NCBI GenBank assembly: GCA_964458565.1 | Contig: CAYWJO010000005.1 | Location: 78,200 to 142,199, forward strand | DNA length: 64,000 nt | Direction of reading: 5' to 3' | Source of the DNA: an uncultured archaeon | Lineage (GTDB): Archaea; Asgardarchaeota; Thorarchaeia; Thorarchaeales; Thorarchaeaceae | Shown here: piece by piece, positions 1 through 64,000 of the stretch | Numbering within the stretch: the stretch's first letter is position 1 | How the letters are laid out: every line of letters starts with the position of its first letter | The notes under the pieces: model-generated | The model's input: only the letters and a program-made list of their open reading frames with translations | Databases searched by the model: none | What the model was told of the DNA's origin: nothing | Translations under genes and position numbers: made by a program

Positions 1-1026
1 GACTCCACCAACTGCAGCAGCATGAGCAAGAGACTCATTGATGCTCTTGTAAGAATCACTAAGTGTTGTATACTTACCTGGCATCGCAATAGTTATTGAT
101 TCAGCTGAATCATGGAATTTCTCAACAATATCTTCCCATTCTTTTGTTTGCGGAATTCCTTGTTCAAATCCAAAATGATCTACAATGATATCTCCAAGTC
201 CTTGTTGTTCAAAGGATAATGGTAATTTGTATATCACCTTAATATCCGGATTTGAAATCACTCTTTGCTTTGGAACATTACAGAATAAGGCTATCTTTTC
301 TCTTGCGGACTCATTTAATTGGCTTTCTGCTCTACATACTATAATGTCAGGTTGTAATCCCAATCCCTGTAAGGTTCGAACACTGTGTTGTGTGGGTTTA
401 GTCTTGAATTCTCCAACAGATTTCATATATGGTACCAAGGTTACATGTACAAATGCTACTCTATTATGTCCTAATTCACTAGCTAGTTGTCTTACTGCTT
501 CTTGAAAAGGCATAGCTTCGATATCACCAACAGTTCCTCCAATTTCTACAAGTAATACGTCAGGAACCGGGGGTTTGTTAACCACATCCCATATTCGTTT
601 CTTTATCTGATCTGTAACATGTGGAATGATTTGTACAGTTCTTCCTAGAAATGTCCCTTTTCTTTCTCCTAGGATGACAGAAACATAAATTTGTCCTGAT
701 GTGATATTTTGAGAAGGATGCACATCCATCCCTGTAAATCTCTCGTAAGTGCCAAAGTCCTGATCAATTTCAGATATTCTAAACTTGAAAGCACTTCCTG
801 GTTCAAATGCCCAAGTCTGGTCCGTGACAAAGACTTCACCATGTTCAACAGGATTCAGGGTACCAGGATCAATATTCAGATAAGGGTCAATTTTGACAAT
901 TCTTATACTCATTCCTCTGAATTGGAAAAGTTTTGCAATAGATGCAGTTGTAGCTCCCTTTCCAATACCAGAGAGGACACCACCTGTTACAAAAACAAAT
1001 CGAGTTTTGTTTTGGTCTTGGGTCAA
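1..1026 (-). CDS. pyrG: CTP synthase (3' part runs off the window)
   Basis: Not in ORF track. Reverse strand from TTG at 1026 reads MTQDQNKTRFVFVTGGVLSGIGKG...KIDPYLNIDPGTLNPVEHGEVFV..., later QIIPHVTD, EIGGTVGDIE and KTKPTQHSV. Confidence 0.95.
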   Translation of the reverse strand, partial: MTQDQNKTRFVFVTGGVLSGIGKGATTASIAKLFQFRGMSIRIVKIDPYLNIDPGTLNPVEHGEVFVTDQTWAFEPGSAFKFRISEIDQDFGTYERFTGMDVHPSQNITSGQIYVSVILGERKGTFLGRTVQIIPHVTDQIKKRIWDVVNKPPVPDVLLVEIGGTVGDIEAMPFQEAVRQLASELGHNRVAFVHVTLVPYMKSVGEFKTKPTQHSVRTLQGLGLQPDIIVCRAESQLNESAREKIALFCNVPKQRVISNPDIKVIYKLPLSFEQQGLGDIIVDHFGFEQGIPQTKEWEDIVEKFHDSAESITIAMPGKYTTLSDSYKSINESLAHAAAVGGV

Positions 1027-1123
1027 ATAACAAGCCTCTTACCTGAATTCTTTTTGCTTAATATATTTGGGCGAAAACAGTGAACCGTATAAAGAGTTTG
1101 TTCCAACTTTGAATTATATATAA

Positions 1124-1705
1124 CTATGATACGGGTTTTGCCAAGACTGCACTTTTCAATGCATTTTCAAACAGGTATTGAAAAGCTTCTAATACATTAA
1201 AACCGTCTTTCGCTATACTTCTGAAAACAGGAATAGATGTTGGTAGATTTAGGTAGGACCTGATTTGATTTTCCTGTACTGCACTTTCTAGATCTTGCTT
1301 ATTTAAACAGATAACTATTGGTAGTAACCTGTCTTGTTCCGAAATCATTGACATCAATTCATTCCAACTAGCTAGATTCTCATCAAGAAGTGTTTCCTGC
1401 GAATCAACCATAAAAACAACTCCATCAGCACCTACAAGGACAACTTCTCTTGTTGATCTGTAAAAATCTTGACCTGTGGCAGACCAGACATGAGCATTGA
1501 TAGTCCATCCATTTCCAAGATCGAATGGTATCGTTCCAAAATCACAGAACATAGTACGTCCTACAGTGTTTTCAATTGAAGTCAACTTGTCTGCGTAATC
1601 AAGACTTGAGAAGAGCCAGCGGATTGCAGTTGTTTTACCACTCATTGCTGGTCCAAAGAAGACTATCTTCAATCCCAAAGTTCTACTACCATAATCAATT
1701 ATCAT
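1124..1705 (-). CDS. MglA-type small GTPase
   Basis: G1 GPAMSGKT, MglA-like switch I RTMFCDF, atypical G3 SATGQ, G4 NKQD, G5 SIAK. Confidence 0.85.
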   Translation of the reverse strand: MIIDYGSRTLGLKIVFFGPAMSGKTTAIRWLFSSLDYADKLTSIENTVGRTMFCDFGTIPFDLGNGWTINAHVWSATGQDFYRSTREVVLVGADGVVFMVDSQETLLDENLASWNELMSMISEQDRLLPIVICLNKQDLESAVQENQIRSYLNLPTSIPVFRSIAKDGFNVLEAFQYLFENALKSAVLAKPVS

Positions 1706-1706
1706 T

Positions 1707-2627
1707 TTAACTACCCCACATACTATCTACCCAGGCTCCAAGTCCTGATAGGGTACCTCCCTTTACACAATCTGAGAAATCTTCATGCCATTCTGCCATG
1801 ATAAAACGAATCAAATCGGAAAGCTCACCACCCTCCCAACCAATCGCTTCATAGAGATTTCTCTCCGTTAATGATGTTGGTGCACCTAATTCCCTAGCAA
1901 GTCTTATTCTAGATAAGAGCATTACAGCTCTTCTGGCTGCATGAACATAGCTGCTTATTTCTTCGTCAAATACATCCTGTGTCAACTTGACAGATTCATC
2001 ATCCAATTCTAATACAGCGTTGATAATTTGTTCCGATACATTAACGCCTCTTAATGACTTTCGCAGAAGTCTTTTGATACGTTCCAAAGACTGTCGTTTT
2101 CTAGTAATGATTTTGGTTACAATCTTCTTCTCCAAGTCAAAGTTGGACGGGCTTGGTCTCATTAAGCTGAAGTTCATCACTGAAGGCGAATTCACTCTAA
2201 GAACTCCACAACTTTCTGAGCTAGATAATATCTTATTCAATATCCCTTGAAGATCCTCTTCTGTGACTTTGATACCAAGAATTCTGCTTTCCAGAGGAAT
2301 TGATTGAATCCATGCCGAGAAATTAGTTATCCGATCAAGAGCGAGTCTGAGGTTTGATGAGAGTCCACAAACAATAGTTCGATGCACTTCATAGTCATGT
2401 TTCTCTTCTTCCCAAACCGAAAACAACTCTTCCTGCGATGTAAAATCTCTCCAAAATACAAGTTTGTGTCGATGAGGACAAAGAAGTGTAAGACTCTCAG
2501 TCATATCATCAATCAATTCTACATCTTCACCAACTACAAAAATGGGTATCCTTCCTAAAATCGAATTGAGTAGTAATGGGAAATCATCACCCATCAACTC
2601 AATCATTGCTAGTATTGAATAAGTCAT
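1707..2627 (-). CDS. Putative DENN (folliculin C-terminal-like) domain protein
   Basis: N-terminal FPLLLNSILGRIPIFVVGEDVELIDDMTESLTLLCP fits the cDENN helix-strand-helix pattern; lies between Roadblock and GTPase genes. Confidence 0.55.
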   Translation of the reverse strand: MTYSILAMIELMGDDFPLLLNSILGRIPIFVVGEDVELIDDMTESLTLLCPHRHKLVFWRDFTSQEELFSVWEEEKHDYEVHRTIVCGLSSNLRLALDRITNFSAWIQSIPLESRILGIKVTEEDLQGILNKILSSSESCGVLRVNSPSVMNFSLMRPSPSNFDLEKKIVTKIITRKRQSLERIKRLLRKSLRGVNVSEQIINAVLELDDESVKLTQDVFDEEISSYVHAARRAVMLLSRIRLARELGAPTSLTERNLYEAIGWEGGELSDLIRFIMAEWHEDFSDCVKGGTLSGLGAWVDSMWGS

Positions 2628-3571
2628 GGCTCTCGCCTCGCTAGAAGAAGACTACCATCTGCTGCACCCGCAAGCAATAGCTCCTTTAGATCGTCTGGAA
2701 CTGCAGATTTAACAAGTGAAGCAGATTCCAAAACTCTTCTTATTTCACTGATATAATGTTTGAGTAGGAGTCTCATGAGACCTAGTTTTTGACTATTACG
2801 ATCAACCCAGAGGCTGAATACTCCGTTTGGCACAGCATAAATGAAATGACGATTACTTCCTGTTTCACAAAGAACAGTTTGAAGTGCACTATTTCTCAAT
2901 GTTCTGACAACTCTTTCCGAAGCATCATGAAGTGCAAAAGACATAGCAGCAAGTCTATCATTTGTGAATCTCTCTAATGAAACACGAACTCCTCCACTAA
3001 GCGAAAGGAATACAGAATGAATATTTGGAATACTATCATGTATCTGACGAAGTAAGGCTCTAAGAGTGAGTGCTTGAGACCGGTCAAGTGATATCAGAGA
3101 TCTTGTTACAGAATATTTTTTCCCTTGGCCTTCCGATACCGCAAAGCCTTCTAAGACCTGCTGTGTTTCATGCATACTGTATGAACGAAGGGGAGGAAGT
3201 CGACCATCTATGTGCTGCCTGAGAAGATAAACAAGGCGTGACAGACTATCTTTCATTTCAATAAACAAGGCTGCCAGATTTACCCTCGGTGCTGTGGTCA
3301 CTGTCAGAAAGTAATCTTGGTCATTTGGAAGGGCAGCAAGAAACACCTTCGAAGTTTCAGATTCCATAAGGAGGTATTTGAAATCGTTATGTATCAACTT
3401 TGCAACACCAAAAATAGCACAAGTAGATGACGCAACTGCAAACACTTCCTCTTTACTGAACCATACCCCCGCACTTGCAACGGGAAGTCCATCTTTTTGT
3501 ATCAAGACTACATTTTCAACACCTGCAATCATCTTGATACTCTGCAGTGTTTCATTCAATTCTTCTGTCAC
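2624..3571 (-). CDS. Tandem Roadblock/LC7 (MglB-like) domain protein
   Basis: Two repeats of the helix-GV..VVLI..DGL.VAS pattern (IAGVENVVLIQKDGLPVAS; IPNIHSVFLSLSGGVRVS), each ending in an NL/KLGL helix. Confidence 0.8.
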   Translation of the reverse strand: MTEELNETLQSIKMIAGVENVVLIQKDGLPVASAGVWFSKEEVFAVASSTCAIFGVAKLIHNDFKYLLMESETSKVFLAALPNDQDYFLTVTTAPRVNLAALFIEMKDSLSRLVYLLRQHIDGRLPPLRSYSMHETQQVLEGFAVSEGQGKKYSVTRSLISLDRSQALTLRALLRQIHDSIPNIHSVFLSLSGGVRVSLERFTNDRLAAMSFALHDASERVVRTLRNSALQTVLCETGSNRHFIYAVPNGVFSLWVDRNSQKLGLMRLLLKHYISEIRRVLESASLVKSAVPDDLKELLLAGAADGSLLLARREP

Positions 3572-3686
3572 TTTTCAGCCTCATGGATAATATGGTAAAT
3601 CCAAGATACTGTCTAAGAAGATGCTATTTAATCTCCACACAGTTTATCAAACACCACATACACGAAACTAAGAACACACAAACAGA

Positions 3687-5000
3687 TTACATATGAATTA
3701 ACGCTGCATCAGGAGCCTCTTGAAATATCTCTCGAGCTGCACGACCTACTTTAACTCTGAATCTATCAGATGTATATACCCGAATCACATCAAAATAACC
3801 TCTCATCATATTGGCAATATTCGAGTAGTCTGATAGATTATGAGAAACTTTTTTCCCTTCAATTATTTCGAATACTCTAATCTCCATTGGTTTGACCTGA
3901 TAGGGATTGTAGGGTACGGACGGAAGGGTTGGCACATCCACTATTACCTCCTCCGATGCAATACCCACAGTTTCAGCTATTTCAATTTGAATACTCTCTC
4001 TAACTTTTTTCTTGGTAAGAATCTTAGAAACAAACCTATCTTCGGTATGCAAGACTTTCTCAAATGCTGATTTGTAGAGAACTCTACTATCTAATAGATT
4101 AACAATACGTACTGCTTCTTTTGCCTCTTCGGACTCAGTTCGGTCAATTTGCCTTATTTGCGAAATCAATGAAACATCATCTAAGACTAGAAACTCATCC
4201 GGAGTGGAAAAGCTAGTAAGATTCAAGGTTTTATCTGCAGCATGCATTAGGTTTACGAGCATTACTTCGACACTTCTAACAGCTTTGTGATAATACACAT
4301 TCAAAAACATCTCATATCTTGCAACTAGAAAAGCTTCAAGAGCCCCTCTTGCTGCTAAATCAAATTCAAGAGTTTTTTCCTTAGATACATCCAAACTCCG
4401 TATCAATCGATGTATATCGACAAGTCCGTAGTTTACACCACAATAGAAAGAGTCCCGAATGAGATAATCCATCTTATCAGCATCTACCTGTCCGGCTACT
4501 ATCCCACTTATTACCCCATCAAAATTCTTTACTCGACGCCCCCGTACCAGATCAGCAATCCGCTTTTTTGATATCCCTCCTTTCTCCATTATATCTCCTA
4601 CTGCACTCTTCTTTATCATCCACTCTGTAACATCTTCATGATTCATACCACGATTCTCAATCAAAGCTTCTTCAAAGACATGACTGAATGGACCGTGACC
4701 TAAATCATGTAACAATCCTGCAATTCGTATGTCCTGTAATACATCATCTCCGAGTCCTAAAAGTGGCAAAAGCCTACTTCCAGTGAGACCGGCTAGATAC
4801 ATTGCACCAATACAATGACCGAATCTAGTATGCTCAGCTGTTGGATAAACAAAATGTCCTCCTGAGAGTTGTTTGATTCTACGTAGTCTCTGATATGGCT
4901 CAGAATCTATAATCCCCTTTTCAACTTCAGTCAATCCAATTAACCCATGAATGGGATCATTAATTTCCATTATGAAATCCAAATTACCACCTACTGTCAT
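3687..5000 (-). CDS. HD-domain phosphohydrolase (SAMHD1/dNTPase-like)
   Basis: DPIHG, QRLRRIKQL, HTRFGH, LLHDLGHGPFSHVFE, DADKMDYLIRDS. Confidence 0.9.
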   Translation of the reverse strand: MTVGGNLDFIMEINDPIHGLIGLTEVEKGIIDSEPYQRLRRIKQLSGGHFVYPTAEHTRFGHCIGAMYLAGLTGSRLLPLLGLGDDVLQDIRIAGLLHDLGHGPFSHVFEEALIENRGMNHEDVTEWMIKKSAVGDIMEKGGISKKRIADLVRGRRVKNFDGVISGIVAGQVDADKMDYLIRDSFYCGVNYGLVDIHRLIRSLDVSKEKTLEFDLAARGALEAFLVARYEMFLNVYYHKAVRSVEVMLVNLMHAADKTLNLTSFSTPDEFLVLDDVSLISQIRQIDRTESEEAKEAVRIVNLLDSRVLYKSAFEKVLHTEDRFVSKILTKKKVRESIQIEIAETVGIASEEVIVDVPTLPSVPYNPYQVKPMEIRVFEIIEGKKVSHNLSDYSNIANMMRGYFDVIRVYTSDRFRVKVGRAAREIFQEAPDAALIHM

Positions 5001-5740
5001 ATCTTAGGGTCAAACTGTCTTATCTCACGAATCATCACTTCTGCTGAACTAATTTGTGAAACACACAATGGAAGATGAATACTATCAGCAATTTTAACTG
5101 CCAAGGGGTCCAACTCTTTCACACCCTGAAGAATCACGACTGCCGGTTTTACTGCAACAGAGGTTCCCATCTGACTAGCTTTTATTGCTACCATCGGTGA
5201 TCGACCTGTAGACACATTTGTGAGTATTGCAGCTCTTTGTGTTGTACCACCATAGAGCCGTAACAATTGTTGTGGTGTAAGATTCACTATTGCTTTCACA
5301 CTATCTAAAACAGTATATCCATATATGTCACGTTCAAGCAGACTCTTATGAGTCAACACCTTACAATTCAGTTTTTCTACTAGTACTCTTGCGGGAACAG
5401 GAACTCCAAACTCCCTACTGTCGAGTATAGCTTCGGACCCAATTTCCGGAGATATTAGCTTTTCAAGAGCCATGACAACACGACTGCCACTGGCCGCATC
5501 CATGTCTATTAATCCCTCAACAAATCGTTTGATTGTATCAACACGTGGAGATTTACGTCTTCCACTTTCGTAATCACTTATTACAGAGGGAGATACATCC
5601 AGATGGTTTGCAAGAGTCTTTTGAGATATTTGAAATCTTTTCCGCCATCTCTTCATTACTCTACCCGGATCGTTTTCTGCTAAACAAATTTCGCCGGCCA
5701 TTGTTTCAGCAAGCCGTTGAAGCGACTCACTCCAATCCAT
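4997..5740 (-). CDS. XRE-HTH transcriptional regulator with C-terminal DRTGG-like domain (conserved archaeal family)
   Basis: MAGEI...PG..MKRWR..F.ISQ..LA..L.VSPSVISDYESGRRKSP; GYTVLDS, TGRSPMVAIK; start placed at ATG 5740 (ORF track starts at 5809). Confidence 0.85.
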   Translation of the reverse strand: MDWSESLQRLAETMAGEICLAENDPGRVMKRWRKRFQISQKTLANHLDVSPSVISDYESGRRKSPRVDTIKRFVEGLIDMDAASGSRVVMALEKLISPEIGSEAILDSREFGVPVPARVLVEKLNCKVLTHKSLLERDIYGYTVLDSVKAIVNLTPQQLLRLYGGTTQRAAILTNVSTGRSPMVAIKASQMGTSVAVKPAVVILQGVKELDPLAVKIADSIHLPLCVSQISSAEVMIREIRQFDPKI

Positions 5741-5901
5741 GAATATCATCTCGTGTCTGTAACAGATAAGACTTGCGTAAAAGTCGATATAGATTACGTC
5801 AAATACCAACTAAAACAGAGCCAATGATTCACGGATTCATCTGATATATCTACCGAAGGACTCAAAGAGATAATTGTTTACCAACACCTCAGGTTAATGA
5901 T

Positions 5902-6672
5902 ATGTTCTTCATTTTTATCGTTGGCATGGCCGGATCCGGAAAATCTCTCTTGACTGCATCACTTGAGAAGTGGTTAGTAGGATCTAATATGAGTGTTTCA
6001 GTTGTAAATATCGACCCCGGAGTTGAGAGCCCACCTTATACAAGTGATGTTGATATAAGAGAGTATGTAGACTATGGTGAAATAATGAAACAATATGGCC
6101 TTGGACCAAATGGCGCTCTTGTTGCTTCACTTGATATGGCACTAAACTATGTTACTGATATTCGAGAAGAAATCGCAGAAGAAAGCAGGGACTATGTGCT
6201 TGTTGATTGTCCAGGACAAATGGAATTATTCGCATATCGTAATTCTGGACCTCTTATGGTTTCAAGTCTGCATGGAACAGATTCTGCACTTTCCCTCTAT
6301 CTTATGGATTCTAACATTGCTAGGACTGCTACAGGTTATATTGCCTCACTCTTGTTAGGAATATCAATCAATATCCGCTTTGGACTACCCCAACTTAACG
6401 TCTTGAGTAAATCTGATATATTAACTCCTGAAGAACTAATCAAACTTGAAATGTGGTCCGATGAACCGTATACACTCGAAGAGGCTGTTGATGAGTCAAG
6501 TACGGGTCTAATACGCGAATACTCGAAATCAACCCTGGTGATGCTGGATCAAATGGGTGGTGGTACGAGTATCATCCCCGTATCAGCAAAACAGATGACC
6601 AACATCGACACGCTATATGGTGGAATTCAGAGAATTCTGGCTGGTGGCGAAGATTATCTTTCATTTGAGTAG
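5902..6672 (+). CDS. GPN-loop GTPase
   Basis: GMAGSGKS, NIDPG, YGLGPNGAL, DCPGQMELF, SKSD. Confidence 0.92.
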   Translation: MFFIFIVGMAGSGKSLLTASLEKWLVGSNMSVSVVNIDPGVESPPYTSDVDIREYVDYGEIMKQYGLGPNGALVASLDMALNYVTDIREEIAEESRDYVLVDCPGQMELFAYRNSGPLMVSSLHGTDSALSLYLMDSNIARTATGYIASLLLGISINIRFGLPQLNVLSKSDILTPEELIKLEMWSDEPYTLEEAVDESSTGLIREYSKSTLVMLDQMGGGTSIIPVSAKQMTNIDTLYGGIQRILAGGEDYLSFE

Positions 6673-6681
6673 GGGTCAAGT

Positions 6682-7710
6682 TTGAATCAATATTTTGTAC
6701 TCCTGTCAGGTGAAAGTACTGAGCTTGGTCTTGCTGAAATTGAGTCATTAGCTACACTGTTAGACTACCATATCACAATTAAACAAGTAGGCAGATTTCT
6801 CTTTTTGACTAGTGCTAAAGATCCCACGTCTTTTCTTTTAGATAGAGCCGCATTACTGAAACAAACAGGATCGATTTTAGCTATAAACCACATCTCTGAT
6901 GATAGCAGCGTCATCAATCTGACAGATATTTCTCAACACATAGAACCGGGACAAAGCTTCTCATTACAATCATTATCACTCATGAACAATCGAATGAAGA
7001 ATTATAGAGCGACTTTAATCCAAGAACTTGGAGGCAAAATAAAAGCCATCACAGGAAGTCCTGTTTCACTGGAAAAACCGGATATAACATTTTCAGTTTT
7101 TTTACTAGATGAAAAAATAATATTCTGCAAATCTATCCAATCTAAAATGAACAGTATTTTAAAGAATCGCAATCCAGCCAAAAAAAGGTTCTTTCATCCT
7201 TCTATGATGAATGCAAAACTAGCTCGGATAATGTGCAATCTTTCGGGACTAAAGGTCAATGATACAATTCTTGATCCATTCTGTGGAGGAGCAGGTATCC
7301 TATCCGAGGCAATGGCAATTGGTGCAAAAGGTATAGGAATAGACCTGGACTGGGCTCTCCTAAAAGGTGCATACACCAATTTATCCAACCTTTACAACAA
7401 AGACTTCACCCTTTTACAAAGTGATGCAAGACTACTATCTTTTGATAGATATATTATAGATGCAATTGTAACTGATCCCCCTTATGGACGAACAAGTTCA
7501 ACGAGAGGCGCTCAGTCTCCTTCTCTTATTCAAGAAACTCTTAGTCTGGCTAGCAATATATTGAACAAATCAGGACGATTGTGTATCAGTGGTAGTTTAG
7601 AAATGAACATACCAGACATTGTAAAGGAAAGTGGTTTCAAAATACTCCGCTGTAATAAAATCTATGTTCATAGTAGTCTGACACGAGAAATAGTGACTGC
7701 AACGATTTAA
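6682..7710 (+). CDS. THUMP-domain tRNA (guanine-10-N2) methyltransferase, Trm11-like
   Basis: RFFHPSMM.AKLAR..CNL, LDPFCGGAG, TDPPYGR. Confidence 0.85.
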   Translation: MNQYFVLLSGESTELGLAEIESLATLLDYHITIKQVGRFLFLTSAKDPTSFLLDRAALLKQTGSILAINHISDDSSVINLTDISQHIEPGQSFSLQSLSLMNNRMKNYRATLIQELGGKIKAITGSPVSLEKPDITFSVFLLDEKIIFCKSIQSKMNSILKNRNPAKKRFFHPSMMNAKLARIMCNLSGLKVNDTILDPFCGGAGILSEAMAIGAKGIGIDLDWALLKGAYTNLSNLYNKDFTLLQSDARLLSFDRYIIDAIVTDPPYGRTSSTRGAQSPSLIQETLSLASNILNKSGRLCISGSLEMNIPDIVKESGFKILRCNKIYVHSSLTREIVTATI

Positions 7711-8132
7711 TCCAATACTACTTTTCCATTTCTTGTTGGTGGTGTAAACCATCTTTTGAACTGCTCGAAATCGTCGTCATTTTTGGAATCAATCTGCATC
7801 TCGATAAATCCCAGAGGTGGATTTTCTTCTGAATCATCCATCAAACGCAATCTACTTACATATGCAACCTGTTTATCAAATCGAATAATAGTATTAGCCC
7901 CATTCCAGTTCTTTTCTAATCTTGACCGAACTGCATCGATAATCCTAGTATTATGAATCATTTGTTTCAGTTGTTCAAGAGAGGTTCTATCTTTTATTTT
8001 GAGTGTCAATTCAGTACCAACATCAAGAAGTCGTTCTTCAATCGAACTTTCTGGAAAGAGATTCAATAATGCCCTCTCGACTCTTTCAGGATCTTCCGTT
8101 GGATTAACTATACATCGAATATAACCAATCAT
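7707..8132 (-). CDS. UPF0201/DUF54 RNA-binding protein
   Basis: VNPTEDPERVERALLNLFP, IIDAVR, DKQVAY, PLG.I; start placed at ATG 8132. Confidence 0.8.
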   Translation of the reverse strand: MIGYIRCIVNPTEDPERVERALLNLFPESSIEERLLDVGTELTLKIKDRTSLEQLKQMIHNTRIIDAVRSRLEKNWNGANTIIRFDKQVAYVSRLRLMDDSEENPPLGFIEMQIDSKNDDDFEQFKRWFTPPTRNGKVVLD

Positions 8133-8133
8133 T

Positions 8134-8673
8134 CTAAAGAACTCTCTCAACAACTTCTCTAGAGGCTTCCCTGAACTCTTCAAGTGTTCTCTCATTCACA
8201 ATCATCAGGTTGCTTAGTGCAATTACCCCTCCAAGTCCAACTGAGAGCTCGCGCAAGTCTCTTTCTTTGAAAGACAACCAATCTATAGGGGCATCTTTTC
8301 GTCCGCGATCCTGAAGTCTATCAAACCTTGTGGCTGGTGAAGAATGTACTCCAATAATAATCAATTCATCGGCATAATCATCGAAAACATCTACTTCATC
8401 AATGCTCCGACAGCCTTCAATCACAATTACCATCGAGTCTATTTTCTTAAGTTTCTGTACACAATGTTTTGCTATGGCACCCAATCCATCAATTTCTCTT
8501 AGCTCAAGCATAATCTTTTTGGTGTTTTCTGGATTTGGATCCAAGCCTCTTTTTATCGCTTCTTCTCGTACTACATTTCCCATTACGATTACTGGCATTC
8601 CTACAGCTTTGAATGCATCTGCAATCTCACTTTTTCCTGCTCCAGGCATACCTGTTATGATTACAAGTTTCAC
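8134..8673 (-). CDS. UPF0200 nucleotide kinase (dephospho-CoA kinase-like)
   Basis: ITGMPGAGKS, MG.VVREE, EG.RS..EV, RF.RL..RGR.D, ERD.REL..G. Confidence 0.85.
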   Translation of the reverse strand: MKLVIITGMPGAGKSEIADAFKAVGMPVIVMGNVVREEAIKRGLDPNPENTKKIMLELREIDGLGAIAKHCVQKLKKIDSMVIVIEGCRSIDEVDVFDDYADELIIIGVHSSPATRFDRLQDRGRKDAPIDWLSFKERDLRELSVGLGGVIALSNLMIVNERTLEEFREASREVVERVL

Positions 8674-8742
8674 CGGATGCTTCTCTCCTTATTTGTTAGT
8701 AATCCAATTGGAATGCAACTTTACCTTTGTGGTATCCTATCA

Positions 8743-9900
8743 TTATACCATATAATCAGGAGTCTTCCTAGTATCCTTCCCTAAAATTTCCATGATGCAT
8801 TCATCGTCTATTTCACTTCGGGCTTCTGTAATTGCCACATGAAGAGCCTCTTTCAATACACGATCACGTAGGTCTCTGCCAGAATATCCTTCGGTCATCA
8901 TAACAATTTTATCGATGCTTGCTCGAAGCGGTATAGGCAATTTTGCTGAGTAGAACTTCAAAATTTCTCGACGTTCTTCTTTACTTGGTAATGGGAATTC
9001 GAACAACGTATCAAATCTAGAGCGTATTGCTGAATCAATCATTTGCCCTGCATTAGTAGCTCCGATTACAACAACACCTGATTCATCATCTGTTCGATCA
9101 AGTTCACTTAACAGAGCCGTTACAACTTCAGAAACATCCCCTCTAATTGATTGAAATGAACGCGTCAAACCAATAGCATCTAGCTCATCAATGAAGATTA
9201 TACTGGGAGCTTCTCTTCTAGCATCTTCAAAAAGTGCACTTATTCTTCTCCCTCCATCACCAACATGCACACCGATTAAATCCGATGCCTTAACCAAGAA
9301 TATATTTGCATCAGCCTCACTGGCCAATGCTCTAGCAGTCATAGTCTTCCCCGTACCTGGTGGGCCATGGAATAGTACAGCACGTGGTGCCCATTCACCA
9401 AAAACCGACGGGTCCATGAGATATTTTAGTATTAATCTGCATTTCCTAATTACAGACTCATGTCCAACAATATCACTGAATCTTACTTTCTTGCCAATGT
9501 GCCTTCTTGAAGATATATCAGCATTGAGTATGATTTTAGAATCAAACGTAATCACCGAATCTTGAGGTTGTACATCCAAAACTTGGAATGCATAATCTGG
9601 CATGACATACTTGTCAAAAAGGTACATTCCCTTCTTGACGACAGTCCCCATCCACTGCTCTCTAGCATAGTCCTCGAATAATTCCACATTGTCTGTTTCA
9701 ACACCTATTGTTTGGGGGTCTCCTTTGGTTCGAAACGGAAATGATGCGCCTCTTAAGACAACTAATTCTGCGGCAGGAACTTCAAGGCCACGGTGGCGTG
9801 ATTTCTTCTTGGATGTTTCTTTTGTGCCAGTTGGAAGATCAACTCCAGAATCTTTACGTTTAGTCAACTCGAATAGTTCCACCAAACTCTCGACAGACAA
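8743..9900 (-). CDS. AAA+ ATPase (archaeal single-ring family)
   Basis: FGEWAPRAVLFHGPPGTGKT, IFIDELDAI, IGATN, AIRSRF, SGRDL. Confidence 0.9.
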   Translation of the reverse strand: MSVESLVELFELTKRKDSGVDLPTGTKETSKKKSRHRGLEVPAAELVVLRGASFPFRTKGDPQTIGVETDNVELFEDYAREQWMGTVVKKGMYLFDKYVMPDYAFQVLDVQPQDSVITFDSKIILNADISSRRHIGKKVRFSDIVGHESVIRKCRLILKYLMDPSVFGEWAPRAVLFHGPPGTGKTMTARALASEADANIFLVKASDLIGVHVGDGGRRISALFEDARREAPSIIFIDELDAIGLTRSFQSIRGDVSEVVTALLSELDRTDDESGVVVIGATNAGQMIDSAIRSRFDTLFEFPLPSKEERREILKFYSAKLPIPLRASIDKIVMMTEGYSGRDLRDRVLKEALHVAITEARSEIDDECIMEILGKDTRKTPDYMV

Positions 9901-9978
9901 TCTGCCTTTAAGCCTATACTTTGAACCAACAATCGTCAGGATAATATTGTCAAAGATATAGGATAGGTCGAGGTTATC

Positions 9979-10548
9979 ATGGTGAGTGAAATGATACGTG
10001 TGTTTCTTAGTGTAGATATAGAAGACGAAAATCTCATTTCAAGAATCAAGGAGATTCAGAATCTTTTGGATCAAGATGCTGCAAAAATGAAACTGGTCGA
10101 GGAAGAGAATATCCACTTCACTTGGCGTTTCTTTGGTGATACTTCATTGGATGCAGTCGATTCAATACGTAAAGAACTAAGTAAACTTGACTTTTCTTCC
10201 TTCTCTATTAGCATCTCAGGTGTATCGGCTTTCCCAAAAATCAGTCGTCCAAGAGTAGTCTGGATTGGAGTAGATGAAAATGCAGAATTAATGATCAAAC
10301 TGAAGAGAGAAACTGACAGACTTATCTCAGTACTGGGATATCGCCCAGAAAAAAAGGAATTCACACCTCATGCTACAATTGCAAGAATCCGCGCAATAAG
10401 GGACAGTGATGCAATTGTCCGTAATCTTGAGGAATTAGCTAACGAATATGTTGGAAATATGAAAATCAAGTCCATAAGTATGACCAAAAGCATACTCACA
10501 TCATCAGGTGCGATTTATGAAACACTTTGGAGAATTCCTCTGAGCTAG
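9979..10548 (+). CDS. thpR: RNA 2',3'-cyclic phosphodiesterase (2H family)
   Basis: Two HxT motifs (NIHFTWRFFG, FTPHATIAR), PRVVWIG. Confidence 0.9.
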   Translation: MVSEMIRVFLSVDIEDENLISRIKEIQNLLDQDAAKMKLVEEENIHFTWRFFGDTSLDAVDSIRKELSKLDFSSFSISISGVSAFPKISRPRVVWIGVDENAELMIKLKRETDRLISVLGYRPEKKEFTPHATIARIRAIRDSDAIVRNLEELANEYVGNMKIKSISMTKSILTSSGAIYETLWRIPLS

Positions 10549-10571
10549 TTCCATATCATAACATAATAATG

Positions 10572-10710
10572 TGGTGGGCCGGGGGCGAATTTCATCTCGT
10601 TGATGATTACAACGAAATCTTGAACGCCCGGTCTCTTGCATTCCGTGACTTGAGGTCTAATGACCACAGTCGCCCCAAGCAAGAATCATACCAAGCTAGA
10701 CTACCGACCC
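10572..10710 (-). tRNA. tRNA-Pro(GGG) with two introns (37/38, 32 nt, 10641-10672; T-loop 59/60, 30 nt, 10589-10618)
   Basis: Reverse strand GGGTCGG...CTTGC-TT-GGG-G[intron]T-GCAAG...GGGCG-TTCAAG[intron]T-CGCCC-CCGGCCC-A-CCA; T-loop intron forms a bulge-helix-bulge (TTCA/TGAA central helix). Confidence 0.9.
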
Positions 10711-10808
10711 ATAGACATCAAGGCCTATTCTATTTCCAAAATAAAGGTTCCCAAACATCAATACTAGAACACGTGTTCTAATAATACGATTCATTTACTA
10801 GTCAGTAT

Positions 10809-11882
10809 GTGAAACTTCTGATGATGACAACTGATTTGATTTTCCACGATATATTCACTAAACATGAACTAAGTCCAGGACACCCTGAATCACCAGCACG
10901 TCTTGTAACAGCATTAGAGTACATCAGGCGTAGAAATCTTCTTGAAAATTATGAAATTTCACTAATAACACCAACCGATTCAGAAATATCCTCAATATAT
11001 CAAATTCATTCGAAAGAGTACGTCGAAGATATACGAACTAAATCGCAGATGGGTGGGGGATTCTTCACGCTTGACACGTCTTCCAACGAATATACCTATG
11101 ATGCAGCTATATTAGCTGCATGTGGAGGAGTACAAGCAATAAATCGAATAGTATCAGGAGAGAGTGAAAATGCATACGTGTTGTGTAGGCCTCCCGGTCA
11201 TCATGCTGAATATGACCGTGCCTATGGGTTCTGTTTCATCAATAACATAGCAGTAGCTGCACAACACCTCATAGATTATCATGAGCTTCAAAAAGTGCTC
11301 ATAGTTGATTATGATGCGCATCATGGAAATGGAACGCAAAACGCGTTTTACTCAAGCAATCAAGTTCTCTATATTGGTCTACATCAAGATGGTCGTACAC
11401 TATTTCCAGGATCTGGTTTTCCTAGAGAACTTGGTGAGGGTGAAGGTACTAATTATAATATAAATCTGGCAATGTATCCTGGTGCGGGTGATAAATCCTA
11501 TGAGTTAGCATTTAATGATATAGTAAAACCAATTGCTGAATCGTTCAAACCAGAATTCATTCTTGTTTCTGTAGGATCCGATTGTCATTTCAGTGATCCT
11601 CTAACATCTCTGGGTCTGACAACTGGCGGAATGGCTATGATGAACAAAGCCCTCCACCAAATGTCCGAAATATCTGCAAATGGAAGGCTTGCTTTCTTTC
11701 TGGAGGGAGGATACAATCTTGATATTGTTGGTCAATGTTCTCAACTGATATTGGAGGAGCTCGTAGGAGCGGAAATAACTGATTTTCATGATGAACATTC
11801 AGAATCTGAGAAGAGTATTGAGTACACAACAGAGCTGATTAATGTATTACAATCTCGACTGGAATCAACTTTTCTAACATAA
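10809..11882 (+). CDS. Histone deacetylase family (acetylpolyamine amidohydrolase-like) protein
   Basis: GHPESPARL, RPPGHHA, GFCFINN, DYDAHHGNGTQ, LEGGY. Confidence 0.92.
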   Translation: MKLLMMTTDLIFHDIFTKHELSPGHPESPARLVTALEYIRRRNLLENYEISLITPTDSEISSIYQIHSKEYVEDIRTKSQMGGGFFTLDTSSNEYTYDAAILAACGGVQAINRIVSGESENAYVLCRPPGHHAEYDRAYGFCFINNIAVAAQHLIDYHELQKVLIVDYDAHHGNGTQNAFYSSNQVLYIGLHQDGRTLFPGSGFPRELGEGEGTNYNINLAMYPGAGDKSYELAFNDIVKPIAESFKPEFILVSVGSDCHFSDPLTSLGLTTGGMAMMNKALHQMSEISANGRLAFFLEGGYNLDIVGQCSQLILEELVGAEITDFHDEHSESEKSIEYTTELINVLQSRLESTFLT

Positions 11883-11889
11883 AAGATAT

Positions 11890-14121
11890 CTAATCGTCAA
11901 AATCAGCAAGAAGTGTCTGCATCGTATCATCTTCTTCGGTTTCAACTTCTACACTTTCGGTTCCAATTGCCCCCTTTTCAACATCAAAACCCAACTGTTT
12001 TTTGATTGAAGCTGCAACGGATGTACCAATTGTAGGTATTTGTCCTAATTTCTCAGGTTTAACTTGGTATAAATCTGCTAGATTCTTTAATCCATGATTG
12101 TAGAGCATTCGTCCTCTCACACGACCTATACCTCTTAGACTAACGAGTTCTAACAACTCACTCTTGATTCCATGCTTCATTCTTGATTGCAGTTCGTATA
12201 GATTTCTGATGTATGATTCAGCTCCTGATACTTTTGCTATCTCAGAAGATGCATACAAAAGCCAATTTGCGGACTGAACATATCTATGAATATCTCCGGC
12301 ACCAACATTATAGTCGTCCGTGAGCTCCTTCTCCGATTTCTCCTGTATCCAATCCATCAATAAGCTTGCTGTCTTGACTTCAGCAAGAAATCTTGTATAT
12401 CCTTCAGGGTCTTCCCATTCATCTGGAGGTTCCATAAAGAGATCCTTCAAATGATCTTCTACGAAGAATTCGAAGTCCCCCATTTCTGATTGTGTGACAT
12501 AGGTGATAGATTGATCGGGGGTACTACATATTAAATGAAGCATGCCAATTTGTGTAAAATCACATTTTCTCTCAAAACCATTACGAATTTGCACCGTAGT
12601 CACGGGGTCAATATAGAGCTGAGATGTTCTCTTGCCCAATAATGTAGCTTTCAAAGATTCATTCGAACCATCTTCAATTAGTTCACCTTGTACAAGGAAA
12701 TCCAATGCTACAGTTATGTGATGATCAATTTCTCTCGAGTCAAATTGAAATGAGAAAAAGGTCTTTTCAAGAAGATTGTCAAGATCCTTTCGGGTAGGAG
12801 TCATATCTGCTGCTATTGCTGAGAGTATGTGAGCCCTAACGGCAGATTGTGATGCAAGTTTAGAAGTTATCATCTCCGATTCTGATAGAAGATAGCGTTC
12901 TGCAAGAAAATCAAGTTCTTGCTCAGTCCGTGCAATGAGAACAGCTTCTCCATACTTATCATATTTCGGTCGACCAGCTCTACCTGCCATCTGTTTGTAT
13001 TCAAGCACCGGAATGAAATAACTCCCTCTACCTTGTTCAAATCTACGAACATCACGGATTATTACTCTTCTAGCGGGAAGATTGACTCCTGCGGCAAGTG
13101 TTGGAGTAGCAATTATGACTTTCAGATGATTGTTTCTGAAGGCATCTTCTACATTCATCCTCTCCTGATTATCAAGACCTGCATGATGAAATGCGACTCC
13201 TTGATTTACTACTCTAGCAAGAGTCTTTGATGCCTCAGGTGCAGATAATCTCCCTCCAATCTTGTCCGCAATCTTCGAGAGGTATACAAGTGAGTCTTTT
13301 GATACATACGGACGAATATCTGATGCAATTCTCTTTGCTACCGCAACTGTGGATCGTCTACTTGATACGAAAACAAGAACCTGACCCCCCTCATCAAGAA
13401 TATCACAAATCACATCAGATAGAACCTCCTCTCTCATTCGTCTAATGAAACGTTTCTCTCCGTCGCTGAATGTAATCTCACTTTCTAAGACAATTCCCTC
13501 GTTAAGAGGAACTGGTCTCCATTCACTCTTGACAAGTTCAGCATCCAACCATCCAGCTATCTCATCCGCATTGGAGATAGTAGCACTTAGTGCCACTATC
13601 TGTACGTTTGGATTCACCTGACCTAGTTTTGCGAGAACCATCTCAAGTGTTGGACCCCTTGAAATATCATTTACAAGATGAACTTCGTCTACAATAACTA
13701 CTGCAACCTCTTGGATCCAATCAGTTTTATGTCGTATGAGGGAGTCCATCCTCTCTGTTGTTAAAACAACAATATCAGCATCACGTAGTTTTGTACCTGG
13801 TGAATCATAATCGCCAACAGACATAGCTGTGGTTATACCTAGAGAATCATATTTCTTGAAATCAGTATATTTCTCTCTTGCAAGAGACCTAAGTGGAACG
13901 AGATAGAGTGCTTTCCCCCTCCCATCAAGTATTGCCTTGAGCATGCAAATCTCGGCTACCAAAGTCTTTCCTGAACTTGTTGGTATTGCTAAAACAAGAT
14001 TTTCCCCTTTCAAGACATTAGTTTCTAGGGCGTCCTTTTGGGGTGGGAACAGCTCTGAGATACCAAGATTCTCAAGAATCTGTATGATTTTCTTATTGAT
14101 TGGTACCTCTGATATATCCAC
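11890..14121 (-). CDS. hel308: Hel308/Hjm Ski2-like DNA helicase
   Basis: PTSSGKT, DEVH, LSAT, FHHAGL, TPTLAAGVNLPA, QMAGRAGRP, HhH GIGRVRGR, C-terminal PIP-like QTLLADF. Confidence 0.93.
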   Translation of the reverse strand: MDISEVPINKKIIQILENLGISELFPPQKDALETNVLKGENLVLAIPTSSGKTLVAEICMLKAILDGRGKALYLVPLRSLAREKYTDFKKYDSLGITTAMSVGDYDSPGTKLRDADIVVLTTERMDSLIRHKTDWIQEVAVVIVDEVHLVNDISRGPTLEMVLAKLGQVNPNVQIVALSATISNADEIAGWLDAELVKSEWRPVPLNEGIVLESEITFSDGEKRFIRRMREEVLSDVICDILDEGGQVLVFVSSRRSTVAVAKRIASDIRPYVSKDSLVYLSKIADKIGGRLSAPEASKTLARVVNQGVAFHHAGLDNQERMNVEDAFRNNHLKVIIATPTLAAGVNLPARRVIIRDVRRFEQGRGSYFIPVLEYKQMAGRAGRPKYDKYGEAVLIARTEQELDFLAERYLLSESEMITSKLASQSAVRAHILSAIAADMTPTRKDLDNLLEKTFFSFQFDSREIDHHITVALDFLVQGELIEDGSNESLKATLLGKRTSQLYIDPVTTVQIRNGFERKCDFTQIGMLHLICSTPDQSITYVTQSEMGDFEFFVEDHLKDLFMEPPDEWEDPEGYTRFLAEVKTASLLMDWIQEKSEKELTDDYNVGAGDIHRYVQSANWLLYASSEIAKVSGAESYIRNLYELQSRMKHGIKSELLELVSLRGIGRVRGRMLYNHGLKNLADLYQVKPEKLGQIPTIGTSVAASIKKQLGFDVEKGAIGTESVEVETEEDDTMQTLLADFDD

Positions 14122-14153
14122 AATCTCATCTCCGATTTGTAGGAATAGGATGT

Positions 14154-17100
14154 CTAACTTTGAATACGTTTAATCCTACCATCACGAGGGTAGAAGAGAA
14201 TCCCCTCAGCAACCAGTTTCCTAATGACTTCTTCTGCTCTCTCGGCAGCAAGTCCCATCGAAACAACACGTTGAATTAATGCATCCTGAGTAACTGTAGA
14301 CGTACCATCTGCCTCAAAATCTCGCATGGCTTTGAGTATTATGTCTGATGAGCTCCGTTGAGCCGCACTCATTGTAGACACTAGTCTATCAATATCTATT
14401 TTCCCAGTAATTCGATCAAGCGCAACCATTCTTAGAGATTCTTCAAGTAATCGCACAGATGCCTCAGCATCTTCCTTTGTGACCTTTGTTCGCAATGCCA
14501 TTTTTGCTCTAGCTTCAGCAAGTCTGACCAAGGCTTCTAGTTGTCGTGCTGTTATGGGTACTGGTGCTGCTCCTCCTTCGGCACTTTTTCTCAAATCCAC
14601 GTAGAAGTTCTCAATTACTTCTGCTGCTTCAGCTGTGAGCTGTGGTATTACATAACGATTGGCATATCCAATATACTTCTTAAGAAATTCAGGAGAAATA
14701 GGTGCGACTGCACTTTTTCTGGTAGTCTTCTTCATTTGATGCATTCCAAGAATAAATTGGGCAAGTTCTCTATCTTTTGATGCTTCTACAGTATCAACAA
14801 GAATCCAAATCAAATCGAAACGTGACATTATTGTAAATGGTAATTTTATATTATCTTGGATGGACAATGATGGCTCATAACGCCCAAGAGTTGGATTAGC
14901 CGCTGCTAAAATCGATGTACGGGCATTCAGAGTAGCAACAATACCCGCCTTAGCGATACTCACAGTGTGCTGCTCCATTGCTTCATGAATCGCAGTTCTA
15001 TCGTTAGGGTCCATCTTATCGAATTCATCAATACATGCAATCCCTTGGTCCGCTAGCACCAATGCTCCGGCTTCCAAGGTCATGGCTCCGGTATCGGAAT
15101 CATGGACCACTGCAGCAGTCAGTCCCGCAGCTGTAGTGCCTTTACCTGATGTATAAAGTCCTCTTGCTGCAAGACCCGATACAAATTTTAGAATCTGGCT
15201 ATTATGAACGATTAGATTCCCGTTTGCTAACACAAAGTGTCCATCTTCAGTTCCCAAATCATACACGATTGCATCCTTGTCAACGTGTTCAATTCTTATT
15301 ACTTTGTCCCAAAAGATATCTGATGCTGCCAGTGTTTTGAGAGAATCAAGTGCATCAGAATGGGCATCTTCCAATCCGAATTGAATCAATCTAATAATTA
15401 GATTTTGTAAGTATTTACGTCCCATTCTTTGTCTGTACGTCTTCCCTCTTATTTCTCCAAGGAAATTTCGTGATGATGAGCCCCTAATACTTCTTATCCC
15501 CAAGTCCTTAGCTGCTTGGATACATAAGTTTCCAAAGTTCGGAATAATGTCCTTAGATTGATATCTTTGACGCATTGATAAGTTCTTTACAAGGTTCTCT
15601 AAACGTTCTCTTTTGGTAGGAGAAACGAATCCGATTTCTCGATGGAATTCAAGCAGTTCCTCACCATTGATTGCAATCTTATAGTATATACGATTCTTAT
15701 ACGGTCCTGATTTCAGTTTCCTTTTTGAAATAGAAGCAAAGATTCCAATCGTAGAAAGGAGATCTGATAGTTGATATGCTAAATCTTGGCTTTTCGTTAC
15801 AGCATATATGCTTGCACTTTTTTCCTCTATCCAACCATCTCCAGAGAAATATGCTGACAACAACGAGCGTCTGAACTCTATAGGAGTTGCAAAAAACAGG
15901 TCGGGGAGCTTCTTCTCAGCTGCCCCAGATCCAAACATCTCCAAAAACCACTGACTTATACTTGATTGGCAAATATAGACACCCCTCTCAAAAGATGAAG
16001 CTTTTCCAAAGAGGCTTTTCAAATCTGAATCCAATTTGGTCTTTATAGTAGCATCAAGATTGGTAAACCTTACCATATTCGTTTCAACATTGCCTTCTGA
16101 TAGGTAAAAACCAATGATTCTACCCAGTTTTTCATCAAATGGGATTTTTCTGGGGAACCATGAATTATCATGCTTTTGTCTTATCCATCCCTTAGCTGGA
16201 ATGACTGTAGGATTGGCAACATAGCTTCGTATAGTAGAAGATGCAATGTTAGCAGTTGCAGCAGCAGTATCCACAGAAATCAGATTTTGTCCAATTTGTG
16301 AGATTTGTTCACATATAATGTCAGACTGAACCAGATTATCATCAGAGATACCTTCACTAATATCTACCTTTGTAATGAAACTTTCGTCACAGAATCTGAT
16401 TGCCCGTGCTATAGGCAGGAAAATACCAGGTTTCAAATCCCGAGCCATGAGAACATGTAGATGTCCATCTATCATAGTGGACAGAGAATGGTCTGGCGTC
16501 ATCAATGCGGTTCTTCCCGACGCAGTATATATCCGAACCAAGCTATCTGTTCTGTGTCTGCTTACCTCAACTATTCGGGATTTCTTTGTCTTCAAATTTT
16601 CTAAATCAATGGAAATAGTATAGAGCTCAGAATCACTGACCAGCCGCAGTACATCGGTATCATCCTTGGTTATTACTTCACTCGGGTATTTGTTCATCAT
16701 TGTATCAATGACTTCACCAATCTTTCTGATAGACCAAGTAGAATCCGTGGATGTGTCTCTTAGGAAAATCTTTTCCTTTCCGTGAACACTCTTTCCGGTA
16801 CCTGGATCTCCAATCATTAGGATGTTTGAACGCCCTCTTAATCGTGTCCCATCTGGTAATGTTTTTCCTACTCCTCCAAAGAGTAAGAGTGCTATTGATT
16901 CCTTAATCAGATCATGTCCATAGATAGAAGGCGCTATTGAAGCAAAGATTCTACCATGAACATAAGGGTCTTCAGCAAGCGACTTGATTTCTTGCTCATC
17001 GTCCTCTGTAATCTCTATCTGTTCATATTCCTTTTCAGATACTTCAACACCAATAGCATCAATAAAAACATTGAATGTTGCTAATCGTCCACCGCGCCTA

Positions 17101-17840
17101 GAGAAATCAGGTGAAGTTTGAAGCATACCTGTGACTTTGACTAGGTCACCTGGACGAGAAATATCTACAATATCACCCCTAAGTGTTACATCTACAGATC
17201 TAGGCATCTGTCCTGGAGGAAGCTCATCTGGCGACTCTTGTACTCTTATTTTCTGCCAATCTATGAATACCGATTTCTCAGGTATCAGCTTGACAGATGG
17301 TTTACTTGTATTACATGCGTCACAAAATAGTGGTGTAGTGAATCGCCCCTCTTCTTGAAATACTGGTATCTCATTTCCACATTGTCCTGCAGACCCCCTA
17401 CATTCAAAGACTCCTATCTCAAGTAATGGTTTGACTTCACTCGCACGCATTAAGATTCCACTAATGTGTATCAAACGACCAATATGCTTGGAACGTATCG
17501 CTCGTAATGCAATATGTTCTGAATAGTTTACTATACGAACCTTGAAAATTCCGCTACCCATTTTTTCAATCGTATCTTCAACATATTTCTCATCCTCACT
17601 TCTCAGAATCGACAACAAGGCATCATTCAAACTGGACAACAAGTCGGTTGGCTTTTCACTTGCCTTTTCATAGAAAATATTGTCAAATGTAACTAAATCC
17701 TGAAAATCAACCGCCAGTGAGGTTTCTTCGTAAATAGACATCTGTTGTACTCTAGACCAATATTTTGTGTTTCCACTCTCATCTTTGTAGGTTCGAATGA
17801 ACTCCTCTAGTCTTTCTGAATCCGAACTCATTTTAATCAA
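14154..17840 (-). CDS. mcm: MCM replicative helicase containing an intein
   Basis: QESP..LPPGQMPRS, IAPSIYG, GDPGTGK, GLTAAV, LEAGALVLAD, IDEFDKM, HEAMEQ, SRFD. Confidence 0.97.
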   Translation of the reverse strand: MIKMSSDSERLEEFIRTYKDESGNTKYWSRVQQMSIYEETSLAVDFQDLVTFDNIFYEKASEKPTDLLSSLNDALLSILRSEDEKYVEDTIEKMGSGIFKVRIVNYSEHIALRAIRSKHIGRLIHISGILMRASEVKPLLEIGVFECRGSAGQCGNEIPVFQEEGRFTTPLFCDACNTSKPSVKLIPEKSVFIDWQKIRVQESPDELPPGQMPRSVDVTLRGDIVDISRPGDLVKVTGMLQTSPDFSRRGGRLATFNVFIDAIGVEVSEKEYEQIEITEDDEQEIKSLAEDPYVHGRIFASIAPSIYGHDLIKESIALLLFGGVGKTLPDGTRLRGRSNILMIGDPGTGKSVHGKEKIFLRDTSTDSTWSIRKIGEVIDTMMNKYPSEVITKDDTDVLRLVSDSELYTISIDLENLKTKKSRIVEVSRHRTDSLVRIYTASGRTALMTPDHSLSTMIDGHLHVLMARDLKPGIFLPIARAIRFCDESFITKVDISEGISDDNLVQSDIICEQISQIGQNLISVDTAAATANIASSTIRSYVANPTVIPAKGWIRQKHDNSWFPRKIPFDEKLGRIIGFYLSEGNVETNMVRFTNLDATIKTKLDSDLKSLFGKASSFERGVYICQSSISQWFLEMFGSGAAEKKLPDLFFATPIEFRRSLLSAYFSGDGWIEEKSASIYAVTKSQDLAYQLSDLLSTIGIFASISKRKLKSGPYKNRIYYKIAINGEELLEFHREIGFVSPTKRERLENLVKNLSMRQRYQSKDIIPNFGNLCIQAAKDLGIRSIRGSSSRNFLGEIRGKTYRQRMGRKYLQNLIIRLIQFGLEDAHSDALDSLKTLAASDIFWDKVIRIEHVDKDAIVYDLGTEDGHFVLANGNLIVHNSQILKFVSGLAARGLYTSGKGTTAAGLTAAVVHDSDTGAMTLEAGALVLADQGIACIDEFDKMDPNDRTAIHEAMEQHTVSIAKAGIVATLNARTSILAAANPTLGRYEPSLSIQDNIKLPFTIMSRFDLIWILVDTVEASKDRELAQFILGMHQMKKTTRKSAVAPISPEFLKKYIGYANRYVIPQLTAEAAEVIENFYVDLRKSAEGGAAPVPITARQLEALVRLAEARAKMALRTKVTKEDAEASVRLLEESLRMVALDRITGKIDIDRLVSTMSAAQRSSSDIILKAMRDFEADGTSTVTQDALIQRVVSMGLAAERAEEVIRKLVAEGILFYPRDGRIKRIQS
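15201..16790 (-). mobile_element. Intein with LAGLIDADG homing endonuclease in the MCM Walker A motif (530 aa)
   Basis: Insertion GTGK|SVHGKE...VYDL...NLIVHN|SQIL; TPDHSL block B; endonuclease motifs IIGFYLSEG and LLSAYFSGDG. Confidence 0.93.
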
Positions 17841-17986
17841 CTACTTGTCATTTTCAGGAATTTCAGTTTCAATATAATGAATCCCACATTATTTACTATA
17901 GTATTATCCGATATTAATTCCGTTCTCGTTAGCTCTGAGTTATTCCTTTTAACTCTGCTACCAGCTGCGCATATTGTATATCATAT

Positions 17987-18556
17987 CTATTCTTTTACAT
18001 AATGGCGCCATTCGGAAAGAATTTCGATAATCTCCTCACAAAGCCAGCGTTCTTCATGAGTCATCTGTTTCTGCGTATCCTGATATGCACCCGATTTTGC
18101 TATTTGGATTATTTTTGACAGCCGTATCTCACTCATATTCCGTAGGAGATTTTCAAATTTTCCGATATCTTCCTGTCCGATTGGATCGGGAGAAGTCCGG
18201 TCTCCTTGGAGATGTCTTATTCTCTCTCTGATTGCGACGTACATAAGAGAATTTGTATTCTGGATACCAGATTGCCGTTTTTCCTGCTGATAGATTCTTT
18301 GAATTTGTGAAAGCGCCTCATATTCATCATCTGGTACGATTTCAACAATCTCATTGGCCATTAGTACATCAATAATCCAGTTTTCCAATTCCACCTGCTG
18401 GTTCTCGTCAAACGGTCCTATTTCTTTCCCACCAACAAATAACTTCGATATAGGTTTCAAGAATATACATCCTCGTATCTCGTTCAGATAATTCATTCTG
18501 AAACGATCTATCATCTCTTTTGCTTGATTGTGTAGTTTCATTACTGGTATCCACAC
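17987..18556 (-). CDS. GINS subunit, Gins23-type
   Basis: Immediately upstream of mcm; N-terminal B domain (IGPF...V.L..W....L), C-terminal R..KI...A...MT.EE helices. Confidence 0.75.
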   Translation of the reverse strand: MWIPVMKLHNQAKEMIDRFRMNYLNEIRGCIFLKPISKLFVGGKEIGPFDENQQVELENWIIDVLMANEIVEIVPDDEYEALSQIQRIYQQEKRQSGIQNTNSLMYVAIRERIRHLQGDRTSPDPIGQEDIGKFENLLRNMSEIRLSKIIQIAKSGAYQDTQKQMTHEERWLCEEIIEILSEWRHYVKE

Positions 18557-18665
18557 TTATCTTGTAAACCTATATCACTGAATTCACTCTATCTGGAGAA
18601 TCTTTTAAGGACATTGTATAATGAACACATGACTCTAAACGTTCCGGGATGGCAGTACCAATACA

Positions 18666-19637
18666 ATGGATGATGAAATCAAGATGGATATTGACTTATG
18701 GACTGAGAAGCATCGCCCCGCTACACTTGGAGAAATTGTCGGGCAAGACACTCTGATTGAAAAACTGAAGAAATTCGTTGAGCAGAAAGCAGTTCCACAC
18801 TGTCTATTTGCAGGTCCTCCTGGAACTGCAAAGACTACCGCAGGTATGGCGATGGCTCGTGATTTATTCGGGAGCACATTTGATCGGAACTTCATGGAGC
18901 TTAATGCAAGCGATGAGAGAGGTATTGATGTGGTTCGAAACCAAATCAAGAATTTTGCCCGGATAATGCCTGCTGGTGATGCACCATTTAAGCTCCTAGT
19001 TCTTGACGAAGCTGACCATCTCACTGCAGATGCGCAACACGCACTAAGAAGAACTATGGAATCCTATGCATCATCCTGTAGAATGATTCTGATATGCAAC
19101 TATTCAAGTCGTATCATTCCTCCAATTCAATCTAGATGTGCAATTTTCAAGTTTAATCGTCTGGATGACAATTCTATTTCAGAACGATTGAAATATATCG
19201 CTGGTGCAGAGAAGGTAAAACTCGACGAAAGCGGTTTAGAGGCTATCCTATATATTGCAGAAGGTGATATGAGAGCTGCTATCAATCTATTACAAGCTGC
19301 ATCATCTACTGGTGGAAAAGTTACAGAATTTACAGTATATGGCATTTCAGGTCGTGCTAATCCTGAACGGATTCTAAATATGCTTCAAATCTCTATGGAT
19401 GGGAAATATGATGATGCTTTAGATACTCTTCATATGTTTCTACACAATGAAGGAGTATCTCCTGTAGATTTAGTGCGTCAAATTCATAGAGAAATCACGA
19501 AGATGGAAATATCGAATATCGTCAAAATGAAGATTCTTGAGCGGACTGCTGAAACCGAATTCAGAATCACTGAGGGTGCCAGTGGTGAGGTTCAATTAGT
19601 ATCACTTCTTGGATACATGGGACAGGAGTTGTCATAA
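18666..19637 (+). CDS. rfcS: Replication factor C small subunit
   Basis: WTEKHRP, GPPGTAKT, ELNASDERGIDVVR, LDEAD, IQSRC, GDMR. Confidence 0.95.
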   Translation: MDDEIKMDIDLWTEKHRPATLGEIVGQDTLIEKLKKFVEQKAVPHCLFAGPPGTAKTTAGMAMARDLFGSTFDRNFMELNASDERGIDVVRNQIKNFARIMPAGDAPFKLLVLDEADHLTADAQHALRRTMESYASSCRMILICNYSSRIIPPIQSRCAIFKFNRLDDNSISERLKYIAGAEKVKLDESGLEAILYIAEGDMRAAINLLQAASSTGGKVTEFTVYGISGRANPERILNMLQISMDGKYDDALDTLHMFLHNEGVSPVDLVRQIHREITKMEISNIVKMKILERTAETEFRITEGASGEVQLVSLLGYMGQELS

Positions 19638-19640
19638 CCA

Positions 19641-20873
19641 GTGGACACAAGCAATCTGCCTTGGCCAGAGCAACATCGTCCGACCTCTCTGGAAGAACTG
19701 GTTGGAAATCTGGATCAGCTGGCAGCCCTGTCAGATTGGTTGAAGATTTGGACAACTGGAATACCTCATTTCAGAGCTGCTCTTCTTATTGGTCCTCCAG
19801 GTGTTGGAAAGACAGCATCAGTTAATGCACTTGCAAATGATATGGGAATGGAAATAGTCGAATTTAATGCGAGTGATAGTCGAAATAAATCCCAGATTGA
19901 AACACTCGTTTGGAGGTCTGCGATGCAACAAACTCTAGATGGTAGTCTACGCCTGATTCTTCTTGATGAAGTAGATGGATTATCTGGTACTAGTGATCGT
20001 GGTGGTATAGGCGCTATTATCAAGATAATTGAAACAACAGTACATCCAATCATTATGACTGCAAATGATCCAGAGAGCACTCGTTTGAAAGACCTTCTTA
20101 AGAAATGCAGGGTTTTCACATTCGAACCCATTTCTCATGATGATATGTTAAAAATCTTGAAACGTATTGTTAAGCTTCAACGTTTCGAAATTGATGAATC
20201 TGTGTTAGAAGATATAATTTGCAATTCAAGTGGCGATTTGAGAGCCGCAATATCAGATTTGGAGATGATTGTCAAAGGTGGTATTATAGACACTAGCCTT
20301 GCATTTCGAGATATACGTCGTAGTGCACAAGACACTCTGAGAAGATTATTCATGGCAACAGATATGGAAACCGCAAAACGCATCCTTTCCGAATCTGATA
20401 TAGATCATGATAAACTAATTCTCTGGCTTGAAGAAAATATTCATCTGCATCTCACATCATCACAGGAACTCGAAAATGGATTAGAGGCATTATCTCAGGC
20501 GGATTTGTATCTAGGTCGAATCTGGAGGGGCCCCAACTGGCGATTATTAGCATATTTCTATGACATCTTAGCTATTGGTATCCCAACAAGTAGAATTGAA
20601 ACCCCATTTGTAAAAACCCACTATACACAATCAAAATGGCCTCTTCTTGTATGGCAGTCAAATATGAGTGAACAAAAACAATCCGAAATCAGAAGTCGGA
20701 TTGCAAGAGCCACTGATGTTTCAAAGAAAAGAGTTCAAAAAACGCAACAGAATATCATCCAGCAAATAATAGACCAAAACCCTGCCGCAGAAGGCGATTT
20801 TACGGATTGGCTGGGTCTTAAAAGGGGAACTTTAGGTCAGCGAGGAAATCGTCATTCACCCCATAGAAGGTAG
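19641..20873 (+). CDS. rfcL: Replication factor C large subunit
   Basis: PWPEQHRP, GPPGVGKT, EFNASD.R, DEVDG, GDLRAAI.DL, W.EEN; follows rfcS. Confidence 0.9.
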   Translation: MDTSNLPWPEQHRPTSLEELVGNLDQLAALSDWLKIWTTGIPHFRAALLIGPPGVGKTASVNALANDMGMEIVEFNASDSRNKSQIETLVWRSAMQQTLDGSLRLILLDEVDGLSGTSDRGGIGAIIKIIETTVHPIIMTANDPESTRLKDLLKKCRVFTFEPISHDDMLKILKRIVKLQRFEIDESVLEDIICNSSGDLRAAISDLEMIVKGGIIDTSLAFRDIRRSAQDTLRRLFMATDMETAKRILSESDIDHDKLILWLEENIHLHLTSSQELENGLEALSQADLYLGRIWRGPNWRLLAYFYDILAIGIPTSRIETPFVKTHYTQSKWPLLVWQSNMSEQKQSEIRSRIARATDVSKKRVQKTQQNIIQQIIDQNPAAEGDFTDWLGLKRGTLGQRGNRHSPHRR

Positions 20874-21645
20874 TATACATCCTGTGAAAAAATGATATCT
20901 TTTCCTCTAAATAGCGTTGAATTCTGAACATAGCATTCTTGCTTTTTTGCATCATGATTGGTAAGATAGATTCTACAAGAACTAGTCCTTCAGGTGGAGC
21001 TGGTTCTATTCCTCCAGCAATAGGTCTGAATGAAATCAAATCACGAATAATTTCAGGTGGAAGGCTTCCTTGACCTATTTGTACTAAAAGGGCTACTATT
21101 TTTCTGACCAACTTCCAGAGGAACCTTGTCCCAAAAAAATCGAAAATCAATATTTCATCAGTTTCTCGTACCGATGCATTTAGTATCGTGGAATCAGTAC
21201 TACGATCTCCATCAGGTTTAGAAATAAGCGCATAATTATTACTGCCAATAAGATATCGGATACCTGTCAGAATCGCATTAATATCAACATTTTTCGATTC
21301 TTTTAATTGATAATATCTGTAATGTCTTGCCAACACACTGAAACGCGGCTTAAAATTATCAGGAGCTAGGCCATATGCCCATAATGAGATATCGTCTGGT
21401 AAATGCTTGTTTATCTGATCAAGATTCAGTTCTCTATCTGTGCTTATCAGTCCAATCTGCCCAAAGCTGTGTACACCCTTGTCAGTTCTTCCAGCGAGCT
21501 GAATTGTATCTATTGAATGAGTTCTTTTGTCCCATTTTTCTACTGCATTAATAATCTCGCCTTGTATTGTTCTCAGATTTGGTTGCCATTGAGAGCCATA
21601 ATATTCCGTTCCAACATAGAAAACTCTGACTAAATAATCAGTCAC
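20818..21645 (-). CDS. truA: tRNA pseudouridine synthase A
   Basis: Y.GT.Y.G.Q.QP...TIQ, AGRTDKGVH, R.YRY, FLWK.VR, APPEGL; start placed at GTG 21645. Confidence 0.9.
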   Translation of the reverse strand: MTDYLVRVFYVGTEYYGSQWQPNLRTIQGEIINAVEKWDKRTHSIDTIQLAGRTDKGVHSFGQIGLISTDRELNLDQINKHLPDDISLWAYGLAPDNFKPRFSVLARHYRYYQLKESKNVDINAILTGIRYLIGSNNYALISKPDGDRSTDSTILNASVRETDEILIFDFFGTRFLWKLVRKIVALLVQIGQGSLPPEIIRDLISFRPIAGGIEPAPPEGLVLVESILPIMMQKSKNAMFRIQRYLEEKISFFHRMYTTFYGVNDDFLADLKFPF

Positions 21646-21661
21646 AGATGTTGCCACTCCA

Positions 21662-21946
21662 TTACGAATCCCAAAGATCAAGTAAGTTCTTGAGAGCTCG
21701 AGCTCTCAGGTCCTCAGCGCAATAACGATATATCTTGATTCGTCCAAAGGTCTTTTCCTCAACAAGACCTGCTTCCATCAAAGTCAGAAGATGCGACTTT
21801 GTCGAACTATGATTGAGTCCAATCCTTCTACAGAGTTCTGATATATTAAGTTCAATGGCATCAGCTAATTCCTTTACTACCTTGATTCTTCCTCTTGATG
21901 AGAATAACTCCTCAATTGCAATCTTAGGGGCTGTTTCATCAGCCAT
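21662..21946 (-). CDS. Small winged-helix protein downstream of cdc6
   Basis: LFSSRGRIKV, ELNISELCRR..LNH.....HL..L...GLVEEK.FGRIKIY. Confidence 0.8.
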   Translation of the reverse strand: MADETAPKIAIEELFSSRGRIKVVKELADAIELNISELCRRIGLNHSSTKSHLLTLMEAGLVEEKTFGRIKIYRYCAEDLRARALKNLLDLWDS

Positions 21947-21947
21947 A

Positions 21948-23153
21948 TCATTTCCTCCGGTCTTCTAGTAATTTGAGGAGAAATTGTTCTAATAGTTCAG
22001 CTGGCACATCTGAGAGTCCAATCATAGTAGTTTGTCCTCTTTGTCCTACTCCTGAACGTTTCGTGTCAATTGTACCATGGGCATTCAAATCTTGTATCCA
22101 TTCCCAGACTTGTGTATGAGCCCGTGGTTCCACACCGTACTCTTCACAAATCGAATGGTACATTTCCTCCACCTCGCCCATCGTTACATATGCTCCACGA
22201 TTCTCCTTTAGTTGCCTAGCTGCTCCAAGTAATAGCAATTTATTCTGTAGTGGTAACGCAGCGAAAATCTCTTTCCTAAGTTCTGGATGCGTATCTGCTT
22301 TTGCTTTGCGTGCATAATCAGGAATAACTCTGTCAGAACACTCACTATCAGCCTGTTTTCCTGCTCGTAATAGCAACTCTATTGCATATCTTGCATCTCC
22401 TCTTTCAGATGCTATATCACATATTATTTGCAGCGTTTCACTCATCACTACTTTGGGCTCAAATGCCATATTTGCTCGCTCGCTTAAAATATCGTAGAGC
22501 GCTTCTGAAGCATACCTACGAAATCTTAAGACATTCCTCTGAAGTGTACTTGATGTGCTCTGATCCAAAATACTGTCATCAAGTGGGATTTCTCGACCCA
22601 CCACTATTATAGAAAGACGTTGTGGGGCATTCAACCTATCATCCATCAATCTCGTAAGATCATATAGAATATCTGCACCCTTTTGTTTGATGAAATAGTC
22701 CAATTCGTCTAAAACCAACAGAAGATATCTATCTTCTGTATCTAATGCCTCTAGTAACATCTGCAAAAGCTCTTCTGGTGAATGTCCGCGTTTCGGAAAC
22801 TTAGGCTTAAATTCTCTCAGCATTCGAAGATATACCAGATATGAACTCTTGTTCACTCTACAATTGATGTGTATTTTGTGAAGTCTTATTCCACGTTTCT
22901 CGGCAGCTTTAACCATTTGATCGGAGAATCTCTTTGCAACTGCAGTTTTTCCTGTACCAACAGGACCTTCTATCACTACTCTATGACTAGTATTACCCGG
23001 TGAAGTTATCATTGTCTTGAAATAACGTGCTAGAGACCGTAACTCCTCCTCTCGATGTGGCAAAGATTCGGGAACATAATCAATGGATAACAACTCCTCT
23101 GCCTTGAATACACTTTTTTTACTTAGTTCATCTTCCACAAAGTCGCGAGGCAT
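21948..23153 (-). CDS. cdc6: Cdc6/Orc1 initiator (copy 1)
   Basis: DYVP..LPHRE, GPVGTGKT, HINC, LDELD, GDARYAI, C-terminal wHTH. Confidence 0.93.
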   Translation of the reverse strand: MPRDFVEDELSKKSVFKAEELLSIDYVPESLPHREEELRSLARYFKTMITSPGNTSHRVVIEGPVGTGKTAVAKRFSDQMVKAAEKRGIRLHKIHINCRVNKSSYLVYLRMLREFKPKFPKRGHSPEELLQMLLEALDTEDRYLLLVLDELDYFIKQKGADILYDLTRLMDDRLNAPQRLSIIVVGREIPLDDSILDQSTSSTLQRNVLRFRRYASEALYDILSERANMAFEPKVVMSETLQIICDIASERGDARYAIELLLRAGKQADSECSDRVIPDYARKAKADTHPELRKEIFAALPLQNKLLLLGAARQLKENRGAYVTMGEVEEMYHSICEEYGVEPRAHTQVWEWIQDLNAHGTIDTKRSGVGQRGQTTMIGLSDVPAELLEQFLLKLLEDRRK

Positions 23154-23250
23154 TAGAGTCCATAAATCCTGCCTTCATCTCACCTTAAAAGAGTTGTGTG
23201 AATTGTGCGATTAAATGCACATTAATGGAGGAGGTATCCGAAAGTATTAG

Positions 23251-23325
23251 TGGCGAGCTCTGCACTCAAGATCCATATCATCGTCATTACTGACTCATTG
23301 GGGTCAATGCAGTCATCACTCGCCA
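23251..23325 (-). ncRNA. Candidate box C/D guide sRNA (predicted target Cm34 of tRNA-Leu(CAA))
   Basis: 7-bp terminal stem TGGCGAG/CTCGCCA, C box GTGATGA, D' ATGA, C' ATGACGA, variant D box CAGA; D guide complementary to ACTCAAGATCCA; TTTTAAG TATA-like box about 25 nt upstream. Confidence 0.65.
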
Positions 23326-23375
23326 TATCTGAATTGGTTACAGTCCCTTAAAATCTCTAGTAAATCATGAAATAA

Positions 23376-23482
23376 TGGTGCGGCCACCGGGAATCTCTCA
23401 GAAAACGGAAATCGGAATCTGATTCGAACCCGGGCTAGAGCCTTGGGAGGGCTCTATCCTAACCAGACTAGACCATGGCCGC
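23376..23482 (-). tRNA. tRNA-Gly(CCC) with 30-nt T-loop intron (59/60, 23393-23422)
   Basis: GCGGCCA...GAGCC-CT-CCC-AA-GGCTC...CCGGG-TTCGAA[intron]T-CCCGG-TGGCCGC-A-CCA. Confidence 0.9.
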
Positions 23483-23594
23483 TGAAAATTGAGTTTGCAA
23501 TAGTTTTGATAAAAGAGTATCGGCAATTCCCACAAGTCATATTTAGATAACTTTAGAATTATTATTTGCCTAATCATACTGGGAGCTACAATAT

Positions 23595-24194
23595 TTGTCA
23601 GACAAAGAAATAAACGACATTCGTGAATTAATCGATTCGATGCAATCGCATCTTGTATTGCTGTTCGACGAATTAAAGGAACTTAGAAATCGATTAGAAC
23701 TCATAAGTAGAGAAGCACCCGATGTTTCTACAGGTACAGTTGTCTCCCTCTTTTCCGGTGTCAAAAAAACTGAAGAATCTATAGACTCCATATCTAAAAA
23801 ACATCCTGAAGAAACCATAAGTCCGCAAGTGTCCACAGCTTCTGAATCCACCAGTCCTTCTCTTGAGTCTGTTAGCGAAATCCCAATCACTGAAGAATCA
23901 GCATCAAGTGAACCTGATACTACACTAAAACCAATTTCAAGCGCCAAAGTTTCTCGCTTGTTAGATCCAATTGCCCATGAATTACATACTGGAGAGGCTC
24001 CTGCAGAAGTAATTGCAGAATATCTTCAAGCAGCTAAAGATAATCTCATCAATTCTGAAAATCCGAATGAACGTGTCGCACGTGATATGGATGTGGTTTT
24101 GAAATTCCTCAGAGCTCGAGGGCGAAAGGGGATAAGACCTGAAGAACGTGAAAATATAATGAAAAGGATACGTCGCTGGAAAGCCAATTTATAA
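23595..24194 (+). CDS. Hypothetical protein (coiled coil, S/E/T-rich linker, helical C-terminal domain)
   Basis: 199-aa ORF with protein-like composition; no family recognised. Confidence 0.6.
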   Translation: MSDKEINDIRELIDSMQSHLVLLFDELKELRNRLELISREAPDVSTGTVVSLFSGVKKTEESIDSISKKHPEETISPQVSTASESTSPSLESVSEIPITEESASSEPDTTLKPISSAKVSRLLDPIAHELHTGEAPAEVIAEYLQAAKDNLINSENPNERVARDMDVVLKFLRARGRKGIRPEERENIMKRIRRWKANL

Positions 24195-24234
24195 TTACTG
24201 ACTTTCCAGAGAGTTCTTTGCGTGTCAATGTTAA

Positions 24235-24513
24235 TTATATGTCAATAATGATTCTCTTGACTTTGGTCTTTGATATCTTCTTTAGACCGTGTTGTCCAGG
24301 TTCATATCGGCATTCTAACAGACCTGCTTCAAAGAGGATTTTTATCTGAGCACTAGCATTTGCTTCAGTTCCTCCAAGAAATTTTGCTACTCGAGTGACA
24401 TCTTTTTCACCCTGTAGCAGATGCTTTAGTATATCGAGTCTCGTCTTTGATGAAAGTGCCCTTCCTATTCGTAATATTGCATTATCATCGCTTATCTCTA
24501 ATGTTTCAGACAG
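24235..24513 (-). CDS. ArsR-type winged-helix regulator, apparent CTG start
   Basis: Missing from ORF track; reads (L)SETLEISDDNAILRIGRALSSKTRLDILKHLLQGEKDVTRVAKFLGGTEANASAQIKILFEAGLLECRYEPGQHGLKKIS...IIIDI*; GAGGTG SD 6 nt before CTG, in-frame TGA just upstream. Confidence 0.8.
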   Translation of the reverse strand: MSETLEISDDNAILRIGRALSSKTRLDILKHLLQGEKDVTRVAKFLGGTEANASAQIKILFEAGLLECRYEPGQHGLKKISKTKVKRIIIDI

Positions 24514-24716
24514 TAGTCACACCTCGCATGAGTTGACTGTTGCTCAAATAAGGGTTTAATATATCTATCTATAACAACCTCATTATTTTTCTCTCAGACA
24601 GATTCTATCGTTTCTCATTCCTAGGTTGACAGCTTGATACTCAAATTTGTCTAACCAATAATGAACGATTTAATATGATTGTTTTTTGATTATAGACCAA
24701 GTACAAGTTTGAATCG

Positions 24717-26801
24717 ATGTCAATCCTTATAGCCAAATCACCCAAGAGAATCTTGAGTGCAGAGCCTATGGGCGATGATGACGAATTTATTGTTGGATTC
24801 GATATCCACCCTTCTCATAGTCCCCGGTCTACTAAGAGACCCAAGTTTGCTTGTGCTGTTCTACGTAGTGGTGTAATACTTAGCGAGCATCCTGAGGTTT
24901 CTAGAAGCACCCTTCTAAAATTAGTACAGGAAATTAAACCGCGTTATCTTGCAACCGATAATGTATTTGAAATCGTTCCTGACAGTAAATCACTATTCCG
25001 ATTTGTTGATAGAATTCCCCATGAAACACGAATTGTTCAGGTGACTGGTGTGCCGCCTCGTCAGATTGCCTTAAAACGACTGGCAAAAAGACATGGAATT
25101 TCAGTAAGAGGAAAACCAACCCCACTTGAGTCTGCAGTTATAGTAGCAAAGCTTGCATTCATTGGAGTAGGTTATACTCTAGAATGCTTTGGAGATCACA
25201 CTGAAATCAGAGTTACTCGAGGCCGAAAACCTGGTCGGGGTGGTCAAAGTGCCAATAGATTCAGAAGAAAAGTACACTCTCTTATCCAACAAATGACACG
25301 TTTCATAGAATCCGAATTGACCCAAGCTGAAATAGAGTATGATTTAGATTTAAGAGAATCTGATTTTGGCTATTCTAGCTCACGCATAGTTGCATATGCA
25401 CCTCTTCCAGCTATAAAAGACCTGATTGAAATACGAAGGGGTCGTGATATCAATGTTGGAATCTCTCCTGTCCGAAAACGTGCAGAGTTTTTACCTTTAG
25501 AGCCAAAACCAACTCCCTCTACTATTCGTCCCAAGTTCTTTATCCTTGGGATTGACCCAGGAACAACAGCTGCAATATGTCTCATGACACTAGACGGACA
25601 CGCACACTATCTAAAGAGTGCTAAGGGCCTCACACGTGCTGATATAATCCGAGATGTATACGGACATGGTATTCCAATATTGATTGCTGCAGATGTTGAT
25701 ACAGAACCACGATTCGTCAAGAAAATTGCCAGTACTCTCAATGCAAACTTGTATACGCCTAACAAACCAATTCCAATTGCAGAAAAGAACGAGATTGCAC
25801 GCGAGTTTTCCGAGCGAATAAAAATCAAAAATGCCCACGAACGCGATGCTCTAACGGCTGCAGTTTATGCATACAGAAGTATCTTACCAAAGCTACAGCA
25901 AATTGATCGAAAAGTGCGAGAAGAGCAATTAACTATTGATCGTACCCATCTAAAGGCATTGGTTATCAAGGGCATTCCAATGAATGAAGCAATTGGAAGT
26001 CTTATTAGCGCAGAACTTGAGGTTGCAGAAATTCCTCCTGAAAAAGCAGAGCCTGAGGAGGAGATAATTACACAGGAGAAATATGATAATCTAAAGAAAA
26101 AACACACCGAATTACTAGAAGATAACGATTCTCTCCTGACACAGATTGAAGACCTAAAACGAATTGTGGAGTTTCTAAGGTTCAGAGAAAGCGAACTGGA
26201 ACATAGTCTAGAAATCGTTAGTCGTGACACCTATTGGAAGGTTAAGCGAGACCGCGAATTAGCCAAAAAGGCATCCGAGGTAAAGAATCTTCAAAATGAA
26301 ACTAATAAATTCGAACAAGAGGTAAAGCAACTAAAAAGCCGGCTTGACCTTTTACGTGGTGTCAAGCGTCTCGAAATGCGTGGAGATATGTTGGCAATAA
26401 AAACAATCGAGAAGTTCACACAAGAATCGATTGATGAATATCAACGAAAAGTAGGTCTGAAGAGTGGAGATATAGTTCTATTTGAAGATGCTAGCGGTGG
26501 TGGGCACCATACTGCAGGTTTACTAATCGAACGTGAAATTCGTGCTGTGGTAGTTGACACACCTTTATCCCATCTAGCGAAAGACAAGTTGATTAGGTCA
26601 CTAATACCGGTCGTAGATGCTAAAGAAGTAGAGCTCCAACGAATCGATGAATTTGCATTCATTAGTAGAAAGAAATTCGAACAACAACTTCATGATTTTC
26701 TGAAAGATGTTCGTGAAAAGGCACGACAGAAGGGTGAAGAAGAATTGATTTCCATGATAGAAGAATATAGGCATGGCGCCATCGATGATCGCGCGTTATA
26801 A
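24717..26801 (+). CDS. DUF460 family RNase H-fold / coiled-coil protein
   Basis: LATDNVFE, GR.PG.GGQS.NRF.R, ILGIDPGTT, NAHERDAL, long coiled coil. Confidence 0.85.
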   Translation: MSILIAKSPKRILSAEPMGDDDEFIVGFDIHPSHSPRSTKRPKFACAVLRSGVILSEHPEVSRSTLLKLVQEIKPRYLATDNVFEIVPDSKSLFRFVDRIPHETRIVQVTGVPPRQIALKRLAKRHGISVRGKPTPLESAVIVAKLAFIGVGYTLECFGDHTEIRVTRGRKPGRGGQSANRFRRKVHSLIQQMTRFIESELTQAEIEYDLDLRESDFGYSSSRIVAYAPLPAIKDLIEIRRGRDINVGISPVRKRAEFLPLEPKPTPSTIRPKFFILGIDPGTTAAICLMTLDGHAHYLKSAKGLTRADIIRDVYGHGIPILIAADVDTEPRFVKKIASTLNANLYTPNKPIPIAEKNEIAREFSERIKIKNAHERDALTAAVYAYRSILPKLQQIDRKVREEQLTIDRTHLKALVIKGIPMNEAIGSLISAELEVAEIPPEKAEPEEEIITQEKYDNLKKKHTELLEDNDSLLTQIEDLKRIVEFLRFRESELEHSLEIVSRDTYWKVKRDRELAKKASEVKNLQNETNKFEQEVKQLKSRLDLLRGVKRLEMRGDMLAIKTIEKFTQESIDEYQRKVGLKSGDIVLFEDASGGGHHTAGLLIEREIRAVVVDTPLSHLAKDKLIRSLIPVVDAKEVELQRIDEFAFISRKKFEQQLHDFLKDVREKARQKGEEELISMIEEYRHGAIDDRAL

Positions 26802-27065
26802 TCATTCAGGGATCTGAATCCATAGAATGTTATTTCCACGAATGAGTACTGAACCATACTTTGCCTTTATTTGGTCGTTTTCAAGCTCTTCAGCATTTGA
26901 TAATGTAAGGTTCATATACATATCACATCGTGTGAGCTGGCCCCGGAAAACTCTCTGGTCTTTTAGTTTGATTGAAATAACATCATTGAGAGCAGCTTCA
27001 AGAGCTTTAATTGGCATCTTCTCAGGCACAGTAATATCCTCAATCAGGTGCCCTTCGTGAATCAT
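26802..27065 (-). CDS. Sm/Lsm family protein
   Basis: P...L......I.IKLK....F.G.L...D.YMNL.L..AEE...YGSVLIRGNNILWI; true start probably downstream of the ORF start. Confidence 0.9.
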   Translation of the reverse strand: MIHEGHLIEDITVPEKMPIKALEAALNDVISIKLKDQRVFRGQLTRCDMYMNLTLSNAEELENDQIKAKYGSVLIRGNNILWIQIPE

Positions 27066-27097
27066 TTAAAGTCTTTGATGCGAAGCAATAGCTTGTA

Positions 27098-28135
27098 TTG
27101 ATAAAGCTTGAATTACATTCAGGTTGGAGAATGAACACTATGCGACTAAATTGTATTGGCTTAGAAGGAACTGCACACTCTTTTGGTGCTGGTATAGTCA
27201 CAGATGAAGGTGAGGTTCTAGTCAATATATGGGATATGCTATCTCCAAATGAGGGGGGTATTCATCCAAGAGAAGCTAGCCGCCATCATTCAGAACTTGG
27301 ACCAAAAATCATCAAAGATGCATTTCATCAAGCAGGTATAACGCCTTCAGAGATAGATTTAGTCGCATTCTCACGGGGTCCAGGACTTGGACCATGTCTA
27401 AGAGCTACAGCGACTATGGCACGTACGTTGGCAATGAGTCTCAATGTACCCCTTGTTGGAGTAAATCATTGCATCGCGCATATCGAGATTGGATGTTTGG
27501 AATCCAAATTCATAGATCCAGTTACAGTATACGTATCAGGAGGTAACTCTCAGGTTATTGCATTTGCTGGAGGTAGATATCGAACCTTTGGTGAAACACT
27601 AGATATCGCGATTGGCAATATGCTTGATGTTTTTGGTCGTTATGCAGGTATGCCATTTCCTGCAGGACCCATAGTTGAACGTACAGCAAAAGATGGCAGA
27701 GTGTACCATACTTTACCTTACTCTGTAAAAGGGATGGATCTAAGCTATTCAGGTATGCTGACTGCTGCTAAGAAACTCTATGATGAAGGTAAATCGCTTC
27801 CAGATATCTGCTTCAGTATCCAAGAAACTGCATTTGGTATGATTGGTGAGATTGCTGAGCGTGCAATTGCTCACACAAAGAAGAAAGAACTACTTCTAAC
27901 AGGTGGAGTCGCACGCAATACAAGGCTTACTGAAATCCTTCAAGGTGTTGCAAATCGTCATGATATAGCATTCCACAGAGTATCGCCTTCTCTCGCAGGT
28001 GATCAAGGTGCAATGATAGCATGGACTGGAATTCTCCAATACAAGGCAGATGATTTTCTTGAAATCAGTAATTCGTATGTATTGCCGAAATGGAGGACAG
28101 ATGAACAAGATATTCTATGGAGAGATAGTCAATGA
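27098..28135 (+). CDS. kae1: KEOPS t6A synthase Kae1
   Basis: GLEGTAH, GGIHPRE, GPGLGPCL, VNHCIAHIE, VSGGN, GETLDIA.GN, GAMIA. Confidence 0.95.
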   Translation: MIKLELHSGWRMNTMRLNCIGLEGTAHSFGAGIVTDEGEVLVNIWDMLSPNEGGIHPREASRHHSELGPKIIKDAFHQAGITPSEIDLVAFSRGPGLGPCLRATATMARTLAMSLNVPLVGVNHCIAHIEIGCLESKFIDPVTVYVSGGNSQVIAFAGGRYRTFGETLDIAIGNMLDVFGRYAGMPFPAGPIVERTAKDGRVYHTLPYSVKGMDLSYSGMLTAAKKLYDEGKSLPDICFSIQETAFGMIGEIAERAIAHTKKKELLLTGGVARNTRLTEILQGVANRHDIAFHRVSPSLAGDQGAMIAWTGILQYKADDFLEISNSYVLPKWRTDEQDILWRDSQ

Positions 28136-28761
28136 ATGAAGAGCTACTAACACTTGGTGCAGAATCCGAGATTTTCCGCTTGCACAGATGGGGATTAGAT
28201 TTAGTGAGGAAACGGCGTCCCAAGAAGCCCTATCTATTAGAATCTATAGATGAAAATCTACGAAATACTCGAATAAGTAGAGAGTGCAAGATGCTCACAA
28301 TAGCTCGGACCTTGGGTGTACCAACACCTTCTGTATATGCTATCAACTATGAAGATAAATCAATAATAATGGATTATATTGAAGGCGAACAGCTAAAGAC
28401 TATTGTTCCCCTGATAAATGACGATGAACGAGAGTCACTATGCAAGATGTTTGGACAATATCTTGCTAAATTGCATCTTGGTGATGTAGTTCATGGCGAC
28501 CCAACTACAAGCAATCTAATTGTTGACAAAAAGGGAAGAATCTGGATGATTGATTTCGGACTAGCTGAAATGAATGCTACTTTGGAAATGAAAGGAGTAG
28601 ATTTACATCTTGTCCATCGAGCCTTAGAAACAACACACTGGAATTATCAGGATAGCATGCTTAATGCCGTTCTGAATGGTTACTCAAACGTTATAGGAAA
28701 TGAAGCTGAGGAAATCTTCGAAAGAATGAAAGAAATCAGAGAACGTGGTAGGTATCACTAA
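28132..28761 (+). CDS. bud32: KEOPS kinase Bud32
   Basis: GAES, K.R..K.Y, HGDPTTSN, IDFGLA, VDL, RGRY C-terminus. Confidence 0.93.
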   Translation: MNEELLTLGAESEIFRLHRWGLDLVRKRRPKKPYLLESIDENLRNTRISRECKMLTIARTLGVPTPSVYAINYEDKSIIMDYIEGEQLKTIVPLINDDERESLCKMFGQYLAKLHLGDVVHGDPTTSNLIVDKKGRIWMIDFGLAEMNATLEMKGVDLHLVHRALETTHWNYQDSMLNAVLNGYSNVIGNEAEEIFERMKEIRERGRYH

Positions 28762-28852
28762 AACTCCTTTTCACAAGCTTTATATCGAAACCCAGAGCGC
28801 CGTCAAGACGAACCCGTTTTCTGGGGAAATATAGCCTTCAGAGGTTATCTTA

Positions 28853-29314
28853 ATGGCAAGAATGCACACACGACGAAAAGGTCAATCTGGAAGTAAAAGA
28901 CCTTCCACTTTACTCAAACCCGAATGGATTGAAGAAGAAAAGAATGCAGAATGGGTTGAGGAGAAAGTAATTGAACTTGCCAAAGCAGGTAACACACCAT
29001 CTATGATAGGTACTATATTGCGTGATCAATATGGAATTCCTCTAGTAAAAATCATTACAGGGAAAAGTGTTCTAGATATTCTAAGGGCAAATGACCTTAC
29101 ACGAAGAGTCCCAGAAGACCTTCGGAATCTAATAGCAGCTGCAGCGCGAATGCGTAGACACCTTGAAGAGAACAAAAAGGACTATGTATCAAAACGCTCA
29201 TTGCAACTTGCGGAAAGTAAAATCCATCGTCTTTCCAAGTATTATCGTAAGCAACAAGTTCTTTCAGCTGATTGGAAATACAGTCCTGATCAAGCTGCAG
29301 TACTTCTAAGATGA
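28853..29314 (+). CDS. rps15: 30S ribosomal protein uS15 (S15P/S13e)
   Basis: MARMHTRRKGQSGS.RP, PSMIG.ILRDQYGIP, PEDL, ESKI.RL.KYY. Confidence 0.97.
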   Translation: MARMHTRRKGQSGSKRPSTLLKPEWIEEEKNAEWVEEKVIELAKAGNTPSMIGTILRDQYGIPLVKIITGKSVLDILRANDLTRRVPEDLRNLIAAAARMRRHLEENKKDYVSKRSLQLAESKIHRLSKYYRKQQVLSADWKYSPDQAAVLLR

Positions 29315-29376
29315 TTCCTTAGAACATTCCTTCCTGAGATAGTTTTATCATTGAGCAGAATTTCTATATCTGCGTA

Positions 29377-30717
29377 ATGAGTCCTGAAAGCTCCAATCCT
29401 GAAAGTCTAGCGGAACTTCAAACTGCTTGTAAGACTATATCTGAATTGACATCTACACAATTCACAATTGTATGTTCTCCTTATCCAGAGATGATGCTGT
29501 CAGGTGCACTTCTCTGCAAGGCAATCATGAGAACGAAAAGATTGTTTCAGGTCCAATATTCAGAACCAATAATCCCATTTACGAAATTAAATGCTATGCT
29601 GGAAAAACATCCTAATTCCACTATGATTTTCATTGGAGTTAATATTGAAGGTAAAGGACAATTATATCCAGTCAAACATCCGATACTCATGATGGCTGGT
29701 GAAACTAAATCTAGAAGCTCAAAAATCATAAAATTAGGGTTCCATGATTCTATTTCCGCTCTAACATACTCGTTCGCTCAAACTCATTTTAGAACAACGA
29801 ATGAAGAGCTAACATTAGCTGCAATTGGAACACTACTTCAATATGGAAGCAGCCATCAAAAAAAGGGTGCAAATCTAGAAATAATTCAGCAAGCCATCGA
29901 AAAGAAATTACTTCAGAATACTAAGGGATTCAGACTTTTCGGAAAGAACTCATTGCCTATTTACGACTCACTTTTCTATAGTATTCATCCGTATATACCT
30001 AGGATTAGTGGCAATGAGGAAGCTTGTAATGAGATAGTTGAGCGAGCTGAAATTCCATTATCAAAGAGGAATTTTTCACTTGACGCACTTAGTTCAAGTT
30101 ATGCACAAGCAATGACCCAACAGATTGTGCCAAGAATAGATTCCATGATGACTTCCTCTATTCTTGGTCCCGATTTTCTTCTCTTGAGAGAAGATTCTGA
30201 TACCCCTCTTCGCTATTTATCCAGTGTCAATGCATTAGTCAATACTTCATGGGCTCGAAGGAAAATTGGAGACTCTTTCGCCGTTTGGCTTGGAGATCGA
30301 GCTAGGTCTCTTAGAAATTTACTTGATTCTCATATGATTCATTGCAGAAATGTACTTGCAGGTGTCAGACTTCTCAAATCTCGACTCGAATCACTTGATG
30401 TTAAAATCGAATCTCTTAATGAAAGAATTGTAATAATCCCGCCTTTAGGAATACATATTGAATCATTATCCGATGTCGGTATTATTGCTCTTACTCACAA
30501 AATCATAGAAGCAGATACAGCAATATTACAATCCGAAAACTCAATCGATGTTGTCAATCTAGACCAGGATTCATTCTTTCTTTTACTAAAAATTCTTTCA
30601 GATTTTGGTATCAATTATATTACAACATCTCGGAAGTCATTGAGAGTGGTTGAAACATCTAAACAAGATAGACAAACCGTTCTAAATGCAGTCACCAAAA
30701 TGACAAAGGGTGAATAA
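29377..30717 (+). CDS. Degenerate RecJ/DHH protein, GAN/Cdc45-like
   Basis: Sits between rps15 and pcc1, the GAN position; retains LAAIG..Q, G.N..I, L..S..PYIP.ISG.E; catalytic DxD/DHH motifs not visible. Confidence 0.7.
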   Translation: MSPESSNPESLAELQTACKTISELTSTQFTIVCSPYPEMMLSGALLCKAIMRTKRLFQVQYSEPIIPFTKLNAMLEKHPNSTMIFIGVNIEGKGQLYPVKHPILMMAGETKSRSSKIIKLGFHDSISALTYSFAQTHFRTTNEELTLAAIGTLLQYGSSHQKKGANLEIIQQAIEKKLLQNTKGFRLFGKNSLPIYDSLFYSIHPYIPRISGNEEACNEIVERAEIPLSKRNFSLDALSSSYAQAMTQQIVPRIDSMMTSSILGPDFLLLREDSDTPLRYLSSVNALVNTSWARRKIGDSFAVWLGDRARSLRNLLDSHMIHCRNVLAGVRLLKSRLESLDVKIESLNERIVIIPPLGIHIESLSDVGIIALTHKIIEADTAILQSENSIDVVNLDQDSFFLLLKILSDFGINYITTSRKSLRVVETSKQDRQTVLNAVTKMTKGE

Positions 30718-30958
30718 TATGCGTGCAGTAATTAAGCTCTCATTTACCTCCTCTGAAATAGCCAATCGTATTTCCTATGCAATAGTTCCAGATAACACAC
30801 CTCTTCCAGAAGGATTGGAAATTGATGTAGAAACAAATGGCGCCAATCTTATGATAACTATCATTTCCGAACGAGGTATCGATAGCTTTCGAGGAACAAT
30901 AGAAGATGTAATGAGTTCAATTGATTTATCATTAAGAACTATGACCACACTTAGATGA
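30710..30958 (+). CDS. pcc1: KEOPS subunit Pcc1
   Basis: F.S...A..I..AI.PDN...; S.R.TI.D....I; size and context. Confidence 0.8.
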   Translation: MNNMRAVIKLSFTSSEIANRISYAIVPDNTPLPEGLEIDVETNGANLMITIISERGIDSFRGTIEDVMSSIDLSLRTMTTLR

Positions 30959-30966
30959 TATTCGAA

Positions 30967-32427
30967 TCAGCTTTGTGAGTTTTTACGTTTGTCAACTATC
31001 TCATTATAGACAATATCCGTTCTTTTATGGGCTTGGTCAGCCATATCTTGCGTTATGAAACCCCGTTGTACCGCTCTTTTCAATAGATGTTGATCAATGA
31101 TTCGAATTTCACCATTCTCTGGAGCAACAATATCAATTTCCAAGTCGATATATCGTACTCTCCCCGGACTATTTCCTACACACGGATACACCTCGACTCC
31201 TGTATTCACATTGATATAGGTCCCCTTAAGAATTCCTTCACGTGAATAATATTTAGTGACAAGAGTCATCGATTCTGGTACAACTTCTGTTACTGCATAA
31301 TCTCCTTCATCACGAGGAACATCCACATTATCCGGATAGTCCTGCAGTATCTTTAGTTTTCTACTTGTATATCTGAACTGCCTTCGCACCTTAAAGACAA
31401 GCTGATCGACATCTATAATTCGCCCTCTGGAGAGAACTATGTTCCTACCGTCAAGTTTCACATGCTCGATATTTATTGGATCATCTTTCTTTGGCATATC
31501 CCGATTGAATATTTTCTCTAATTTTGATGTGATGTACTTTTTCTCATCAGGGCGTTCCTCAATTATCATTTCTGCAAAATCCACAAGAGGCGCATATCCT
31601 GCGCTTTTGTAGAAATGATGAAGATTCACAGTAGGCTTAATTTTAGCTCGTGTCTTATCTAGCGCATTTTTGACTTCAGCTGGGAATTCAATATCTGCAT
31701 TACTTGTCCCTTCAAATAAAATTCCTGCCCCCTGTATATTCGAAAATTTAGTATAAACTTGCTGTGCAGTATCCAGAAGGTCGTCAATCTCATTATGAAG
31801 TTCTTCGTCTGTGAGTCGTTTAGCAGAGGTTCTCCATAGAATACCCCAATTATCAGAGTGCTCTCGAATTTTCCTTCCAAGCTGTGCTAACTCTCTTCTT
31901 TTGTCCTGTTCCTTTATTTTAGTACTCAAACGTACAACTGGCTCTGGAAGTAGAACAGCTGCTCGTCCAGGAATAGTAATACTTGATGAGAGGACGGGGG
32001 CTTTTCGTCCATAATCATGAGCTCTAACCTGAACCATCACATATTCGCCTCGTCGGAGTCCTCTGTCTGGAAGAAGTCCTGATATTGAACCAAGATCTAT
32101 TCTTGTCTGACCCGTTTTTTCGTCTCTTCCTTGAACGCACCCTCTATAGATAGAACTCTTAGCAACTCGAGGCGTTCGAGTAATTACCCAACCTAATCTT
32201 CTACGTAAAACATCAGATAGTCTGTCAAGAATTGATTCGTAGGCAATTGCAACTATTCCTTGAAGGTCACTACGATCCCAAATATCTACATCTGGAATTT
32301 CGCTTCGGAAGGGGAGACCAAACCTTCTAGCCACTTCTGGGATAGGTTGAACTATCTCGAAATGGTTCTGTAATAGGATTTGGGTCAACGACTGCGAATA
32401 GATTCCCCTGATTCTTGCCTTTATCAT
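30967..32427 (-). CDS. FAU-1 AU-binding RNA protein/RNase (DUF402)
   Basis: ARIRGIYS, IVQP, S1-like region, WG..WRTSA, HH..K, YINVNT.VE, RYIDLEID. Confidence 0.85.
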   Translation of the reverse strand: MIKARIRGIYSQSLTQILLQNHFEIVQPIPEVARRFGLPFRSEIPDVDIWDRSDLQGIVAIAYESILDRLSDVLRRRLGWVITRTPRVAKSSIYRGCVQGRDEKTGQTRIDLGSISGLLPDRGLRRGEYVMVQVRAHDYGRKAPVLSSSITIPGRAAVLLPEPVVRLSTKIKEQDKRRELAQLGRKIREHSDNWGILWRTSAKRLTDEELHNEIDDLLDTAQQVYTKFSNIQGAGILFEGTSNADIEFPAEVKNALDKTRAKIKPTVNLHHFYKSAGYAPLVDFAEMIIEERPDEKKYITSKLEKIFNRDMPKKDDPINIEHVKLDGRNIVLSRGRIIDVDQLVFKVRRQFRYTSRKLKILQDYPDNVDVPRDEGDYAVTEVVPESMTLVTKYYSREGILKGTYINVNTGVEVYPCVGNSPGRVRYIDLEIDIVAPENGEIRIIDQHLLKRAVQRGFITQDMADQAHKRTDIVYNEIVDKRKNSQS

Positions 32428-32508
32428 GTACAAACACGAGCCCGGACATATACCACGACAGCCCTGTTTTAGGCTGACGTTCACTCCTATTAGAGGTTAA
32501 TGAGAAAT

Positions 32509-32772
32509 TTAATCTCGAATTGGTTCAAGAAGACTGGAAACCTGCCAGATTTTTGTCCTAGCATGGTTTGGACAGTTTGGATCTTGACTTGGTTCGTCCA
32601 AGATTGAAATTGCATTCTGCGCTCTCACAGCGGGCGAATCCGCCTCGTTCTCAAGGACCGCTATTGCCTCATTGGCTGCACGTCTTATGTTCCGTGGAAC
32701 CGAAGAATCTTCAGAAATCTGCTTAAGCAGATGTTTTGATTGGTCTATACTCCTCTGCGTTTCGGGGTCCAT
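32509..32772 (-). CDS. UPF0147 protein
   Basis: D.SVPRNIRRAA, VRA..AISILDE..QDPN.P.HART.IW...S.LE. Confidence 0.9.
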   Translation of the reverse strand: MDPETQRSIDQSKHLLKQISEDSSVPRNIRRAANEAIAVLENEADSPAVRAQNAISILDEPSQDPNCPNHARTKIWQVSSLLEPIRD

Positions 32773-32927
32773 GAGGACTCACCTCTAAATTGTCTTTACG
32801 CACGACATTGTTGTGCGAATAACAAAAACAGACTGCTGCGTTAGCAATATCAACGTTTTCATTAGTATATGCCGATTGATACTCAATCAGTATATAGCCT
32901 ATCTAAGCTATTAAAAACACCACTGAT

Positions 32928-33293
32928 GTGCTTATTATGACCGGTAAGAATGACCAACCTGTAAAGAAGATGGCTGAACTACTTCGTCGTGGGGCAACTA
33001 TGTTGGCTGATGCTTGTCCGCAGTGCGGATCACCTCTTCTAAAGGTAGACGAAGACATTTATTGTGCACACTGTGACCGTCGAATTGTATATGCCGATTC
33101 CGATGAAGAAGTCGAAACATATGCGGTGAAAGCGCTCATTCCTGAGCTACACGAAACTCTTCTACGGAAGTTAAGGTCATTGAATGATTTAGTTGAGGCC
33201 GAAGATAATATAGAATCACTAACAAAACTAGCGAATCTTATGGTTCTTCTACTGCAAACTCTGCACAATTTAGAAAATATGAGAGGAAATTGA
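32928..33293 (+). CDS. UPF0148 zinc-finger protein
   Basis: KKMAELLRRGATML..ACP.CG.PL...IYC..C. Confidence 0.88.
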   Translation: MLIMTGKNDQPVKKMAELLRRGATMLADACPQCGSPLLKVDEDIYCAHCDRRIVYADSDEEVETYAVKALIPELHETLLRKLRSLNDLVEAEDNIESLTKLANLMVLLLQTLHNLENMRGN

Positions 33294-33321
33294 AGTGACT
33301 ACGGTTCTATACCGTAGTCAT

Positions 33322-33966
33322 TTACTGTTTGGTGGTACCTCTTCGAAGTCTTGCTCTTCGAGCCTTTACTTCTTCAGGTCCCTTCAATACCTTACTCTTA
33401 CGAATTTCACACTGTCTGACTGGGATTATTGTCTTGACTGCCTCGTGTACTTCCGTTGCAAGTTCGCCCAAAATAACCTTTTGAACGAGTTCATCAAAGG
33501 TATGTTTCCTAGCATGAGTGCGGATTACCTTTTCAGTAGCTTTTCTTACTGAGTGTTCTTGACTTGTTTTTGCACGGGTCGTGGTGAATACAATCACTGA
33601 GATTCGCATAAGATAGTCATCTTTGGTCAAGATAGGGCCTATCCAGTCGATTCTTGTAGTACCTCTTCGCACTAGTCCTCTGAGATAATCCGAACTCCAC
33701 TCGTGTCCATGAAATACAGTCTTTCCTTGTTGACCTGTTACCTCAAGAACCTTAAACTTCAATTTTACATGAATCTGATCAAAATCGCCTGTTAGGTCAT
33801 ATAACGTCGGTTTTATGGTTCTCCCAATAAGTGAATCTGGATTGCTTGCTGGAGTTGTACCAATTTCTTTCTCATCAAAATAGTATGGTGCATGTATTGA
33901 ATACCATGCTTTCTCTCTCCACTTATCTCGGGTCCTTGCTGCTGACTGTCTACTTCTTGAGGACAT
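33322..33966 (-). CDS. rps3ae: 30S ribosomal protein eS1 (S3Ae)
   Basis: DKW..K.WY.I.AP..F, GR.....L.DLTGD, DYLR.LVRR, IRK.KVL; start at ATG 33966. Confidence 0.95.
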   Translation of the reverse strand: MSSRSRQSAARTRDKWREKAWYSIHAPYYFDEKEIGTTPASNPDSLIGRTIKPTLYDLTGDFDQIHVKLKFKVLEVTGQQGKTVFHGHEWSSDYLRGLVRRGTTRIDWIGPILTKDDYLMRISVIVFTTTRAKTSQEHSVRKATEKVIRTHARKHTFDELVQKVILGELATEVHEAVKTIIPVRQCEIRKSKVLKGPEEVKARRARLRRGTTKQ

Positions 33967-33983
33967 TGATTCATCACACTCAT

Positions 33984-34046
33984 TTTGGACATAGAAATTT
34001 GTCCAAAGAATCACGATGCGTTCCTGAGTAATGACTCCTCAGGAAC
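33984..34046 (-). promoter_or_regulatory. Two-hairpin 5' leader of rps3ae
   Basis: Perfect stems TTTGGACA/TGTCCAAA (33984-34007) and GTTCCTGAG/CTCAGGAAC (34020-34046) between a TTTTTATT box and the start codon. Confidence 0.5.
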
Positions 34047-34147
34047 TTCGCCGACATCCTAGGTGATGAATAAAAACATTGTGACATAACCTCTTCTTTC
34101 TTTCACTCCTTCTCTATGACTACATAACGAAAAACTAGATATTCAAT

Positions 34148-34309
34148 ATGGAAGAAGATAACAACGGTACGATGACCATGACTGATAATTGTCCAAAATG
34201 CGGATACAAAGAAGTCGCTGTTGTAAAGCGAGAACCCTTGACAAGTGGCGGTCACAGACGATATCTCCGATGTCCTCGCTGCGATCACACTTGGGAGAAG
34301 AAAGACTAG
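34148..34309 (+). CDS. Small zinc-ribbon protein (53 aa)
   Basis: Not in ORF track: MEEDNNGTMTMTDNCPKCGYKEVAVVKREPLTSGGHRRYLRCPRCDHTWEKKD*. Confidence 0.65.
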   Translation: MEEDNNGTMTMTDNCPKCGYKEVAVVKREPLTSGGHRRYLRCPRCDHTWEKKD

Positions 34310-34382
34310 GTTATTGAATTCTAGTCAAATCATCCTGTCCAAAACCATTATATCACAATCCACTGCCAATCGATTCTGATAT

Positions 34383-34424
34383 GCGGAGGTTGCCAAGCCA
34401 GGTCAAAGGCGCTGGGTTTAGGTC
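34383..34424 (+). pseudogene. 5' fragment of a tRNA-Leu(TAG), through the anticodon loop
   Basis: GCGGAGGTTGCCAAGCCAGGTCAAAGGCGCTGGGTTTAGGTC; first 33 nt identical to the intact tRNA-Leu at 36005-36124; own TATA box upstream. Confidence 0.88.
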
Positions 34425-35611
34425 ATCTCACCATCCTGTGATTGCTGCTGGTGTGATACAAGGTATCGTCTTTTTCTGATTCTATAAAGGATAACGGACA
34501 CTCCTATGGCGATGATGATAACGAGAAAGATCACTACTGGTCCAAGATTACTCGCTGTACTCCATGAGTAGACACCTATCTCCTTACCTCTGGTGGTTCT
34601 GAGAATGTGACCACCCCAGCTGATGGCCCATCCCAAAGATGCGTTGAGCATAAATATGGCTTCAATCCGTTCTTCTGTGGGAACTGACTGCTCATACCAG
34701 TCGACTCCACTATTCTGCGAATGAGCAATCAGAGGAGTCTTACCTCCAATCCATCCATGAGTTTGGTTGAGGAATTGAATATCAGTGAAGTAGGGTGATT
34801 GACCGTACGCACTATTGGGCAAGGATTGTTCAATCCAAGTTTTTCCATCCACCATGTGGGCTAGCATATCATCTCCCACAGCCCAAGCTTCAGTATCACT
34901 CACAAAGGAGAAAGCCCATCCACCTTTACTGTGACTCTTTTCCCAAGTTTCGCCACCATCAACAGTGTGATAAATACCGAATGTATTTATGATCCAACCA
35001 TCTTCTGGGCTCGTGAAGCAGATGTCCCTCGCTCGGTCATCATATGGATACGACAGAGTTTCGTTCCAGATCATCCCACCATCTATGGTCTTGTAGAGTC
35101 CTCTCTCTGAACTAGCCCAACCAAGTGTTTCATTGAAGAAAAACAATCCATAGAAATGATTAGACTCTGAACCAATTGGAATATAGTACCAACTCTCTCC
35201 ATCGTTTACTGAATGAAAAAGTCCACCATCAGCTGTTACCCACATATTGTTCCCTACAATTTCCATCCTTGGAAACCATGTGCTGTTGTTATAGAGCTGG
35301 ATTTGCCAAGAATATCCACTATCAGTAGTGTGGAGGATGATACCATCGCCAAAACTGGTCTTGTTCTGACTGAGTGCCCAGCCATGGGTGACGTTTTTGA
35401 ACTTGATATCAAATGCCATAACATCATCAATTACAAAATCATGGTCCACCTCTTCCCAGATGGTTTCTGCAAGCTCCCTCCGTACGTCGGAAAGATTCAG
35501 GGATATTCCCTCAGTTAGAGGTGGTATGGCTAAGATACAAATCGCCAATGCCGTAAACAGATGCCTAGCTCTCATCTCTATATGTTCCACCTTTTCTAAC
35601 ATACAATCCAT
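34418..35611 (-). CDS. YCF48/BNR (Asp-box) beta-propeller surface protein with C-terminal membrane anchor
   Basis: Signal peptide, repeated (H/K)T.DGG..W and F.N...GW motifs, C-terminal TM helix followed by a basic tail. Confidence 0.85.
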   Translation of the reverse strand: MDCMLEKVEHIEMRARHLFTALAICILAIPPLTEGISLNLSDVRRELAETIWEEVDHDFVIDDVMAFDIKFKNVTHGWALSQNKTSFGDGIILHTTDSGYSWQIQLYNNSTWFPRMEIVGNNMWVTADGGLFHSVNDGESWYYIPIGSESNHFYGLFFFNETLGWASSERGLYKTIDGGMIWNETLSYPYDDRARDICFTSPEDGWIINTFGIYHTVDGGETWEKSHSKGGWAFSFVSDTEAWAVGDDMLAHMVDGKTWIEQSLPNSAYGQSPYFTDIQFLNQTHGWIGGKTPLIAHSQNSGVDWYEQSVPTEERIEAIFMLNASLGWAISWGGHILRTTRGKEIGVYSWSTASNLGPVVIFLVIIIAIGVSVILYRIRKRRYLVSHQQQSQDGEMT

Positions 35612-35883
35612 TATAATGGTGGCGGGTCTCCACCTCCACCCCCACTATTGATGCTAGCATAGTAGACATCACTTCCAATGAAATGGGTTCCGGAGTCATA
35701 TGCCTTGACGTATACCTTCATCTTGACATAGCCATATGGAAGTGTCCACATCATGTAATAATCCTCATAGACTGGATGCACATCATTGATCTGTCCCTTG
35801 TATTCGTAGTTCGTCCAATACCCAGAGCTGTCCTTGTACTTCACATATACCTTGACATAGTCCACTACAAGTGGATCGTTCAC
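35611..35883 (-). CDS. Small Tyr-rich beta protein, possibly an N-terminally truncated secreted protein
   Basis: Abuts the propeller gene; ends GGGGGDPPPL; the frame stays open about 30 codons upstream of the GTG without a start codon. Confidence 0.55.
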   Translation of the reverse strand: MNDPLVVDYVKVYVKYKDSSGYWTNYEYKGQINDVHPVYEDYYMMWTLPYGYVKMKVYVKAYDSGTHFIGSDVYYASINSGGGGGDPPPL

Positions 35884-36004
35884 TCTAACATATCCAAGAG
35901 TGGACTTGCTCCATGCTGAGGAGATGAGAAGATTATCAGGAGATAGGATTAAGTTTCTCCAATTTTCACTAAGAGTAACTTATCTATACAATCTAAAGAG
36001 AGAA

Positions 36005-36124
36005 TGGTGCGGAGGGCGAGATTCGAATTCGCGCTTCCTGTCTACAAATTACAGGAGGTCTCGCGAATCACTACTGAACTGGATCCTAAGTCCAGCGCCT
36101 TTGACCTGGCTTGGCAACCTCCGC
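36005..36124 (-). tRNA. tRNA-Leu(TAG) with 32-nt intron at 53/54 (36028-36059)
   Basis: GCGGAGG...CTGGA-CT-TAG-GA-TCCAG, long variable arm, GCGAG[intron]TTCGAAT-CTCGC-CCTCCGC-A-CCA; BHB with CGCG/CGCG helix and AGA/AAT bulges. Confidence 0.9.
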
Positions 36125-36255
36125 AAAGGTAGAGAGCAATGGAAGTGGGTTGCGATATAATGCTTTTGCTGGATTCGTATTTTTAATCTGGTTCTTACTA
36201 GCTCGTTGAAAACGAGAGATTTTCTTATTATCAAATTACTTGTTTAATATACACC

Positions 36256-36405
36256 ATGACACCTCAAACCAATCTCCCCATTGTAGGTATCTGCAAAAGA
36301 TGTGGAAAGCCAGTTCATTACAATGAGCTGTATATTGCTCAAGTCGGGGCTGAAATTGGACCATGGCATCATTACAACTGCACTAAACTGCAAATTAGAG
36401 AGTAG
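36256..36405 (+). CDS. Small CxxC...HxxC zinc-finger protein (49 aa, half-LIM/PARP-finger-like)
   Basis: Not in ORF track: MTPQTNLPIVGICKRCGKPVHYNELYIAQVGAEIGPWHHYNCTKLQIRE*. Confidence 0.55.
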   Translation: MTPQTNLPIVGICKRCGKPVHYNELYIAQVGAEIGPWHHYNCTKLQIRE

Positions 36406-36417
36406 GATTGGGCAGTA

Positions 36418-37389
36418 ATGTCAACTAAAGAGAATCAAAATGACACTGATCCGAGAATCATGATAGCTCAGATGAATCAGGCATGGAGCGATGCAAGAAG
36501 TTACACTGGCAACATTTGGCAGATAGCAGCACTTTGTCTGACAGGTGTTGCTCTATCCCTGAACGTTGCATATTCTTCCACACTCGTAGAACCATTATTG
36601 GTACTAATACTACTCTTTACTTCGCTCTTAGCGTCTGGAGGGGTGTTTGGAATCCAATGGTTAAGATATAGCATAACTTACAGAGTAGTATACATTCAAG
36701 AAATTGAGGAGAAACTTGCCGAATTACAAGAAGAATACAAGATTACACCATCCTTACATCTTTTCGGGCTTGAAAAGGGCCCTCTTGCTTTTCTCTTTGG
36801 AATTCTGGTTGTGACCACTGAAACGTTATTCCTTTCTCTTGTATACGCATCCTATTTGCTTTTCATATCACTGAACATAGAACTTTCAGTTTCGATAGTT
36901 TTCACCATCATCATTTTCGTGATTTCTGTTTTACCATTTACTTGGTATGTGGTTCAGAAAAGGAGCAATCTTCGGAGTAGGGAGAAAGAATTAGCAAAAG
37001 AATGGAAATCCAAATTCTTGGAGATTTTATGGGAGGTGATTAATAAACTCAGGTTGGAGGGTCATGTCATTGAAGTTGTTTATGGTTTCTCTCTATATCA
37101 AGGAGAAAGAGAGCTTGATGTTGACATAATAATTAGCTCAGATGCCTATCGATTCACCTTCATAACCAGAACATCTTATTGGATTAGTAAGAAAAAATGG
37201 GATGATGCCAGAGCGTTTGAGAATGAGACTATCTTTATAGTAACTCCACATCATGAAAGGTTTCCAAAACAACGTAACAGAGTTTTTCCTATTAGCTCTG
37301 CAGTGAGTTCTAAAGATTTGAGAAAGTACCTCCTTGATGGATTAGCTGGAAAACTCATAGATGTAGAGAATGACCCTTTTGAAACATAA
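36418..37389 (+). CDS. Four-TM membrane protein with a C-terminal restriction-endonuclease-like domain (degenerate)
   Basis: Four hydrophobic helices, then E..VIEV...GERELDVDIII...RFTF, resembling a PD-(D/E)xK fold without the ExK. Confidence 0.55.
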   Translation: MSTKENQNDTDPRIMIAQMNQAWSDARSYTGNIWQIAALCLTGVALSLNVAYSSTLVEPLLVLILLFTSLLASGGVFGIQWLRYSITYRVVYIQEIEEKLAELQEEYKITPSLHLFGLEKGPLAFLFGILVVTTETLFLSLVYASYLLFISLNIELSVSIVFTIIIFVISVLPFTWYVVQKRSNLRSREKELAKEWKSKFLEILWEVINKLRLEGHVIEVVYGFSLYQGERELDVDIIISSDAYRFTFITRTSYWISKKKWDDARAFENETIFIVTPHHERFPKQRNRVFPISSAVSSKDLRKYLLDGLAGKLIDVENDPFET

Positions 37390-37422
37390 GTGTCCGAGTG
37401 GCTATAGAAACTGTTTCGAAAT

Positions 37423-37465
37423 TACTCGTAGGAGTTCGCGAGATCAAATCTCGCCCTCCGCACCA
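37423..37465 (+). pseudogene. 3' fragment of a tRNA-Leu (variable arm to CCA), intron-less
   Basis: TACTCGTAGGAGTTCGCGAGATCAAATCTCGCCCTCCGCACCA; acceptor strand complementary to the 5' fragment at 34383. Confidence 0.85.
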
Positions 37466-37505
37466 CTTCATTCTTATCTTACATCTTTACTTTCAAGTAT
37501 GAGTA

Positions 37506-37850
37506 ATGATGAAATACCTATTCTTAGCGACAGATGACAACAAAATGCAACTGATGCATCTTCTTCTAAACGCAAATAATTTCCATGAGAGAGGACATGA
37601 TGTTGCAGTCGTTCTAGAGTGCGCTTCACCCAAACTCTTGATTGGCCTTGCAGATGGGACGTTCAAACTACCTGTGTTTGATAAAGCATTGCAGTATGGG
37701 ATAATTGATCACGCATGTAAAGCATGCACTGCAAACTTCAATGCGACAGAATCTGCCGAGAAACTAGGAGTTCCAATAAAGGGCGAATTGGGTGGTCATT
37801 CGGACTTACTCGGATTTGCACAAGATGGATACTCAATAATCAGCTTTTAG
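37506..37850 (+). CDS. DsrE-family protein
   Basis: H.LLNA......G..V..V.E, ACKAC, L.GH, GY.II.F. Confidence 0.8.
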   Translation: MMKYLFLATDDNKMQLMHLLLNANNFHERGHDVAVVLECASPKLLIGLADGTFKLPVFDKALQYGIIDHACKACTANFNATESAEKLGVPIKGELGGHSDLLGFAQDGYSIISF

Positions 37851-37867
37851 AATGCAACCATTTGATA

Positions 37868-37967
37868 TGGCGCCGGGGAAGGGACTCGAACCCTTGAGTC
37901 TCAAAGGACAGCGGTTATCTCGTTCGGAAATTCGAGACCGCCTCCGTAGCCGCTTGGATACCCCGGC
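37868..37967 (-). tRNA. tRNA-Ser(CGA) with 14-nt canonical intron (37917-37930)
   Basis: GCCGGGG...GCGGT-CT-CGA-A[TTTCCGAACGAGAT]A-ACCGC, long variable arm, AAGGG-TTCGAGT-CCCTT-CCCCGGC-G-CCA; BHB CTCG/CGAG. Confidence 0.92.
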
Positions 37968-38007
37968 TCATCTGATTCTTAGCATCAAAACTAATTTAAC
38001 GTTGATG

Positions 38008-39393
38008 CTATTGTTTCTCACATTCATCAATAGCCCTACTCATTGCGCTTCTTGCAACTTCTTCCAATTTCCTTAGTGCACTTTCCGTTTTAGCACCGAC
38101 ATAAACTCTCGCTTTTGGCTCAGTTCCTGAAACCCTGACTAACACATACGAACCATCAGTACATTCTATTCGCACGCCATCATTGTCTAACACCTTATCA
38201 ATTCCTGTCACTTCTGATTCTAGATAGTTTCTAATACGTGAGCTGAAACAGGGTTTTATCGAATCCGGACAAGGAATGAAGTCCCTGAGCATAGGATATT
38301 CAGGTATTGACTTCATTAGTTTGATACAACTACCACTACCCTCAGATTCTATCATCTGAGCGACTCTTACAGCACCTATTATCCCATCCATCCACATACC
38401 GAATTCCATGAAGATAGGTTTCCAAGGTTCAGAGGCAAAGACAACCTCATCCCCTCTCTCAGCCAAAATCTCTTGAAGTGAACCTAGGGGAGCTCGAACT
38501 ACTTCTCCTCCTGCATTCTTGACTAATTCATCAATCACACTTGAAGTATCAATTGATACCACGACCAGTCCTCCATCCCGTCTTTTCACTTCATCTTGTG
38601 CGAAGAGGGCGATGATTCTATTCTGATCAATGAAATTGCCCTTTTCGTCTATGACTGCAAGACGGTCCCCATCCCCATCATGACATAAAGCAGCAGCAAA
38701 ACCTGATCCCGGCATCATATTCATAGTATCAACGAGATTTTTCGGAGATGGTTCTGCAGGTCTTCCTGGAAAATGGCCGTCTGGATGAGAATTAATGGTG
38801 CTTACTGAGAAACCAAGTTCTTCCATTATATGTGGTGTATAATTAACAGCAGCTCCATTTGCCAGGTCCAAAAGAAACCGAGTTCCACTAGACGCATTAC
38901 CTCTACTAAGTGCAAACCTCTTGACACGTTCTAGGTATGTCACTCTGATATCCCATTCAGTTATGGTTCCTATTTCATTCCATTCTGCTATCCGGAATTT
39001 GCGGTCACTGACTCGTTCCTCGAGATATACCTCCTCTGAACGGATGAATTCTCGACCCCTCGTAAAAAACTTGAATCCATTATCATTGGGTGGATTGTGA
39101 CTTGCGGTTATAATGACAGACATTGCACCTTCTTTCATTATGCTATAGGATGCTACTGTCGGCATTGGTGCTATTCCTAAGTCATCTACATTAGTACCAG
39201 TTGATGCTATTCCCGATACAAGTGCATTACGAAGCATTATATTAGATGTACGATAATCCATACCTACGCCAACGGTCCCTTTTCCATCAAGATAGGTGCC
39301 GAGTGCCTTTCCTAGATATTGAGCTAGGCCAGGGTTTGATTTTTCAATAATATCCCCTCGTATTCCACTGGTTCCAAAAATTCTCTTTGCCAT
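38008..39393 (-). CDS. Phosphohexomutase (phosphoglucosamine/phosphomannomutase family)
   Basis: FGTSGIRG, TASHNP, DGDGDR, DGVRI, R.SGTEP. Confidence 0.93.
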   Translation of the reverse strand: MAKRIFGTSGIRGDIIEKSNPGLAQYLGKALGTYLDGKGTVGVGMDYRTSNIMLRNALVSGIASTGTNVDDLGIAPMPTVASYSIMKEGAMSVIITASHNPPNDNGFKFFTRGREFIRSEEVYLEERVSDRKFRIAEWNEIGTITEWDIRVTYLERVKRFALSRGNASSGTRFLLDLANGAAVNYTPHIMEELGFSVSTINSHPDGHFPGRPAEPSPKNLVDTMNMMPGSGFAAALCHDGDGDRLAVIDEKGNFIDQNRIIALFAQDEVKRRDGGLVVVSIDTSSVIDELVKNAGGEVVRAPLGSLQEILAERGDEVVFASEPWKPIFMEFGMWMDGIIGAVRVAQMIESEGSGSCIKLMKSIPEYPMLRDFIPCPDSIKPCFSSRIRNYLESEVTGIDKVLDNDGVRIECTDGSYVLVRVSGTEPKARVYVGAKTESALRKLEEVARSAMSRAIDECEKQ

Positions 39394-39404
39394 TATTGCA
39401 TCTC

Positions 39405-40382
39405 CTAATTCTGAGGTAGTGCTAAGTCTGCTATATCTTTTGCAGCCTCTCCTATTCTGAGTAGGCTATCGACAACTTCCAGATGAATCTGAGTCTCTTC
39501 ACTTGAATCTGCTATTATGTCCTGTCGATATTTCTTGATATCTTCAATAAGCTCCTTTTCCGCATCAATTACCCATGCAACCTTTTCAGAATCAAACTTA
39601 AACAGATTCCCGAACGATTTTGTAAGCATCTCCTTGGTTGTTTCAACGATTTTGTCGATTTTTTTAATACTTCTCTTCTCAAGTGGTTTATTTGTCTTGG
39701 TTGCTATATCCACAGCAAGATCTGCTATCCTCTCAATATATTGAGCAGCAAGGCGAAAATCTAGAGCTGCGACTGGAGTGATATTCATAGTTTCTGACAT
39801 CCTTGGATACTGAATTGCCAGTCGCAATTCGCGGACGATTAGAAAGAAAAGACGATCAACTTCTTCATCCCTCTGTAAGACATCATTAGCTAGTTTCTCA
39901 TCACCCTCAAAGTATGCAGTAAGTGAATCATTTAGCATTCTTGTGGCAATCAGATTCATTCTACGCATGGTATTATGAACTGGCAATGTCGACGGATCCA
40001 CAAGGCATTGTACAACTATTTGATTTTCGTCTTCATCTGTTATTTCAAGAGCAACAAAGCGGCTGATTATCTTCTTTATCATATCTCTTTCTTTGTTTGT
40101 TATAGAATCTTTACTCGTTATTTTAATTTCATCAAAGCCGAGAAGATATTTGCTTGTAATTACCCAGCGTAAGTTCGATTCCATAGCTGCTGTGGTCGAT
40201 CGAGTTTCACCAGCCTTGGGTAGTCTTGGGTCAATAATCAGACAACCATCTTCCCTCTCTGCAACAACAACAGGATCTCCTTTATGCAAATCTTGTCTCA
40301 GTACCCATTCTTTTGGAACTATGATTAGGAAGGAGCTTCCTTCCTTTCCCCCTGTTTGTTGTAGACGTCTGATATTGACCAT
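39405..40382 (-). CDS. phoU: AbrB-PhoU phosphate uptake regulator
   Basis: RRLQQTG..S..I.VPKEW, RD.EVDRL, ERIAD. Confidence 0.88.
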   Translation of the reverse strand: MVNIRRLQQTGGKEGSSFLIIVPKEWVLRQDLHKGDPVVVAEREDGCLIIDPRLPKAGETRSTTAAMESNLRWVITSKYLLGFDEIKITSKDSITNKERDMIKKIISRFVALEITDEDENQIVVQCLVDPSTLPVHNTMRRMNLIATRMLNDSLTAYFEGDEKLANDVLQRDEEVDRLFFLIVRELRLAIQYPRMSETMNITPVAALDFRLAAQYIERIADLAVDIATKTNKPLEKRSIKKIDKIVETTKEMLTKSFGNLFKFDSEKVAWVIDAEKELIEDIKKYRQDIIADSSEETQIHLEVVDSLLRIGEAAKDIADLALPQN

Positions 40383-40560
40383 TGTAAAGTCACAACCTAT
40401 TATTGGTTGGCGCTAATTGAAAACCTACTCCTCCACTTATTTGCATTACCTACGATACAATATTTCTTATTAGACAAATCCGAATAAGAAATCCATCAAG
40501 TGTATGAATCGGTAGAAGATATTAAAACTACAGATAATCAACCACTACAACTGATGTTAT

Positions 40561-42177
40561 TTGACAGACAACGAAAGTCGTGATTTACTTCATAGAATCC
40601 TAGAGGCCGGTTATCAAATCACAAGAGATGCACTTGATTTCATCCTAGATCAAGACGCGTCATCGGATACAGTTGACCTCATTTTCTCTCAACATTACAT
40701 TGTAGTTCCACCCGTAATTTCACTCGATTTCGTACTATCCATCCTAGAATTGCCTTCCAAGGATGATAATATTACACAAGATATACTCGAAATTCATGAT
40801 GAGGCAGATATTCCAGAATCAGTGGAATCTAGTGATGAATCAGATGAACCAGACGAATGGCGCATCACCATTCAAAAGAGTCCCGATCTTGATTCTGTGG
40901 GGTCCGAAGGCACAGTTGATGATTTTCTAGCTCTATTCAGAGACCGCTTCACTCGTATTAGAAACATCTACCAGAGTCGCATTGACACAACGAGTGCACT
41001 CTCTCCTGCAGTTGCAAAATCGCGAGGAGTGGATATGCGTAGACGAAGGGCTATGAGCAAGGAGGGTTTCAAAACACAAAGAGCACCAACGCAAGTGGTC
41101 CTAGGTATGGTCATATCTAAGAACGTTTCTAGGTCTGGGAATATAATAGTAGAACTTGAAGATTCCGAAGATTCCTTGATTTGCGTCATCCCTGGAAACA
41201 TCTCCGGACCGGACGGACGAAATCTATCTGAAAAAGGCAATTCCCTCCTTATTGATGAGGTGACTTGTATATCTGGTTATGTTGACCAAGACAAACGAAT
41301 GATTGCCCGAGATGTGATATTTCCGGATATTCCAACAGCACGGGATATAGGACGGGCAAAAAGAGATGTATACGCTGTTTTCATATCAGATCTTCATGTT
41401 GGAAGTTATGAGTTTCTTAATGAGGAATTCAACTCCTTTATTGATTGGCTTCGAGGAATGAATATATCTTCAGATTTGAAAGAAGTTGCAAATCAAACAC
41501 GTTATCTCTTCATTGCTGGTGATTTGGTAGATGGCATAGGAATATACCCTGGACAAAAAACAGATCTGCTTCTACCTGACATATACGACCAATATGCAAT
41601 GCTTGCTGAACTTCTGAAGAAGGTGCCAGATAATATCAAAATTGTATGTATTCCAGGAAATCATGATGCCTGTCGACAAGCACTGCCAAAACCTCCAATT
41701 CCTAAGGATTTTGCAAAGCCTCTCTATGATTTAGGAGATCAAATTCTCATGCTTGGTGATCCTAGTCAAATCCGAGTGGAAGGAGTTAGTGTGCTCCTAA
41801 CACATGGTGACTCTCAGGATGATTTGGTGACTAGCTTACCAGGTGTAACTTACAAGAATCCAGCGGAATCGATGAAAGAACTCCTAAAGAAACGCCATTT
41901 GGCTCCAATATATGGCAATAAAACAGAGATGGCTCCACTAAGACATGATTGGATGGTTATTGATTTAATACCAGATATAGTCCATTTCGGACATGCACAT
42001 CATAATGCTGTTGATAATTATCGTGGCATTCAGATAATTAACTCGGGTACGTTTCAGTCACAGACCGAATTCATGAAGAAACAAGGCATTGATCCTACTC
42101 CTGGAATTGTAACCTATGTAAACCTCCGTTCAGGTGAACCTGGTGTCATACCATTTTACAATTTCGCTAGTAGATAA
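40561..42177 (+). CDS. DNA polymerase D small (proofreading) subunit DP1
   Basis: ISDLHVGS, AGDLVDGIGIYPGQ, PGNHD, HG, RHLAP.YG, PD..H.GH.H, NSGTFQ.QTEF. Confidence 0.95.
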   Translation: MTDNESRDLLHRILEAGYQITRDALDFILDQDASSDTVDLIFSQHYIVVPPVISLDFVLSILELPSKDDNITQDILEIHDEADIPESVESSDESDEPDEWRITIQKSPDLDSVGSEGTVDDFLALFRDRFTRIRNIYQSRIDTTSALSPAVAKSRGVDMRRRRAMSKEGFKTQRAPTQVVLGMVISKNVSRSGNIIVELEDSEDSLICVIPGNISGPDGRNLSEKGNSLLIDEVTCISGYVDQDKRMIARDVIFPDIPTARDIGRAKRDVYAVFISDLHVGSYEFLNEEFNSFIDWLRGMNISSDLKEVANQTRYLFIAGDLVDGIGIYPGQKTDLLLPDIYDQYAMLAELLKKVPDNIKIVCIPGNHDACRQALPKPPIPKDFAKPLYDLGDQILMLGDPSQIRVEGVSVLLTHGDSQDDLVTSLPGVTYKNPAESMKELLKKRHLAPIYGNKTEMAPLRHDWMVIDLIPDIVHFGHAHHNAVDNYRGIQIINSGTFQSQTEFMKKQGIDPTPGIVTYVNLRSGEPGVIPFYNFASR

Positions 42178-42197
42178 TATTATTCAGATTAGGAGCA

Positions 42198-43460
42198 TTA
42201 ATGTCCCAATTCTCTTGCAATTTTACTTAGCCGCACATCCTCATCAAGAATATCTCCAATCTGTCTCTTGCCAACAGCAAGTCGTATCTTCTTTGTACGA
42301 CCGTACCGTCCTTTTGATATCACAGTAGTATTGATGAGACCTAACATATCAAGTTCACTTATCAAATCACTTACTCTTCTTTGTGTTAATGTGTCCAGAG
42401 AGAGTGTTTTTGCTAGCTCCACGTACATATTATAACACTCTCCAGTAAAGATATCTCGCTTTCCATCGCTTGCAAGTGCGTAAACCGAGAAAAGTACAGC
42501 CTTGGATTGCAAAGGTAGAGTCTTTACAGTTTCAGTTATAGTATCTCTCTCAATGATTTTTTGAGCTTCGCGTACATGATCTTGTGTGACTTTCTCTTCT
42601 CCACGTCTCTCAGAAAGTTCGCCTGCAGTTCTTAGCAAATCAAGAGCCCGTCTTGCATCTCCATGTTCTTGAGCTGCTAAGGCGCCTACAAGATTGATAA
42701 CGCCATCATCTGCAATTGCATCATCGCTGAATGCCAGTTTTACTCTTTGTTGAAGTATACCCCTGAGTTCAACTGCATTATAGGGGGGAAATATCACTTC
42801 CTCCTCTCCAAGACTTGATAATACTCTCGGATCCAACATCTCCTTGAATTTCAAATCATTACTAATCCCAATTATTGATATTCTACTATTTTTCAACTCA
42901 GAGTTCATTCGTGTTAAACCATAGAGGATATCATTTCCTTGACTTTGATCTCTCTTTACAAGATTGTCAACTTCATCCAGTACTATCACAAAAATGGTCG
43001 GTTCCTCTTCAAGCTTTTTCATCAGTATTGATCGCACTTCATCAGTCGGTAATCCTGTGAATGGTACAACAGAACCATCAGGCATAGTTGCATCTATCTC
43101 CTCACAAAGAGTTCGGATTACACGATAATTAGTACCTACAATTCTGGAATTCACATATGCTTTCAATGGAGCTCTTACACCACTCTGCTCCGCTTTGGCA
43201 ACAAGCAAATCAAGGACATATCGAGCAACTACAGTCTTACCAGTACCAGTTTTTCCATAACAGAGAATATTCGAGGGAGGTGCCCCTCGTAATGCAGGAC
43301 CAAGAATTGCTCCAATTCGATTCATTTGTTCATCCCGGTATGGTAACTCCTCTGGAACGTATGTTGGTCTCAGAGCATCTCGCTCTCTGAAAATTGCTTG
43401 CCCGTGTATGAATTTATCAAATAACTTGTCAAGAGGTTTTTCCAGTTCAATCACACTCAA
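42198..43460 (-). CDS. cdc6: Cdc6/Orc1 initiator (copy 2, Orc1-1-like)
   Basis: YGKTGTGKT, VPFTG, LDEVD, LDPRV.SSL, HGDARRALDLLR, TQRRVSD.ISELDM.G, GRYGRT. Confidence 0.95.
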   Translation of the reverse strand: MSVIELEKPLDKLFDKFIHGQAIFRERDALRPTYVPEELPYRDEQMNRIGAILGPALRGAPPSNILCYGKTGTGKTVVARYVLDLLVAKAEQSGVRAPLKAYVNSRIVGTNYRVIRTLCEEIDATMPDGSVVPFTGLPTDEVRSILMKKLEEEPTIFVIVLDEVDNLVKRDQSQGNDILYGLTRMNSELKNSRISIIGISNDLKFKEMLDPRVLSSLGEEEVIFPPYNAVELRGILQQRVKLAFSDDAIADDGVINLVGALAAQEHGDARRALDLLRTAGELSERRGEEKVTQDHVREAQKIIERDTITETVKTLPLQSKAVLFSVYALASDGKRDIFTGECYNMYVELAKTLSLDTLTQRRVSDLISELDMLGLINTTVISKGRYGRTKKIRLAVGKRQIGDILDEDVRLSKIARELGH

Positions 43461-43475
43461 TCAAATCTATGCAGT

Positions 43476-43517
43476 GGCTCCATATGCTCCAATGGTTCCA
43501 CAGGCTCCACACGAAAT
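43476..43517. repeat. Four degenerate 9-bp tandem repeats (core G(C/T)TCCA) ending in a mini-ORB-like CTCCACACGAAAT
   Basis: GGCTCCATA TGCTCCAAT GGTTCCACA GGCTCCACA CGAAAT, directly upstream of cdc6 copy 2. Confidence 0.5.
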
Positions 43518-43626
43518 CATCCTTTAAGACTACGTATTACATATAGAACTATTTAGTGAATCTATTAGGAATCAACCGAAAACTAGAAACACTCTTTGAA
43601 TATTCCTTTGTTCTGTAACTGGTCAA

Positions 43627-44265
43627 ATGGGATGTGCAATGCGACTTAGAGACCTAGAAATCGCACTTCAATCTATTGAGAGAATCAAGGATTTCGAAGT
43701 GATGCTTGAACAATACCCCACTCCAGCACAAATTGCTTCTAGCATTTTGTACGATGCTGAAATTACATACAATGATATTATGGGCAAAACAGTTCTAGAT
43801 CTTGGTTGCGGAGATGGTATCTTTGCATTGGGTGCTGCTCTCTTGGGTGCAGAATATGTAATTGGAATTGATATCCAAAGCAAAGCCTTAAAGGTCTCTA
43901 AAAGGAATTCAGAACTACTCAGGGCAGCAGCCACAATAGACTTTGTCTTAGGTGATGTTGAACAACTAACAATGACAAAGAGTATTGATACGGTAGTAAG
44001 TAACCCGCCTTTTGGAGTGAAGAAAAGAGGTGCGGACCTGAGTTTCCTAAGAAAGGCAATTGAAATCTCCAAGGTAATCTATAGCCTGCACCTAGGCACA
44101 GAGAAGAACAGAGCCTTTCTAGAACAAGAAATAGAACGCCTTGGTGGAACCGTTAAAACAATAGAAAGATTCGAATTTCCAATTCAACGAATTTACGAGT
44201 TTCATCGAAAGGCGTTACATGTGATTGAGGTTGATCTTTACCGCATAGAAAAAGAGAGTGAATGA
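43627..44265 (+). CDS. METTL5-like N6-adenine RNA methyltransferase
   Basis: LEQYPTP..IA, DLGCG.G, SNPPFG...GAD..FL, F.H.K. Confidence 0.9.
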   Translation: MGCAMRLRDLEIALQSIERIKDFEVMLEQYPTPAQIASSILYDAEITYNDIMGKTVLDLGCGDGIFALGAALLGAEYVIGIDIQSKALKVSKRNSELLRAAATIDFVLGDVEQLTMTKSIDTVVSNPPFGVKKRGADLSFLRKAIEISKVIYSLHLGTEKNRAFLEQEIERLGGTVKTIERFEFPIQRIYEFHRKALHVIEVDLYRIEKESE

Positions 44266-45007
44266 AATGGCGGATGTTAAGTCTGGAGATACAGTTGTAC
44301 CAGGTGATACACTGTGCGTGATTGAGGAATTCAGTGCTGGCCATGGCACTTATGAATCCGGAGGAATTGTATTTGCAGCTACTTCAGGTGGAGTGTCAAT
44401 CGATCTGAAAGCACGAAGCATTAGAGTGCTGGCACATGATGGAAAAAGCAAACTCTCTTTGCCAGTAGAGGGAGATATAATGGTAGGAGAGGTGATAAAT
44501 GTCTATGACCAGAGAGCGCAAATATCGATTGTAAAACGCAACAATCGTAACTTTTTCAGTCCGCTTGATGGAGAGGTTCACATCTCAAATGTAACTCGTA
44601 GATTTGTCAAGTCTATGCATGACATTCTCGCACCATTGGATATTGTTCGTGCTGTAGCAATGAATACCCATGAGATACCAGTCACACTTAGCCTTGTAGG
44701 ACCCGATTACGGGGTCTTGTTCGCCAAATGTACCAAGTGCGGCAATCCTCTAACTTTAACCGTTAGAAACCATATGATTTGTTTGAGATGCGACTACAGG
44801 ACTACACGTGAGGTAGCAAATGATTATGGTTTAATGTTTGGTCTTGAACCCAGACAAGATCTTGCCCCAAGACGCAGAACTTATGGCCAACATGGAGATG
44901 ATCGAGCCCAGGATCGCAGATATGAAAGAAGAGACCGCCGTCCCTCCGATAGCGACTCTCGAAGACGTGATTCCCGAAGACATCCAGATTCCCGGAGGAG
45001 AGATTGA
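44258..45007 (+). CDS. csl4: Exosome cap subunit Csl4 with an R/D-rich C-terminal tail
   Basis: VVPGD.L..IEEF..G.GTYE, S1 domain, GV..A.C..CG...C..C....R.VA; upstream of rpoL. Confidence 0.9.
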   Translation: MNEMADVKSGDTVVPGDTLCVIEEFSAGHGTYESGGIVFAATSGGVSIDLKARSIRVLAHDGKSKLSLPVEGDIMVGEVINVYDQRAQISIVKRNNRNFFSPLDGEVHISNVTRRFVKSMHDILAPLDIVRAVAMNTHEIPVTLSLVGPDYGVLFAKCTKCGNPLTLTVRNHMICLRCDYRTTREVANDYGLMFGLEPRQDLAPRRRTYGQHGDDRAQDRRYERRDRRPSDSDSRRRDSRRHPDSRRRD

Positions 45008-45297
45008 TGAAACCACGAGTCATAGAAATGAGCAGAAATGAGATTAAGATAGAATTTGAAGGGGAAACTCACTCGTTTCCAAATCTATTGAGGAGGACGT
45101 TACTTGAAGAGCCTTCAGTTGAGTTTGCAGGATATGCAATTGACCATCCCTTACTTGCTAGTCCCATTGTGACCATCAAAACAAAGAATCGCCATGCAAA
45201 CGTCGTGTTACGAGAAGCACTTGAAAAAATGTTAGCTAGAACAGAAGAATTTCGAAAGCGATTAAATCAGGCTGTTTTAGATCATAGTATTGATTAG
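45004..45297 (+). CDS. rpoL: RNA polymerase subunit Rpo11 (L)
   Basis: EGETHSF.NLLR..L....VEFAGY.IDHPL. Confidence 0.93.
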   Translation: MMKPRVIEMSRNEIKIEFEGETHSFPNLLRRTLLEEPSVEFAGYAIDHPLLASPIVTIKTKNRHANVVLREALEKMLARTEEFRKRLNQAVLDHSID

Positions 45298-45312
45298 CAT
45301 TCTTCTATTCAG

Positions 45313-45741
45313 GTGACCTTGTTGTGGGATTCCTTCATCCAGCATGATACTGTTAAGGCAATTCTAAATGATCAAGGTCTTGCAAAGACCGGTGATAGTA
45401 TTGTCAATTTATGTTATAGTCTATCAAAGTCTCTTGTCCTAGGTATCGCTACAGGCGAAAAGGTACGAGATTCAGTACTAGCAAAAGCAATCCGCGCAAC
45501 TACATTATATGACCAGATAAATCGCAGAACTGATCATGGGGCTGCAGCAGACTCATATGAGGCAGTAATCGCATATTTGTGGATGTCTGGTAAAGTAACC
45601 ATCGAGAATATTGTAGAGTTTCTCGTCCCTCTTCTCACTATAAACATTAAGACAAGTAGAAAACGTGAAGCCGAGATCGCATCAGAAGCTTTCAAATTAT
45701 TATTAGAACATCTATTACCGTCTCTTGAGTTTAAGATGTGA
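45313..45741 (+). CDS. Archaeal RNase III-fold protein
   Basis: D.GLAK.GDS.VN..YSL, G.KV.D..LA.A, AD..EA.IAY.W. Confidence 0.75.
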   Translation: MTLLWDSFIQHDTVKAILNDQGLAKTGDSIVNLCYSLSKSLVLGIATGEKVRDSVLAKAIRATTLYDQINRRTDHGAAADSYEAVIAYLWMSGKVTIENIVEFLVPLLTINIKTSRKREAEIASEAFKLLLEHLLPSLEFKM

Positions 45742-45819
45742 TAATAGTTCAAACCCACTATCATAATCCTTAAACGACATCTCATGTCACCTCCAGAAGC
45801 ACATGAAGAGTGAGATGAC

Positions 45820-46149
45820 ATGAAATTCTGTGACAGCTGTGGTTCTATGATGGTACCTATTACTGATGAAGATGGAAGCCGTCAATTAAAATGTAGAAGC
45901 TGTGGGGCCACAAAGAAAATCGATGGAAAACTGACAGTCAGTCATAAAATAGAGAAGACGCCTCGTGACAAAATCATTGTTGTTGAAGATGATTCTATTC
46001 CTATGCCAACCACTTCAGCATCTTGTCCAGAATGTGGCCATATCGAGGCTTATTACTGGACCGTGCAAACTAGACGTGGTGATGAGGGTGCTACAGAATT
46101 TTATCGTTGCACCAAGTGTAAACATACATGGCGCAATTATGGAGGCTAA
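45820..46149 (+). CDS. tfs: Transcription factor S
   Basis: FC..CG..M, C..CG, CPECG..EAY.W..QTR.GDE..T.FYRC.KC...WR. Confidence 0.95.
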   Translation: MKFCDSCGSMMVPITDEDGSRQLKCRSCGATKKIDGKLTVSHKIEKTPRDKIIVVEDDSIPMPTTSASCPECGHIEAYYWTVQTRRGDEGATEFYRCTKCKHTWRNYGG

Positions 46150-46195
46150 TATTTTAAGACCTATACAAACTTAAGTTTCGACAACAGAAGAGTAG

Positions 46196-46582
46196 ATGGT
46201 GCAGGATTTGTCAGAAAAAGAACGGAGCTACCCGCCTCCTAAACCCGCAGAATTAAGAACTATTCGAAGTCTCGGACCTGATACCAAAGATCCTGTGAGA
46301 ATTATGTGTTTTGTAATAGAAGCACAAACAGGTGTGGCTCTTGTACAGGATATTTATGACAACGTTGATGAAGCCACTACAATCAAGGTGTTTGTTGAAG
46401 GAACACTTCAAGTTGATAACAAATACATCTTGATTGGAACTGTAACAGAGAAGTCAACCAAAGATGGTTCTGAGCTTGTATTCAATTCTACCCTCGCTCA
46501 TAACATAGATAAATTGGAGATTAAGCTCTATAAAGAAGCCCTGGAGATGGAAGGCGCGGTATTACAGGCACTCGATCAATGA
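46196..46582 (+). CDS. Single OB-fold protein, RPA14 (Rpa3)-like
   Basis: KPA..R.I..L, VRI...V, ..IG.V, C-terminal D.L...LY.EAL.ME helix; upstream of PCNA. Confidence 0.6.
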   Translation: MVQDLSEKERSYPPPKPAELRTIRSLGPDTKDPVRIMCFVIEAQTGVALVQDIYDNVDEATTIKVFVEGTLQVDNKYILIGTVTEKSTKDGSELVFNSTLAHNIDKLEIKLYKEALEMEGAVLQALDQ

Positions 46583-46785
46583 AAAAATCAAGGAATTTAT
46601 TCATCTCATCACTCGGTCCCACCAAGAAGTACATTTAATTGGTAAGTGTATCGCTAATAGATTAGTTCAAAGATGACCCTGAATGCAAATACTCGACTAT
46701 AACCAATGAGGAACTGCACAGAATGGTCTAAGATTCATAGGAACAATGTGATTCAACTCGCAGAGAAATAATTGGAGATGCCAGA

Positions 46786-47535
46786 ATGTTTCGCGCGACA
46801 TTAGATAGTACAAAAACTTGGAAACAAATTGTGGATGCACTGGCCACCCTACTTACTGAGGTTCATTTCGTAGTATCCGATTCCGGATTGAAACTACGAC
46901 AAATGGATTCATCTAAGACGGCTATGATTGACCTCGATTTACCTGCAGGAATCTTTCAACACTATGAATGTAAGGGTGAACACGATATCTGTCTGAGAAT
47001 GGATGAGCTTGCTAAGGTGAGTAAGCGAATGTCTGGTGATGATAATCTAGAATTTGAATTGAATGATCAGCAATTCGAAATACGGATGACAGGCCAAGCT
47101 GATCGTAAATTTACTCTTCAACTCTTATCACCTCCAGAAGACAGGTCAAAGAAACCTGCATTAGACTTGGATATCAGAGCTGAAATGTTCGCTGATACTT
47201 TCAAGCAAGCTGTAAAAGATATTGGCGTATTCTCAAGCCAAATCCGAATAACAGCTAGTAAATCTTCATTGGTATTTACAGGTGAGGGTGATACTGGTAC
47301 AGCTCAAGTTGCATTGAAACCCGGAGGTGAAGATTCATCTCTATATGTATTAAATGCTAAAAAAGAATCTAGCGCCATGTATGCCTTGAATTATCTTTCT
47401 GAAATTACAAAGGCAATGGCAACAGACAGTATGACACTTCAATTTAGTACCGACAAGCCGATTTTGATAGATTTCGCATTAGCAGAAGCAGGATCCATAA
47501 GCTTCCTATTGGCTCCACGTGTTGAGCGAAAATAG
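46786..47535 (+). CDS. pcn: PCNA sliding clamp
   Basis: MF.A......WK..VDAL, MD.S..AMI...LP...F..Y, Y.L.YL..I.K, FLLAPRVE. Confidence 0.95.
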   Translation: MFRATLDSTKTWKQIVDALATLLTEVHFVVSDSGLKLRQMDSSKTAMIDLDLPAGIFQHYECKGEHDICLRMDELAKVSKRMSGDDNLEFELNDQQFEIRMTGQADRKFTLQLLSPPEDRSKKPALDLDIRAEMFADTFKQAVKDIGVFSSQIRITASKSSLVFTGEGDTGTAQVALKPGGEDSSLYVLNAKKESSAMYALNYLSEITKAMATDSMTLQFSTDKPILIDFALAEAGSISFLLAPRVERK

Positions 47536-47620
47536 AACAACAAACCCGTAATACAATTCATATTGTTGGAGATGGAAGACTAATCAAATCAATCACAATT
47601 CCATCTGGAAGGAATAATCA

Positions 47621-48967
47621 ATGACGCCGGATAAGTCTAGAGAACAGAGGGGTAAATTTCTTCAACTTATGTTTCAAGACTATTATCGGGAGAATGCCAA
47701 CAAAGTCGTAATTCCAGAGAGAATCTGGAATCGAGAATTCGGTCTTGAGAGTTGGGACTTTGTATGGAAATGCACAAAACCCGGATGTGGAAAAGAAGGC
47801 TCATCCTTCAAACCTGTACTGAAATGTCCGCATTGTGGGCATGACACATCAATGACGAAATGGCGTCGTCATATTGGATTCAGAACTGCAGATGACCTTC
47901 TTAGAGAGCTTCATACATCTGCACCACATAGTGTATATCACTCAGCAGCTTTCTATGAAACTCCTGTTGCAAGAATGGCTGAGAAAGGATGGATGGGGGC
48001 AGAATTGGTATTTGATATAGATGCAGATCATCTGGATTCACCCTGCAGTCAAAATCATGATACATGGATATGCACTAATCGGGACTGTCTTGAAACTGGT
48101 ACAGGTAACCCACCAACAGAAGGTTGTCCACGTTGTGGCGAAAACAGGTTTTCAACTCGTAAATGGGTTTGTGATAGATGTCTAGAGGATGCAAAAGATA
48201 ACACAATCAAATTATATGATGAGTTTCTTATTTCCGATTTCAATCTCGATTCCGAGTTGATACAGCTTAATTATAGCGGTCATCGCGGGTATCACATACG
48301 GGTTCGAGACCCCAAGATTTTCAAACTGGACTCACAAGGGCGTATTGAAATAATACACTACATCACTGGAATGGGTCTTGATAGCGAGCGAATTATTCGT
48401 TCAATCGGTAACACTGATGTCATTCCACCTCGTACTTTGCCTGGTTGGGCTGGTAAAATGGCTGATGCGATTTTAGAATACATACGTGATATTGATAATC
48501 AATCTAGCGAGTATAAGTGGTTAAAGAATCTAAAGGATAATCAACGAGTAGCAGCAGAAGGTCTCCTACGAAACCCCCCAATTCTTAGTCCGAAAGTGAG
48601 TGGTGTGGGTTTGAAATCTTGGCAAGAAATAGCAAAGGAATCTGCTGTAATTTATGGTGGCAAGACCGATGTTCCTGTCACTCATGATATCCACAGAGTT
48701 ATTCGACTTATTGGTAGCCTGAATGGGAAGACTGGATTCGATGTTACTCCTCTATCACGTGACGACCTTGATACTTTTGACCCGTTCAGTGATGCACTAG
48801 TCTTCAATGAAGGAACATTGAAAATTCAAGCGATATCAGGTAATTTGCCCATTCCTAGAATTCGAATCGACTCAACTAGTTATGGACCTTTTCTTGATGA
48901 AGAGCTTGAACTACCAATGCCAGTTGCTATGTTCCTACTATGTAAAGAGGTGGCTATGATTGCCTGA
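47621..48967 (+). CDS. priS: DNA primase small subunit with zinc-ribbon insertions
   Basis: REFG, RH..F, P..VY.S.A.Y, ELVFDIDAD, YSGHRGYH, D..VT.D.HR.IR..GSLNGKTG. Confidence 0.93.
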   Translation: MTPDKSREQRGKFLQLMFQDYYRENANKVVIPERIWNREFGLESWDFVWKCTKPGCGKEGSSFKPVLKCPHCGHDTSMTKWRRHIGFRTADDLLRELHTSAPHSVYHSAAFYETPVARMAEKGWMGAELVFDIDADHLDSPCSQNHDTWICTNRDCLETGTGNPPTEGCPRCGENRFSTRKWVCDRCLEDAKDNTIKLYDEFLISDFNLDSELIQLNYSGHRGYHIRVRDPKIFKLDSQGRIEIIHYITGMGLDSERIIRSIGNTDVIPPRTLPGWAGKMADAILEYIRDIDNQSSEYKWLKNLKDNQRVAAEGLLRNPPILSPKVSGVGLKSWQEIAKESAVIYGGKTDVPVTHDIHRVIRLIGSLNGKTGFDVTPLSRDDLDTFDPFSDALVFNEGTLKIQAISGNLPIPRIRIDSTSYGPFLDEELELPMPVAMFLLCKEVAMIA

Positions 48968-49592
48968 TACAAATTATGATACGATCAAAAATGTATGGAC
49001 TGATGAGCTTGAGAATGACCATCTTCAAGATTTAGAAGATCTTCGACTTAGTAAAATGATTGATTATATATCCAGTATGCGCTTGAAATTAGCTGAAACT
49101 AATGCTGAAGATCGTATACAGTTTAGTCTGCTCACTCAAGAGGTTCTTAATCTTGAGTTTATGATACACGATCTCCTTGTTCTACGACGTGATAAAATCA
49201 TTAGAGCAAGTTTCCTTCAAAGACGACCGATGGGTACAATGACCCTTGTTGAGGAAGAATTCTATAACCGTCTTTTAAGAGGCTTTGAGGGCCATAAGTT
49301 GTATATAGACGAGGTCCTCGCAGGAAACCCGTCACCAACAATGACAGTTGAAAGTCATGCATCCGATGAGTCAACAGATACCAAAACGATAGATAAAGAA
49401 TCCAATGATATGGAGTACGTCTTGGTACGTTTCTTAAAACCTATCGAATCAGCATTTCTTGGATTGGATGATGTAACATACGGACCTTACGAAGCAGAAA
49501 ATATTGCCACAATACCGATTGCAAACGCTCGTACCTGGCTACGTGATGGAACCGTTACACGAGTCATGGTGGAGGATGATTCTGATGAATGA
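48960..49592 (+). CDS. GINS subunit, Gins15/51-type
   Basis: Overlaps the priS end; R..KI, .T..EE, C-terminal B domain VRFL......F.G.D...YGP...NIATIP..NA. Confidence 0.85.
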   Translation: MPDTNYDTIKNVWTDELENDHLQDLEDLRLSKMIDYISSMRLKLAETNAEDRIQFSLLTQEVLNLEFMIHDLLVLRRDKIIRASFLQRRPMGTMTLVEEEFYNRLLRGFEGHKLYIDEVLAGNPSPTMTVESHASDESTDTKTIDKESNDMEYVLVRFLKPIESAFLGLDDVTYGPYEAENIATIPIANARTWLRDGTVTRVMVEDDSDE

Positions 49593-49890
49593 TATTGACG
49601 AAGTCCGATTAAGCATCAATTTACTGCTTGATGGATTAAAGAAGACATGTACTGAAATAGAATCCGATTACAATCGACTTCAAATAGCTCTCACGGGGTC
49701 TTTGAAACTCTTGGATGGTACTGAAGCAAAAACTCTTACTGCACTACACGGAAATTCAGCTGATTTGAAGCGGTACCTTATATCTCTAGTATCGGATCTA
49801 AAACAGAACACGATAAATCATTTACAGGGTTTTACTCATCATGTACAAGAAATACTAGAACAGATTGAGGGAATCGATAGAAAACACTAA
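49585..49890 (+). CDS. Hypothetical helical protein
   Basis: Overlaps the GINS stop; likely start ATG 49585. Confidence 0.55.
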   Translation: MNDIDEVRLSINLLLDGLKKTCTEIESDYNRLQIALTGSLKLLDGTEAKTLTALHGNSADLKRYLISLVSDLKQNTINHLQGFTHHVQEILEQIEGIDRKH

Positions 49891-49916
49891 GAGGACGGTT
49901 CGCACATCAATATATC

Positions 49917-50132
49917 ATGTCGCCTAATAGACGCTGGATTCTCATTGTGGGTGGTGCAATCTGCATTATATTGACTATTCTTGGCGTCATTTCATATCCA
50001 GCAGATAACCAAGGCATCCTCGAAATAATAGGATACTCAATTGGAATTCCTTTAGGAATTCTTGGTATTCTACTTCTCGTTTACTTCCGAGGATTACCCG
50101 AACAACCAGAGTTTTCGAAAAGTTCTGAATAA
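49917..50132 (+). CDS. Small two-TM membrane protein
   Basis: Two hydrophobic helices. Confidence 0.6.
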   Translation: MSPNRRWILIVGGAICIILTILGVISYPADNQGILEIIGYSIGIPLGILGILLLVYFRGLPEQPEFSKSSE

Positions 50133-50217
50133 TCCGTTACAGAATTAACTTTTAATACTCGTCAGAGTCCGCCGTCTTCAACAATCAGTCAAAGAACTAC
50201 TTTGGCGGTATGAAGTC

Positions 50218-50760
50218 ATGGCCGAAACAGAACAACCAGCAGGTCCTCCTGAAACCTTGGTGGACCCAATAGATATGTCTTCTCTGGATAGAAATTTCCG
50301 TGACGAAATAAAGAGTATGCCTAATGGTGATGAACTCTCCGCTTGTTTTGCATGTACCACTTGTACTGCAGCCTGTCCCATTGCTAATCAATGGAATTAC
50401 AAACCACATCAGTTGATACGTATGATTATTCTAGGAATGCGTGATGAAGTTCTATCTAGTAAAGAAATTTGGGAATGTTTGACTTGTTTTCAGTGTCAGG
50501 AACGTTGTCCACAAAAAGTTCGCGTCACTGACATATTCTTTGATACAAAGAACCTAGCTGCCGAGGAAGGTAAAATACCTGAAAACATCATTGGACTTGG
50601 CAGGGCTCTGTTAGAGGATGGACAATTATACACGGTTACAGCTGATTGGGAACGAGAAGATATGGATTTAGAGCCTGAAGTCCCTGGTCTCTCAACCGAT
50701 GCAATCAAGGAGATTCTAAAAGATACACGAACTGGTCGAATTGCAGGAGGCGATGAGTAG
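50218..50760 (+). CDS. hdrC: Heterodisulfide reductase subunit C-like
   Basis: CFACTTCTAACP and IWECLTCFQCQERCP. Confidence 0.9.
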   Translation: MAETEQPAGPPETLVDPIDMSSLDRNFRDEIKSMPNGDELSACFACTTCTAACPIANQWNYKPHQLIRMIILGMRDEVLSSKEIWECLTCFQCQERCPQKVRVTDIFFDTKNLAAEEGKIPENIIGLGRALLEDGQLYTVTADWEREDMDLEPEVPGLSTDAIKEILKDTRTGRIAGGDE

Positions 50761-51628
50761 AGTGCCAACATATAACCTGTACATGGGATGCAGTGTTCCT
50801 GCGAATTATCCTAATTATGAAACTTCAATGTTGAAGGTTGCAGAGGCTCTTGGAATGGAACTTGAATATATGGAGGGCGTAGCCTGCTGTGGCAGTCCAA
50901 ATCTTAGAGCAATAGACTACTTTGGCTGGTTAGTCGTTAATGCTCGAACACTTGCCATTGCAGAACAAAATGGGCATGACATAGTCACTCCCTGCAATGG
51001 ATGTTTTGGCTCACTGAAAGACGTGCACCATTTTCTCAAACACAATATAGAGCATCGTGAGAAGGTCAATAAAGAACTGAAGAAGATGAACTTGGAGTTC
51101 AAGGGCACGATAACTCCCCGCCATTTCATAGAGGCTCTATATACCGATATTGGTATAGAGGAGATAAAGAAGAAGGTTACCAATCCACTTGATGGTGTTG
51201 GAATTGCAATTCATTATGGTTGTCATCTCCTTAGACCTGCTGATGTCACTGAGATGAAACCAGATGTTTTCGACCACCTAGTTGAAGCGACAGGAGCAAA
51301 AGTGATTGAATACCCTCTTTGGAAGCAATGCTGCGGTGCCACGGTATTACCTGTTAATGAGCCTCTGGCAATTCGATTGGCAAGAGATAAGATCAAATCA
51401 ATGAAAGAATCCGGGGCAGAATATACAACTGTATGTTGTCCTGCATGTGGCAATCAGCTGGACTTGCAACAATTGGGTCTGAAGGAGTCTTACGGAGAAG
51501 TATACAATCTTCCTGTGCTACTTTATCCACAGATTTTGGCGTTGGCAATGGGTATGTCCGAAGAGGATGTTGGTCTTGAGATGAATCGTGTATCAGCTGA
51601 TTCTATCCTTGAACATCTCTCGGGTTGA
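50753..51628 (+). CDS. hdrB: Heterodisulfide reductase subunit B-like
   Basis: GC, CCG, PCNGC, HYGCH, CCG, C.AC..Q CCG-domain motifs. Confidence 0.92.
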   Translation: MSRVPTYNLYMGCSVPANYPNYETSMLKVAEALGMELEYMEGVACCGSPNLRAIDYFGWLVVNARTLAIAEQNGHDIVTPCNGCFGSLKDVHHFLKHNIEHREKVNKELKKMNLEFKGTITPRHFIEALYTDIGIEEIKKKVTNPLDGVGIAIHYGCHLLRPADVTEMKPDVFDHLVEATGAKVIEYPLWKQCCGATVLPVNEPLAIRLARDKIKSMKESGAEYTTVCCPACGNQLDLQQLGLKESYGEVYNLPVLLYPQILALAMGMSEEDVGLEMNRVSADSILEHLSG

Positions 51629-51642
51629 GGTGTTGATGCATA

Positions 51643-52893
51643 ATGAATAGTTCTGTCCTCATAATTGGTGCTGGCGTTGCAGGAATGACAGCTGCCGTGG
51701 AACTTGCAGATTCTGGCATCAAGACGATTCTTATTGACCGTGAATATACTATTGGTGGTAATGCAATAGATCTATACAAAGCATTTCCAACTGATGATTG
51801 TTTCTATTGTTTCGAGGGGAATAGATGGCGTTCTGGTATCAGAAAGTGTTTCTATCGTAGTGCCATGACTGACCAACCCAATATTGATCTAAAAATTGGG
51901 GCAAACGTTGTAGAGATAGGAGGAAAACCAGGTTCTTTTGAGGTTACACTCAATATCAAACCCAAATTTGTAGACCCAAATAAATGCACGATGTGTGGTC
52001 TATGCACTGAACACTCGTCAGCATTCAGACTGCTCTCTCCCCAATGTCAACCACAAGCAGTCATTTTTGATTCATCATTGACCGATGAAGGCGCCAAGAA
52101 GGCTGAAGAGGAGTGTCCTACCAAGGCAATCAATCTCTCAGCGGAATCAACCATTGAGAAAGTCAGTGTCTCCGACATTGTCATTGCTACTGGATTTCAT
52201 GAGATGAAACCTGTAAATGTGGATGAGTATGGATATGGAACTCATCCAAATATTATCACTCAGCTAGAACTTGCACAACTTATCGATCCTATCGGAAAAA
52301 CTGGAGGTGTGCTAAAACGTCCTTCAGATGGCAAAGAAGTCAAAAACGTGTTGATGGTTCAATGTGTAGGAAGCCGAGATGAAAATTACTATCCGTTCTG
52401 TTCCAAAATCTGCTGTGTTTTCGCATTGAAGCATGCCAATATACTTGCACTAGAACATGATGGCATATCAGTTGGTGTTGTTTACATGGACATGCGGACG
52501 TATGACCGTCATGAACACTATTATCGAAAGGCTCGTGAGGCGGGTGTCGATTTTATTCGTGGCAGAATAACGAATGTCAAACCCAATGAGGGTGGCACAC
52601 TTGATATAGTAGTCTATGACTCTCTTCTAGACAAATACCTGAAACACTCGGTGGACCTCTTCGTTTTATCATCAGCTCTCGAACCTTCAAAAGACTCTGA
52701 CTCTCTAATCTCATCTCTTGGGTTAAACAATGCTAGTGGTTACGTTGCACCTAAGGAGGGTCGCAATGTTGGTGAAGTTGTCGTAAGTGAGCATGTCTAT
52801 GCCTGTGGAGCTGCATTAGGACCCGCAGAAGTACCAGAAAGTGTAACCCAGGCACGAGCTGTAGCGAGTAAGATACTACAGAGCAGGAAGTGA
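51643..52893 (+). CDS. hdrA: HdrA-like flavoprotein (short, no N-terminal thioredoxin-like domain)
   Basis: IIGAGVAG, K.FPT.DC..C, IATG, QCVGSRD...CS..CC, YMDMRT. Confidence 0.88.
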   Translation: MNSSVLIIGAGVAGMTAAVELADSGIKTILIDREYTIGGNAIDLYKAFPTDDCFYCFEGNRWRSGIRKCFYRSAMTDQPNIDLKIGANVVEIGGKPGSFEVTLNIKPKFVDPNKCTMCGLCTEHSSAFRLLSPQCQPQAVIFDSSLTDEGAKKAEEECPTKAINLSAESTIEKVSVSDIVIATGFHEMKPVNVDEYGYGTHPNIITQLELAQLIDPIGKTGGVLKRPSDGKEVKNVLMVQCVGSRDENYYPFCSKICCVFALKHANILALEHDGISVGVVYMDMRTYDRHEHYYRKAREAGVDFIRGRITNVKPNEGGTLDIVVYDSLLDKYLKHSVDLFVLSSALEPSKDSDSLISSLGLNNASGYVAPKEGRNVGEVVVSEHVYACGAALGPAEVPESVTQARAVASKILQSRK

Positions 52894-52897
52894 AAAG

Positions 52898-55066
52898 ATG
52901 GCAGAAGAAAAGAAATCAACGATTCTACTCTGTAGTTGTGGTGGACAACTTGGTCTTGATTATGATATGCTCGTGAAGGAGCTGAACAAATCGAAGTCCG
53001 TATCTGATGTTCAATTATATGATTTAGTCTGCCAAGAAAATGGATTAAGTGAGATAGCTGACATCCTTCAGAAGACAGATGGTCCATTAGTAATTGCAGC
53101 CTGTACTAATCAGAAAATACAACCACGGATAGATCCATATTTGCGGTTCAAAAACTTGGATCCTTCCCGAGTGATGTATGTCAATATCCGTGAACATTGC
53201 GCATGGGTTCACGAAGATGTAACTGACTCTAGTAAGAAAGCACTTGATATGATTCGCGGTGGTCTAGCATTAAGTTCACTATCATCCCCAATAACAACCC
53301 AGAAGAAAACAATCAAGAATCATGTTACTGTGATTGGAGGCGGAATTGCAGGAATTGAGTCTGCTTTGAACCTCTCAAGTTTCGGATATGAGGTTTCACT
53401 AATCGAAGTGGAATCTGAGCTCGGAGGCCATCTGAGGAAATTACCTGTCATTGCTCCAGTTGGTAAATCCGGAAATGAAATACTCGAAATGAAATTGAAG
53501 GCACTCTCTCAAAACTCCCTAATCAATGTCATACCCAACACAAAAGTGAAGTATTTCGAGGGCGAAATGGGTAATTTTATGATTCATTATCTGACTAAGG
53601 AAGGAAATGAAGAATCGTTAGGGACCTCCGCAGTTGTACTTGCTACGGGATTTCAAGAATTCAAACCAACTATGATTGAAGAGTATCGGTATGGAAAGAA
53701 TCCCGATGTTATAACACAACTCGAATTATCTACAATGCTTACTGAGGGGAAACTAATTCGCCCGTCAAATGATGGTGAAGTAAAGAGTGTAATTATGATT
53801 CAATGTGTAGGAAGTAGATCGGAGGACTACAAACGAGATTGTAGCAAGCTATGTTGTACTTTTGCTATTGACAACTCAATTGAGATATTAAAGCACAATC
53901 CTGAGGCTCAGGTTAGAGTCATCTATATGGATATTCGCGTTCCATTTGAGAATGAAATGGTCTATCAGCAATCCCGTGATCTCGGAGTGGACTATATTCG
54001 CGGTAGAGTTAGCATGGTTTGGGAGAACGAAGGCAAAACCTATGTAAAATACTATGACTCACTTCTCAATAAATACTATGAAATTGAAACAGACCTTCTT
54101 GTTCTCTCAAGTGCCATTCTACCATCCCCCAGTCTTAGTCAATGGTCTGAATCACTAGGATATCTCTTGGAGGATGATGGACACGTAAAGGAGCTTTACG
54201 GAAAGCTTCGTAGGAATGAAACCCGACGTCGAGGAGTCATTGCTGTAGGTGCCGCAACGCGTCCTCAGTTTGTTCGCGAGTCTATCACAGAAGCGCAAGC
54301 CGGAGCATTAGTGTTACATTCCGAATTGCAAGGTGGTGAGATAGAGTCAATACAACGAGGTGCCATACTAAATGTAGATGATTGTGTTGGGTGCAGTTTG
54401 TGCGCTCAGCATTGCCCTCGTGGAGTTCCACTAATGATTGAACAGACAGAAGAAGAAGAAGAAATTGAGGGTCAAAAAATTCTGTTCAAAGCTGCCATTG
54501 ATATACTCAATTGCCACGCTTGTGGTGTTTGTCAAAGTTTGTGTCCGTCAGCAGCAATCCAACTCAACTTCCTAACAAACGAACAACTCTGGGTACAAAT
54601 CGAAGCTGTCCTTGAAGATGCTGGGTCTGACTATCCTCTCACTTTATGTTTCTATTGCGAGGAATGTGCAGTATCAACAATTGACATAGTTGGAACTCTA
54701 CGACGACACTATCCAGCTAGCACCCGCTTAATTCCAGTTCCTTGTGCCGGACGTGTATCGATTATTGATATTCTCAAAGCCTTTGAACATGGTGCAAGCA
54801 CAGTTATGATTGCTGCCTGTGAAACAGACCGGTGTCATTTCGGAGGTACAGGAAATGAAATTGCGCAAGTTCAGGTTGATGTCGCTCGTGAAATATTGAA
54901 CGCAATTGGCTGGGACGGAGAGCGTGTAGAAATGTTCCGGATGTTCAGTGCAGAGCCGGACCGATTTTTGACTGCTGTAAATGAGATGGTTAAACGGGCG
55001 AATGAGCTGGGTGCTACTCCTGTGCATCTAGGTACCGCTGGTAAATGGAAGGAGGTTGCAGAGTGA
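52898..55066 (+). CDS. HdrA-MvhD fusion protein
   Basis: CSCG...C...AC...VNIREHC.WVH, IGGGIAG, QCVGSR..CS..CC, two ferredoxin motifs, MvhD C..C, VPCAGRV, AC....CH. Confidence 0.88.
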   Translation: MAEEKKSTILLCSCGGQLGLDYDMLVKELNKSKSVSDVQLYDLVCQENGLSEIADILQKTDGPLVIAACTNQKIQPRIDPYLRFKNLDPSRVMYVNIREHCAWVHEDVTDSSKKALDMIRGGLALSSLSSPITTQKKTIKNHVTVIGGGIAGIESALNLSSFGYEVSLIEVESELGGHLRKLPVIAPVGKSGNEILEMKLKALSQNSLINVIPNTKVKYFEGEMGNFMIHYLTKEGNEESLGTSAVVLATGFQEFKPTMIEEYRYGKNPDVITQLELSTMLTEGKLIRPSNDGEVKSVIMIQCVGSRSEDYKRDCSKLCCTFAIDNSIEILKHNPEAQVRVIYMDIRVPFENEMVYQQSRDLGVDYIRGRVSMVWENEGKTYVKYYDSLLNKYYEIETDLLVLSSAILPSPSLSQWSESLGYLLEDDGHVKELYGKLRRNETRRRGVIAVGAATRPQFVRESITEAQAGALVLHSELQGGEIESIQRGAILNVDDCVGCSLCAQHCPRGVPLMIEQTEEEEEIEGQKILFKAAIDILNCHACGVCQSLCPSAAIQLNFLTNEQLWVQIEAVLEDAGSDYPLTLCFYCEECAVSTIDIVGTLRRHYPASTRLIPVPCAGRVSIIDILKAFEHGASTVMIAACETDRCHFGGTGNEIAQVQVDVAREILNAIGWDGERVEMFRMFSAEPDRFLTAVNEMVKRANELGATPVHLGTAGKWKEVAE

Positions 55067-57987
55067 AAACCCCCGACATCATGGATGGAATGGCTCCCAA
55101 GCGTAAACGCATGATGGATATGATTTTGGCATTGAGTGGACTTAAGGAAGAAGCCACCGTTCCACCTGGGAAGATAACCGAAGAGATAGAATCTCTAAAG
55201 ATTGAGTTGAGCCCATTAATTGAGGAAATTCTTAATTTTCCTGACGAGTATTTTGAGGCTTTTGTCACAACTGCCGAGAAGACCAAACTAGCTGAACATA
55301 TAGCGGATAAGAGTGTTTTAGAATCTAGCATAGAGAGTTTGGAACAATCCTCTTCTATTACAAGTATCAAGGGTATTGAAAGACTACTAAAAGAACTAAA
55401 AGTTGCGCTGAAAAAGGCTGAAGAGGAATCAAAATCTTCAGAAGAGATCAAAACTCTTGTCGATGAACTACTAGAGGTTAAATCAAGTGTACATAGCAAT
55501 CCCCAGTCCGCACAGGCTCTTCTTGAGAAGCTCGATATAAAAATTAGATATGGTGTTCCTCCATGTCATGTTGCTTGTCCTGCGGGAGTCCGAGTACAGA
55601 GATTCGTCAATCTCACTCGGGATGAGCAATTTGAAGAAGCTTTGGAACTCATGAGGACTACATATCCATTTGCTGGAACATTGGGTCGTGTTTGTAATGC
55701 TCCCTGTGAAGATGATTGTACTCGTGGGCGTATTGATCAATCCGTAAGCATCCGAAACCTTCACAGATTTCTGGCTGATAATGAAAGAGCAAAAGGACCG
55801 AAAGTCCCTGCAAAACCCAGTCTTGACAAGAGTGATAAAGTTGCGATAATCGGGGCTGGTCCTGCAGGAATTGGCTGTGCTTATGACCTTGCAAGAAAAG
55901 GATATCAAGTGACTATTTTTGAAGCACAACCAAAATCTGGGGGTCTTTTGAGATATGGTATCCCATCCTATCGACTTCCACGTGATATACTCGAAGATGA
56001 GATAACTTATGTGGAGAATCTGGGTGTGGAGATAAAAACGGGAAAGCGAATATCATCTCCAAGTGCTTTGTTGCAGGAGGGTTTCAAAGCTGTTTTTGTT
56101 GCAACAGGTGCTGCCTCTAGTAGGGCAATGAAAATAGAAGGTGAGGATGCCAAAGGTGTTCATCATGCACTTAATTTTCTCGAACAGGTCAACAAGGATG
56201 AGAAGGTGTCACTTGGTAAGCGCGTGGCAGTAATTGGGGGTGGAAACGCTGCTGTTGACTCTGCTCGAGTCGCTCGACGACTTGGTTGTGAGGTCACCAT
56301 GATTTACCGGCGGTCCAGAAATGAGATGCCTGCTCATCATCTTGAAATCGAAGCCACTGAGGATGAAGGTATCAAGATTATGTTGCTTTCAACACCCATT
56401 CGCGTTCTTGAGTCAGATGGTAAGGTCACAGGCCTTGAATGTATTAGGATGAGGTTAGGAGAACCTGATTCATCTGGCCGTAGACGTCCTGAACCAATTC
56501 CTGAATCAGAATTCATTGTAGAAGTGGACGATGTCATAATCGCAATTGGTCAGTTGATTGCCCCCGAGGATTACTTTTCTGATTTAGATTATACAGCTTG
56601 GGGTTGGATAAATGCAGACCCTATCACATTTCAGACCAATATAGAGGGTGTCTTCGCAGGGGGCGATGCCGTATCAGGACCTGCTACAGTTGTCAAAGCA
56701 GTAGGAGCTGGAAAGAGCGCTGCAACTGCAATTGATCATTATTTGATTGGAAACGAACTTGCTATTGCAATGGAAGATAAAGGAAGAATTGTTGCAAATG
56801 TCGATGCCGATAGGGTACAGACTGAGGAAGAACGACGTGCGCATATGCCTGAGCTTGAGGTTGAACAACGAGAAGGGAATTTCAACGAAGTAGAGCTTGG
56901 ATTCGACTCAAAAACTGCATCTTGCGAAGCATCACGGTGTATTAATTGTTCACTCTCAAATATGACTGTAAATGTCTACGGTGAAGAAATTGACCCTTCA
57001 ACTCATGAAAAATTGACGGCTGAATACCTAAATAACGAAATTGAGCGTGGAGCACTCATCACACTAATTCATCATCTGGGGGCAATGACTGCAAAGGGTC
57101 TTGCAGAGAAAACAGGATTGCCTCAAAATAGAGTTCTCCAGCATTTGTTACGTATGAAACGAAGCGAGCTTCTAGTAATCACCGGTGAAACACACGGTTA
57201 TCTACTCTATGATGTACCACGGACTCCTACAGAATCAGAAACCACATTAGAAACCATAAGCACTCTTGCATTGCAGTTAGCACAGGCAAAGACCAATCTC
57301 GGCGCGATAATGAGCGATCTGAAAGCACAAGATATAGGAAATCTTGCGAATGCACTTGAAGTATTCTCACGAGCTCGTGACAGACTTCAGAGAGTCACAA
57401 TTAGTGGGGCTATCATCAAGGAAAATGATCTAATCGCAATTGAGGAAAAAATCAGGTCCGCAGTTGTGACTACTACGAGAACACGTGCTAGATTACCAAG
57501 TACACGTCCGAGGATGACCATTGAGGATTTGGTGGATATCGATGTACCATCCGTTTTGGAGGAGTACGAATCTCAGATGGGTTACACACCTCTTCTTGGA
57601 TTTGGTACTATTAATTGGGACGATTCAAAATGTCTTGGTTGTAAATCCTGTGAAATTATATGTCCAGAAGATGCAATAAAGCTAAAACCAGTACTAGATA
57701 CCCCAAGAATCTTCGAAATTGATGATGAGTCAATGAAGGGGCTCCCTGTCAATAAATCACTCTTCTATCAGACAGTAAGAAATCTTTCTGTAAAGAAACC
57801 ATCTCAGAAGATACAACTAGCTGCTGAAGCACCTGGATTTGGTACTGTTGAAACTGACCTATACCTTTGTATCGGCTGCAGATCATGTGTGAGGAGATGT
57901 CCCGGACCGGGTGATGGTGCACTTGAACTTGAATTGAAGTGGACACTTCCTGAGGTCATTCGTCAAATCACAGCACAAACACAATAA
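55063..57987 (+). CDS. Multidomain GltD/NfnB-like FAD/NAD(P) oxidoreductase with coiled coil, wHTH and C-terminal ferredoxin
   Basis: PPC..ACP, GRVC..PCE..C, IIGAGPAG, GIP.YRLP, VIGGGN.A.D.AR, YRR, FAGGD, EA.RC..C; CLGCKSCE..CP and CIGCRSC...CP. Confidence 0.85.
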   Translation: MKTPDIMDGMAPKRKRMMDMILALSGLKEEATVPPGKITEEIESLKIELSPLIEEILNFPDEYFEAFVTTAEKTKLAEHIADKSVLESSIESLEQSSSITSIKGIERLLKELKVALKKAEEESKSSEEIKTLVDELLEVKSSVHSNPQSAQALLEKLDIKIRYGVPPCHVACPAGVRVQRFVNLTRDEQFEEALELMRTTYPFAGTLGRVCNAPCEDDCTRGRIDQSVSIRNLHRFLADNERAKGPKVPAKPSLDKSDKVAIIGAGPAGIGCAYDLARKGYQVTIFEAQPKSGGLLRYGIPSYRLPRDILEDEITYVENLGVEIKTGKRISSPSALLQEGFKAVFVATGAASSRAMKIEGEDAKGVHHALNFLEQVNKDEKVSLGKRVAVIGGGNAAVDSARVARRLGCEVTMIYRRSRNEMPAHHLEIEATEDEGIKIMLLSTPIRVLESDGKVTGLECIRMRLGEPDSSGRRRPEPIPESEFIVEVDDVIIAIGQLIAPEDYFSDLDYTAWGWINADPITFQTNIEGVFAGGDAVSGPATVVKAVGAGKSAATAIDHYLIGNELAIAMEDKGRIVANVDADRVQTEEERRAHMPELEVEQREGNFNEVELGFDSKTASCEASRCINCSLSNMTVNVYGEEIDPSTHEKLTAEYLNNEIERGALITLIHHLGAMTAKGLAEKTGLPQNRVLQHLLRMKRSELLVITGETHGYLLYDVPRTPTESETTLETISTLALQLAQAKTNLGAIMSDLKAQDIGNLANALEVFSRARDRLQRVTISGAIIKENDLIAIEEKIRSAVVTTTRTRARLPSTRPRMTIEDLVDIDVPSVLEEYESQMGYTPLLGFGTINWDDSKCLGCKSCEIICPEDAIKLKPVLDTPRIFEIDDESMKGLPVNKSLFYQTVRNLSVKKPSQKIQLAAEAPGFGTVETDLYLCIGCRSCVRRCPGPGDGALELELKWTLPEVIRQITAQTQ

Positions 57988-58078
57988 TGAATCTATAATC
58001 AATTCCCTACATATGGTACATCTAATAAGAGACTTTCACTAAGTGATAAAATATCAAGGAATATTTGGGGACACATAG

Positions 58079-59278
58079 ATGATTGACTTCTCACTTACAA
58101 ATGAACAGCTCGAGATACAAAAGAAAGCTAGAGATTTCGCTCAAGAGTATATGATTCCTTACGCACAATATTACGACAAAACTGGCGAATTTCCTCGTCC
58201 TATCATTCAGAAGTGTTGGGAGCAAGGATTGATGAATCTCAGTATTCCTAAGGAATACGGTGGTCCCAATCTAGGTTCGATTGAACAGTGTATTGTTGTT
58301 GAGGAAATGGCAGCCGGATGTGCAGGTATGACCACAAGCATCTATGTCAACTCATTGGGTGCAGAACCAATTCTAATCGCAGGTAATGAACAGCAGAAAG
58401 AGAAGTATCTCCGTCCGTTAATTGAGGAGTTTAAGTTTGTAAGCTTTGCATGTTCCGAACCTGGAATGGGTAGTGATGTTGCTGGCATCCAGACACGTGC
58501 AGAAAAAGAAGGTGACCATTATGTTCTCAATGGCTCTAAATTTTGGATTACAAATGCGCCTCATGCAGATTATTTCACCGTCTTTGCTAGTCTGGATCCA
58601 AGTAAACGACATAAAACATTGTGTGCTTTCATTGTTGATGCCGATACGCCTGGTCTTAAGACTGGCAAACCTGTTGAAAAAATGGGCCATAGAGCGTCAA
58701 CAACCTCATCAGTCATTCTCAGGGATGCAAAAGTACCTGAAGAGAACTTACTCGGTGGCGAGGGAATGGGATTTCGTATCGCAATGCAGACCTTTGCTAT
58801 GACTCGTCCATCCATCGCGGCATTTGCTACGGGCCTTGCTCGCTCTGCAATGGAGTACACCCGTGAATATGTGAATAAGAGAGAGGCATTCGAACAGAAA
58901 CTTCGCGATTTTCAAGCGATTCAATTCAAGCTCGCAGAAATGTACATGAAGATCGAAGCATCACGAGCTCTGTATCTGAAAGCTGCTTGGACTGCTGATA
59001 ATAAGGGTGATGCTACAATCGCCGCCAGTGTGGCAAAGGCTTATGCCACTGATGCAGCAATGTGGGTTGCCAGTGAAGCTGTACAAATTCATGGAGGGTA
59101 TGGCTACATCGATACGCGTCCAATAGAGAAGCTATTCAGAGATGCCAAGTTATATCAGATTTATGAAGGAACAAGTGAAGTTCAACGATTAATCCTAGGC
59201 CGTCATGTATTGGACAGATACACTCCGACAATGGAAAATATACCTAAGTGGGGTATGAAGAGCAAACCCGATTTCTAG
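58079..59278 (+). CDS. Acyl-CoA dehydrogenase
   Basis: SEPG.GSD, NGSKFWITN, KMG.R, R.AF...L..FQ.IQF.LA, Q.HGG.G, IYEGT.EVQ. Confidence 0.95.
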   Translation: MIDFSLTNEQLEIQKKARDFAQEYMIPYAQYYDKTGEFPRPIIQKCWEQGLMNLSIPKEYGGPNLGSIEQCIVVEEMAAGCAGMTTSIYVNSLGAEPILIAGNEQQKEKYLRPLIEEFKFVSFACSEPGMGSDVAGIQTRAEKEGDHYVLNGSKFWITNAPHADYFTVFASLDPSKRHKTLCAFIVDADTPGLKTGKPVEKMGHRASTTSSVILRDAKVPEENLLGGEGMGFRIAMQTFAMTRPSIAAFATGLARSAMEYTREYVNKREAFEQKLRDFQAIQFKLAEMYMKIEASRALYLKAAWTADNKGDATIAASVAKAYATDAAMWVASEAVQIHGGYGYIDTRPIEKLFRDAKLYQIYEGTSEVQRLILGRHVLDRYTPTMENIPKWGMKSKPDF

Positions 59279-59298
59279 AATCAAGTGGTGATTATCGA

Positions 59299-59667
59299 AT
59301 GATTGTTCGTCGATTAAATGAAGTAGATGAGATTGTAGCTCTGGATGAATCGATTGTCCGAGAACTTCTCAATCCAAATCACGAGCCAGTGAAGTTGAAG
59401 CTCAATTATAGTCTGGCACACGCCACCGTCAAATCCGGGTTATCAACACTTCCTCATAGATTTCATGAAGCATCAGAAGTCTATTACATTCTCAAGGGCA
59501 CCGGATTGATGCACATAGATAATGAATCTCATAAGGTGAGCCCAGGAGCCATGATATATATCCCCCCAAAAGGTGTTCAGTACATAGAGAATACTGGTTC
59601 TACTGACTTAGAATTTCTTTGTATAGTGAATCCCGCATGGTTTCCGGAAGCAGAAGAAGTAGTATAG
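59299..59667 (+). CDS. Cupin domain protein
   Basis: H....SEVYYIL.G.G, V.PG..IYIP....Q...N.G...L.FL. Confidence 0.85.
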   Translation: MIVRRLNEVDEIVALDESIVRELLNPNHEPVKLKLNYSLAHATVKSGLSTLPHRFHEASEVYYILKGTGLMHIDNESHKVSPGAMIYIPPKGVQYIENTGSTDLEFLCIVNPAWFPEAEEVV

Positions 59668-59681
59668 TCCAATAGTCCGTC

Positions 59682-60125
59682 CTAAACTAAACCTTCCAAA
59701 GACCGACTAATCAGTATATTGACAATTCGTTTAGAAACAAATCCTTTGACAACTGCATTCACAAAATCCAACCGGTCAAAATACAATCTCAAGCTCTTGA
59801 TTTTATAATCCTCGTAAACGAGAACTTCGGATTGTTTTGACTCTACCACTGATCCATCCTGTAATGTCCCCATTAGTACGAACTCTTCAAAGAATATGTT
59901 GTTCTCAACAATGATGATGGATGGAATAAATTTGACCTTTACAAGATGTGTAAAGAGCCAATCAAGCCAGGTTCTAACTCCATCCTTACCTTTCAAAACT
60001 ACTCCGAGCAGTTCAATTTCGCAATCATCGGTGAATGCATTAACCATCATCTCAATATCTCGTTTCTCAATGGCATTATCGAATTCCATTGCCACCTCTC
60101 GTATCTTGTCTGAATCCTGATTCAA
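59682..60125 (-). CDS. SnoaL/NTF2-like protein
   Basis: F..A....D...M...F.DD, G..GVR.W, KI...R.YFD. Confidence 0.8.
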   Translation of the reverse strand: MNQDSDKIREVAMEFDNAIEKRDIEMMVNAFTDDCEIELLGVVLKGKDGVRTWLDWLFTHLVKVKFIPSIIIVENNIFFEEFVLMGTLQDGSVVESKQSEVLVYEDYKIKSLRLYFDRLDFVNAVVKGFVSKRIVNILISRSLEGLV

Positions 60126-60264
60126 TGTAAAATCGCCATATTATCAAATTACACTTCTTGCGTATCAATATTACTGACTAAAGACAGCAAAAACCGAATT
60201 GGATTTGATTTAATGCATCACCCTTAATATGAGGTGAAAGGTTTACAAGGCCCCCTCCACCTAG

Positions 60265-60393
60265 TTGGTATCTTCATCAGCATATAACGTACTTGCAAGG
60301 GCACATCAAGCTTCAGGTGAAAATGAAGAAGCAGAACATTGTATCAAAATTGCTGAAAAATTTGATCAAATGGCTAAGGAACACCATCAATAA
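60265..60393 (+). pseudogene. Possible TPR gene remnant
   Basis: AYNVLARAHQASGENEEAEHCIKIAEK fits a single TPR; no convincing N-terminus. Confidence 0.35.
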
Positions 60394-60412
60394 TCGTATA
60401 TCAGCATCCAAT

Positions 60413-61462
60413 CTATTTTGATAATCCTGCTAAGAGACCTTCGTATTTCCGTTCTTTGTACCATACAGCAGCCTGAAATCTACTAGAAGGGATAACTAGT
60501 ACTTTTTGAGAACTTAAAATCTCTATAGCACTGCTGTAAGCTTTATGGACATACCAGCAAATGAACTCTCCAAGACTATTTGGTGCATACTCCCCTGAAC
60601 GTATGGAGGAGTGCAAGTCAACTATCGATTTTCTATTTTTCTTGAAACATCTTACTAACTGTCTGGAGTGTGTTTCTACAACATGAGTCCACTTCTTGGC
60701 ATCTGTTTCACTAAAAACAGGTATCCCAAGATATTTTCCGAGCTCCCTTGGTGAATCAATTTTCCGAGATTCCAGTACCTCAGAGCACTTCTTATCAAAT
60801 GCTCGTCTGAGTTGATTTACTTCTCCTTCAATCACATTCTGCCCAAAAGTGATGTAGTACCAGCTGCTCCAAGGAAGATTGACATCATCCTGCCCATAGT
60901 TTCCAAGACTATCATGTTCTCCTTCGATCATCCAGAAATATTAATGTGCATCCAATCTGTCAGGGCTTGGGCGTGATGGAGCCGGAGGCATCCCCTGATC
61001 ATCTATTGACAAAAAGTCGAGAAACCCTATATCGAGTATTCGCCCTCCAACCAGAAAAAACGCAAGACTCTCAAACTCATGCTCCGCGCTCAAGCTAAGG
61101 TTGTTGAACTCACAGCTAAGCTGTTCCCATTGGTCAGTTATCAAGGCTGCTAGATGTCTTCCGAATTCATCAGCATGTTATACAACTCGAAGTGTCTCAT
61201 TTTCATCTGCGACTAGAAACGCCGGTCTGTAACTATCATCTCTCTCAAGAACTAAGCTAGCAGCTAAGAGAGGTTCAATCTCACGTTTGAGTTCTTCCTT
61301 TGTATTATCAAGAATTCTGGCTAAATCATCAATATCCGGATAATCATGAAGAGTCCTGAGAATCCGTTTTCTAAAACTTGTCAAAGCACCCCATGGATTT
61401 CCACTTCCTGCCAATGATAGATGTACTCGTTCTGGAATATAGATCCACTCACTTGTCATCAC
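60413..61462 (-). pseudogene. One 350-codon gene (N-terminal wHTH-like) interrupted by two in-frame TAA stops
   Basis: ORFs 61178-61462, 60941-61144 and 60413-60931 share one frame; reads RVV*HADEFG... and DAH*YFWMIEG. Confidence 0.75.
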
Positions 61463-61663
61463 ATATACCTGCTTCAGAGTGTCATGATTGAATTATTTAG
61501 TGTAATGCAGAAAGCAATCCATCTTATCAGTTAGCATTCCGTATCCAATGAACCCAAACTCTTCATCAATACTGTCTGTCTGAAAGATATATGGTAGAAT
61601 TCAGAGAAACAACTTCAACGCTCTGGATGGTTGTAATAGATGCGACGCAAAGACATGAGCATA

Positions 61664-61990
61664 TCATCTTGCAGGCAATGAAATTTCCACATCCGCTTTT
61701 TCGTTGTCTTCCATCATTCCATATAGTTCTAGAATATCTTTTCCTCTCTGATTTATCCTGTAAAATGATACTTCTTTTGGTCCTGCTTTCTGGATTATAT
61801 GACTCACTAAGGCAAACCTAGCAAGGAATTTCAAGACACGATCAATCTGAGGATTGTGCTTAGCAGATGTATGTTCTTTCAGACCGGTGAAGGTTCTATC
61901 CTCCTCCTTTAGTAATTTTAAAATTTCAATTGCATACTTCTTACTCAATACTGCTTTGAAAATATCTATTGTCTTCATTCCTTTTCCCAC
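61664..61990 (-). CDS. HxlR/MarR-type winged-helix regulator
   Basis: LSKKYA..IL.LL....RTF..L.........IDR.LK.L....LV, Y.I..RG. Confidence 0.75.
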   Translation of the reverse strand: MGKGMKTIDIFKAVLSKKYAIEILKLLKEEDRTFTGLKEHTSAKHNPQIDRVLKFLARFALVSHIIQKAGPKEVSFYRINQRGKDILELYGMMEDNEKADVEISLPAR

Positions 61991-62015
61991 TCAATCATAT
62001 ATTAATAACAATAAT

Positions 62016-62041
62016 GTTACTTATAGTTACATATATGTTAC
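62016..62041. promoter_or_regulatory. Three phased GTTAC direct repeats in a divergent AT-rich promoter
   Basis: GTTAC at 62016, 62026 and 62037 (10-11 bp spacing). Confidence 0.45.
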
Positions 62042-62120
62042 TCATGTATTTAATACTTGCTCTCTTAACATATGCAATTGAGGGGTGCACCAACTAAAGA
62101 CAAAGGGGATGTAATATTGT

Positions 62121-62723
62121 ATGGTACGAAGACATAATGATATACTCCTTACTGATACTATGAAAGGCTTAGCTGACGAGTTTGATAACCAAATAGAGCA
62201 AGGCAAGAAAGATTTCGTTGTTTTTCTTCTAGGTCCGGGTTATCCTGAAATAACTTTGGACTTCAGAAAAGCAGTAAAAAATGAGCTAGAGGGGCAAGGG
62301 TATAATGCCGTCATAATGAGAGATGTCGATTTCACACCAAATCCTGATAGTGCAAACACTCTACGTGATAAATTCTGGCACATCATAAAGTGCTATCATA
62401 TTGAGCTGTTCATTTGTATATTCCCTGGTGATGGTCAGACACATGCTGTAATACAAGAGGTAGGTTATGTCGAAGAACATTGCGGATCAGAAACAGCAAC
62501 AAGGCTCTTCAGATTCTGTTTCAGCGATGATTTCTCTGTTCTAGAGAACATACCCCAATATACCAAGAATCTCTTCAGCGGTGTGAATACTGTTCGATAT
62601 TGTGAACTCAATCCATCATGTATCGCTTGGACTATTGGACAAATCATAGACAATGAAATAAGAGAAATCACTGTCAGAGGTTTTCGCTTATCTGATTGTT
62701 TACATCAAGAGGTTGAGAACTGA
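62121..62723 (+). CDS. Hypothetical protein, TIR/nucleoside-deoxyribosyltransferase-like fold
   Basis: VFLLGP...R..VK.EL...G...V; LFICIF....HAV..EVG pattern. Confidence 0.5.
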   Translation: MVRRHNDILLTDTMKGLADEFDNQIEQGKKDFVVFLLGPGYPEITLDFRKAVKNELEGQGYNAVIMRDVDFTPNPDSANTLRDKFWHIIKCYHIELFICIFPGDGQTHAVIQEVGYVEEHCGSETATRLFRFCFSDDFSVLENIPQYTKNLFSGVNTVRYCELNPSCIAWTIGQIIDNEIREITVRGFRLSDCLHQEVEN

Positions 62724-62740
62724 CCCGATGGTTTAAAGTG

Positions 62741-62781
62741 AAAAAAGAAGGATTCCCCAGACAGCATTCGTTAGCTGTCTG
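62741..62781 (-). terminator. Hairpin plus T-tract after hsp20, between convergent genes
   Basis: CAGACAGC/GCTGTCTG stem (62758-62781) followed on the minus strand by CTTCTTTTTT. Confidence 0.5.
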
Positions 62782-62822
62782 AGTTTTAGATTATACACCT
62801 CTTATGATGAACGTTATTGCTT

Positions 62823-63263
62823 CTATTCGATGTCAATTATATGTCCGTCGAATTCTTCCGTCATCTTCAATGTAATCTCTAGGATTCCGTTATTGAATGA
62901 AGCCTTTACATTATCCGAATCAAGTTCTCTTGGAAGTGTATAACTTCGCATGTATTTCCGATTTTTGTTCTCGCCTTTGATTTTAATCGTTCTACCACTG
63001 ACATTGATTTGGATGTCTTTCTTGTCGAGTCCGGGCATCTCTAGGACAAGCCCGACTTCATCTCTTTCTTTATCGAATTCCATCTCACCGAAGGGGACTC
63101 TCCAGCTTCTATCGAGAATGCCAGTTTCATTGAATGGCGAACGCATGAATGGTTCGGTAAGCTCTCTGAACATTCTATCAATATCCATTAGTCCGAATCC
63201 TCTCCATGGTGACCAGAATCGATCACGTTCTACGATGTTTTTATCATCTGAATCTGTACTCAT
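62823..63263 (-). CDS. Hsp20 small heat-shock protein
   Basis: EMPG..K.DI...V, Y.R...LP, A.F.NGILEI. Confidence 0.9.
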   Translation of the reverse strand: MSTDSDDKNIVERDRFWSPWRGFGLMDIDRMFRELTEPFMRSPFNETGILDRSWRVPFGEMEFDKERDEVGLVLEMPGLDKKDIQINVSGRTIKIKGENKNRKYMRSYTLPRELDSDNVKASFNNGILEITLKMTEEFDGHIIDIE

Positions 63264-63530
63264 ATCGTATCATCTCCAATTATCTAGTACTATGATACCT
63301 TTCAGTCCCTAAAACTAATAAACCTTATGGTCCCTAGACACTCGTAATGAGGAATACCTAGTCGCTTATGAGAGTCATGAGTGCTATGGCCCAACAACTC
63401 TAGGGGGGTCTGTGAGCATTACCGATCCCGCCATGGAAAATACCGCGGAACAAATATCTACCGCCATTGACGCCCTAAAGGTTCCTGAAAGTCAAGTCTC
63501 TACAGTTCAGCGGGCTGAAGCTCAGCCCCT

Positions 63531-63909
63531 GAAGAGGAATTATGTTCCTATGAAACTGGCCAAAAAGGCTATACAGCAACAGGACTAGCTATCCGTAGGA
63601 GAATAGTTTGAAGGAGTCAGGAAAGTGTCCCAAATGTGGGAGTACCAGCATCTACGAGCCAGCGAGACCACCACAAGGCATTATTGTAAAGCCCCTCCGC
63701 ATAGCTCAATTTGAGTATTATGTCTGCAAGGACTGCGGATACATAGAGGAGTACTTGACCGAAAAGGGTCGCCAAACCTTTGAGAAACACTGGCATTTGA
63801 GGTCCACAGAGCCCAGAATGTGCTCTACCTGTGGAGCAGATTTGCCAGCAGGCGCAAAGACGTGCTATCGATGTGGCACTGACATTTGAAGAAGAGGAAC
63901 GATGTTCCT
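63531..63909. repeat. Pair of 19-bp direct repeats GAAGAGGAAnnATGTTCCT (63531-63549, 63891-63909) flanking a zinc-ribbon gene
   Basis: 17 of 19 nt identical; each copy internally palindromic (AGGAA-n5-TTCCT). Confidence 0.6.
63608..63889 (+). CDS. Double zinc-ribbon protein
   Basis: CPKCGS...C..CGY.E.Y and CSTCG......C..CG. Confidence 0.75.
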   Translation: MKESGKCPKCGSTSIYEPARPPQGIIVKPLRIAQFEYYVCKDCGYIEEYLTEKGRQTFEKHWHLRSTEPRMCSTCGADLPAGAKTCYRCGTDI

Positions 63910-64000
63910 TCGATATTGGATAAATCTCGTGTACACGAGTCAGGAGCGGTCCTGACTCTCGCTGGTGACAGCAGTCGCGAGAAGGGCGAAACGCGGAAGT

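Follow-up and report, generated by a model that had tools for sequence, protein, structure and literature searches.

Gene content and layout of the locus

The window, by which we mean the whole 64,000-nt stretch of DNA that was analysed, carries three tightly packed ORFs of 315, 306 and 193 aa on its minus strand. The features of this locus, with the evidence used for each, are as follows.

2624..3571, minus strand: gene 1, tandem (double) Roadblock/LC7 protein, 315 aa, GTG start (ORF, Pfam, AF2 model)
3209..3571, minus strand: Roadblock domain 1, residues 1-121 of gene 1 (VIA-align)
2726..3082, minus strand: Roadblock domain 2, residues 164-282 of gene 1, followed by a low-confidence C-terminal tail (VIA-align)
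1707..2627, minus strand: gene 2, predicted longin-less DENN-fold protein, 306 aa, ATG start (AF2 model, fold searches)
1124..1705, minus strand: gene 3, MglA-type small GTPase, 193 aa, ATG start (sequence search of solved structures)
3572..3686, minus strand: putative operon promoter region, the 115-nt intergenic stretch upstream of gene 1 (read by eye)

In the ORF listing, genes 1 and 2 overlap by 4 bp (2624-2627) and a gap of 1 bp (position 1706) separates genes 2 and 3, which is the layout that a preliminary description of this DNA had given. In the intergenic stretch, a TATA-like TTAAATA at 3625-3631 was picked out by eye as a putative promoter element. A scan for sigma-70 promoters and intrinsic terminators, the models of which are not applicable to archaea, gave promoters not above those of shuffled sequences. 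The evidence for expression of the trio is very thin: two 151-nt contigs of a metatranscriptome from one salt marsh are identical to window positions 2452-2602 and 2592-2742, and the latter spans the Roadblock/DENN junction, at a depth of about 2 and with DNA carry-over being possible; stretches that no contig covers are uninformative.

The Roadblock protein and the GTPase

The 315-aa protein is matched by Pfam Robl_LC7 in two stretches (E 1.1e-9), and its AF2 model (pLDDT 77, pTM 0.73) contains two alpha-beta-beta-alpha-beta-beta-beta-alpha units, for which the pTM suggests a defined packing. By VIA-align, both domains match MglB or Asgard Roadblock structures with Z 11-12.3 and rmsd 1.7-2.1 A. 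For domain 1 the matches are M. xanthus MglB (6hjm_A; Z 12.3, rmsd 1.9 A, 118 aligned) and MK-D1 Roadblock3 (9jue_D; Z 12.0), and for domain 2 they are 3kye_A (Z 11.3), T. thermophilus MglB (3t1r_A; Z 11.0) and Thor Roadblock (7f8m_A; Z 10.3). Judging from the model, gene 1 encodes two Roadblock domains fused in one chain, and neither Pfam nor the AF2 model places a longin domain in it. When orthologues from 13 families were aligned, a short conserved amphipathic motif was found in the C-terminal tail.

The 193-aa protein is matched to Arf/Ras/Roc by Pfam, and its closest solved relatives are MglA structures (E 2.5e-28 to 7.7e-28), followed by Rab7 (1e-10). G49-R50-T51 aligns with the Switch I D-R-T of M. 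xanthus MglA, and T77-G78-Q79 with its Switch II P-G-Q. Both triplets are invariant across 19 orthologues, as are the P-loop and N135-K136-x-D138. In the MglA family, the first position of the G3 (DxxG) motif is a non-aspartate residue. The protein reads S-A-T-G-Q where MglA reads T-V-P-G-Q, and all rows of the orthologue alignment have Ser or Thr there. Judged by its sequence, gene 3 encodes a GTPase of the MglA family that itself carries the Switch-I Arg and Switch-II Gln. It consists of the G domain only, with no Rag-type C-terminal Roadblock domain, and Pfam Gtr1_RagA reaches 21.8 bits, narrowly below the cut-off of 22. The double Roadblock protein and the MglA-type GTPase had both been named in the preliminary description, and the searches agree with it on each.

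These two genes recall the bacterial MglA-MglB pair of Myxococcus xanthus and Thermus thermophilus (3t1q, 6hjm, 6izw), with which they share the Switch-I Arg and Switch-II Gln, a Roadblock partner with MglB as its best structural match, and gene adjacency. The trio differs in that its two Roadblocks lie in one chain, while MglB is a homodimer, and in that a DENN-fold gene is placed between the Roadblock and GTPase genes. Bacterial MglAB systems are not known to contain a DENN-fold gene.

The fold of the 306-aa protein

Searches of Pfam, NCBIfam and PDB sequences gave no significant match to the 306-aa protein. Its AF2 model (pLDDT 88.8, pTM 0.85) can be divided into a core DENN part (about residues 1-160) and a downstream helical DENN part (about 164-295, with helices over 164-303). 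DENN-module proteins lead in all three of the independent structure libraries that were searched (Foldseek/PDB, VIA-align, ESM Atlas). In Foldseek/PDB, the best matches are folliculin chains, namely 6ulg_L (E 8.7e-4) and then 3v42, 8dhb_J and 6nzd_H, with probabilities of 0.99-1.00; for DENND1A/B the probability is 0.87-0.91. VIA-align against 48,161 chains gave DENND10 (Z 13.2), the folliculin C-terminal domain 3v42_B (Z 12.7, rmsd 3.4 A, 187 aligned of a 199-residue chain), C9orf72 (Z 11.3), SMCR8 (Z 11.1) and DENND1A (Z 9.6). In the ESM Atlas, the model resembles FAM45/DENND10, SMCR8, DENND11, Avl9/Afi1 and DENN clusters at TM about 0.5. The global TM-scores in Foldseek and the ESM Atlas are modest (0.32-0.55).

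The alignments with DENN proteins reach model residues 282-304, covering both the core and the downstream helical part. Residue 1 of the model aligns with residue 345 of folliculin, 157 of DENND10, 202 of C9orf72 and 170 of DENND1A, that is, past their longin domains, and the upstream longin (uDENN) domain is absent from the chain by Pfam, the model and the structural alignment. The model therefore describes the 306-aa protein as a core plus downstream DENN module with no N-terminal longin. This agrees with the preliminary description, which had guessed a longin-less, folliculin-like DENN fold from an N-terminal peptide (present in the ORF translation) and proposed the Foldseek comparison in which folliculin chains came out on top at probabilities of 0.99-1.00.

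Sequence profiles give only faint signals for this family, the members of which are all about 300 aa long. Pfam Folliculin_C matches 2 of 38 members (best E 4.8e-4) and Pfam DENN matches one (E 0.093), neither of which is shown to reach the Pfam cut-off. With HMMER, the family profile found no DENN or folliculin protein among the sequences of solved structures, so that the DENN homology rests on fold; its ferritin-type helical matches there (E about 0.01) were taken as spurious.

VIA-align also returned P-loop ATPases (CpaF, HP0525, GspE, FlaI and RuvB-like) with Z 9.2-9.9 over residues 1 to about 160-230, and a conserved R-x-P-[IV]-x-[IV]-x-G-x-D lies at strand 1 and the next loop, the place where a Walker A would be expected. 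The protein might accordingly be read as a degenerate ATPase domain of the PilT/CpaF/GspE kind with a helical tail, in which case its likeness to DENN would be convergent or due to a shared Rossmann-like core. However, no member of the family contains a GK[ST] Walker A. The top five VIA-align chains are all DENN-module chains, with 186-210 residues aligned from residue 1 to 282-304 over both core and helical tail, while most ATPase alignments end near residue 160 and none extends beyond about 231. The Foldseek probabilities of ATPases are mostly 0.2-0.6, with a few (TadA/CpaF 8rkd, PilT) at 0.69-0.91, against 0.99-1.00 for folliculin. Besides the protein's own cluster, eight of nine Atlas rows are eukaryotic DENN-type or DENN-family-bearing clusters; the remaining row, at TM 0.40, is a T2SS ATPase. 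We regard an ATPase origin as highly improbable.

Among eukaryotic systems, the predicted DENN fold is shared with folliculin-FNIP and its Rag-Ragulator partners (6nzd, 6ulg, 8dhb) and with C9orf72-SMCR8 (7o2w, 6lt0, 7mge). As in the folliculin system, a DENN-fold gene here goes together with Roadblock-fold and small GTPase genes. The trio differs from these systems in having no longin, no second DENN subunit and no Rag-type GTPase, and the sequence similarity stays below family thresholds. With DENND1A/B-Rab35 (3tw8, 6ekk) the protein shares the core and downstream DENN architecture (Z 9.6). DENND1 has an upstream longin lobe that helps to hold Rab, whereas this lobe is absent from the 306-aa protein, and the presumed target here is MglA-type and not a Rab.

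Seven residues (R26, R53, E75, R83, E166, E211 and E279) are invariant or nearly so in the 38 members. These charged positions fit a specific interaction surface or a catalytic one, without saying which.

Conservation of the trio and its meaning

Of 400 genomes of the phylum, 231 have the DENN-like gene, and so do 66 of the 90 high-quality ones, mostly as a single copy. The order Roadblock, DENN-like, GTPase, on the conservation of which the preliminary description depended, is kept at every locus with enough flanking sequence, throughout all 13 sampled families. The genes flanking the trio vary between families. Conservation of the HD-domain, HTH and pyrG neighbours does not go beyond the order to which the window belongs (families f1 and f2), and we do not count them as parts of the module. 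A locus search with a single protein found only close Thorarchaeota relatives. In one genome (G127), the complete trio is duplicated, and each component is 63-65% identical to its copy. Neither Roadblock-DENN nor DENN-GTPase fusions were seen among proteins of 546-2000 aa, which is weak evidence. Besides, a distant subfamily has tandem DENN-like pairs.

An operon of this composition has been described by Liu, Makarova, Koonin, Li et al. as a LAMTOR1-like Roadblock protein, a small GTPase of Rab-like type and a DENN-domain protein, present in most Asgard archaea, likened to folliculin and proposed to be a GTPase-regulating module (bioRxiv 10.1101/2020.10.19.343400; Nature 2021). The three components are the same and our genome counts agree with this distribution. 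Our assignments refine the description in three points: the Roadblock protein is a double one, fused, with MglB as its closest match; the GTPase belongs to the MglA type and is not Rab-like; and the DENN protein has no longin. The module and the folliculin analogy were thus published in 2020/2021, and the locus is a member of it, not a new system.

Our preferred reading, to which we give a probability of roughly three in four, is that the locus is the Thorarchaeotal copy of this conserved Asgard Roadblock/DENN/small-GTPase operon and that it encodes a self-contained GTPase switch. In such a switch, the fused Roadblock pair would correspond, within a single molecule, to the MglB dimer, and this platform would bind one GTPase and stimulate hydrolysis by positioning the catalytic residues of the GTPase itself. 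The DENN-fold protein would serve as another regulator, probably either a factor for nucleotide exchange or release or an adaptor docking on the Roadblock platform. The switch may also report to a pilus system nearby. Complex prediction of the trio with the DENN-like chain as partner gave scores of 0.02 and 0.00, which speak neither for nor against binding.

For the role of the DENN-fold protein there is a competing reading. Catalysis in folliculin does not lie with its DENN domain, so that exchange activity cannot be deduced from a DENN fold. In folliculin-FNIP, the DENN domains form dimers and serve for docking on other proteins. By analogy, the 306-aa protein could be a non-catalytic scaffold or effector adaptor, with the Roadblock platform doing all of the nucleotide control. 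The structural neighbours lean this way, as the folliculin C-terminal domain, DENND10, C9orf72 and SMCR8 are nearer than the exchange-active DENND1A/B (Z 12.7-13.2 vs 9.6), but a Z difference of 3 between DENN subfamilies is no functional argument, and the near-invariant charged residues would suit either role. Myxococcus MglB alone can favour hydrolysis or exchange (PMC13408092), and since it works in both directions a separate exchange factor may not be needed. The conserved motif in the Roadblock C-terminal tail could take the role of the MglB C-terminal helix. We consider a purely scaffolding role possible, though on the unlikely side.

In Myxococcus, MglA and MglB control pilus polarity, and pilus-like genes also occur near the trio. 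At distances of 1-13 kb from it, 6 of the 11 families sampled have a T2SSE (PilB/TadA-type) ATPase in single copy together with a dedicated TFB paralogue and a pilin-like gene of 61-71 aa, with the cluster standing on either side of the operon. We estimate from genome sizes that a single-copy gene would fall within 20 kb of the trio by chance in about 1-3% of cases per genome. Control of this type IV pilus-like machine by the switch would be an addition to the preferred reading and not an alternative to it. On the other side, the ATPase/TFB pair is on a different contig in three families, two families have the trio but gave no T2SSE ATPase with the query used, related genomes are non-independent samples, and unrelated POR, HerA-NurA and pyrG genes intervene in the window genome. 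Control of the pilus is a tentative proposal that we would sooner doubt than accept. Still less likely is a joint version, in which the double-Roadblock chain would stand in for the longin, as the preliminary description had suggested, and provide its platform as a separate chain, making a "split" DENN regulator of the MglA-type GTPase, and the whole would steer the pilus-like machine. If true, this would amount to polarity control of the Myxococcus kind in an archaeon, with some of its components being of eukaryote type.

In folliculin, the catalytic arginine sits in the longin domain. This matters for the evolutionary claim of the preliminary description, in which the trio was a candidate precursor of the eukaryotic Ragulator-Rag-folliculin module. 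The parts list of this claim stands, with a Roadblock platform, a DENN fold and a small GTPase in a conserved trio, and Liu et al. made the same analogy (bioRxiv 10.1101/2020.10.19.343400). The descent it proposed fares worse. The GTPase, at 193 aa and with the sub-threshold Gtr1_RagA score, is MglA-type and not Rag-type, each operon has one GTPase gene whereas Rag GTPases act as heterodimers, and Pfam and the models place a longin in none of the three proteins, so that no longin heterodimer with a catalytic arginine is found. According to Liu et al., Asgard archaea also have distinct Rag-family GTPases and longin+DENN proteins (bioRxiv 10.1101/2020.10.19.343400), which are better candidate ancestors. 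Because of the missing Rag-type Roadblock, the missing arginine-bearing longin and these separate proteins, the precursor label is weak, and we think direct ancestry quite improbable.

In conclusion, because the idea has been in print since 2020/2021, the value of the locus lies in a well-defined, soluble-looking protein set for biochemistry and not in discovery. The MglA-type GTPase, the fused MglB-like pair, the longin-less DENN protein, the duplication of the unit and the partial pilus linkage are refinements that sharpen the experiments. Eukaryotes use DENN-fold regulators, Roadblock platforms and small GTPases to organise their membrane traffic and their nutrient signalling. A compact, conserved and mostly single-copy archaeal operon with one of each makes the function of such regulators before eukaryotes tractable.

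The trio and its published counterpart

The ORF listing agrees exactly with the three coupled minus-strand genes claimed in the preliminary description, in which the Roadblock and DENN-like ORFs overlap by 4 bp and 1 bp separates the DENN-like and GTPase ORFs:

3571..2624, minus strand: Roadblock gene, 315 aa, GTG start
2627..1707, minus strand: DENN-like gene, 306 aa
1705..1124, minus strand: GTPase gene, 193 aa

An HD-domain gene (3687-5000) lies upstream of the Roadblock gene across a 115-nt spacer, and pyrG (1..1026) lies 97 nt beyond the GTPase gene. Close homologues bear names that place the source organism among the Thorarchaeota, within the Asgard archaea. The upstream neighbours at 3687-5809 are the HD-domain protein, which has an HD_assoc_2 region, and an HTH_3 regulator, while the divergent gene at 5902-6672 encodes a probable GPN-loop-type NTPase, judging from its P-loop. 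The HD, HTH and pyrG flanks are kept next to the trio solely within the window's own order.

With a family-profile search, the DENN-like gene was found in 231 of 400 phylum genomes (66 of 90 high-quality genomes), and it was not found in whole families, e.g. f8 (0 of 31), f10, f11 and f13. It is present in 83 of the 85 genomes of the window's family and is mostly single-copy per genome. The order Roadblock, DENN-like, GTPase on one strand is seen at every locus with enough flank, in the window's family and twelve others, so the synteny of the trio is upheld. Besides, one genome (G127; loci L062 and L063) carries two complete trios, each component being 63-65% identical to its counterpart, and here the module is duplicated as a unit. 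Because the order is kept across families and the whole trio is duplicated in G127, the trio acts as a single unit in evolution.

Liu et al. (bioRxiv 10.1101/2020.10.19.343400) described a predicted operon "conserved in most Asgard archaea", which combines genes for a DENN-domain protein, a small GTPase and a member of the Roadblock superfamily. The authors liken it to folliculin and Ragulator, propose that it acts in GTPase regulation, and state that its GTPase does not belong to the Rag GTPases; reference lists of other papers give the preprint as published in Nature, 2021. Since the window genome contains a single DENN-like gene, the window locus almost certainly represents this operon. The trio is thus an Asgard module that is already in print rather than a novel one. 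No later paper with biochemistry on the Asgard Roadblock/DENN/GTPase operon was found among the open papers searched.

The Roadblock protein and the GTPase

Robl_LC7 (Pfam) is matched in two stretches of the 315-aa protein, and a model built from 21 orthologues (pLDDT 77, pTM 0.73) contains two alpha-beta-beta-alpha-beta-beta-beta-alpha units, residues 1-121 and 164-282. In a fold search of 48,161 representative chains, unit 1 matched MglB of M. xanthus (Z 12.3; 118 residues at rmsd 1.9 A) and an MK-D1 Roadblock (Z 12.0). For unit 2, the matches are Roadblock proteins of Streptomyces (Z 11.3) and Thorarchaeota (7f8m, Z 10.3), together with MglB of T. thermophilus (Z 11.0). As both units match MglB or Roadblock structures, the double Roadblock proposed earlier is confirmed; the two units may pack like an MglB dimer. 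The C-terminal tail (residues 288-315, window 2627-2710) has low confidence in the model and carries a short amphipathic motif, approximately D/N-[LF]-K-[EQ]-[LI]-[LF], kept in every family of the alignment of Roadblock-protein orthologues. This motif may be equivalent to the C-terminal helix with which MglB holds MglA (for this helix see PMC13408092).

The 193-aa protein has Pfam matches to Arf, Ras and Roc. Its nearest solved relatives are MglA of Myxococcus and Thermus (E 2.5e-28 to 7.7e-28), followed by Rab7 (1e-10), and in the residue-level alignment its G-R50-T51 falls on D-R-T of MglA Switch I and its S-A-T-G-Q79 on T-V-P-G-Q. In MglA, these positions hold the intrinsic arginine finger (R50 here), the catalytic glutamine (Q79 here) and the non-aspartate G3 residue that is typical of the family. 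Across 19 GTPase orthologues from 13 families, no variation is seen in the P-loop, G-R-T, T-G-Q or N-K-x-D. From these sequence features the protein looks like an active MglA-type GTPase, in line with the first assignment.

A Rag GTPase was also considered. The protein scores slightly below the cut-off for Gtr1_RagA (Pfam) and has no C-terminal Roadblock domain, and on these two grounds it does not count as a Rag GTPase. Contrary to the earlier suggestion, the trio is not a specific precursor of the Ragulator-Rag-folliculin module.

Family f22 has a further small-GTPase gene, which is more distant (~228 aa; E ~1e-17 against the window GTPase) and lies directly past the operon GTPase gene and before the paralogue of transcription factor B (TFB):

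L060:1209-1895, strand opposite to the operon: second small-GTPase gene
L061:1107-1787, strand opposite to the operon: second small-GTPase gene
L064:1131-1820, strand opposite to the operon: second small-GTPase gene

Fold and family of the DENN-like protein

The 306-aa protein has no significant match in Pfam, NCBIfam or solved-structure sequences. Its family includes 227 proteins at 90% clustering, more than 70% identical inside the Thorarchaeota clade, and 68 representatives at 50% clustering, with identity down to ~20% and near-full-length members of ~300 aa. In a 38-member alignment, R26 and P28 do not vary, while R53, E75, R83, W106, E166, E211 and E279 are almost invariant. Pfam Folliculin_C matches 2 of the 38 members (best E 4.8e-4) and Pfam DENN one (E 0.093), while the family profile found no DENN protein among solved-structure sequences. 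The signal for DENN or folliculin in the sequences is thus faint.

The AlphaFold model is confident (pLDDT 88.8, pTM 0.85). Foldseek against PDB places folliculin chains on top (6ulg_L, E 8.7e-4, then 3v42, 8dhb_J and 6nzd_H; probability 0.99-1.00), followed by DENND1A/B and 7mge_C, a chain of the C9orf72:SMCR8:WDR41-ARF1 complex. With VIA-align, a search independent of Foldseek, the first five matches are DENN-module chains: DENND10 (Z 13.2), two entries of the folliculin C-terminal domain (Z 12.7 and 12.6; rmsd 3.4 A over 187 aligned residues, the chain having 199), C9orf72 (Z 11.3) and SMCR8 (Z 11.1), with DENND1A (Z 9.6) and FNIP2 (Z 7.2) at lower ranks. An ESM Atlas shape search gives the protein's own Thorarchaeota cluster first, then eukaryotic clusters with SPA/Avl9/DENND11, SMCR8/Folliculin and DENN/uDENN families (TM ~0.5). 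The three independent searches are concordant on DENN, and the folliculin-like guess is supported at the level of the predicted structure. In the eukaryotic proteins, the position aligned with residue 1 falls after the longin domain; therefore the archaeal protein corresponds to the core and downstream DENN parts without longin.

The DENN alignments of VIA-align cover residues 1 to 282-304, while P-loop ATPases, of type II/IV secretion and of other kinds, reach Z 9.9 at most, most of them spanning residues 1 to ~160 and none going beyond ~231. The DENN core itself (residues 1-160, window 2148-2627) matches PilT/CpaF/GspE/FlaI-type ATPase cores at Z 9-10, and a conserved R-x-P-[IV]-x-[IV]-x-G-x-D occupies the Walker A place but lacks GK[ST]. 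These two features hint that the DENN core may have descended from an inactivated P-loop domain.

Tandem pairs of DENN-like genes occur in the most distant subfamily, 19-22% identical to the window protein:

L068:3052-4936: tandem DENN-like pair
L004:2-1521: tandem DENN-like pair
L071:1126-2744: tandem DENN-like pair

The partner genes, which were not used in building the family profile, match it with E-values between 4e-51 and 2e-59. At L068, the sole locus with enough flank, neither Roadblock nor GTPase genes neighbour the pair. Such pairs recall the eukaryotic DENN heterodimers folliculin-FNIP and C9orf72-SMCR8.

Proposed working and pilus-type neighbours

The three parts are identified and tightly linked. 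By analogy with MglA/MglB (PMC9481161, PMC13408092), the fused Roadblock pair would bind one GTPase and would promote hydrolysis by ordering two residues of the GTPase itself, Arg50 and Gln79. The DENN-fold protein could promote nucleotide exchange or release, as in DENND1, or could be a non-catalytic adaptor, like the folliculin-FNIP DENN domains. The earlier idea that the Roadblock protein might stand in for the absent longin has its appeal, given that the Roadblock and longin folds are related and that DENN proteins of eukaryotes contain a longin domain.

About 8.6-21 kb past the GTPase end of the operon, the window genome contains a PilB/TadA-type (T2SSE) ATPase and a TFB paralogue, along with a pilin-like gene of 71 aa and a HerA/VirB4-like membrane ATPase of 1245 aa:

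L072 = G000:C5:58200-78199, 1-20 kb ahead of the window start: pilus-type cluster of the window genome
L074, L078, L082, L085, L088-L091: further loci for the proximity of cluster and trio

In each of the five genomes checked, the T2SSE ATPase has one copy at E <= 1e-10. It was not found in two of the 11 families sampled, though the trio is present there; in three, the ATPase/TFB pair is on a separate contig from the trio, and in six, the trio has the ATPase, the TFB paralogue and a pilin-like gene of 61-71 aa at a distance of 1-13 kb, on either side. This arrangement suggests that the operon may be linked to a pilus system, as in Myxococcus.

Follow-up and report, generated by a model that had tools for sequence, protein, structure and literature searches.

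In tRNA-dependent lysogeny, the tRNA gene that an actinobacteriophage interrupts in its host is not rebuilt, according to Guerrero-Bustamante & Hatfull (2024, PMC10865867). At the tRNA-Thr(GGU) locus of the archaeon Caldiarchaeum subterraneum, an orphan 5' fragment lies about 1.8 kb from a complete gene for the same tRNA that carries an extra intron, and the authors explained this arrangement by a mobile element that integrated, with recombination following (Sugahara et al. 2012, PMC3293823). In Thermococcales, inversions that an integrase mediates between tRNA-derived att sites have been described (Cossu et al. 2017, PMC5495485). Classical att-site integration by SSV- and pNOB8-type elements leaves, as outlined in the discussion of PMC3293823, an intact gene and a downstream direct copy of its 3' end. 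Finally, archaea possess split tRNAs that are trans-spliced (Chan, Cozen & Lowe 2011, PMC3218864).

Here we describe a rearranged tRNA-Leu(UAG) locus of a salt-marsh member of the Thorarchaeota (an Asgard archaeon), which is contained in a window of 64,000 nucleotides, the whole stretch of DNA that was analyzed. The rearrangement is real and is supported by three independent assemblies. The resident gene and its surroundings consist of the following features, given with their window positions:

33322..34014, minus strand: rps3Ae, the left synteny anchor (Pfam Ribosomal_S3Ae, 1e-68), which adjoins tRNA-Leu(UAG) in ~50 relatives
34340..34368, plus strand: promoter P1 of the broken outer gene (BRE/TATA-like, ...AAAACCATTATATC...), which matches promoter P2 at 25/29 positions (repeat I3)
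34383..34424, plus strand: outer 5' fragment, nucleotides 1-39 of tRNA-Leu(UAG), 42/42 identical to the orthologue of relative G021 and forming inverted repeat I1 with the inner gene
34425..37424, no strand: insert of ~3.0 kb between nucleotide 39 and nucleotide 44/45 of the old gene; in relatives, this place is taken by 4-5 nt (CCAG T) or by an intron of 29-39 nt at ~43/44
37425..37465, plus strand: outer 3' fragment, 93-98% identical to the genes of relatives and forming inverted repeat I2
37506..37850, plus strand: DsrE-like gene, the right synteny anchor (Pfam DsrE, 6.7e-5), which follows the tRNA in relatives
37871..37967, minus strand: neighboring intron-bearing tRNA-Ser(CGA), outside the rearrangement (Rfam, 39.6 bits in a whole-genome search; ARAGORN with introns allowed)

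The 5' fragment comprises the acceptor, the D arm, the 5' anticodon stem, the loop with TAG, and nucleotide C39; the variable arm, the T arm, the acceptor, A73, and CCA are found in the 3' fragment, which is free of a T-arm intron and has the T loop ATCAAAT (T54A), as opposed to TTCAAAT or TTCGAAT in relatives. The gene of G021 corresponds to the 5' fragment plus CCAGT plus the 3' fragment. Judged against it, the outer gene lacks the CCAG of the anticodon stem and the first base (T) of the variable arm; CCAG of the 3' anticodon stem was absent from both flanks of the break. The outer gene is identical to the G021 and G071 genes at 77 of 80 positions, and P1 agrees with the promoter of the G006 orthologue at ~26 of 33 aligned bases (counted by eye). 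If joined as they are, the fragments would have mismatches in the anticodon stem and would lack a long variable arm. As read from these features, no tRNA can be rebuilt from the fragments, and what remains of the outer gene is a pseudogene in two pieces that lacks CCAG and carries T54A. Inverted repeat I1 (41 nt, 95% identity, of which 34 nt are exact) pairs the 5' fragment with positions 36085-36125, and I2 (29 nt, 90%, of which 18-19 nt are exact) pairs the 3' fragment with 36005-36033. Both have their second arm in or next to a complete gene within the insert:

36005..36124, minus strand: inner intact tRNA-Leu(UAG) with encoded CCA at 36005-36007 (Rfam, 47.7 bits; its predicted splicing product is a clean 88-nt tRNA-Leu(tag))
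36028-36059, minus strand: 32-nt T-arm intron of the inner gene, at ~53/54, a hairpin with compensatory changes
36140..36168, minus strand: promoter P2 (TATA/BRE) of the inner gene, 25/29 identical to P1 (inverted repeat I3)

The score of the inner gene against the Rfam tRNA family RF00005 was obtained for 36008-36124 and compares with a gathering score of 29; the 88-nt tRNA was called by ARAGORN on the intron-removed gene. Comparison of five genes revealed compensatory changes at 3 pairs of the intron helix, and the same T-arm intron, again with compensatory changes, is present in Leu(CAG)/(GAG) isoacceptor genes of other genera. The inner gene shares 82 of 85 positions with the gene of G008, a member of another genus, and 68 of 80 with the outer gene. 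By these identities, it belongs to a different sequence type and was not copied recently from the outer gene. The likeness of P1 and P2 equals that between orthologous promoters of different genera and could reflect either acquisition from a related Thorarchaeon or a local duplication long ago. A Leu-type D arm together with a TAG loop occurs at only two loci of the assembly, namely, the 5' fragment and the inner gene. A count across the assembly, which the earlier note had proposed, gave the inner gene as the only intact Leu(UAG) gene; at an assembly completeness of 93%, unassembled DNA could contain another Leu(UAG) gene or the Leu(GAG) gene that is missing.

The remainder of the insert is occupied by four open reading frames (ORFs):

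34418..35611, minus strand: secreted beta-propeller protein of 397 aa, BNR/Ycf48-like and with a membrane anchor at its C terminus (PSII_BNR, 2e-17)
35611..35883, minus strand: 90-aa ORF, partner of the BNR gene; a paralogue (80% aa) adjoins the BNR paralogue on contig C7
36256..36405, plus strand: 49-aa Cys/His-rich small ORF, a possible zinc ribbon (from the ORF list)
36418..37389, plus strand: 323-aa protein with a helical/membrane N-terminal half and a PD-(D/E)xK-like C-terminal domain (7 homologues; matches of the C-terminal domain)

The 397-aa protein, for which a weak Loki-CTERM match was obtained, has paralogues on contigs C54 (57% aa) and C7 (52% aa) and resembles them up to residue ~381. 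Its final ~15 codons and stop are junction DNA and tRNA loop, with the TAA stop being the complement of T33-T34-A35 in the broken anticodon loop. Neither the 90-aa nor the 49-aa ORF matched a family in Pfam, NCBIfam, or PHROGs; another zinc-ribbon ORF is present on contig L095 at the position equivalent to that of the 49-aa ORF. All 7 homologues of the 323-aa protein are Thorarchaeota-like or metagenomic. One of them adjoins type I R-M genes, and others are located near the same tRNA locus in G063, where the homologue is beside DsrE, and in L095. The C-terminal domain of this protein matches TIP26, Can1, Can2, Cdn1, and Bax1 (Z 7.3-8.2). The GC content is 0.41-0.44 in the insert and 0.38-0.42 in its neighbors. 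Considering the paralogues on C7 and C54, the homologue beside DsrE in G063, and the GC content, the cargo genes look host-like.

Most of the layout proposed in the earlier note was thus recovered: the 5' piece at 34383-34424 on the plus strand, the 25-of-29 match between 36140-36168 and 34340-34368 (our I3), the intact minus-strand tRNA-Leu(TAG) with a T-arm intron in the middle of the insert, and the left cargo gene that takes its stop from the TTA of the broken anticodon loop. The 3' piece, given there as 37423-37465, is present, but its homology begins at 37425, and the gap, put at about 4 nt (CCAG), also includes the first base of the variable arm when measured against the G021 orthologue.

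Three contigs from other assemblies, namely, the JGI contigs L102 (window positions 33649-35764) and L101 (34720-37417), which stem from different samples, and the Logan contig L100 (36096-43389), are colinear with the window and 100% identical to it. Together they span both junctions and both repeat arms, orientation included. Both arms of I1 are crossed by L101 and L102, and the right junction is crossed by L100 and other Logan contigs, in all cases at 100% identity.

We then compared the locus with those of relatives, using a set of 86 family genomes that includes no congener. As the earlier note had suggested looking for, an uninterrupted tRNA-Leu is present between rps3Ae and the DsrE-like gene in ~50 Thorarchaeota relatives: ~50 of 60 loci have a single intact plus-strand tRNA-Leu(TAG) at 0.35-0.45 kb from rps3Ae. 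Because these genes lie exactly there, the outer fragments represent the ancestral gene. In several relatives, a noncanonical intron of 29-39 nt is present at ~43/44, near the insertion point. Orphan direct copies of the 3' end were observed in G005, G008, G021, G058, G059, G064, G068, G072, G076, G063, L095, and L099, and the tRNA-Leu(UAG) gene is inverted in G063, G079, and L095, next to plus-strand orphan 3' pieces. The inserts of relatives include one with a TnpB-like gene and a C39 peptidase (G008) and one with an LVIVD beta-propeller protein (G064); no integrases were found in their tRNA-flanked inserts. An orphan 5' fragment was seen at none of the other ~60 loci, and the present case is therefore not merely another att scar. 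Taken together, these comparisons indicate that, across the family, the Leu-UAG gene next to rps3Ae is subject to insertion, to the formation of orphan fragments, and to inversion.

About a dozen relatives thus display the signature of classical att-site integration at the same tRNA gene. In contrast to that signature, as outlined in the discussion of PMC3293823, the gene described here was not reconstituted, a 5' fragment was left behind, and the repeats are inverted, in agreement with the earlier note, which had set the locus apart from ordinary att-site duplication. The Caldiarchaeum tRNA-Thr(GGU) locus is similar in that it is archaeal and combines an orphan 5' fragment with a complete intron-bearing gene of the same tRNA. 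However, the fragment and the gene are direct repeats there and a recombinase is encoded between them, whereas in the present case a 5' and a 3' fragment enclose the complete gene, which is inverted, and a recombinase is absent.

The locus is probably the fixed product of an insertion and an inversion at a tRNA gene that serves as a recombination/integration hot spot in Thorarchaeota. By synteny, the original tRNA-Leu(UAG) with promoter P1 stood between rps3Ae and the DsrE-like gene. A stretch of ~3 kb came in between nucleotides 39 and 44/45, where several relatives have their noncanonical intron, bringing a complete tRNA-Leu(UAG) of another sequence type in opposite orientation and with its own promoter P2. 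The event probably proceeded via a mobile element or via recombination between tRNA-derived repeats, with a recombinase that may have acted in trans or has since been lost. All Leu(UAG) decoding would now depend on the inner gene, which would be transcribed from P2, have its 32-nt intron cut out by the archaeal splicing endonuclease, and supply a gene-encoded CCA. The segment would at present be immobile and would be retained as the carrier of the only copy of the tRNA. Since neither a recombinase nor an att core or empty-site allele was detected, we infer the mechanism of insertion. Tentatively, the break may have arisen inside a 43/44 intron: the left flank has a weak similarity to one such intron, an 11-nt match, which was equalled in 90 of 5000 shuffles and in 2% of genomic windows, and the right flank shares only GAAAT. 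A candidate empty-site allele, a Logan contig of run X2 that joins 34424 to 37425 via CCAG and a 34-nt intron, was rejected, as it comes from another, g6-like Thorarchaeon (L099) that diverges from this genome in DsrE (74% aa) and PGM (65% aa); a search of the 86 family genomes for the L099 intron pattern gave no match.

Alternatively, the insert could be a discrete "tRNA-dependent" integrative element that enters via a short core without rebuilding the gene, is protected from loss by its own tRNA-Leu(UAG), and can still be mobilized by a recombinase in trans. We consider this unlikely, even though the design is proven for actinobacteriophages (PMC10865867) and the locus agrees with it in several respects: the host gene is interrupted and was not reconstituted, as in that account, and the insert contains a same-anticodon tRNA that is the only intact copy and differs in sequence type from the outer gene, as expected if imported. 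What speaks against such an element is the search for mobility signatures. Profile searches with Pfam, NCBIfam, and PHROGs revealed no recombinase, integrase, or transposase in the four ORFs of the insert, as the earlier note had stated for integrases, and no recombinase was found among the ORFs scanned at 30970-40382; the one tyrosine recombinase of the whole assembly, a PF00589 match, is on another contig (C53). The insert ends have no target duplication or terminal repeats beyond chance and no shared core, the longest direct match across the junctions being 5 nt, below the shuffle mean of 5.9. The base composition equals that of the flanks. Neither the 86 family genomes nor look-ups of proteins and contigs yielded the insert as a unit; elsewhere, its genes are found singly and in varied contexts, and a metagenome scan for the P1 junction gave no match. 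In contrast to the phages of PMC10865867, the insert has neither an integrase nor an identifiable short common core and contains no phage or plasmid genes; it comprises only 3 kb, the host is an archaeon, and the spare gene is inverted and has an archaeal intron.

The proposal of the earlier note that an element destroyed a host tRNA and supplied its own copy hence stands in part. A ~3.0-kb insert does split the syntenic orthologue and holds the sole intact Leu(UAG) gene, inverted and with a related promoter, and the insert is therefore now probably indispensable to the host. The notion of a discrete mobile element found no support, given the lack of the above signatures and given genes that have paralogues in the genome or are located near the same locus in other Thorarchaeota. 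A live "addictive" element is unsupported, as is a flip switch. Little credence is given to a broader scheme, according to which recombinase-less Thorarchaeota cassettes with a whole tRNA-Leu(UAG) would enter the same-anticodon resident gene at or near the 43/44 intron site, kill and replace it, and lock the host into keeping the cassette, with the leftover inverted halves then being flip sites. If true, tRNA-dependent lysogeny would have in such cassettes an archaeal counterpart that lacks an integrase.

It is quite improbable that the locus is an invertible segment in which I1 and I2 act as recombination sites, such that flipping 34.4-36.1 or 36.0-37.4 kb, as the earlier note had envisaged, keeps one intact tRNA and re-orients the cargo. 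Judging from the sequence, either flip is expected to restore one intact gene. The repeats are short, however, with 34 exact nt in I1 and 18-19 in I2, and no recombinase gene is located nearby (30970-40382). Flipping as such is plausible given the inverted genes beside plus-strand orphan 3' pieces in G063, G079, and L095, but a working switch lacks support, with a single orientation seen in three assemblies at 100% identity, bearing in mind that contigs drop rare variants and would not show rare flipped forms. As in the integrase-driven inversions documented in Thermococcales (PMC5495485), segments are bounded by inverted tRNA-derived repeats and relatives have the tRNA either way round; unlike there, neither a pTN3-like integrase nor an integrated element was detected at this locus, and the contigs of the population show no alternative orientation. 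An "opposite strands" joint in X4 (36031 to 37469, side 31) was rejected as a flip; an unrelated contig overlaps the repeat there by 31 nt.

It is very unlikely that the locus encodes a functional split tRNA or giant intron, with transcripts of the outer halves being joined, by trans- or cis-splicing, to give a second tRNA-Leu(UAG). The 5' part with its own, apparently intact promoter, the 3' part kilobases apart, and a break near the intron position of relatives, with a left flank weakly similar (p ~0.02) to the intron of one relative, do recall split tRNAs (PMC3218864). In contrast to these, part of the exon set is missing, the flanks lack complementarity, and the genome has a complete same-anticodon gene; the pieces are pseudogene fragments. 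With CCAG in neither flank, the joined product would have a defective stem and no long variable arm, T54 is mutated, and the gap is filled by coding genes on both strands. The leader/trailer pairing energy was -33.5, compared with a shuffle mean of -31.3 ± 4.6, and 29% of the shuffles reached the observed energy; trans-splicing and a giant intron were rejected on the missing CCAG and this lack of complementarity. An assembly artefact at the tRNA repeats, the chimera that the earlier note had warned of, has a negligible probability, even though Logan contigs (k=31) break at the 34-nt exact repeat and leave the orientation of 34417-36090 ambiguous when taken alone. Both arms are crossed, colinearly and at 100% identity, by two JGI contigs that stem from different samples, and the breaks are outside the exact repeats (9 nt past the exact repeat).

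The locus provides a clean natural example, in an Asgard archaeon, of the way in which an essential tRNA gene can be destroyed and functionally replaced within one locus. It bears on the origin of the disrupted, split, and intron-rich tRNA genes of archaea and on whether tRNA introns and gene fragments are by-products of mobile-element traffic. Standard tRNA finders overlook both the working gene and the fragments, and annotation would therefore wrongly report the Leu(UAG) tRNA as missing; ARAGORN, run on the whole window, called no tRNA. Elsewhere in the assembly, its "giant intron" calls on contigs C39 (Asp, 2389 nt) and C40 (Met, 457 nt) were false positives, with poor cloverleaves located within coding sequence.

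In the genome studied (assembly G000; 3.73 Mb in 93 contigs, 93% complete, ~40% GC; the window is C5:78200-142199), a broken tRNA-Leu(UAG) gene, hereafter the outer gene, has an inverted intact gene (the inner gene) inside it; this arrangement is real and well supported. The earlier note had the coordinates and description of the locus right, and the fragments, the inner gene, and three inverted repeats were all recovered.

Features of the tRNA-Leu(UAG) locus (window coordinates)
34383-34424, plus strand: outer 5' fragment, class-II tRNA nucleotides 1-39 (acceptor strand, D arm, 5' anticodon stem CTGGG, loop TTTAGGT, C39)
36008-36124, minus strand: inner gene, complete tRNA, 47.7 bits versus a gathering score of 29
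37425-37465, plus strand: outer 3' fragment (variable arm, T arm, acceptor strand, A73, CCA)
34382-34422 and 36085-36125: inverted repeat I1, 41 nt, 95%
36005-36033 and 37437-37465: inverted repeat I2, 29 nt, 90%
34340-34368 and 36140-36168: inverted repeat I3, the promoters P1 (outer gene) and P2 (inner gene), matching at 25/29

An assembly chimera, which the earlier note had considered, was ruled out by three contigs that reproduce the arrangement. Logan contigs (k=31) assembled from four salt-marsh runs end at a 34-nt exact repeat and thus do not fix the orientation of 34417-36090. This orientation was fixed by two JGI contigs from different samples (one of which may have supplied the G000 assembly itself), both 100% identical and colinear.

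Contigs that reproduce the locus (window coordinates)
33649-35764: JGI contig L102, with rps3Ae, P1, the 5' fragment, and the BNR gene
34720-37417: JGI contig L101, with the BNR gene, orf90, the inner tRNA, P2, the small ORF, and orf323
36096-43389: Logan contig L100, crossing the right junction

Once 32 nt are removed from its T arm (36028-36059), the inner gene yields a tRNA-Leu(tag) of 88 nt that has a normal cloverleaf, a long variable arm, A73, and a CCA encoded in the gene. The same intron sits at the identical position in the Leu(CAG) gene of G000 (C2:86605-86721) and in Leu(CAG)/(GAG) genes from other genera, and compensatory changes keep its hairpin paired; the inner Leu(UAG) gene carries an intron that is otherwise characteristic of CAG and GAG isoacceptors. 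When the outer pieces are joined unaltered, the anticodon stem is mismatched and the long variable arm is absent. In the 3' piece, the T-loop sequence is ATCAAAT, versus TTCAAAT or TTCGAAT in relatives, and pairing between the RNA 3' of the 5' piece and the RNA 5' of the 3' piece did not exceed that of shuffled sequence. Judged from sequence, the inner gene works on paper, whereas the outer gene does not. The count of Leu(TAG) genes proposed earlier found a Leu-type D arm together with a TAG loop, genome-wide, only at the 5' fragment and the inner gene. Their acceptor sequence has only three copies in the genome, the third being Leu(CAG).

Comparison with relatives, also proposed earlier, covered 60 rps3Ae loci from same-family genomes of other genera. 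At ~50 of them, rps3Ae (33322-34014, minus strand, in the window) is followed at 0.35-0.45 kb by a single intact plus-strand tRNA-Leu(TAG) gene with a similar TATA promoter, and then by a DsrE-like gene (here 37506-37850, plus strand), a tRNA-Ser, and a phosphoglucomutase gene; in genomes of genus g8, the linkage is lost. The gene of relative G021 consists of the 5' fragment (42/42), CCAG and T, and the 3' fragment, so that 4-5 nt were lost and ~3.0 kb (34425-37424) gained. These comparisons identify the outer pieces as the ancestral tRNA-Leu(UAG) gene at its syntenic site. The break lies off the edge of the exact repeat; the 5' fragment runs on for 9 nt in its own type (G TTTAGGT C versus A CTTAGGA T in the inner gene). 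The 5' fragment and its apparently intact promoter (34340-34424) point into the BNR gene (34418-35611) at its 3' end, and transcription from P1 would run antisense to the BNR mRNA.

Identity between tRNA genes, computed without introns
Inner gene versus the syntenic gene of G008: 82/85
Inner gene versus G053 and G073 (one shared gene sequence), and versus G079: 79/85
Inner gene versus G063: 78/85
Outer pieces versus G021 and G071: 77/80
Inner gene versus outer gene: 68/80

These values argue that the inner gene is no recent copy of the outer gene. The two represent different sequence types, whose variable arms read TTCAGTAGTGATTC and TCTCGTAGGAGTTC; in other genera, both types are found at the syntenic site. 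Since P1 and P2 are about as alike (25/29) as P1 and the promoter of relative G006 (about 26/33, counted by eye), the inner gene and its promoter look like either an old paralogue or a Leu(UAG) gene that came from a related Thorarchaeon.

The leftward cargo, which shares its strand with the inner tRNA, comprises the BNR gene, predicted to encode a BNR/Ycf48-like beta-propeller protein of 397 aa (signal-like N-terminus, C-terminal membrane anchor), and the adjacent 90-aa orf90 (35611-35883). The pair has paralogues on contig C7 (52% and 80% aa), and a second BNR paralogue is on C54 (57% aa). The BNR likeness ends past the membrane anchor; the final ~15 codons and the stop come from junction DNA and the tRNA fragment, and the stop is, as first noticed in the earlier reading, the complement of T33-T34-A35 in the broken anticodon loop. 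The rightward cargo comprises a 49-aa Cys/His-rich ORF (36256-36405) and orf323 (36418-37389), encoding a 323-aa protein whose N-terminal half is helical/membrane. In its structure model (mean pLDDT 62; 70-87 within the C-terminal domain), the C-terminal domain (alpha-beta-beta-beta-alpha-beta) resembles nuclease-type domains of TIP26, Can1, Can2, Cdn1, and Bax1 (Z 7.3-8.2), a modest PD-(D/E)xK-like resemblance. Full-length homologues of orf323 are few and in varied contexts. One of them, 58% identical (L093, 4589-5560), has the type I restriction-modification genes hsdM and hsdS immediately downstream, which hints at a defence-island gene family without a Pfam model. No integrase, transposase, or replication gene was found among the insert ORFs, in line with the earlier reading as to integrases; the sole tyrosine recombinase of the genome is on C53. 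At the insert ends, neither target duplication nor terminal inverted repeats exceed chance, and base composition does not differ between insert and flanks.

The simplest history would be a net insertion of the BNR gene, orf90, the inverted tRNA with P2, the small ORF, and orf323 into the old gene. Equally possible is a duplication through integration and a subsequent inversion, one end of which lay in the old gene. The earlier proposals, a selfish element that supplies its own tRNA or a flip switch between tRNA halves, are possible but unsupported. Net insertion, like duplication with inversion, would involve processes known from three cases: a mobile element at Caldiarchaeum tRNA-Thr that left an orphan 5' fragment and a new intron-bearing gene (PMC3293823), integrase-driven inversions between tRNA-derived sites in Thermococcales (PMC5495485), and actinobacteriophages that destroy a host tRNA and bring in their own (PMC10865867). 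Unlike in these cases, the spare gene here is nested and inverted between both fragments, a recombinase is absent, the cargo looks host-like, and the host is an Asgard archaeon; a weak Loki-CTERM match is in keeping with an Asgard host, and local protein P0007 has a 63%-identical homologue that carries the label Candidatus Thorarchaeota.

Family-wide, the tRNA-Leu(UAG) locus is a hot spot. In G005, G008, G021, G058, G059, G064, G068, G072, G076, and metagenome contig L099, the intact gene has orphan direct 3'-end copies downstream, separated from it by about 0.4 to 3.9 kb, a pattern that is the classical signature of att-site integration. The cargo consists of surface or unknown genes, with a TnpB-like gene in G008, and no integrase was found in the inserts examined. 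The 3.9-kb G008 insert (L015, G008:C16, 2016-5976) separates the intact tRNA-Leu(TAG) from a direct repeat of the gene's last ~30 nt. It codes for a TnpB/Cas12f-like protein of 558 aa, a C39 peptidase, and unknown ORFs, an integrase being absent. In G063 (L052), G079 (L072), and metagenome contig L095, the intact gene is inverted and faces away from plus-strand orphan 3' pieces, with an orf323 homologue nearby in two of the three (G063 and L095). At the G063 locus (L052, G063:C64, 9840-10800), an intact intronless tRNA-Leu(TAG), inverted relative to rps3Ae, precedes two orphan 3' pieces on the plus strand, each with a 30-nt T-loop intron at about 58/59, and a 128-aa membrane ORF between them. 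Breaks recur at position 43/44, because the orphan adjoining DsrE in G063 (its second) and G058 begins within a 43/44 intron (CATCAGGGAAGT in G063 versus CATCAGGGAAAT at the L099 intron end). An orphan 5' fragment with a promoter was seen only in the present genome. Introns of the syntenic tRNA-Leu(TAG) genes, compared in L016, L019-L022, L024-L026, L054, L058, L060, and L099, lie in the D arm, the anticodon region, at about 43/44, in the variable arm/T stem, and in the T loop; these very different positions, together with the unrelated intron sequences, point to fast intron gain and loss at one locus within the family.

The tRNA genes of G000 are intron-rich, and ARAGORN in default mode found zero tRNAs in the whole window. 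With introns allowed, it reported tRNAs at C39:11472-13951 and C40:17954-18492 (2389-nt and 457-nt "introns"), which were rejected as false positives with poor cloverleaves within coding sequence. A Leu(GAG) gene was not found in the assembly and may lie in the unassembled 7%; in relatives G001, G007, G016, and G017, a Leu(GAG) gene is present and shares the acceptor and T-arm intron. Annotating the tRNAs of this genome calls for intron-aware tools: an intron-containing tRNA-Ser(CGA) gene at 37871-37967 (minus strand), missed by the Rfam gathering scan of the window and by default ARAGORN, was detected with 39.6 bits in a whole-genome Rfam search.
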